A stretch of 26,314 bases of DNA from a virus (taxonomy: Duplodnaviria > Caudoviricetes). Location of the stretch: positions 1 through 26,314 of the IMG/VR virus record IMGVR_UViG_3300023105_000153; one strand, 5' to 3'. A program made the position numbers and the translations under genes. Positions 1 through 26,314 of the stretch are shown piece by piece; within the stretch, counting starts at the first letter, position 1, and each line of letters starts with the position of its first letter. The notes beneath the pieces were generated by a model. It was not told the DNA's origin and did not search any database. It saw nothing but the letters and a program-made list of their open reading frames with translations.

Positions 1-150
1 TTTTCGGTTTCCTGCACTAGAAGGAGTGCGGTATAAATAGGCAGAATCATCGTTATTAAAACGAACAGAGTTATCCACCGTATATGGATAAAAGTCACCC
101 CCGCCAACTCCAGCGGCGGCTTGAGCCATTAGTTTGGTGAAGTTACTCAT
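1..150 (-). CDS. 5' part of a tail/receptor-binding protein (runs off window; likely LamG/ConA-type)
   Basis: Not in ORF track. ATG at 150-148 overlaps the upstream TAA (TAATG). Reads MSNFTKLMAQAAAGVGGGDFYPYTVDNSVRFNNDDSAYLYRTPSSAGNRK, open to the window edge. The NSxRFN..DSAYLxRTPSSAGNRK segment resembles, from memory, the start of LamG-containing marine phage tail proteins. Confidence 0.75.
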   Translation of the reverse strand, partial: MSNFTKLMAQAAAGVGGGDFYPYTVDNSVRFNNDDSAYLYRTPSSAGNRK

Positions 151-1142
151 TAGCCAAGTGCTTGGCCTGACGTAAAGCCATACCAAGTAGTCCCCCCGTC
201 AACCGTGGAGAAAACAAACCAATCTACAGCACTTGCAGTAGCGGTAAGTGTGGGAGCCGTAGCAGAAGGCCAATCGACTGCACCGGGCCATGTAACTGTA
301 TAGCCTGACGCACTAGCGTCTTGGACTATCCTCAAAGAAAAAGCATAGGCCGTCCCAGTAGTAGGAGGATTGCTAAAGGTAAATGTGGTGTTCTCAGTAA
401 GAGTGTGGCTAAAGACGTTGCCCGTCTCGCAGTCTACCGTAGTGGCATTAGAGGTAGAAGTAACCGCGTTATACGACTCGTTGTAGCTATCAGCTATAAG
501 CTCTGCGCTAACTGTCTGATCTGCGGTGAAGGTGTTTGCTACGTCATTCTTTGTGGTATTAACGTCGTAGGCTTGTACATCTACACCTATTTCTAAACCA
601 AGATTTGTTCTTGATGTTGCCGCACTACCCACGTCGGACAGGTTGTTTGCCGCTAGAAGAGCGTTAGCTACTGAGAATGTTTCGTATGCGATTGTCTCAA
701 TCAAATCACCTGCCGCCGCACCGGAAGCCAACACGATGCTTGTGCCGTTAGTTGCTGTAACGTCAGTGCCAACAATCAGTTTGACACCATTCATATAGAC
801 ATCAATGTAGCCTACGGTATAAGCAACAGTGAATGTGGTCTGTGCGGCTGTGGCTGTGAAGTTAGTCCTAGTGTAAGCGTACTGAACGCTTTCAACAGTA
901 AATGTGTCGTAAGCAATGATTTCTATCAGATCACCAGACGCGGCACCCGAAGCAAGAACCACGGTATTACCATCAGTAGCAGTAAAGTCAGCACTAGCGA
1001 GCTTCACGCCATTCATAAATACATCTATGTACCCAACAGAGTATCCACTAGACGTAGTAAACGTAGTCTGGCTTGCAGTAGCAGTAAAGCTATCTCTAGT
1101 CTGCGTAGCCTGTGGGACAGGCTGATTTCCTATGTATGACAT
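150..1142 (-). CDS. tail fibre-like structural protein with two tandem ~70-aa repeats
   Basis: 330 aa, Thr/Ala/Ser-rich. Two copies of FTATAxQTTFT...GYIDV[FY]MNGVKL...TATxGxxxVLASGAAxGDLIE, an ANNLSDV..RTNLGL fibre motif, and a beta-rich C-terminal domain (VTWPGAVDWP...DGGTTWYG). Confidence 0.75.
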   Translation of the reverse strand: MSYIGNQPVPQATQTRDSFTATASQTTFTTSSGYSVGYIDVFMNGVKLASADFTATDGNTVVLASGAASGDLIEIIAYDTFTVESVQYAYTRTNFTATAAQTTFTVAYTVGYIDVYMNGVKLIVGTDVTATNGTSIVLASGAAAGDLIETIAYETFSVANALLAANNLSDVGSAATSRTNLGLEIGVDVQAYDVNTTKNDVANTFTADQTVSAELIADSYNESYNAVTSTSNATTVDCETGNVFSHTLTENTTFTFSNPPTTGTAYAFSLRIVQDASASGYTVTWPGAVDWPSATAPTLTATASAVDWFVFSTVDGGTTWYGFTSGQALG

Positions 1143-1152
1143 GATTTACTCG

Positions 1153-2067
1153 CTATGTCGTATATGTTCCTGAAGATTTGTAAACCAATATTTTGTAATC
1201 CCCTTCTGTATAAACATCTGGCGAACCAGTAGTTGTTCCTGTATAGCTGTCTGTATGGATTTTTAATATACATACTCCTGACCCGCCAGCTGGCGCAGTA
1301 CCGCCACCGGCTAAAGACCTATTAGAAAGACCACCCGCACCACCGCCTGTATTAGCAGGTGAATTAGAAACTGCACCTTCGTAATATCCTTTACCATTTG
1401 TACCGCCCCCAAGACCGCCCGTACCAGAAGTGTAAGTCCATCCACCGCCCCCGCCTCCACCGCCAAAGTAAAGGTTCCCTCCACTAACTTGCCCAATAGA
1501 TGATGTTGAAGCATTTGTCGTGTTTATAATGGTAGTTGTTACACCTCTACCACCGTAACCACACGCTGAACTAGAAGCATTTCCTCCTGCCTGACCACAG
1601 CCTCCACCTCCCCCTGAAACCTCTATACCAGTTCCGGTAGAGCTTCCACCCCCATAACCCTGCGAACCTGAACCGCCATACTTATATGTACTACAATTAG
1701 AAGCGGCTCCACCGCCACCGCAACCACCATCTGCTCCGAGTGAAACATTGGTACAATAAGCGTATTGACCACCACCGCCATATCCACCGCCCAATGCGGT
1801 TGCAGTAATAGCCCCTGTTAGTGTGGTGTTATTACCATTGTTAGAATCTGCCGAACCTGCACCTATGGTTATTGTAAGTGTTTGTCCTGCTTCTTCATCT
1901 ACAGAGGTTGCTGTGAGGTATCCACCTGCACCACCGCCACCAAAACCGTCACCGTTAATTCCACCTCTGTTTCCTGCGCCACCTGCAATTATGAAATACT
2001 CAATATCATAAGGAGGACGGCTGGCAGTAGCAGTAATACCTGAAGCTATAGCAAGAAGTCCTGACAT
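1153..2067 (-). CDS. glycine-rich adhesin-like tail tip protein
   Basis: 304 aa. IIAGGAG...GGGGAGG, multiple poly-Gly runs, NTGGGAGG...GGSGVCIL. Paralog of 5238..6152 and 2937..3815. Confidence 0.75.
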   Translation of the reverse strand: MSGLLAIASGITATASRPPYDIEYFIIAGGAGNRGGINGDGFGGGGAGGYLTATSVDEEAGQTLTITIGAGSADSNNGNNTTLTGAITATALGGGYGGGGQYAYCTNVSLGADGGCGGGGAASNCSTYKYGGSGSQGYGGGSSTGTGIEVSGGGGGCGQAGGNASSSACGYGGRGVTTTIINTTNASTSSIGQVSGGNLYFGGGGGGGGWTYTSGTGGLGGGTNGKGYYEGAVSNSPANTGGGAGGLSNRSLAGGGTAPAGGSGVCILKIHTDSYTGTTTGSPDVYTEGDYKILVYKSSGTYTT

Positions 2068-2564
2068 TAGCTAACCGCTCCAGCTATGGCACAGACTGTG
2101 CCTGATATAAAAAAGATAGTGCATAAACCACGAGTTGCTAGTGTTACGCTTGCTACGTCTGTGTCTGTGCCTGATATATAGGCTGTTGTAATGGAACAAG
2201 TTATTGTGACATCGCCGGTAGTGTTATTAAAAACATTGACCACATCACCCTCTGAGAAGGTAGCATCAGGTATCGTTATCGACCCACCTGTACCAACTTG
2301 GACATACTTGCCTGTATCTGAAGTGGTCAAAGTGTAACTACCTGTCTGCGTACCAACAGCAGGGACAGTATAGAGGGTATCAAGCTGGGTTTGTATTGCG
2401 CTTGTTACGCCATCCGTGTAGTTAAGCTCTGCGGTTGTAGCTGTACATCCGTCTAATATATTTAGCTCTGCGGTTGTAGCTGTACATCCATCTAAGGTGT
2501 TTAACTCTGTAGCGGTGCTTAACAAACCACCCGATACATTTGCAAAATCTCTTGTGATCGTCAT
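2067..2564 (-). CDS. short tail-fibre segment with 13-aa repeats and a C-terminal domain shared with 6152..7084
   Basis: 165 aa. [TA]ELNxxDG repeats; last 99 aa align ungapped to the end of 6152..7084 (75/99 identical by hand count). Confidence 0.75.
   Translation of the reverse strand: MTITRDFANVSGGLLSTATELNTLDGCTATTAELNILDGCTATTAELNYTDGVTSAIQTQLDTLYTVPAVGTQTGSYTLTTSDTGKYVQVGTGGSITIPDATFSEGDVVNVFNNTTGDVTITCSITTAYISGTDTDVASVTLATRGLCTIFFISGTVCAIAGAVS
2425..2489. repeat. 39-bp-period tandem coding repeat
   Basis: agctctgcggttgtagctgtacatcc is identical at 2425-2450 and 2464-2489; a third degenerate unit follows. Confidence 0.9.
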
Positions 2565-2574
2565 CTTATATTAC

Positions 2575-2940
2575 CTATGGTTCCATTGCGGGTTGTTCCC
2601 ACTGCTGGGTGTCTTCGTTCCAGAGATACATATTACCATCATCTGGGTAAGCTACAGGGGCTTCCCAAATACAGCTTGTTTCGTTTAGCGTCCAACTTGG
2701 GTACGGCTGTGGTGCAATAAAAGCATCTCTATCGGAGTCGTATGTAAAACCAATACCAGCGTAGTTCTTTCTCAGTGCTACACCATCATCAGGTGTCCAA
2801 CTGTTTGGGGCATAATGAACGCCACCTCTAGTGTTGTAGGAAGTCTGCACCCATGTGCCTTCCTGTGTGTCTACAAATTCCTGTTCTGCAACAATAACCT
2901 GCGTAACAGTCCCGTTTTCTACTTTTGCAAAATGTGTCAT
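2575..2940 (-). CDS. conserved phage protein, probable fibre/adhesin accessory or chaperone
   Basis: 121 aa MTHFAKV...WVQTSYNT...RKNYAGIGFTYD..RDAFIAPQPYPSWTLNE..C.WEAPVAYP...Y.WNE. Trp/Pro-rich; ATGA-coupled to the Gly-rich gene upstream. Confidence 0.7.
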   Translation of the reverse strand: MTHFAKVENGTVTQVIVAEQEFVDTQEGTWVQTSYNTRGGVHYAPNSWTPDDGVALRKNYAGIGFTYDSDRDAFIAPQPYPSWTLNETSCIWEAPVAYPDDGNMYLWNEDTQQWEQPAMEP

Positions 2941-3815
2941 TGATATTTATACCTTATGATTACTACACCTGAACCGCCTGCGCCGCCAATAGCATACGCG
3001 CCACCGCCACCACCTCCACGGTTTGCAGTTCCAGAGCCGCCGTTACCGGGGTAACCAGAGGGTGTTCCTGCTCCACTTCCGCTAGTTCCGGCGGTTGCTC
3101 CATAAGCATTTCCACTTCCTCCTGCTCCAGAACCGTATACTACGCCGTCACTCCATGTGTTACCTTGACCACCACTACCAGAAGTACTAAAAGAACCAGT
3201 AGTTCCCGCCGCATTAGCGCCACCACCACCACCAGAAAGATAATACGGCCCTTCTGTGCCGGTTCCGCCATTGTTTCCTTGGCCTACAGTTCCAGTACCA
3301 CCAGCGCCACTCCTAACACCGCCAGCGCCTGACCCTCCGTTACCTCCAGCCGTGGTTCCTTCATTTCCTCCCCTGCCTCCGCCTATTGCCGTTTCAGAGT
3401 TAAAAGATGAATCCCCTCCTTGGACACCTACTGAAGTATTATTATTAGCACCAGTACCACCAGCACCTACAGTTACACTATACCCAGTTGCAGTAACGAT
3501 TTGATTTGTAGATGAAATGTAGCCCCCACCTCCGCCGCCGCTTCCGGCAGTATTACTACCTCCAGAGCCACCTCCGCCACCCCCGGCAACTACAAGATAA
3601 TCCACATACCCTGCATTTATAACAGTAAAGGTGCCAGAAGTTGTAAATGTATGGTATTTGTAGTCTCCGACAGTAGTTATTGTCCCACCAGTAGCCGTAA
3701 CAAAACTTTTCCATTCACCGCGATCTAGTTTTATGACGACATCGTATAGACCAAAAACTCCGCGATTAGTTATATTAGCTGGGCCTACTACGCCACCGTT
3801 ACCCCTTCTAGGCAT
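2937..3815 (-). CDS. glycine-rich adhesin-like tail protein
   Basis: 292 aa. ATGGTITTVGDYKYHTFTTSGTF, YLVVAGGGGGG, poly-Gly runs, GGSGVVIIRY C-terminus. Confidence 0.75.
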   Translation of the reverse strand: MPRRGNGGVVGPANITNRGVFGLYDVVIKLDRGEWKSFVTATGGTITTVGDYKYHTFTTSGTFTVINAGYVDYLVVAGGGGGGSGGSNTAGSGGGGGGYISSTNQIVTATGYSVTVGAGGTGANNNTSVGVQGGDSSFNSETAIGGGRGGNEGTTAGGNGGSGAGGVRSGAGGTGTVGQGNNGGTGTEGPYYLSGGGGGANAAGTTGSFSTSGSGGQGNTWSDGVVYGSGAGGSGNAYGATAGTSGSGAGTPSGYPGNGGSGTANRGGGGGGAYAIGGAGGSGVVIIRYKYQ

Positions 3816-4176
3816 CGTCTAATTCCTCGTAAGAAATCACGATTTCTAAATCTCCAGTAGCACTGGCTCCGGCCTCTATCTGATCCGATTCTTCTAAATA
3901 AATAGGGTAATCCTTGCCTAAAACAACCAAAGTTGCATCCGCCGCAACAGATATAGTTGAAGCAAGCGCATACCGAGTTGCCGCGCTAGAGTCATAAAAG
4001 TAAACCGTAGTATCTGCGGCTGAAGTACCGTCAATATTGGCAACAATAATACTGTTTATTTTCAATACTTTATCTGCGGGGCAAGTCAAAATATCAGTAG
4101 TCGTAGTGGTACCTAGAGCCGCCCCCATCGTCTTGCCGTATATACTTGTTACATTTACTAAATTTGGAGCCGCCAT
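3808..4176 (-). CDS. small beta-rich virion adaptor-like protein
   Basis: 122 aa MAAPNLVNV...IYLEESDQI...IVISYEEL; distantly similar to 4411..4719. Confidence 0.7.
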   Translation of the reverse strand: MAAPNLVNVTSIYGKTMGAALGTTTTTDILTCPADKVLKINSIIVANIDGTSAADTTVYFYDSSAATRYALASTISVAADATLVVLGKDYPIYLEESDQIEAGASATGDLEIVISYEELDDA

Positions 4177-4177
4177 T

Positions 4178-4411
4178 TTAACCTCCGAAAATCATGGACA
4201 TAGCGATAGCCTTGCCTGTAGTGGCCTTGGTATCTAGTTGAGTCTGCACATTACTTGTCACGCCATCGCTATAGTTTAGCTCTGTTGCAGTAGCTGTAAT
4301 CCCTAAATTTGTTATAGCCGTAGCCGCACTGTCAAGGTCACTCAGGTTATTTGCCGGAGTGAGGCCATCTACTAACGCTACGCTTCTACCTTTACCAAAA
4401 TATCCAGCCAT
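4178..4411 (-). CDS. short fibre linker protein
   Basis: 77 aa; mosaic of ANNLSD..A.TNLG, ATELNY.DGVTS..QTQLD and C-terminal KATTGKAIAMSMIFGG. Confidence 0.7.
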   Translation of the reverse strand: MAGYFGKGRSVALVDGLTPANNLSDLDSAATAITNLGITATATELNYSDGVTSNVQTQLDTKATTGKAIAMSMIFGG

Positions 4412-4719
4412 TAGGTCTGCTCCAGAACGCTCACAATCGCGTCAATCGCTGATGCTGTATCTGATGTCACCACAATAGTATCTGTGGTTTCTGCAATAAT
4501 CTTACCGTCCAAGGCACTCAATGCTGATCCCGCAGGGACAGGGGCATCTTTTACTATGTAAGTTGAACCAAGCTGTACATCGACAGTTACGCTACTTGCA
4601 GTCCGGTTAGCCATATTAAGGCCAATAACAACAGAAGTTGTACTACCCGGCACTGTGTACACCGTAGTGGGAGAAGTCCCTATTGACGTAGATGTGTAGT
4701 TTTTAAAAGTATTTGCCAT
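4411..4719 (-). CDS. small beta-rich virion adaptor-like protein
   Basis: 102 aa MANTFKN...VYTVP...VVIGLNMAN...KIIAETTDTI...IVSVLEQT; TAATG-coupled to the next gene. Confidence 0.7.
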   Translation of the reverse strand: MANTFKNYTSTSIGTSPTTVYTVPGSTTSVVIGLNMANRTASSVTVDVQLGSTYIVKDAPVPAGSALSALDGKIIAETTDTIVVTSDTASAIDAIVSVLEQT

Positions 4720-4724
4720 GATAA

Positions 4725-5225
4725 TTACCCTAATGCGATAGCTAAAGCCAACGCCGTATCTTCTGTTGCTTTTGTGTCTATTTGTGCTTGCGTATTAGAA
4801 ACTGCCATTGCATCTACAACAGCGGCAGAAGCTCCAGCACCATCAAAATATATAGTCTTATTTTGTCCATTCGCTATAGTAACATTAGCCCCCGAACCTT
4901 GACTTATATTAATGCTCTGAGAGCCTGTAGTGGCGTTTTCTACCCACATCAAACGGCTGATTGTGTTTGGGCCAATAGTGAGTGTACGAGTTGCTGTAAG
5001 GGTCGCACTGGAGGTTACTTTCAGGTATATAGCACGAGCAGGGTCAGAGGAACCGTCGGCTATAGTAGTGGTCGCATCTGCGTCAGAAGCAAACCCGTCT
5101 TGAGTAGAATAACTAAGAGACTCTGCAATAAGCTCTAGGTTGGTGTTGGATACAGTACCCCAGCTACCAATTTCATCGCCTGTAGTTAGCTCTGTTAAGC
5201 GTAAATCATTATCGTAAGTAGCCAT
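4725..5225 (-). CDS. tail fibre anchor protein (paralog of N-terminus of 6152..7084)
   Basis: 166 aa. First 138 aa align ungapped to 6152..7084 (97/138 identical by hand count); ends KATEDTALALAIALG. Confidence 0.75.
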   Translation of the reverse strand: MATYDNDLRLTELTTGDEIGSWGTVSNTNLELIAESLSYSTQDGFASDADATTTIADGSSDPARAIYLKVTSSATLTATRTLTIGPNTISRLMWVENATTGSQSINISQGSGANVTIANGQNKTIYFDGAGASAAVVDAMAVSNTQAQIDTKATEDTALALAIALG

Positions 5226-5237
5226 AATTTGTCTCGT

Positions 5238-6152
5238 TTATGCTGTGTAACTACCAGAACTTGTCCATCTTATAATCGTGTAAGAGCCACTTGTTGTAAC
5301 GGTAGGAGAGCCGGTAACTGTACCACTATAATCGGAAGTTAATACTCTAATGTACACTACTCCGCTACCACCTGCCGCGCCATCTTCATAGCTACTACCG
5401 TAAGCACCACCACCGCCGCCACCGCCAGTGTTAGTTGTACCGGCAACTGCCGCAGAAGAACTACCAGTAGCCCCTGCACCACCACCTCCTGAACCACCCG
5501 AGCCACCAGAAGAAGTACCGCCGCCGCCACCGCCACCGGCCTTATCACCATAAGTAGGTACTCCAGCAGGCCAAGTGTAACCTGCTCCACCAGAGCCGCC
5601 AGAGCCGCTAGAGCCGCTAGACCCCACACCACCTCTACCACCGCCACCACCGCCAGAGCCGCTAGACCCACCAACAGCCGCGTTAGCACCACCGTTATTA
5701 CCCTGACCAGCCGCTACTCCACTCGTTGCGCCCTTACCCCCAGCAAGTGATGTACCATCGGGGTCTGCCGCACCACTACCCGAACCGTAGGCTTGGTTAG
5801 CGGTAGTTGGGCCACCTACACCAAAAGCAAATTGATCGACCGGATCTGCCGCACCGCCGCCATATCCACCGTATCCGGTTGCAACAGAGGATAATGTAGA
5901 GTTTGAACCTTGACCCCCGCGAAAAGACGAACCAGCACTACCGCCCGCCCCTATCGTAACGGAATAAGTATCGCCTATAGTAAGTGTACTTGACCCTATC
6001 TGCATACCACCTGCGCCACCACCGCCACCGCATCCAGTGTTGGAAATGTAGTTGCCTCCGCCGCCACCGCCACCAGCGATAACAGAATACTCAGCACCGT
6101 AAGCGGTTTTTTCTCCGGTTCCCCCTAATATGGCTAAATGGATACCACTCAT
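5238..6152 (-). CDS. glycine-rich adhesin-like tail tip protein
   Basis: 304 aa. VIAGGGGGGG, poly-Gly runs, NTGGGGGG...GGSGVVYIR, C-terminal TGSPTVTTSGSYTIIRWTSSGSYT. Confidence 0.75.
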   Translation of the reverse strand: MSGIHLAILGGTGEKTAYGAEYSVIAGGGGGGGNYISNTGCGGGGGAGGMQIGSSTLTIGDTYSVTIGAGGSAGSSFRGGQGSNSTLSSVATGYGGYGGGAADPVDQFAFGVGGPTTANQAYGSGSGAADPDGTSLAGGKGATSGVAAGQGNNGGANAAVGGSSGSGGGGGGRGGVGSSGSSGSGGSGGAGYTWPAGVPTYGDKAGGGGGGGTSSGGSGGSGGGGAGATGSSSAAVAGTTNTGGGGGGGAYGSSYEDGAAGGSGVVYIRVLTSDYSGTVTGSPTVTTSGSYTIIRWTSSGSYTA

Positions 6153-7084
6153 TAGCTGACGTTACCTGTAATTGCGCAGACTGTACCAGATATAAACAAA
6201 ATCGTTGCTACGCCTCTAGTGGCTAAAGTGACACTAGATACGTCTGCATCTGCGCCAGCGATATATGCCGTACTTATTGAACAAGTTATGGTTACATTGC
6301 CCGTAGTATTGTTAAAGATGCTTATAGCGTCACCTTCTGAAAAAATGGCATCCGGAATAGTAATTGAACCACCGCTCTGTACCTGCACATACTGGCCTAC
6401 ATCAGAAGTCGTAAGGGTATAGCTGGTTGTTTTAGTGCCAACTGGAGGGATTGCTCGTACACTGCCCTCTTGATCTGCCAGCGTGGTAAAAGTTCCTGCC
6501 GCCGCCGAGGACCCACCGATAACCGCGCCATCTACTGTACCGCCGTTAATATCGGCTGTAGTAACGGTTCCTAAATCAGAGATTGTTGCCCCGCTAAAAT
6601 TACCTGTACTAGTAACAGTAAGGTCTGCATACGACGCTGACGTTGTTGCTAGGGAGAGAGTTGTGGTTATGTCTACCACTGCCGCACTGCCTCCGGCACC
6701 GTCTAAATAAAGAAGCTTTGAATCTCCATTTTCAATAGTTACTGTGCTACCACCACCTTGAGCTATAGATATACTCTGAAAGCCTGTAGTAGCGTTCTCA
6801 ATAAACATAACCCTAGACACCGTATTTGGAGCTATAGTCAAGGTTCTTGTAGCGGTTAAGGTGGCACTAGAGGTGACCTTAAAATACATGGCTCTAGCCG
6901 GGTCGGCTATTCCATCCCCTATGGTAGTAGTTGAATTAGCGTCGGTAGAAAAACCGTCTTGTGTGTCGTAGCCTAGCGCATCTGCTATAAGTTCTAGATT
7001 AGTATTGGTGCTAGTTCCCCAAGTACCGTCTTCTGCACCTGTGGCAATTTCTTTAAGTCGTAAATTGTTTACATAAGTAGCCAT
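6152..7084 (-). CDS. tail fibre protein
   Basis: 310 aa. N-terminal GTWGTSTNTNLELI anchor, INGGTVDGAVIGGSSAAAGTFTTL fibre motif, C-terminal domain shared with 2067..2564. RBS TGAGGT upstream. Confidence 0.75.
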   Translation of the reverse strand: MATYVNNLRLKEIATGAEDGTWGTSTNTNLELIADALGYDTQDGFSTDANSTTTIGDGIADPARAMYFKVTSSATLTATRTLTIAPNTVSRVMFIENATTGFQSISIAQGGGSTVTIENGDSKLLYLDGAGGSAAVVDITTTLSLATTSASYADLTVTSTGNFSGATISDLGTVTTADINGGTVDGAVIGGSSAAAGTFTTLADQEGSVRAIPPVGTKTTSYTLTTSDVGQYVQVQSGGSITIPDAIFSEGDAISIFNNTTGNVTITCSISTAYIAGADADVSSVTLATRGVATILFISGTVCAITGNVS

Positions 7085-7095
7085 TCTTTTTTACC

Positions 7096-7308
7096 TCAAA
7101 CCATTGTATGGCCTTCTGCCGCAGGGACGCTTGTTGCGTATATTTTCATGTTTTTTTGCAAATTCAAGGGTTGTCCGCAGTCTGAGCAGGTATCCGCCTC
7201 AAGCTCCGATTCGTCTAAATCAAACCCACAGTTAGCACACAGTATCTCAACTTCATGTTTTGGATCTATGCCAATATCTAAATTAGTCGCTTCTGTAAGC
7301 GTCCTCAT
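7096..7308 (-). CDS. small zinc-ribbon protein
   Basis: Likely start MRTLTEA at 7308 (ATGA overlap with upstream stop), 70 aa; CANC-x13-CSDC. Confidence 0.7.
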   Translation of the reverse strand: MRTLTEATNLDIGIDPKHEVEILCANCGFDLDESELEADTCSDCGQPLNLQKNMKIYATSVPAAEGHTMV

Positions 7309-8585
7309 GCCGCTATCTCCGTCCATATGTCTGAGCCACTGGGTGTTACCTCTACCCAAGTTGGCGTTTGGTCTGGAATTATGTTACCCCAAACAAGAAC
7401 TGTATTTAGTTGTCCAGTTGCCTCTACGCCTGTTGGGAAGACAGTTGCACCTAGTTCTAGCGATACATCGCCAACCGCCCCGTTAGCCGCAACCCCCGTA
7501 ACAAAGACATAGGTTACAGTTACTACACTAGCCGTACCTAATGCGCTAGTTCCGGCAACGCCTGTAACGCTTATATTAACGTCCGTGGTAACAGATGGTG
7601 TGCCTAAGCCAGCAGTAGCTTCAACTCCCGTGACGTTAGCATTAGCATCACCCGTAACAGTAACATTACCCGCTGTTTCGTTGATTATATCGGTAGAACC
7701 ATTGGTACCGTCAAAATGCAGTAGTGCTGTAGTGTCTCTGTCTACTTCGTACTCTGCAACCGGCTCTGTGAAGGATGTGCCTTCATAACGAGCTACAGAT
7801 GAAAGTCGTACCTCATCAATATACCCGTTAAAATCACCAAAGCCATTTTTACCAATAGCAAAAACGCCATCATCTGAGCGGTTTGCAGTAGAACTTGAAG
7901 CCTCTAGCACACCGTTTATGTAAAGCCTGTGAACATTCCCTTCTCTTTCAACAGAGATCATAGTCCAGACGTTCGCGGAAATTCTGGTACTAGATAAGAA
8001 GAGTGTTGTTGACCCTGCAACAGTACCTTGAACCTGATCTCCGATCAAATACACATTCAGCAGTGAGCTTGTACCTGACTGCCACAAGCCTTTGTAGCCT
8101 GTAACACTTGTCGGACGAATCCACATATCTACTGTGAAATCGCCAGAACTTAGGTCAATGTTTTCGTCAGACGTTACAAAGTCATCTGTGCCATCAAGCA
8201 GTAGTGAAGCTGAACCAAACTTAGCTTGGGCAGTTGAAAGTTGAGCATCACCATCTGCGGTAAATTCAGAACCGTTATTTAGTGTTGAAGCCTCTGCGGA
8301 AACCCCAGTCGGGAATACATTTGCGTTGGCTATAACCGATGGAGTCCCAAGCTCTGCTGTAGCGGCTTGGCCTAGAACATCTATATTGCCGTCAGCATTA
8401 GCAACTACGTTGCCTAACGTTGTAGTGCCCTGAACCCCTGTAAGGCTGACTGAAACGCCAGTGGTTACGGATTCTTCACCAAGAGACGTAGTGAGTTCAA
8501 AGGTGCCGTAGCTACCTTCACCCCACGGGCCAAAACCCCACGGGCCTCGACCCCAACCCTCAAATACGACTCTTACGTCAGCCAT
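7305..8585 (-). CDS. virion structural protein with inserted LamG/concanavalin-A-like domain
   Basis: 426 aa. GWGRGPWG N-terminus; ~21-aa [VL]xG[VQ]x[AG]TxxLG repeats flank a LamG-like block (AKFGSASLLLDG...DFTVDMWIRP...LYINGV...FNGYIDEVRLS). Confidence 0.75.
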   Translation of the reverse strand: MADVRVVFEGWGRGPWGFGPWGEGSYGTFELTTSLGEESVTTGVSVSLTGVQGTTTLGNVVANADGNIDVLGQAATAELGTPSVIANANVFPTGVSAEASTLNNGSEFTADGDAQLSTAQAKFGSASLLLDGTDDFVTSDENIDLSSGDFTVDMWIRPTSVTGYKGLWQSGTSSLLNVYLIGDQVQGTVAGSTTLFLSSTRISANVWTMISVEREGNVHRLYINGVLEASSSTANRSDDGVFAIGKNGFGDFNGYIDEVRLSSVARYEGTSFTEPVAEYEVDRDTTALLHFDGTNGSTDIINETAGNVTVTGDANANVTGVEATAGLGTPSVTTDVNISVTGVAGTSALGTASVVTVTYVFVTGVAANGAVGDVSLELGATVFPTGVEATGQLNTVLVWGNIIPDQTPTWVEVTPSGSDIWTEIAA

Positions 8586-8586
8586 A

Positions 8587-9033
8587 TTAGGCTATCCGTA
8601 TAATTGCGTTAGACGCATCCGCTGTTGGGAACACAATAGTAAAGTCACCGGCAGAGGATGATTTGTCCGAACCAAAATCCAGTACCGCAACAGACTTATC
8701 AGACTGAGTGCTGTTGTAGATCAACGCGCCCCTAGCTGTAATAGTCGATGTAGACCAAGTGGTATCGTTAAAATCAAGATACGCTGTTGTACCAGAGCTA
8801 GTAGGAGCTACCGTAGTTAGTGTGTTACCACCTGCGGTATAGCCTGTTCCAGACGTTTCATTAGTCGTGCTGTACGCGGTTGTAGTTGAGTCTAAAGTAG
8901 CAGAGCTAGTGAACAGGGCAATTTTCATTGTATCCGCTGTTGTACCAGCACGAGCCACTGTGGTTCCAAAGGCGTGAATGCCGTTAAGCAATTCAACCTT
9001 GAAAGAAGTACACATTGCTTGTGTGATTGCCAT
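8587..9033 (-). CDS. conserved phage virion/tail protein
   Basis: 148 aa MAITQAMCTSFKVELL...KIALFT...GYTAGG..L...ARGALIYN...VLDFG.DK; Thr-rich; position in the tail block. Confidence 0.7.
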   Translation of the reverse strand: MAITQAMCTSFKVELLNGIHAFGTTVARAGTTADTMKIALFTSSATLDSTTTAYSTTNETSGTGYTAGGNTLTTVAPTSSGTTAYLDFNDTTWSTSTITARGALIYNSTQSDKSVAVLDFGSDKSSSAGDFTIVFPTADASNAIIRIA

Positions 9034-9043
9034 GATTATTACC

Positions 9044-9340
9044 TCATAGTTTGCTAATAATTCGAGCCAAGTCAGCGTGGCCCTGTTTTGCTAACTCGGC
9101 ACAAATAGTAGTCCTATCTGAGCGAATCGCCTCTTTCATATAGAAAATTATTAATTCTCTTATATGATCCTTAAACACCATAGCTTGAGCCTTGACCATT
9201 GGGTCTGCTGTTTCGCTAATAGAAATCAATTTTTCTATAGCTCGTTCTGCAAGCTCTTCGGGTGTATGACCACGGTTTTTCGTGGCAAAAACTTTTACAT
9301 CTATGGTTTCACTTGTATCTGCGCTAATTCCATTTATCAT
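9044..9340 (-). CDS. hypothetical phage protein
   Basis: 98 aa, operon-packed, V.ATKNRGHTPEELAE motif, helical character. Confidence 0.7.
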   Translation of the reverse strand: MINGISADTSETIDVKVFATKNRGHTPEELAERAIEKLISISETADPMVKAQAMVFKDHIRELIIFYMKEAIRSDRTTICAELAKQGHADLARIISKL

Positions 9341-9342
9341 AA

Positions 9343-9993
9343 CTAAGCTTTATCCCTTATTATTAAGCCCGTTCTATAAGCATCCGTAACTTCTTTAGCT
9401 TCACCAAAGTTCTTCAACGCAATTACCGCTTCGGTAAATCGTTTATCGTAATCTTGCATGATATCGGGCTCACCTTTCATATAAGTGTAAGCTTCAATAA
9501 GCGCACCATACAGCAACGACACCTCCGCATTAGTGCTTAACCATGTAGTGCCGCTATCGGCACCTGCAGTCAAACTAGCGGGTCTGTAAAAATAATGTAA
9601 CTCGACGGCGTAACTACTATCTGGCGTGGGACCAATTATAAAATTATCCACGTCAAATAAAGCGTAATATCTGGGGGACCCTGTCGTTGCCGGATTAGGT
9701 GTAAACTCTTGTATAAAGTTAACATCCTTGTACTCTAAAAAGATTTTATCTGAGCTACCGTCCGTAAAAGACAAAGAAAAAGGAGCTAGATAATCACTTG
9801 GTGCCGCTAAATATTTATTAGAAGCGGTCAGATTTGCTGTGGCATTTTTACGAAACAAGGTTAATTGAACATTTTTCAGAATGCGCTCTTCAGCGTTCCG
9901 TATAAAAATAGGAAGATTGTTTACAAAACTAGTCTCTGTGTTCTGAGTATAGTCTTGGATTGCACTTTTTAGTTCCGCGTATGTAAAACTCAT
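9343..9993 (-). CDS. putative head-tail adaptor / tail protein
   Basis: 216 aa TYAELKSAIQDY...FI..AEERI...G.PRYYA...GPTPD..Y.VELHY...TWLS.NA...LLYGALIEAY.YMKG; synteny downstream of capsid genes. Confidence 0.65.
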   Translation of the reverse strand: MSFTYAELKSAIQDYTQNTETSFVNNLPIFIRNAEERILKNVQLTLFRKNATANLTASNKYLAAPSDYLAPFSLSFTDGSSDKIFLEYKDVNFIQEFTPNPATTGSPRYYALFDVDNFIIGPTPDSSYAVELHYFYRPASLTAGADSGTTWLSTNAEVSLLYGALIEAYTYMKGEPDIMQDYDKRFTEAVIALKNFGEAKEVTDAYRTGLIIRDKA

Positions 9994-10295
9994 GTTGTTG
10001 TCACCGTAACTGTACCAACCTGCGCAAAAGCGGTAACTGGTTTTAATTGTGGGTTTTCTACCAAAGGAACTCCTACATATACATCTATTGGCTCAACCCT
10101 ATCCGGTCTTGGATTAAGCAATGCCTGCGGATCTACAACTTTGCGCCTTGGATTAAGCTGTGGTTGTTTTGGCTCATACTCGTCTTTACCGACTAAAAAC
10201 CCGGTCCATTCCTTTTTCATATCGTTTAAACGATAGCGGAACCCCGACCTATCGGATATACCATATGCAAATTTTCCGGAGGAATATTTAGCCAT
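9990..10295 (-). CDS. conserved phage protein
   Basis: 101 aa, GISDRSGFRY...KEWTG.LV...YEPKQPQL...DPQAL.NPRPD; coupled on both sides. Confidence 0.7.
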   Translation of the reverse strand: MAKYSSGKFAYGISDRSGFRYRLNDMKKEWTGFLVGKDEYEPKQPQLNPRRKVVDPQALLNPRPDRVEPIDVYVGVPLVENPQLKPVTAFAQVGTVTVTTT

Positions 10296-10963
10296 TACAA
10301 ATCTCTAGAATAAGCTAGTGTAGGCACAAGGTTAGTGGACGCTCTGTCCCTATCCTCAGTAATTGCTCTTTCCATTTCTTCTTCGTATAACTGTTTTAGC
10401 AAAACAATTCTGTCAGGAGCTTTCTTGATAGAAATGTAATACGCCAAACCAGCGGCTAAGGCCGGGTAAAACCTAAACGGTAACTCGACTGTGTTAACAG
10501 GAGTGTCCGCATCATCTAACCTAACTAATCTATCAAATACGACTTGATCGGTACTATTATCCGGAGTAGGCCAAACTTTCAATACAGGAGATATTTGCCT
10601 ATCTAGAAAAAACTGTGAAGGTCTACCCTGTGTGCTTTTAGTAGGAATATTTAAATAATCATCCCGACTAAGCCTTTCTAGCCCGTAATCCGTATTACTT
10701 CTGCGTAAAACCAAAGAAAGTATATCAATCGTATCTGCATCCAAAGTATAAGAAGACGTGCCTTGAACCATATTTACGGTAGTTTGCGTAATAGTCCACT
10801 GATTCAAACCCCTGTTTGCCCAATCAGCAAACAGAAGATTCATAGATCTTTTTGCGGTTTTTAGATCATAACCAGTGCGCATTTCTTTGCCGCACCGCTC
10901 AAAAGCTTCTTCTATGTAGTCCGCAACATCTAACTCAAAGTTTTTGGAGCCTGAGACAGCCAT
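10295..10963 (-). CDS. putative head-tail connector/adaptor protein
   Basis: 222 aa IEEAFERCG...RTGYDLKTAKRSMNLLFADWANRGLNQW...QGRPSQF...VWPTPD...PFRFYPALAAGLAYY; shares the G.P...PTPD core pattern with 9343..9993. Confidence 0.65.
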   Translation of the reverse strand: MAVSGSKNFELDVADYIEEAFERCGKEMRTGYDLKTAKRSMNLLFADWANRGLNQWTITQTTVNMVQGTSSYTLDADTIDILSLVLRRSNTDYGLERLSRDDYLNIPTKSTQGRPSQFFLDRQISPVLKVWPTPDNSTDQVVFDRLVRLDDADTPVNTVELPFRFYPALAAGLAYYISIKKAPDRIVLLKQLYEEEMERAITEDRDRASTNLVPTLAYSRDL

Positions 10964-11209
10964 TTACTTACCCTTTTTGACCATGCCACCGCCGCGTAGT
11001 TTAACGCCGCGACCTTTTAATATGTCTTTTTTGGTAACTTTACCGTCACCGGTCAGGTCCGGAAAAGATTTAGACTTGCTTGCCGCACCGCCTTTATTCA
11101 TCTTCTGAACCATGCCACCGCCACGCATCTTCTTAACCGGGGAAGCATTTTTTACTTTTGCTTTTCCAATATTAGAAGAAGCTTGCATCTTTCTAGGACT
11201 CATCGCCAT
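10964..11209 (-). CDS. small basic protein with EF-hand/dockerin-like loop
   Basis: 81 aa, Lys-rich; DLTGDGKVTKKD loop; three [ML]xxGG motifs. Confidence 0.7.
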   Translation of the reverse strand: MAMSPRKMQASSNIGKAKVKNASPVKKMRGGGMVQKMNKGGAASKSKSFPDLTGDGKVTKKDILKGRGVKLRGGGMVKKGK

Positions 11210-11774
11210 TGCTTAGTCTCCTATGTAATTCGTTACGTTTTTCGTAAATCTCAGCGGCATCATAGCTACCAAAATAATTATCGTAATAGCCTAATTTAGC
11301 TATTTTTTGTGCGGCTTCTTGGACCTTAGTTAATCGCTGAATAAATATCATGGCATATTCGGTATCAACTATAGGATCAAAACTGCCGTCATCTATTAGC
11401 TCGTTTGGGTCCTGAAACGGGTGAAAACCCATCAACCATGCGTCTCTGTTAATAAAAAAACCGTTCGCAATGGCTTCATTTAAACCGTCTAAGTATTCAT
11501 GGAAATCATCAGGATTAGGCTGAAAAGCCGTGTCCACAACAATCACCAAATCTACCGCATCATCCCATGTCGATATGACCTGACAGATGTCTTGATAATT
11601 ATCCGGTTCATGCTTAAAAATAACCGAAACCTTATCATCCTTCCATGCTTTTTTTGCATACGGGCATGGAGGCAACCCGTTGAATTCTTTACTCTTTTTC
11701 TCAAGAGCGTATTTTGACCAAGCTTTTATTTCGCTTATTATTTCCTTTTCTTGGCCAACTAAAAACTGGTGCAT
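11193..11774 (-). CDS. hypothetical protein, DUF1415-like
   Basis: 193 aa; PCPYAK near the N-terminus and MGFHP...MIFIQR resemble the CPFA...FHP pattern recalled for DUF1415. Confidence 0.55.
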   Translation of the reverse strand: MHQFLVGQEKEIISEIKAWSKYALEKKSKEFNGLPPCPYAKKAWKDDKVSVIFKHEPDNYQDICQVISTWDDAVDLVIVVDTAFQPNPDDFHEYLDGLNEAIANGFFINRDAWLMGFHPFQDPNELIDDGSFDPIVDTEYAMIFIQRLTKVQEAAQKIAKLGYYDNYFGSYDAAEIYEKRNELHRRLSNGDES

Positions 11775-11776
11775 AC

Positions 11777-12103
11777 CTAAGTATATTGAGTCCGTTTACG
11801 GCGATTAGACAACACTGCGCCACAACCTTTATTTAACTTAGATACCGGCCCACCGTTCGCGGCCCGCATCACCTTTGCGGCTTTAGTATTGGCCACAAAT
11901 TGCTTACCCTTAGAGCCTTCTTTCTTTTTCTTTCTTGCCGTAGAAGCCCGTTGAGACTTACTCAAACTATTGGCTTTGGCTCGTGGCAAACAGCGGTCAG
12001 GGTTCTTCTTGTTCTTCGATGTGCCGCATTCACCTGCAACATTGCCAGAACTGTCTATTCGGACCCAATCTTCGTTTAGCCACTTTTTAAGCTCACCAGC
12101 CAT
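11777..12103 (-). CDS. small basic viral protein (DUF5872-like, C-terminal half)
   Basis: 108 aa LKKWLNEDWV...CG......RCLP..KA..LS..QR..T.RKK...G..GKQFV.N; very basic. Confidence 0.6.
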   Translation of the reverse strand: MAGELKKWLNEDWVRIDSSGNVAGECGTSKNKKNPDRCLPRAKANSLSKSQRASTARKKKKEGSKGKQFVANTKAAKVMRAANGGPVSKLNKGCGAVLSNRRKRTQYT

Positions 12104-12304
12104 TTACTTCTTTTTCCTCTTAGACCCTTTGGCATAATTAGGGTCCTTGCAATACTTAGAAGCGGCTAAATTAGCGTAAGCACTTGGATACTTGTCAAAA
12201 GTTCGTTTAGCCCATGCTTTACCCGCGGCGCAAATCTTATTTGATTTTGCTTCGCCGCCCTTGGCCATCTTTACAACGGTGCCTTGTTTAACTCGAGCTA
12301 CCAT
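12104..12304 (-). CDS. small basic viral protein (PSAY motif; DUF5872-like, N-terminal half)
   Basis: 66 aa KAWAKRTFDKYPSAYANLAASKYCK; MAKGG motif. Confidence 0.6.
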   Translation of the reverse strand: MVARVKQGTVVKMAKGGEAKSNKICAAGKAWAKRTFDKYPSAYANLAASKYCKDPNYAKGSKRKKK

Positions 12305-12582
12305 TTTTTACAACTCCAGTATCTAGCACTAAACTTGTCTTTAGCCGTATCGCAATTGTGCCTAGCTCTGAAACTTTTTCTTCTGGCGGGCTGATCCTTC
12401 TTTATAGTCATGTTCGGATCGCCAAACCGTACTAGCTTAATGTCCTCACCTTTTTTAGCTAATACAGCAAATTTTTTATTTTTGCCCGGAGTTCTTTTAG
12501 GTTTATTAAAACCAGCAAAAGTCTCCCCTCTATATTTAATTTTTCCCGAAGGAGTTCTGGTAACATCTTTGGCAGAGCTCAT
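12298..12582 (-). CDS. small basic conserved viral protein
   Basis: 94 aa KKFAV...LVRFGDPNM.IKK..P.RRKSFRARHNC...K.SARYWSCKKW, a motif recalled from many aquatic viruses; function unknown. Confidence 0.7.
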   Translation of the reverse strand: MSSAKDVTRTPSGKIKYRGETFAGFNKPKRTPGKNKKFAVLAKKGEDIKLVRFGDPNMTIKKDQPARRKSFRARHNCDTAKDKFSARYWSCKKW

Positions 12583-13379
12583 TACAACTCATCCCCATTT
12601 TTTATATAAGTTATATCGATCGTCGCAGAAGCTGTAATTGTGCCGCCCGCAGAATCAGCCTCTGCGCGGACTTCAATATCTGTTTTTTCGGAAAAAGCAA
12701 TTGGGTTCCAATACGGAATACTGGTTGAGTTATTGGCTAAGGTCACCCGGTCCTTAACATTAAATACACCACCGTCAGGTCTTGCCACCAACGTAAAGAT
12801 AGCAAACTTGCCAGCAGAGGAGGAGGCTGAAACATCTTTTTGGTGAAGATACGCAGTGTAACCTCTTGGAACAGTCCAGAGACACATGAGGGTTTGGTTG
12901 TCACCAATGGAAACTGTGGCATATTTATTTGTTGGAACACCGCCCGAAGGCGTTGCTTCTGTACCTACATACAAGACGCCTGCATTAGCTCCGCCAGATC
13001 CGGCAGTGTTTACAACAATACGATTGACGCGATACCAGTTCAAAGCACCGTTTAACTGAACCCCTGTTTGACCGTTTAGCGAAACAGTTTCACTTATTTG
13101 GTCAAAATTTGCGTCTAACCCAGACACAGTGGCCGTTCTAGCTCCTGTCCCCGCAGAGGTGTCCGCGGTGGAACTGCTAGAAATATACATGGTGGAAGCG
13201 GCTGTAGGATAAACATATAAGCCGCCTTGTGACCAAACAGTCTCGTTTGAATTCGCAATACTTGGATTATAGCCAAATTTGTGAACAAACTCGTGATATG
13301 CAATTTGACCACGTGAAACCTGTAACTCAAAAGGTTCCGAAGTTCCTATTCTGGTTATGGACGAGACTTCACGTGACAT
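12582..13379 (-). CDS. probable virion structural protein (beta-rich)
   Basis: 265 aa LQVSRGQI...HKFGYNP...ETVW..GG.Y.YP...SSS.ADT..GTGART..VSGLDANF..ISETV.LNG; Ser/Thr/Gly-rich. Confidence 0.65.
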   Translation of the reverse strand: MSREVSSITRIGTSEPFELQVSRGQIAYHEFVHKFGYNPSIANSNETVWSQGGLYVYPTAASTMYISSSSTADTSAGTGARTATVSGLDANFDQISETVSLNGQTGVQLNGALNWYRVNRIVVNTAGSGGANAGVLYVGTEATPSGGVPTNKYATVSIGDNQTLMCLWTVPRGYTAYLHQKDVSASSSAGKFAIFTLVARPDGGVFNVKDRVTLANNSTSIPYWNPIAFSEKTDIEVRAEADSAGGTITASATIDITYIKNGDEL

Positions 13380-13388
13380 AGTCTTACC

Positions 13389-13664
13389 CTAGCTATAGAA
13401 AATAGTTAATGCCGTTACATTTGTCGCGGCACTTACATAAACATCGTCGGTAAATAACAGACCTTCGTCTGGAATATTTACAGAGTGAGTAGAGGACTGT
13501 ACAAAGTCTAAATCGACTACCGTAGAGCCCCCGTTTCCGTCTGTAAACGTTAATCTACCGGCACCGGCTCCTACAAGAACCTGCACCTGACGTAACCGAG
13601 CACGACCTACTGAGGCCGCGCCCGTTCCTGTCAGACGCTTTGCTTTAACGTCTGAGTTAGCCAT
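13389..13664 (-). CDS. small conserved phage protein (possible capsid accessory)
   Basis: 91 aa; RBS AGGAG upstream; GRARLR...IPDEGLLF...TIFYS. Confidence 0.7.
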   Translation of the reverse strand: MANSDVKAKRLTGTGAASVGRARLRQVQVLVGAGAGRLTFTDGNGGSTVVDLDFVQSSTHSVNIPDEGLLFTDDVYVSAATNVTALTIFYS

Positions 13665-13756
13665 TACTTAGCTCCTGTTTTTTTAGCGGCCTTTTTAGGC
13701 GCAGTTTTTTTCACAGGCTTTTTAGCCCCTGACTTGTTGTTGAGCTTTCCCATCAT
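13664..13756 (-). CDS. 30-aa Lys/Ala-rich histone-H1-like microprotein
   Basis: Below the ORF-track cutoff. MMGKLNNKSGAKKPVKKTAPKKAAKKTGAK*; AGGGGG RBS upstream; its TAA overlaps the next ATG (TAATG) and it fills the gap exactly. Confidence 0.75.
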   Translation of the reverse strand: MMGKLNNKSGAKKPVKKTAPKKAAKKTGAK

Positions 13757-13765
13757 AACCCCCTA

Positions 13766-14245
13766 TTAAACAGCGGCTGAGAACGGTGTAGCTTCTGTGC
13801 CGGTAGCGGCTTGACGAATGACCACAGAAAATTTACCGGAATAAACGTCCTGAAGTTCAATTTGGCCGCCAAGAATACCGCCTGTGGTCGAACCATCAAG
13901 CGTAATCGTGTCAGAAGCCGCCACAGTTTCAAAGATAGAAGCGGTGTTGCCGCCATCGTTTGCAACGATAGCTACACCAGCCATGGTGTCATCAGAGCTT
14001 GCTACCTGAATAATATAATCATTCGAGGTTACAGTGGTTTTTACAAAAAACTTGTAGATATTACCTGTTCCTGTAGCCGCAGGAAGAGTAACAGTAGCCC
14101 CACTAGCAACGTCCAGAAGCATTGTGCGACCAGCGTGGTTAGCAGAAGTGAGAGTTACGTCAGCGTCTACAGTTACGAGAGAGCCGGAACCATTAATGAA
14201 GCCATTAGTGCTTGTTACCGGACCTGAAAAAGTGGTTGAAGCCAT
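13766..14245 (-). CDS. probable capsid decoration/fibre protein
   Basis: Start MASTTFSGPV at 14245 (RBS AAGAGGT), 159 aa; TVTLPAATGTG..YKF, DTITLDGSTTGG, ATPFSAAV. Confidence 0.7.
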   Translation of the reverse strand: MASTTFSGPVTSTNGFINGSGSLVTVDADVTLTSANHAGRTMLLDVASGATVTLPAATGTGNIYKFFVKTTVTSNDYIIQVASSDDTMAGVAIVANDGGNTASIFETVAASDTITLDGSTTGGILGGQIELQDVYSGKFSVVIRQAATGTEATPFSAAV

Positions 14246-14252
14246 TAGAATT

Positions 14253-14333
14253 ACCTCTTGCACAAGGTTTGGTTTCGTAGTCTGTGCAACGTCAGGCGGG
14301 CAAGAACCTGTCTACGAAACTAATTGGTGCCCA
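14253..14333 (-). ncRNA. putative structured cis-regulatory leader RNA (two stems + two pseudoknots)
   Basis: P1 GTTTCGTAG/CTACGAAAC (9 bp); P2 CAGG/CCTG; 5' GGGCA pairs with TGCCC in the P2 loop; internal TTGCACA pairs with TGTGCAA at the RBS edge. Confidence 0.6.
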
Positions 14334-14339
14334 AATTTA

Positions 14340-14368
14340 ACTATACCCCAAAAAAGAAAAGGCGGCAA
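14340..14368 (-). promoter_or_regulatory. sigma70-type promoter overlapping the capsid terminator
   Basis: Minus strand TTGCCG (14368-14363) - 17 nt - TATAGT (14345-14340); predicted start near 14333. Confidence 0.55.
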
Positions 14369-14379
14369 ACGCCGCCTTT
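14350..14379 (-). terminator. intrinsic terminator after major capsid gene
   Basis: Minus strand AAAGGCGGC-GTTT-GCCGCCTTT followed by TCTTTTTT, about 20 nt after the capsid stop. Confidence 0.85.
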
Positions 14380-14398
14380 CCCCATCTCAGATAAGAGA

Positions 14399-15307
14399 TT
14401 ACGCGGCTCCGGGAGTACCGAAAACGGCTCTCCAATCAGATACACCAAAGGAGTACCTTTCACGAGCCTTGAAGCGCATATTGCCGGTGTCAAAGTCACC
14501 TTCCATTGCAGTCTTAATAGGAGTGCGCTGGAAGAGTTTGAAACCATTAGGAGCGTCTGTCTTTATGAAGTACGCATCAGTGTCAGTCAAGAAATGATTG
14601 ACCACTGCGCCGTCTGGGATCATTCCCATGGACTTCATAGCGTTCAGATCGTTGTCTGCAGTGCCGGGACGCAGGTTGGAGTTGATAACCCTTTCTGCAA
14701 TAAACTGCAGTTCTTTTGGAATTATCAGCTTCATGCCGCGTACAGCAATCTTCAGACCACGCTCATCAGTCAAACTAGCAATGTCAATCAGCATCTGCTC
14801 AAGAGAAGTCTCATTGAGGTCAGCGGCAGTTGACAGCTGGTTACGCTGGTTTCCGCTCAACGAAGGGTGAGCAGATGAACACAGAGCGGCTCCATCACCA
14901 ACTGGGTAGTTGGTATCAAAAGCATTGTTAAGTACAGAAGCGGCCTTAACCTGCTTAGTCTGAGACATTGAACGTGCCAGAGCACGTGTGTAACGTCCCG
15001 CCAAACGGTCGTAGAGGTTATCCTCAACAGCTTCTTCCGTGATGCTAAACGCAAGAGAGATAGTCTCGTGCGTGTAACGAGCAGTGTAAGTTTCCTGCGC
15101 GTCGTCATAAGTAATGGCTCCACCCTCGGATTTAACCGGAGCAGATCCAAAACCAGACAGCATCTGTTCTTCCTCAAACGCACGATCAGAGGACTCTTCG
15201 TCGAAAATTTCGGCGTGTTCTCTATCGTAACGATCGTATTCCATCCCGAACAAGGCATTTAGTCCGGGTTCTAGCTCTTTCGCTAATTGAGCGCGAGAAA
15301 TAGCCAT
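14399..15307 (-). CDS. major capsid protein
   Basis: 302 aa MAISRAQLAKELEPGLNALFG.EY...EEEQMLSGFG.AP.K.EG...L.IP.ELQF.A.R...DFDTGNMRFKARERYSFG.SDWR; follows scaffold/head genes and is followed by a strong terminator. Confidence 0.85.
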   Translation of the reverse strand: MAISRAQLAKELEPGLNALFGMEYDRYDREHAEIFDEESSDRAFEEEQMLSGFGSAPVKSEGGAITYDDAQETYTARYTHETISLAFSITEEAVEDNLYDRLAGRYTRALARSMSQTKQVKAASVLNNAFDTNYPVGDGAALCSSAHPSLSGNQRNQLSTAADLNETSLEQMLIDIASLTDERGLKIAVRGMKLIIPKELQFIAERVINSNLRPGTADNDLNAMKSMGMIPDGAVVNHFLTDTDAYFIKTDAPNGFKLFQRTPIKTAMEGDFDTGNMRFKARERYSFGVSDWRAVFGTPGAA

Positions 15308-15319
15308 GGTTAAACCCCC

Positions 15320-15970
15320 TTAAATGCCGGTGGAATCCGCAGTGGTCTGAGAATCAAACCTGCGAGTTCCAGCGTTGAAATGTGCGTTCAGACGTACCAT
15401 CAGCGGTATACCTGCGGCGGTATAATCGCTGTTAGAAGCATCGTCCATAATCCCAACAATGCGCAAAGGCAGAGTTGCTGTAGTGTTTACAGAAGAAACG
15501 GACAGTGCTCCACTTGCTACGCCAGTATTGGACGAACCACTACGGGCAGACGTACCGAGAGATGCATTTGCAAACACAGTTGCAAGTGCAGTAGCGCGGT
15601 CTGTCAATGAAGCGTCTGAAGCTACTTTAAAGAGTTGATTTGGGTTGTCAGCCACATACGCCTTTACAGGGTAGTTTGTGTCTACGCTGACTGAACCCGA
15701 ACCGGGCCAATAGTTAAGCCAAACCGGTTTCTTTTGAACCGAATCATGGTATTCGACACCCATCAGAACACCCAATGCCTGAGTAGTACCACCGGCAGTA
15801 TCGCCAGCCTGATCAATTACTCCAGCCGCCAAAGGAACGACTATGGAATACTGATAAATAGCATTGGTGTTGTTAGAGGCAATTTCATACTGGGTAACAC
15901 CAGTAGTGTTTGCACCGCTACCAACTAGCCCGATAGGACGAAGACCGTAGGCAGTTGATTGATTTGCCAT
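15320..15970 (-). CDS. head protein (probable capsid cement/decoration)
   Basis: 216 aa MAN...YGLRP...GVLMGVEY...AYVADNP..LF...TATLPLRIVG; strong RBS AAGGAG; immediately before the capsid gene. Confidence 0.65.
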   Translation of the reverse strand: MANQSTAYGLRPIGLVGSGANTTGVTQYEIASNNTNAIYQYSIVVPLAAGVIDQAGDTAGGTTQALGVLMGVEYHDSVQKKPVWLNYWPGSGSVSVDTNYPVKAYVADNPNQLFKVASDASLTDRATALATVFANASLGTSARSGSSNTGVASGALSVSSVNTTATLPLRIVGIMDDASNSDYTAAGIPLMVRLNAHFNAGTRRFDSQTTADSTGI

Positions 15971-15997
15971 GAGGAATTCTCCTTCCTATAGGGTGAC

Positions 15998-16489
15998 CTA
16001 CTGTTTACGTGGGCCACCAAAAGTTACACGAGATTGACGATCAGGTTTAGTAATCGTCATTGTATTATGAGCATTTTCTCGCATCATATCCTGATCAACG
16101 GCTTCCATTAGATCTTGGCTCTTTTCACGGAAATACTGCGTCCGCTCTGCAACCGTTTCTACTGGAAGTCTTGCGAGAATCAAACCTCCAACGCCAAAAA
16201 CACCTTCAAATCTACCTGAATCAATCACCGGAGCTTCAAAATCAGGATATTCGTCAGCGCGAACTAACTCATAACCTTCTCTCATTCGAGCAGAAATGTT
16301 TTTACGGTCATCAAAACCGCGCACTTCAGCCCTTATCCAACGGTGTATGTACCCTTCGGGTGCAGGTGGTGCATCTAACGCAGAGGGGGGAGCCCAAGGC
16401 TTACGCCTTTGCTCTTTCTCCCTAGAATTTTTTGCGCGAGGAGAACGATCAATACCCTCAAATCCTGTTTGTTCAGTTTTCTTGGTCAT
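15998..16489 (-). CDS. conserved head-module protein
   Basis: 163 aa WAPPSALDAPPAPEGY.HRWIR...REGYELVRA.EYP...VGGLILAR.P.E....R..YF; between scaffold and capsid genes. Confidence 0.7.
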   Translation of the reverse strand: MTKKTEQTGFEGIDRSPRAKNSREKEQRRKPWAPPSALDAPPAPEGYIHRWIRAEVRGFDDRKNISARMREGYELVRADEYPDFEAPVIDSGRFEGVFGVGGLILARLPVETVAERTQYFREKSQDLMEAVDQDMMRENAHNTMTITKPDRQSRVTFGGPRKQ

Positions 16490-16498
16490 TTTCGTCTC

Positions 16499-17392
16499 CT
16501 ATTTAACGTATTTCGCGTATTCTTCAAGTGGCACACCTAATTTCTTTGCTATTGCAACTTGGCTTGGTGTGAGTTTCCGTGTGCGTCCAGATCTCGCTGA
16601 AGAGCGAGAGCCACCAGCTACGTTTTGGACGGGTTTTTTAGCCGTAGCAGTGGAATTTTCATTCGTAAACTTGTGAGGGAACTCAGTTCGCATACGAGTA
16701 TCAAGCTCACTATAATACTCATCGCTCTTGGGGTCAAACTGTTCATCTTCTACAAGTTTCTTGTGTATACCAAACGCGGCAAAGGTCATAGCCTCGTCTT
16801 GACCAAACCATGAGTTTTTAGAAGCCCAATCCTCGGCCTTCGGGTCTGGTCTGCGCGGTTGAGGCGGTTCTGCAGGCGGCGGCTGTTGTTTTTCATACGC
16901 CGACCTAGCTTCTTGAGCTCTTTTAGCTTCATTATACCTATCCGCGGCCACAGCAAGTTCCGTAAGTCTTTTCTGCGCGGCTACAGTAGCAGTAGAATCC
17001 CCTAAATCAACGGCACGTTTTAGCTCGGCCTCCACCTGCTGTTGCTCTATGCCAAGCCTACTACCATATTCGGTCATGTAGCCTTCGTCTAAGCTTTTAA
17101 CGCGAGTTTTTAGCTCCTCGGCCTCTTTCTTAACGTTCTGAGCATAGCTCAAGGCTTCCTCGCGCTGACGCTCTGCCTCTCGCATCTTCTTAGTTAGACG
17201 GTCTATCCTCTTTTGGACAGACGCGCTGTATTGCTCGTGTTCGTCGTCTTTTTCTGCAGATTCCTCTGCCTGTAACGGTTCTTCTTCCTGATCAGAATTA
17301 TCAGTTTCTTCTGGAAGCTCAACCTCTACTTCTTCAGTATCGGATGTATCCAAATCAACCGTTTCTTCGTTTTCTACAATTTCTTCAGCCAT
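16499..17392 (-). CDS. capsid scaffolding protein
   Basis: 297 aa; acidic N-terminus, long coiled coil (YSASVQKRIDRLTKKMREAERQREEA), Pro-rich linker, C-terminal LTPSQVAIAKKLGVPLEEYAKY helix pair. Confidence 0.7.
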   Translation of the reverse strand: MAEEIVENEETVDLDTSDTEEVEVELPEETDNSDQEEEPLQAEESAEKDDEHEQYSASVQKRIDRLTKKMREAERQREEALSYAQNVKKEAEELKTRVKSLDEGYMTEYGSRLGIEQQQVEAELKRAVDLGDSTATVAAQKRLTELAVAADRYNEAKRAQEARSAYEKQQPPPAEPPQPRRPDPKAEDWASKNSWFGQDEAMTFAAFGIHKKLVEDEQFDPKSDEYYSELDTRMRTEFPHKFTNENSTATAKKPVQNVAGGSRSSARSGRTRKLTPSQVAIAKKLGVPLEEYAKYVK

Positions 17393-17403
17393 GATTTAGC
17401 CCC

Positions 17404-17859
17404 TTAAAAACTAATAATATCTTCAGGATCGTTTATTGTGGCCAAGATCTCATCATCATTAATGATACGAACTTCGCCACCGTCTATACGAAAACGTGAT
17501 CCCGCGTAACGTGCAAAAACAACCCAATCTTTTTCCTGACACCACGGGCCATTTGGAAATTTATCTTCGTCTTTATAGACCAAAGGACCTTGCTTCAAGA
17601 CATATCCGACCACCGTCTGTATTTGACCGTCGTCTAGTATCTTTTCAGGAATGACAATGCCCCCGTCAGTGGTAGCTCTGCCTCGATAGGGTAAGATCAA
17701 CATACGCCATCCCGTAGGGGTAGGCATACGATCAATCAAAGATTTCTTTAGTTTGGAAGGGTCTAAAACACGTTGTTCAGGTGCTACATAAGCACTATCT
17801 TCCGTGTTTTCTTTTTCTTTCTTTCGCTCTTCAGCAATATGCGCAGGTAAATCAATCAT
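17404..17859 (-). CDS. groES: phage-encoded co-chaperonin GroES (Cpn10)
   Basis: PTGWRMLILP, mobile loop TTDGGIVIP, VGYVLKQGP, DWVVFARYAG, IINDDEILATI match the Cpn10 pattern; ~45-aa N-terminal extension. Confidence 0.85.
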   Translation of the reverse strand: MIDLPAHIAEERKKEKENTEDSAYVAPEQRVLDPSKLKKSLIDRMPTPTGWRMLILPYRGRATTDGGIVIPEKILDDGQIQTVVGYVLKQGPLVYKDEDKFPNGPWCQEKDWVVFARYAGSRFRIDGGEVRIINDDEILATINDPEDIISF

Positions 17860-18049
17860 CTAATTGCTCCTGTTTTTCGAGTAGGCTCGAGAGTTCCTGT
17901 GCGATGTAATTTAAAGAATTTAACTCCCCCATGAGCGTCCTATATTGCTCCATGGAGTTAATTCCATCGTTTTCTAAAATAGTTAATACGGATGCTTTTC
18001 GTTCATTAATGGTTTTTTGAATGAATTGGACAACCCGGAATCCATCCAT
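17852..18049 (-). CDS. small conserved phage protein
   Basis: 65 aa helical; near-perfect RBS AAGGAGGT; G...MEQYR.LMG motif. Confidence 0.75.
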   Translation of the reverse strand: MDGFRVVQFIQKTINERKASVLTILENDGINSMEQYRTLMGELNSLNYIAQELSSLLEKQEQLDD

Positions 18050-18059
18050 AACACCTCCT

Positions 18060-18108
18060 TGTGTTTTATAATAAAATCGTAGTATATCTTATACTATTTC
18101 GATAACAA
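18060..18108 (-). promoter_or_regulatory. AT-rich promoter region with two palindromes
   Basis: Minus strand TTGTTA-16nt-TATACT; inverted repeats TAGTATA-tct-TATACTA (18080-18096) and TTTTAT-a-ATAAAA (18064-18076). Confidence 0.45.
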
Positions 18109-18504
18109 CCCTTTTTCTATCAACCTCTTACGGTTTTCTAAGTGGGACAGCTGTATATCTTTCTTGCTTTGTCCAAAGTATGGGACAGCATGGAAATTAG
18201 ATATTAAAAGCTCGCAAATATCGCCGTGAGGACATGAAAAAGTACCCAAATATCGGCCATATTTACCCTTTTCTTTGGTTTTTAAGGTGTATTTATAGCC
18301 AACCATAAGGTTTTCTTCGACAAATTTCTTGGCCAATAAGCCACATTCTTTCTCTTTTTTGTCTCTAGTCCTAGATTCTGGAGTATCTACCCCTGCTAGA
18401 CGAATACGTTGCTTTTTAAGCCACATATCAAAGCCTAGATCTATATCCACATCTACCGTGTCACCGTCTACGACTCTTAAAATGGTGGCTTGATACTCAA
18501 ACAT
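18094..18504 (-). CDS. staphylococcal nuclease-like (thermonuclease/SNase) protein
   Basis: RVVDGDT, RIRLAGVDTPE, GKYGRYLG motifs of the SNase family; no signal peptide. Confidence 0.85.
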   Translation of the reverse strand: MFEYQATILRVVDGDTVDVDIDLGFDMWLKKQRIRLAGVDTPESRTRDKKEKECGLLAKKFVEENLMVGYKYTLKTKEKGKYGRYLGTFSCPHGDICELLISNFHAVPYFGQSKKDIQLSHLENRKRLIEKGLLSK

Positions 18505-18934
18505 AGTTTCCAGACCTAATCATATCTGTGAGCTCAATAGCTCGACCTTTTACTTGCGTTGCCCATCTACTGTCCAAAAAATGATCTGCCGCTTCCTCAA
18601 AAGATCCTTCGCTCATAGAAGCTAAAGCGTTTTTAAATTTTAAAAGTCTTGGCAACCCTAGATTAAATCCCAACGAAATCATGGCATCTCGACGAGCGTC
18701 GTTTAAATCAGCAAACCATGGGAAAGTGCGATCGAGCTCATCCTCAACCCGCGTAATATCGTTCTGAAGAAGATAATCCACCTCATCGTCTGACAATCCC
18801 AGCCCTGTAGCCGAGATATTTCGTCCAACGCCTATGGTTTCAAGGCCCTCAGTATCCAAATAAACCTTGTGCTCTACCCCTTCATGGCGACGTAGCATCT
18901 CGATTAGCTTATCCACCGCGCCCTTTTCCTCCAT
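18497..18934 (-). CDS. endolysin, T4-lysozyme-like (GH24)
   Basis: HEGVEHKVYLDTEGLETIG gives the E-x8-D-x5-T catalytic triad; C-terminal SRWATQVKGRA resembles T4L SRWYNQTPNRA. True start may be GTG at 18916. Confidence 0.9.
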   Translation of the reverse strand: MEEKGAVDKLIEMLRRHEGVEHKVYLDTEGLETIGVGRNISATGLGLSDDEVDYLLQNDITRVEDELDRTFPWFADLNDARRDAMISLGFNLGLPRLLKFKNALASMSEGSFEEAADHFLDSRWATQVKGRAIELTDMIRSGNYV

Positions 18935-19379
18935 AGAAAAAAGCCGCGCAGGTGCCCAAAATACCGGATAGCTGACCTAAAACTAGCGAGATTATCGTCT
19001 CGTCGTTCTGATCGTGAGGCATGATAGTTACGGTCATTACGTACACCCCGTAAAGAACAAGGGCAAGAATGCAGAACATTTTGGGGGTTAAGTCTCTGGC
19101 AAACGCTTTACGAGCATCTTTTCGGTCATCTACCTCTCTAGCATAAAGGTCTATGTCCAGCTGTTTCATCTTGAGAGCGAAATCTTTATCTACCTGCTTT
19201 ACCTGCTCAAGCTTCTCCGGCGGTGCGTTCTCTAGGGCTTCCTCAATGGCTTCTGGTTCAGGCGGACAGTCCAGTACCTGTGCGACGGCTTTTGCCGCCA
19301 TGCCACCCATAGGACCACCGATAGCGGTGCCGACAGTAGGGGCTACAAGTTTTAGTAACCCTTTGAGTTTAAACGCCAT
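18909..19379 (-). CDS. putative holin (3TM-type)
   Basis: 156 aa; VAPTVGTAIGGPMGGMA N-terminal segment, EVDDRKDAR, two C-terminal hydrophobic helices ending FFYG; directly upstream of the lysozyme. Confidence 0.65.
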   Translation of the reverse strand: MAFKLKGLLKLVAPTVGTAIGGPMGGMAAKAVAQVLDCPPEPEAIEEALENAPPEKLEQVKQVDKDFALKMKQLDIDLYAREVDDRKDARKAFARDLTPKMFCILALVLYGVYVMTVTIMPHDQNDETIISLVLGQLSGILGTCAAFFYGGKGRGG

Positions 19380-19581
19380 TTTCTTCAGCGACTATATCGT
19401 CGATGGTGTCGCAAACGTCAGGGACAACAACCCCTGTAGTAGCAGACAGGATTGACCTGCCCACGGCCCTAGTGCCTTTGTAAACCCCAGAACAATACAA
19501 CTCTTTGTTTTCCATCACCTGTTCTACCGAAGTACATCCAGCACAAAGCAAAACAATCGTACAAAGTAATATTCTCATCAT
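19369..19581 (-). CDS. small lipoprotein
   Basis: 70 aa; MMRILLCTIVLLCAG/C signal with lipobox-like LCAGC; two further Cys in the mature part. Confidence 0.75.
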   Translation of the reverse strand: MMRILLCTIVLLCAGCTSVEQVMENKELYCSGVYKGTRAVGRSILSATTGVVVPDVCDTIDDIVAEENGV

Positions 19582-20264
19582 TTCTTTCCTTGGTTTTTTA
19601 AGAACTGTTTCAGTCTTTCTGCGTATCCATCCATCATATGATCAGAAATAGCGTCTTTTATGCTCCTGTCGTTTTTACGAAAATAAGCATCCGGGTCAAT
19701 CCAATCATCCCCGGTGTTTGCAAAGTAAAGCATTGTTTGGCTCACGCTGGGGCCGTAGCAGAGCCGTGGCACCCTTGCTACCATATCGCTACCCTGAACC
19801 ACTGAAATCTGTTTGTCGAGCTCCATGGGGCGTTTAAAGCCCTTAAAAAAGGTGTTTGGCTTGCCAAAAGTGACTAGATTTAAATTCGGGTGTTTTTTGT
19901 GGATCTTGGCACATGACAACTCGGCCAGCGCACCACCTAAACTGTGGCCACAGATAAGAGTCCGTTTGTTCCAATCTATCATAGGCACTATCTGTTTCCA
20001 GACACTCTTATGGGCCAGCGTAAAGCCGCCATGGCAAAGTCTTCCCGCATAGGGCACAGGCACGACAAAAGCATCAGTAAGCCAATCTCGGCCCTGCTGA
20101 GTGCCTCTGAAGGCTATTATGTCTATGGATTTACGTTGCGCGAAATACGCTGTGGTGGAGGTTAGCTTTGATTCTATTTTTATGGCATCGGGGATAGCAT
20201 CATCGTAGGCCAGCATGGAGTACCTACGGGCAGTGTTTAGAAGAACCGGGTCAAGTTTCATCAT
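19578..20264 (-). CDS. class 3 lipase (alpha/beta hydrolase)
   Basis: IAFRGT, DWLTD, HGGF, nucleophile elbow GHSLGGALA, TFGKP, DMVARVP (Asp), DHMMDGY (His): complete Ser-Asp-His triad. Confidence 0.9.
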   Translation of the reverse strand: MMKLDPVLLNTARRYSMLAYDDAIPDAIKIESKLTSTTAYFAQRKSIDIIAFRGTQQGRDWLTDAFVVPVPYAGRLCHGGFTLAHKSVWKQIVPMIDWNKRTLICGHSLGGALAELSCAKIHKKHPNLNLVTFGKPNTFFKGFKRPMELDKQISVVQGSDMVARVPRLCYGPSVSQTMLYFANTGDDWIDPDAYFRKNDRSIKDAISDHMMDGYAERLKQFLKNQGKK

Positions 20265-20500
20265 GAAGCCCCAAACTTTTCAACCGCATATAAGAAAATT
20301 ACAAAAGGATATAGGCCCCAAACCAGCCTTTCAAGTTTGTCAAACTTCTGGCTACCCGATTCAAGTCGCTCTTCAATGGCCTTGTAGCGCAAAGCGCACT
20401 CAGTCTCGTGAAGCTCCATACGTTGCTGGGCGGATGGTAATCTAGCCCCTTTTTTCTTGGCTACTTTCTTTTTTGCGACTTTCTTTTTTGCTACGGCCAT
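20261..20500 (-). CDS. small membrane protein with (VAKKK)3 N-terminus
   Basis: 79 aa; HETECALRY..IEERL coiled coil followed by a C-terminal hydrophobic helix. Confidence 0.75.
   Translation of the reverse strand: MAVAKKKVAKKKVAKKKGARLPSAQQRMELHETECALRYKAIEERLESGSQKFDKLERLVWGLYPFVIFLYAVEKFGAS
20450..20494. repeat. three 15-bp tandem units encoding VAKKK
   Basis: Minus strand GTAGCAAAAAAGAAA GTCGCAAAAAAGAAA GTAGCCAAGAAAAAA. Confidence 0.85.
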
Positions 20501-20509
20501 AACGTGTTC

Positions 20510-20983
20510 CTACCCTAACTCAGTAAAAATTTTAACCATTAGTGTCAAAGCTCCAACAACTATACACATACCAACTACGGCAACCGCTATGTCTGTCATG
20601 TCGCTTTTACGCTTCGCGGCGGCTCTTGCCGCCTCTAACTTACGCTGTTTCAATATTCTGCGTTGTTTAAGCATATCCCGGTAAAAGTCACCTTGACCGG
20701 TATAAATCAGATACTCTCGAAGCTCTTTCTCTAACGTAGCGGCTCGTTTTTTAGCCAGAGAAATCTCAAGTGCCTGTTGCTCAATACTCTTACCCGCAAC
20801 TAATTTAGCAGTTGTAGAAACCTCCTTATTTTCAATGCTGGCTTCTGATATCTGCTCATTTGCCTCAAAAAACTTAGATAAAGTGCCTGCCATTTCATGC
20901 AGTTCTTTGCCCTTATCTACGCCAGTTTTGAGGGCACTAAAAGCGGCATTTGCCGCGCTCAAAGCGGCTACAACTTCTATCAT
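20510..20983 (-). CDS. helical protein with C-terminal transmembrane segment
   Basis: 157 aa; Ala-rich N-terminus, coiled coil, basic patch, then IAVAVVGMCIVVGALTLMV. Confidence 0.75.
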   Translation of the reverse strand: MIEVVAALSAANAAFSALKTGVDKGKELHEMAGTLSKFFEANEQISEASIENKEVSTTAKLVAGKSIEQQALEISLAKKRAATLEKELREYLIYTGQGDFYRDMLKQRRILKQRKLEAARAAAKRKSDMTDIAVAVVGMCIVVGALTLMVKIFTELG

Positions 20984-21012
20984 GCTTTTTTCTCAGAAAA
21001 AGCAAATCGCGT

Positions 21013-21216
21013 TCAAAAAATTCCTTGAAACCGTTGTTTTACCCGAACTATCGGGCTAAATCCTTTTACCGGACCTCCCTGTGACATCTTCTTCGGCGAC
21101 TTCCCTGCCTTGCTAAGAGCTATAGCGACTGCTTGATCCTGCTTATAGCCCTCATCCCGCAACTTACTTATGTTGGAGCTAATGGTCTTTTGACCTTTAC
21201 CTGTTTTTAGTGGCAT
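21013..21216 (-). CDS. small basic phage protein
   Basis: 67 aa MPLK.G...TISSNI..L..EG...[12 protein letters not shown], a common phage motif; MSQGGPV. Confidence 0.75.
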
Positions 21217-21219
21217 AAC

Positions 21220-21420
21220 TTAACAAGAACTATACTTGCCGCCACGCTCTGCCGCGCCCATGCCGCGCTTTTTACCCTTAAACATGGTGCCTTCACCAAT
21301 GCTCGGGGTCTTTTCGTCGGTTGTCTTGGCGTATGGTATTTTGCCCTGACCTTTTATATCGGCATAGTTCTTAGCCGCAGGAGCTTCAACGGTGCCAGTT
21401 ACTATTTTTACAGAACTCAT
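21220..21420 (-). CDS. small basic phage protein
   Basis: Likely start MSSVKIV at 21420, just after the portal stop; 66 aa, ending KRGMGAAERGGKYSSC. Confidence 0.7.
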   Translation of the reverse strand: MSSVKIVTGTVEAPAAKNYADIKGQGKIPYAKTTDEKTPSIGEGTMFKGKKRGMGAAERGGKYSSC

Positions 21421-21421
21421 T

Positions 21422-23848
21422 CTATTGCCCTCTGTTTTGATTGCGCATAATCTCGCGCTGGGTTGATGCTTGTATCTTTTCTCTGGATAGCTGTTCTTGA
21501 CTCTGCAGACGATCATCAAACTGCCTGTCTCTCTGAGCCATCTTCTGCCTCTCAAGATCCAGTTTCTGCTGTCCTTCAGCTATGTCAGCCTCGGTAGCCT
21601 GTGCTTTAATATTGAGCTCCTGCTCTTTAAGCGCGATCAACGGATCACCACCCTGTCCACCGCCCATAATCTGCTGGCTCATTTGGCGAACATTCTGCAT
21701 TTCCTGTGCGATCAGTTGTGCGGTCTGTGTCTCAATATCAAGCATCTGCTCTTCAGTAACCTGCTGGTTACCGTTTTGTTGCATAAAGGCCATAGCCACT
21801 TGTTCTCTGGCTTTAAGCTTTATGTGCTCTAAAACGTGCTTCTGCAGAGCTACAGCTAACCCAACGGTGCTTTGAACTACCCCAGAGGCCATAAACGTCA
21901 AATGCGCCATGATATGGGCATCGTGGTCCTGACCCTCAAAGGCTTTCAAACCAATGTTATCAAGCACGTCGATGTGCTCTTGCGCCGGATCTTTAGGCAC
22001 AGGCTCTTGCTCTGGAGGAGCCTGTAGAATCTTGTCAATGTCCCTAACCCCAAGAGCCTCGTACATACGACGGAAAGCTTCATGCTGGTTGTGCAACTGC
22101 GGGGCCTGCATGGCCATCTCTAGCTGAGATTGTGCTAAAGCAATGCGCTGGGCTTGAGAGAATATGTTTGGATTAGATACGGGAACAACGTCCACACGGT
22201 CATCAAAGTCTGCCGCCATGATGCTTTGGTCACCACCGGCCACAGAATACGGGTATTCCTGCGGCAAGTAATCGGCCATCACTCTGGCTAATAGCTTGAA
22301 CTCTATGCGCATGGCATAGTGCAGACGCTTGTGGATGGCACTCATTACACGAGTCCCTTGTTCCAACATAGCTACTGTGGTGCCTACCGCGGCTTGCTGA
22401 TTACCATCGCCAACCTTCAGATCGGTAATGGTGGCAAACCTTTGTGCCGCACCCACAACAAAACCAAGCAAGTTAAACAGCGTATTGTCCGGGCCTTTGA
22501 AAGGCAACGGCATCAAACTGTCACGTATGGCTCCTCCCGGCGCATCGACATCTCTAAACTCACCGGGCTGGAGTGGTTCGCTGTCTTCACGTATGCGAAG
22601 ACCCCGGGCTTTAAAGCCCGCCGGTAAGTTGGACAACGTGCCTGCATCAATAAGCTGTCTTAAAGCCGCTGTAGCCGTGCGAGATAGGCCGCCAATTGTA
22701 TGGATTAGGCCAAGGCCATAAAAGCCGAGCCCGGGAAGAAACTTGTAATGCACAAAGTATTGAATCTTATTGCGCATAGGATCATCTTCACGATAATTCC
22801 GCCTAATTGCGAGAATCTGGCCATTATCTTGGCTAATTGTCACAATATACGGCAGTTTTATCCCTGTCATTTCGTCGTCTTCTCCGGTGTCTTCAAAGCC
22901 GGGAAGATCAAGTTCCACGTGGAACTCTAACAAAGTGCAGTCATAATTGATCGTGGATGGTGTAACCCCTTGAATTTTATCAATTTCTTGGGTTATGTCG
23001 TTCGTTTCTTCCTGTGCAGGGGTAACGGGTATATCTAAATAGAACCCCGCCACCTGTCTTTTCCGCAGATCATTCGCGGACATCGGTACAATTTGAGCAA
23101 TCAAAGGCGACGTTTCTAGATTAGTCGCTTCGTAAGGAACGATAAGGTTTTCTGCAGGAACAAACGTACTTACGGCTCGTTCCAAAGCCTCATCATAGTA
23201 AATCTTTTTGAAAGCAGAACCGGCCAAGGGCAAGTAAAACAGCATCTGATCAAACTCAGGTGTGTATTCTTCCATCACGTTAGTCAAGTAGTAGTTCATA
23301 AACTCCTTGACGCGATTGGCTTGGTCGGACTTCTCTTTATCTGGAGCACCCATAACGGCAGTGCGCACGGGGCCCCCAGCAGGCAAGAGCTCATTAAACG
23401 CTTGTGCCTGAAACTGCGTAGCGGCTTCAGCTAGAACCGGGTGGGTTACACCCGTGGCTCCCCGGAAAGGCTCGGTTTTTTCTTTGTAAGTAAAACCAAG
23501 TAGCTCCAAACCTTTGGAATACGTTTCTTCCCAATCATGTCGAGAAGATTTGCAGGAATCATACTCAGCCAGTAGCTCGTTAGAAATGACTCCCAAGTCA
23601 GAATTTGATAGTTCTTCGGCCAGATTACGATAAAAATCGCCCTCATCAACATTTGCGGCAGTAGGGTCAAAATCAATGATTGCCCCGCCTTCCTCATCTA
23701 TCTCAATCTCGATGCCTTCTGGAGCAGTGCCCGACATCATTAACGTGCCGGGAGACTCTATTTCAATGTCATCTTCTGCATCAATCAGCATAGGATCGTC
23801 AGAAGACCTATCCATCAGAGAAGCCATTGGGCGATTATTCTCTGCCAT
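21422..23848 (-). CDS. portal protein
   Basis: 808 aa; SR.DWE..Y.KGL.LLG, GATGVTHPVLAEAATQFQA, DQMLFYLPLAGSAFKKIY, PGLGFYGLGL, LRQLIDAGTLSNLPAGFK; Gln-rich coiled-coil tail; lies between terminase and head genes. Confidence 0.85.
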   Translation of the reverse strand: MAENNRPMASLMDRSSDDPMLIDAEDDIEIESPGTLMMSGTAPEGIEIEIDEEGGAIIDFDPTAANVDEGDFYRNLAEELSNSDLGVISNELLAEYDSCKSSRHDWEETYSKGLELLGFTYKEKTEPFRGATGVTHPVLAEAATQFQAQAFNELLPAGGPVRTAVMGAPDKEKSDQANRVKEFMNYYLTNVMEEYTPEFDQMLFYLPLAGSAFKKIYYDEALERAVSTFVPAENLIVPYEATNLETSPLIAQIVPMSANDLRKRQVAGFYLDIPVTPAQEETNDITQEIDKIQGVTPSTINYDCTLLEFHVELDLPGFEDTGEDDEMTGIKLPYIVTISQDNGQILAIRRNYREDDPMRNKIQYFVHYKFLPGLGFYGLGLIHTIGGLSRTATAALRQLIDAGTLSNLPAGFKARGLRIREDSEPLQPGEFRDVDAPGGAIRDSLMPLPFKGPDNTLFNLLGFVVGAAQRFATITDLKVGDGNQQAAVGTTVAMLEQGTRVMSAIHKRLHYAMRIEFKLLARVMADYLPQEYPYSVAGGDQSIMAADFDDRVDVVPVSNPNIFSQAQRIALAQSQLEMAMQAPQLHNQHEAFRRMYEALGVRDIDKILQAPPEQEPVPKDPAQEHIDVLDNIGLKAFEGQDHDAHIMAHLTFMASGVVQSTVGLAVALQKHVLEHIKLKAREQVAMAFMQQNGNQQVTEEQMLDIETQTAQLIAQEMQNVRQMSQQIMGGGQGGDPLIALKEQELNIKAQATEADIAEGQQKLDLERQKMAQRDRQFDDRLQSQEQLSREKIQASTQREIMRNQNRGQ

Positions 23849-23850
23849 AT

Positions 23851-25302
23851 TTAACCCCTTTGACGCTCCATAATGCGGTCAATTGAAGACACCATGTCAC
23901 TATTGATCATGCCGCCCATCTGGTTGGTCATAGAACCTAATCCGCCGTAACGCTGATTCAGGGCCGTGGTCCGATCGTCCACAATCCCGCCCTGCGCAAA
24001 GGGGGCCGTCCCTGTACGATTACGATCAATGCGCAGTTCTTCTACCGCTTTCATCATCGTATCGTCAGAAATGTTATCTGTCTCAGCTTTGTAAATCATC
24101 TGTGCTCGTCGTATGGCTTCTTGATCATTACCGGCCTCTTTCATCATGCGCTCGTAAGTCTCCATAGCACTCTTAGCCTGCTGGATAGTCATATTTTCCA
24201 GATCATCGGTCGTCATGCTTTCTAGAGCTTTCTGGCCAGAAGGCTTGAAAAGATCCTGAAAACGCTCACCTAGACCATAAAGCATAGATCCTATGCCGCC
24301 AGCTTCGCCACCGTTAGCAAATCCTGTCAAATTTATACCTAATCTTTCGGATACTTCATTCATATCTAAACCTTGCCTACGCGCTTCATCCGCTATACGA
24401 AAAGCACGTTCCTCTTGGGTGTAATCACCTTTGCCTACTGCACCTTGGTCCGAAGCTAAATACTCTAGCTGTCTGTTTGGGTCCGAGATCCGCGATAAGG
24501 GATCAATGGACATATTTGTTCGGGTTAAGTATTGCCCTACTTGGTTCGCGGACACCGGACCGCTAATACCAAACTTTGCGGTAATATCCGGAGTCAAAGC
24601 ACCCGCAATGTCTTGACGAGACAAACCTTGTGATGCGGCATAGTCAGTAATACGCTGGGCCGCGATCTCTCCCCGGGGAGACGTGTTGATAATGTTTGCA
24701 ATAGTTTCTTGAGTGCTTAAAGCTCTCGGCTGTGCCTCTGCCTCTGCCTCTGGCTGGGGTGTTATAGGTGGTAGCTTATCAAAATTTAGCATTGGACCGG
24801 GGGTAGGGGAATAAGCGGGACGTTGCTCCACTTCCCACCAGCGACGTTCTTGCGAGGGCAAATACTGCTGTCTTTCTTCCGCAGTCATCAAAGGACGGCC
24901 CGCGACCCGGATGTCATCTAGCGTTAAGCGAGGAGGAATGACGCTGGTTATTCCATCCGTTCCGGTATCGTAGTCAGGCTGGCCTACTCGTTTAGATTTA
25001 ACGTTTGGAAAGATAGGGTTACCGTTAGAATCGGTATAAATACTTCTGTCGGTAGCTCCGGCAGGACCGTCGTTGCTAAAGTTGGTAGAGACAAACTTCA
25101 TCTTATCCGGGTCCCACTGGGACGGAGAGAAGTCAAAACCACGGGTAGCAAAGTACCGGCTTACGGCCTTGTCAAAAACGTCCATGTCATATCCGCTGTT
25201 TTGCGCTAAAGCAAAAGCAGACTGATAGAACTGAGTACCCTGAGCGTCAGAAAAACTAGATCCTAACCCAACCAAGGCATCATAAATTTCGTCTTCGGTC
25301 AT
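23851..25302 (-). CDS. hypothetical protein (low-complexity, possibly virion-internal)
   Basis: 483-aa open frame filling the terminase-portal gap; FANGG and FAQGG motifs; no recognisable domain. Confidence 0.7.
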   Translation of the reverse strand: MTEDEIYDALVGLGSSFSDAQGTQFYQSAFALAQNSGYDMDVFDKAVSRYFATRGFDFSPSQWDPDKMKFVSTNFSNDGPAGATDRSIYTDSNGNPIFPNVKSKRVGQPDYDTGTDGITSVIPPRLTLDDIRVAGRPLMTAEERQQYLPSQERRWWEVEQRPAYSPTPGPMLNFDKLPPITPQPEAEAEAQPRALSTQETIANIINTSPRGEIAAQRITDYAASQGLSRQDIAGALTPDITAKFGISGPVSANQVGQYLTRTNMSIDPLSRISDPNRQLEYLASDQGAVGKGDYTQEERAFRIADEARRQGLDMNEVSERLGINLTGFANGGEAGGIGSMLYGLGERFQDLFKPSGQKALESMTTDDLENMTIQQAKSAMETYERMMKEAGNDQEAIRRAQMIYKAETDNISDDTMMKAVEELRIDRNRTGTAPFAQGGIVDDRTTALNQRYGGLGSMTNQMGGMINSDMVSSIDRIMERQRG

Positions 25303-25308
25303 ATGATA

Positions 25309-26314
25309 TTACCCGTAGTATGCAACCGTAACCCGCATATCGTCTTCGTCTTCAAAATCGTCAGAAGGCAACTGAACAAAATTTCCCTGACGGTAACGCA
25401 TCAACGCCTGCGTGGTACTATCCACCAAGTCGTCGTGCTCACCATTAGGGAATGCGGCGCATTCTTCAACCAACTCCTCGGCCCAAGATGCATCCGGAAC
25501 CCATACCATCCCGCTCTCCAAAAGCGGTGCGATACTATGAACCCTCGATAGCTTATCATTACCCCTTGATGGCGTAAAGTTTACCACAGGTATCCCCATA
25601 TTCCGCAATTCGTGCGTCAAAGGCATACCGCTCGCCTTCGCCTCAATAATAACCGTCTCAGGGTCCCAAAACTTATACGCCTCATACGCAACCTCTTTCA
25701 ACTCCGGAAAATCCCAACGGCCCTTCTTACTGTCCAACAAAATCAAATTCGGACCACTTCCACCCTCATTCGGATAAAACACGCCCCACGTGGTAATCGC
25801 ACTGTAGTCAGCCGACTCCTTCTTGGAAAACGCCGTATCATAACTCTGGATAACATACTCCAATTGCGGGACCGAATCCTTCTCCCAAACCTTCCACCAC
25901 TCCCGCTTCAGAATCGAGTTCTCCTCACCCGTCGGATTCTGCTGATACTGCGCGTTCCACTTGCTCGGAGGTATCGAAGCCTTGACCGCGGTCAAATCCT
26001 CCATGCTCCAATACTCCGGCCACACCGGGTCGCCAGACGGCAACTCCATCGGAAACTCCACAACTTCCCACTGATCCGCCAAAGGATCGCGGGCCATGGA
26101 CCGCACTAACTGACCCGTCAAATCCTTTTCGTGCCACCGGGTCATCACCAGTATGATCGACCCTCCGGGCTGTAAACGTTGCCTCGGTCCGCCCGTGTAC
26201 CAATCCCACGCATCATCGAAACCCGTAGTAGACATAGCCGTCTGCTCAGAGTGTGGGTCATCAATAATACACAAGTCAGCACCACGACCAGCGAGATTAG
26301 AACCAACCCCAACA
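25309..26314 (-). CDS. terL: terminase large subunit (5' part outside window)
   Basis: Frame open to the edge (VGVGSNLAGRGADLCIIDDPH, Walker B), coupling motif MTRWH, AQYQQNP, RNase-H-like nuclease motifs QSYDTAF, ADYSA, IEAKASG, FPNGEHDDLVD. Confidence 0.95.
   Translation of the reverse strand, partial: VGVGSNLAGRGADLCIIDDPHSEQTAMSTTGFDDAWDWYTGGPRQRLQPGGSIILVMTRWHEKDLTGQLVRSMARDPLADQWEVVEFPMELPSGDPVWPEYWSMEDLTAVKASIPPSKWNAQYQQNPTGEENSILKREWWKVWEKDSVPQLEYVIQSYDTAFSKKESADYSAITTWGVFYPNEGGSGPNLILLDSKKGRWDFPELKEVAYEAYKFWDPETVIIEAKASGMPLTHELRNMGIPVVNFTPSRGNDKLSRVHSIAPLLESGMVWVPDASWAEELVEECAAFPNGEHDDLVDSTTQALMRYRQGNFVQLPSDDFEDEDDMRVTVAYYG

Follow-up and report, generated by a model that had tools for sequence, protein, structure and literature searches.

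An uncatalogued double-pseudoknot RNA, sister to the orphan Mu-gpT-DE motif, precedes predicted capsid-decoration genes in tailed phages

Introduction

Mu-gpT-DE (Rfam RF03012) is an orphan RNA motif of 53 positions, the function of which has never been established. It reportedly originates from the 2017 224-motif paper, the main text of which does not name it. The Rfam drawing consists of two stems, and a three-way junction is not drawn. The name was found in one work in the literature, on CaCoFold, the accessible part of which reports two extra covarying pairs.

Several other classes of RNA offer points of comparison for a compact, pseudoknotted element close to a ribosome-binding site (RBS). 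A pseudoknot set against the Shine-Dalgarno (SD) sequence is the layout of several translational riboswitches, among them SAM-II/V and preQ1. The xrRNAs and HDV-like RNAs are compact three-way junctions or double pseudoknots with a paired 5′ end. HDV-like and theta ribozymes have a nested double-pseudoknot helix order with a catalytic C, and the hammerhead ribozyme has a CUGANGA plus GAAA core with three stems. In phage T4, gp32 is a nucleic-acid-binding protein, and the gene 32 operator is a simple pseudoknot. Precedents for translational autoregulation in phages include this T4 pseudoknot (PMC10690425) and the P22 scaffolding protein (bioRxiv 10.1101/2022.12.13.520362), as far as the available text of each source describes them.

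Proteins that decorate capsids are also relevant here. According to the accessible portions of two structural reports, the Pa223 spike forms a homotrimer and is held at threefold axes through its 41 N-terminal residues (bioRxiv 10.1101/2025.06.11.659172), and the cement proteins of GP4, KHP30 and Pam1 are trimers at threefold axes, with the Pam1 protein's N-terminal loop lying under the neighbouring monomer and contacting the capsid E-loop (PMC9698820).

Results

The window (the whole stretch of DNA analysed, 26,314 nucleotides) covers part of a tailed phage genome (46% completeness), in which the head genes for terminase, portal and major capsid protein lie on the minus strand. The capsid protein shares 71.5% identity with that of HTVC023P and 68–72% with the capsid proteins of the group DSL-LC04, HTVC023P, 023Pt_psg01 and HTVC027P, and it matches Pfam PF25209 (56 bits) and Mu-like_gpT, PF10124 (25.4 bits, with a cutoff of 20.1). 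Between the capsid stop (14399) and the ATG of the next gene (14245) stand, in order, a terminator-like hairpin, a TATAGT hexamer and the RNA element (Table 1). This gap (14246–14398, 153 nt) is the longest among the hand-picked main ORFs, as the original prediction had held.

Table 1. Coordinates of the leader RNA and its flanking features in the window
Feature	Position	Strand	Description
Major capsid protein gene, HTVC023P-type	14399..15307	-	Upstream neighbour of the leader; phrog_371, E 4.9e-20
Intrinsic-terminator-like hairpin and U run	14350..14379	-	14345-14400 folds at -26.7 kcal/mol, z -4.52
Predicted -10 promoter hexamer TATAGT	14340..14345	-	Transcript start predicted at ~14333-14332
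PK1	14332-14328/14302-14298	-	5 bp; 5′ strand 14328..14332 pairs with the P2 loop
P1	14320-14312/14280-14272	-	9 bp, perfect complement
P2	14310-14307/14296-14293	-	4 bp (CAGG/CCUG), perfect complement
PK2	14289-14283/14264-14258	-	7 bp; 3′ strand 14258..14264 pairs with the loop closed by the lone pair
Core three-way junction (P1, P2, lone pair C14291-G14282)	14272..14320	-	Unpaired A14311, A14292, A14281
Shine-Dalgarno-like GAGGT	14253..14257	-	Directly 3′ of PK2
159-aa gene (MASTTFSGPV...), predicted capsid spike/decoration protein	13766..14245	-	AlphaFold2 model pLDDT 74.5

The hairpin and U run likely end the capsid transcript. Of 132 adjacent cases, 128 have a hairpin with a U run between the capsid stop and the leader, a count that carries no shuffle control. 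The TATAGT hexamer finishes at 14340 and PK1 starts 8 nt on, in keeping with the earlier claim that the element begins where its promoter predicts the transcript start. A −10-like hexamer is located 5–11 nt ahead of the element in 71 of 91 double-pseudoknot leaders and in 56 of 62 leaders of the short form described below; in shuffled upstream sequence, the same spacing occurs at frequencies of 0.40 and 0.38, respectively. Because −10-like hexamers and terminator-like hairpins precede the leaders, the element very likely makes up the entire 5′ untranslated region of a gene with a promoter of its own. Salt-marsh metatranscriptome contigs cover the element in some runs, one record (X3) stopping at 14324 and contigs of relatives (X4, X6, X7) extending upstream, although by their nature such contigs reveal neither start nor strand.

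Other features of the window were recorded in passing. Right after the decoration gene, at 13756-13664 on the minus strand and in the second-longest gap, is a 30-codon, very Lys-rich ORF (MMGKLNNKSGAKKPVKK...) that is too short for the 60-aa ORF cutoff. A cluster of small, strongly basic ORFs with no assigned function (phrog_7595, 23735, 27331) at 10964-12582 and 21013-21216, also on the minus strand, offers candidates for DNA- or RNA-binding virion proteins. At ~16030-15985 (minus strand), where ORF 15998-16489 ends, the final codons (RVTFGG) seem by eye to be conserved at the DNA level in relatives. In the window, these codons are followed by the stop and then by a partly complementary stretch, also noted by eye, which could form a second cis hairpin before gene 15320-15970.

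The four pairings originally proposed for the element (P1, P2, PK1 and PK2) are all perfect Watson–Crick complements. A fifth pairing, absent from that proposal, is the lone pair C14291-G14282. The GAC triplets occupy 14312-14310, 14293-14291 and 14282-14280; P1 ends in a pair between the first triplet's G and the third triplet's C, and P2 in a pair between the first triplet's C and the second triplet's G. A further pair, between the second triplet's C and the third triplet's G, is possible and closes the 8-nt loop from which PK2 is formed. The three GACs are indeed present, but because this lone pair joins the second and third, they are the three strands of a single three-way junction rather than the marks of three separate helix junctions, as had been thought. 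Each strand has two bases paired and one A unpaired. The relation of PK2 to the RBS also needs rewording: the helix abuts the core GAGGT (14257-14253), and the overlap previously described amounts to the preceding A(s). The full helix order is PK1, P1, P2, PK1′, P2′, PK2, P1′, PK2′. With a descriptor for the junction plus two pseudoknots, the window scores 33, a value that none of 1000 dinucleotide shuffles reaches; two of the 1000 pass the class filter at all. Plain nested folding of the element gives no signal compared with shuffles (z −0.49 and −1.03), which is to be expected with half of the pairs in pseudoknots.

Conservation was followed in two sets of sequences. Alignment A1 holds 96 distinct sequences of the window's subtype, collected with a search pattern that fixed P2 and most of PK2. 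In it, 98.2% of cells pair, compared with 25–40% in slid controls, and two-sided change is found in six of nine P1 pairs and one of seven PK2 pairs, with a C-G to U-A change in PK2 in 26 of the 96. Since the pattern had fixed P2 and most of PK2 beforehand, a second set was collected by context, from protein searches covering 240 loci and nine cultured phages. It retains 166 distinct leaders for which a MAxTTFxGP-type start could be recognised and no less than 110 nt of upstream sequence was available; loci that were duplicated, truncated or lacked such a start were dropped. When parsed, the 166 divide into 93 double-pseudoknot leaders, 67 with three GACs and no pseudoknots, four classed as other and two as none. 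Of 830 shuffles, 5 pass the double-pseudoknot filter, none of them with two or more GACs.

The context-selected set is the one in which covariation of P2 and PK2 was judged. Because the parser that located its junctions rewards pairing, the following comparison is partly circular: own-partner duplexes of at least five pairs form for PK2 in 87 of 90 leaders, compared with 4.6% of 6440 cross-subtype swaps, and for PK1 in 85 of 90, compared with 3.3% of 6646. Between subtypes, the loop sequences are wholly different, and each is still complementary to its own partner. The second pair of P2 is A-U in 41 sequences, U-A in 27, G-C in 19, C-G in 2 and U-G in 1, these being numbers of sequences rather than of independent events. 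The helices are kept by compensatory change across relatives, and with them the topology that the original prediction had drawn from one sequence.

The junction itself reads GAC/GAC/GAC in 83 of 90 long-form leaders and has pair-keeping variants in the other seven: AAC/GAC/GAT in four, and GAT/AAC/GAC, TAC/GAC/GAA and GAC/GAT/AAC, all with the three pairs and three As. The parser demanded these pairs and As, and the informative part is that the variants are found in the right slot with P1 and PK1 intact; PK2 was not recovered by the parser in two of the variant leaders (L241 and L243). The leader of phage 023Pt_psg01 contains no GAC (AAC/GAT/AAT), yet it has a 10-bp P1, a 7-bp PK1 and a 5-bp PK2. 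Across subtypes, there is no sequence conservation outside the junction. PK2 overlaps the SD match in 60 of 86 double-pseudoknot leaders, abuts it in 13 and is separated from it by 1–5 nt in 13. The double-pseudoknot form is a large, uncatalogued branch, with an estimated ~630 IMG/VR stretches for the window's subtype and at least 12 loop subtypes overall. Carriers include the pelagiphages HTVC023P and HTVC027P, and the hosts of cultured carriers are Pelagibacter, Roseobacter and a gammaproteobacterium.

By its covariance model, RF03012 does not include the window element: a search of the window with the Rfam models gave no match at the gathering threshold and none to RF03012 up to an E value of 10 (the RF03012 threshold is 49 bits). 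No Rfam match was obtained either for 20 loci spanning other subtypes. RF03012 matches of 54.9–69.7 bits do occur in 7 of 20 related loci, in the same slot. The view that the element belongs to no named family is therefore half right; the long form has no Rfam family, but it shares its junction core, position and downstream gene with Mu-gpT-DE. The three GACs of the two RNAs agree in order and spacing class (P1, hairpin P2, and a 7–9-nt loop closed by a lone C-G), and both RNAs are found downstream of a Mu-like gpT capsid gene and ahead of a MAxTTFxGP gene, with the SD at the 3′ edge. The stems are different. P1 of Mu-gpT-DE is a 4-bp CCUG/CAGG helix whose 3′ strand runs into AGGAG, whereas the outer stem of the window form is a 9-bp P1 of variable sequence, and CAGG/CCUG is instead its short inner P2. 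The window form adds two pseudoknots absent from Mu-gpT-DE, and the SD, which PK2 covers in the long form, lies under P1 in the short form, which is Mu-gpT-DE.

For the short form, with P1 over the SD, 66 leaders were selected as having AGG or AAGG after the third GAC, the start codon being 12–15 nt from that A. Pseudoknots give no signal in this form (2.76 and 3.02 for own partners, 2.81 and 2.97 for swapped ones). On a capsid tree of 150 sequences, there are 13 switches between forms, compared with a shuffled mean of 48.9, and both forms are found inside single decoration-protein families. Because they alternate on the tree and within one protein family, the long and short forms look interchangeable from these sequence comparisons, and we read the long form and Mu-gpT-DE as sister forms of one junction. 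The alternative that the two are circular permutations was dropped, as the helix order is identical. Four leaders upstream of the decoration gene (L355, L357, L359, L363) combine a long P1 and PK2 with a 6-bp P2 hairpin like the inner stem of Mu-gpT-DE, in what looks like an intermediate form. A model built from 96 window-type sequences has three matches in 26 loci (L022, L279, L006) and misses HTVC023P-type and short forms, so that topology and position, rather than sequence score, unify the clan; a blastn search of cultured phages with the element returned only two weak matches (E 0.9). The double-pseudoknot form is an uncatalogued sister of a known orphan motif. No description of it was found in the published literature, although the supplement of PMC5737381 or the 10,006 viral candidate RNAs of PMC10690425 may hold it.

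The 159-aa product of the gene behind the leader has no Pfam or PHROG match, and PDB sequence searches with the decoration and capsid proteins gave nothing credible. Its model best matches a T4 gp9/gp10-like domain (Z 10.3, rmsd 2.5, 100 aligned), followed by the Pa223 capsid-spike knob (Z 10.2, rmsd 2.6, 100 aligned), and a Foldseek E value of 3.5e-5 accompanies these matches. A second protein family behind the leader (model pLDDT 69.5) matches the cement proteins of Pam1 (Z 12.6, rmsd 2.4, 115 aligned), KHP40 (Z 11.3) and GP4 (Z 10.9), and the annotators of DSL-LC04 labelled its protein a cement protein. Both folded families are predicted to resemble trimeric capsid spike or cement proteins, with the trimer suggested by the fold matches. 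Among 169 complete proteins there are 17 body clusters, and the first ~16 residues, the N-terminal arm, are common to all. Throughout the clan, these residues in the protein and the junction in the RNA are the only conserved parts. The window protein is acidic (pI 4.1; 5 K/R and 13 D/E), as are its relatives (median pI 4.2; pI >7 in 1 of 169), and the first 16 residues have a net charge of 0 in 110 of 169. Judged by composition, an acidic decoration protein would be a poor RNA-binding surface.

The leader follows this downstream decoration gene and not the capsid gene. All readable matches to the window-subtype pattern precede a MAxTTFxGP-type gene: 117/117 in IMG/VR (120 in total) and 113/113 in metagenomes (116 in total), three matches in each being too short, which gives 230/230 pooled. 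The pattern has two matches in 185,579 GTDB genomes, and because both are short MAG contigs with a capsid gene and a MAxTTFxGP-type gene, there is no sign of cellular use. Among the 243 leaders whose locus shows a capsid gene, 32 are parted from it by 375–1917 nt and other genes, and the RNA stays with the downstream gene; HTVC027P likewise has its leader beside the downstream gene, with other genes between it and the capsid gene. The suggested control of a post-capsid operon survives as a real, conserved 5′ leader by the RBS, but one tied to a single decoration gene. A protein-binding element, suggested with capsid autoregulation as the example, is still the likeliest of the first readings, but the capsid protein is not the obvious regulated target.

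Four more distant cultured or complete phages, with a post-capsid gene that has no arm, have no junction. Arm genes without the junction are few (2 "none" and 4 "other" of 166; L271, L289). In 2.6 Mb of loci, recognised arm-gene leaders account for 295 of 321 triple-GAC junction matches; about half of the remaining 26 are leaders missed by the start filter, and the rest are scattered and unconserved. In L246 and L249, a triple GAC stands ahead of the gene upstream of the capsid gene; it lacks conservation and was taken as chance. A hairpin with only two GACs, facing each other (an A-A internal loop), comes before arm-type genes in L271 (upstream of 2842) and L247 (downstream of the capsid gene), and may be a pared-down, two-way version of the junction. 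In L016, L017 and L078, the capsid gene is immediately followed by a gene with another start (MANPHFQN, MPTHFLSG) and a different leader that has no triple GAC.

Discussion

The leader described here is real and conserved, and it likely controls the amount of a predicted capsid-surface protein that is made in a major group of aquatic phages. Control in cis of translation initiation is probable. In both forms the SD lies under a helix, but not the same one (PK2 for the long form, P1 for the short), which supports repression. The reading that we prefer, although we hold it with somewhat less than even confidence, is that the leader represses translation of the decoration gene, holding the RBS while bound by a protein of phage assembly, for which the unassembled decoration trimer is the likeliest candidate. 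The existence of any protein effector is an even call, and its identity as the decoration gene's own product is rather doubtful.

A promoter of its own behind the capsid terminator would uncouple the decoration gene from capsid synthesis, and a gene so uncoupled would require feedback if its output is to fit the number of capsid sites. The folded leader would hinder initiation at the SD, and its near-threefold junction could be read by a threefold protein surface, that of the N-terminal arms at the trimer base. Capsids would titrate the decoration protein away, freeing the message. What shifts the state of the leader is the least certain part of this mechanism. A threefold RNA and a modelled trimer with conserved arms would fit feedback by unassembled protein. 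A bolder version, which we consider unlikely, is that the RNA with its threefold core mimics the capsid docking site and that the trimer stops its own synthesis via the arms that anchor it to the head. The acidic product speaks against autoregulation, and capsid anchoring is a sufficient explanation for conservation of the arm. Because the RNA and the arm share ancestry, their co-occurrence is not independent evidence. Folding alone (A-minor docking) could account for the conservation of the G-C pairs next to the single As, and adjacency to the SD could result from genome compactness.

The window RNA is like an autogenous operator in that it lies in the 5′ leader of one gene and travels with that gene. 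It shares with the T4 gene 32 leader, as portrayed in the available text of PMC10690425, the character of a pseudoknotted 5′ leader of a phage gene and a proposed site of product feedback. It differs in its acidic, predicted structural product, in having a three-way junction and two pseudoknots, and in that feedback is so far a proposal.

It is possible, if unlikely, that the leader is a ligand-free structural cap, a knot at the first transcribed bases that shields the 5′ end from nucleases and fixes the translation rate, with the As of the GACs docked on G-C pairs. The start of PK1 (long form) or P1 (short form) within 5–11 nt of the −10 hexamer in most leaders is consistent with such a cap, as are the restriction of cross-subtype conservation to the junction and the acidic gene product, and an alternative anti-SD helix is not apparent. 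The xrRNAs, which block a 5′–3′ exoribonuclease with a ring-like fold, also combine compactness with a paired 5′ end, but the window RNA has a different helix order, no identified ring residues and no Rfam match, and unlike xrRNAs and HDV-like RNAs its place is the predicted start of a DNA-phage transcript. Contact with the SD is not required of a stabiliser, but unrelated helices make it in the two forms, and a stabiliser would be expected ahead of other late genes, whereas triple-GAC matches concentrate at arm-gene leaders. We think it distinctly unlikely that a different protein (the capsid protein or procapsid, a small basic head-tail protein, or a host factor) reads the leader and couples decoration to head assembly. 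The capsid protein is the most conserved neighbour (84–100%) while decoration bodies are freely swapped, and several very basic small ORFs, including the Lys-rich one, lie just downstream; however, the carriers' hosts differ, such that a host factor would have to be something universal.

A phage riboswitch, in which the three As at a near-threefold pocket would bind an ion or small molecule and close PK2 (or P1) over the SD, is quite improbable. Its layout resembles that of translational riboswitches, the unpaired As are invariant, it would work across hosts, and an expression-platform feature is present, with PK2 overlapping or abutting the SD match in 73 of 86 leaders. However, riboswitches usually accompany several types of gene for the metabolism or transport of their ligand, the RNA occurs ahead of one structural gene type and never a metabolic or other one, both genome matches are phage contigs, very few conserved unpaired bases are available for a pocket, and no Rfam riboswitch matches. 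That the leader is a self-cleaving ribozyme, or a processing signal by which read-through capsid transcripts release the decoration message, is very improbable indeed. The double pseudoknot and small size are reminiscent of HDV-like ribozymes, and in relatives some RNA-library contigs extend into the leader from the capsid side. The helix order differs from that of HDV-like ribozymes, however, with no catalytic residue identified and no Rfam match, and the symmetric three-A core offers no candidate catalytic base. The hammerhead core is absent, as noted from the outset; the window reads CUGACGU, these bases vary across subtypes, and Rfam gives no match. Moreover, the short form fills the same slot without either pseudoknot, and the messages are already split by terminator and promoter. 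The riboswitch-like and ribozyme-like readings of the original prediction find little to build on, given that three As and their flanking pairs are all that is conserved and that no cellular context was found.

Overall, an orphan "downstream element" of capsid genes is recast as the 5′ leader of capsid-decoration genes, and a precise structural hypothesis is gained, that of a symmetric junction with three unpaired As. The compact, symmetric knot is an attractive target for structure determination, and its function is directly testable because cultured carriers exist. HTVC023P-type pelagiphages are considered to be among the most abundant ocean viruses, according to the accessible text of PMC9599517. 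If mimicry of the capsid site is correct, Mu-gpT-DE would be the minimal member of a clan used by some of the most abundant phages of the sea, and if autoregulation is correct, the leader would represent a new way of matching the numbers of virion proteins.
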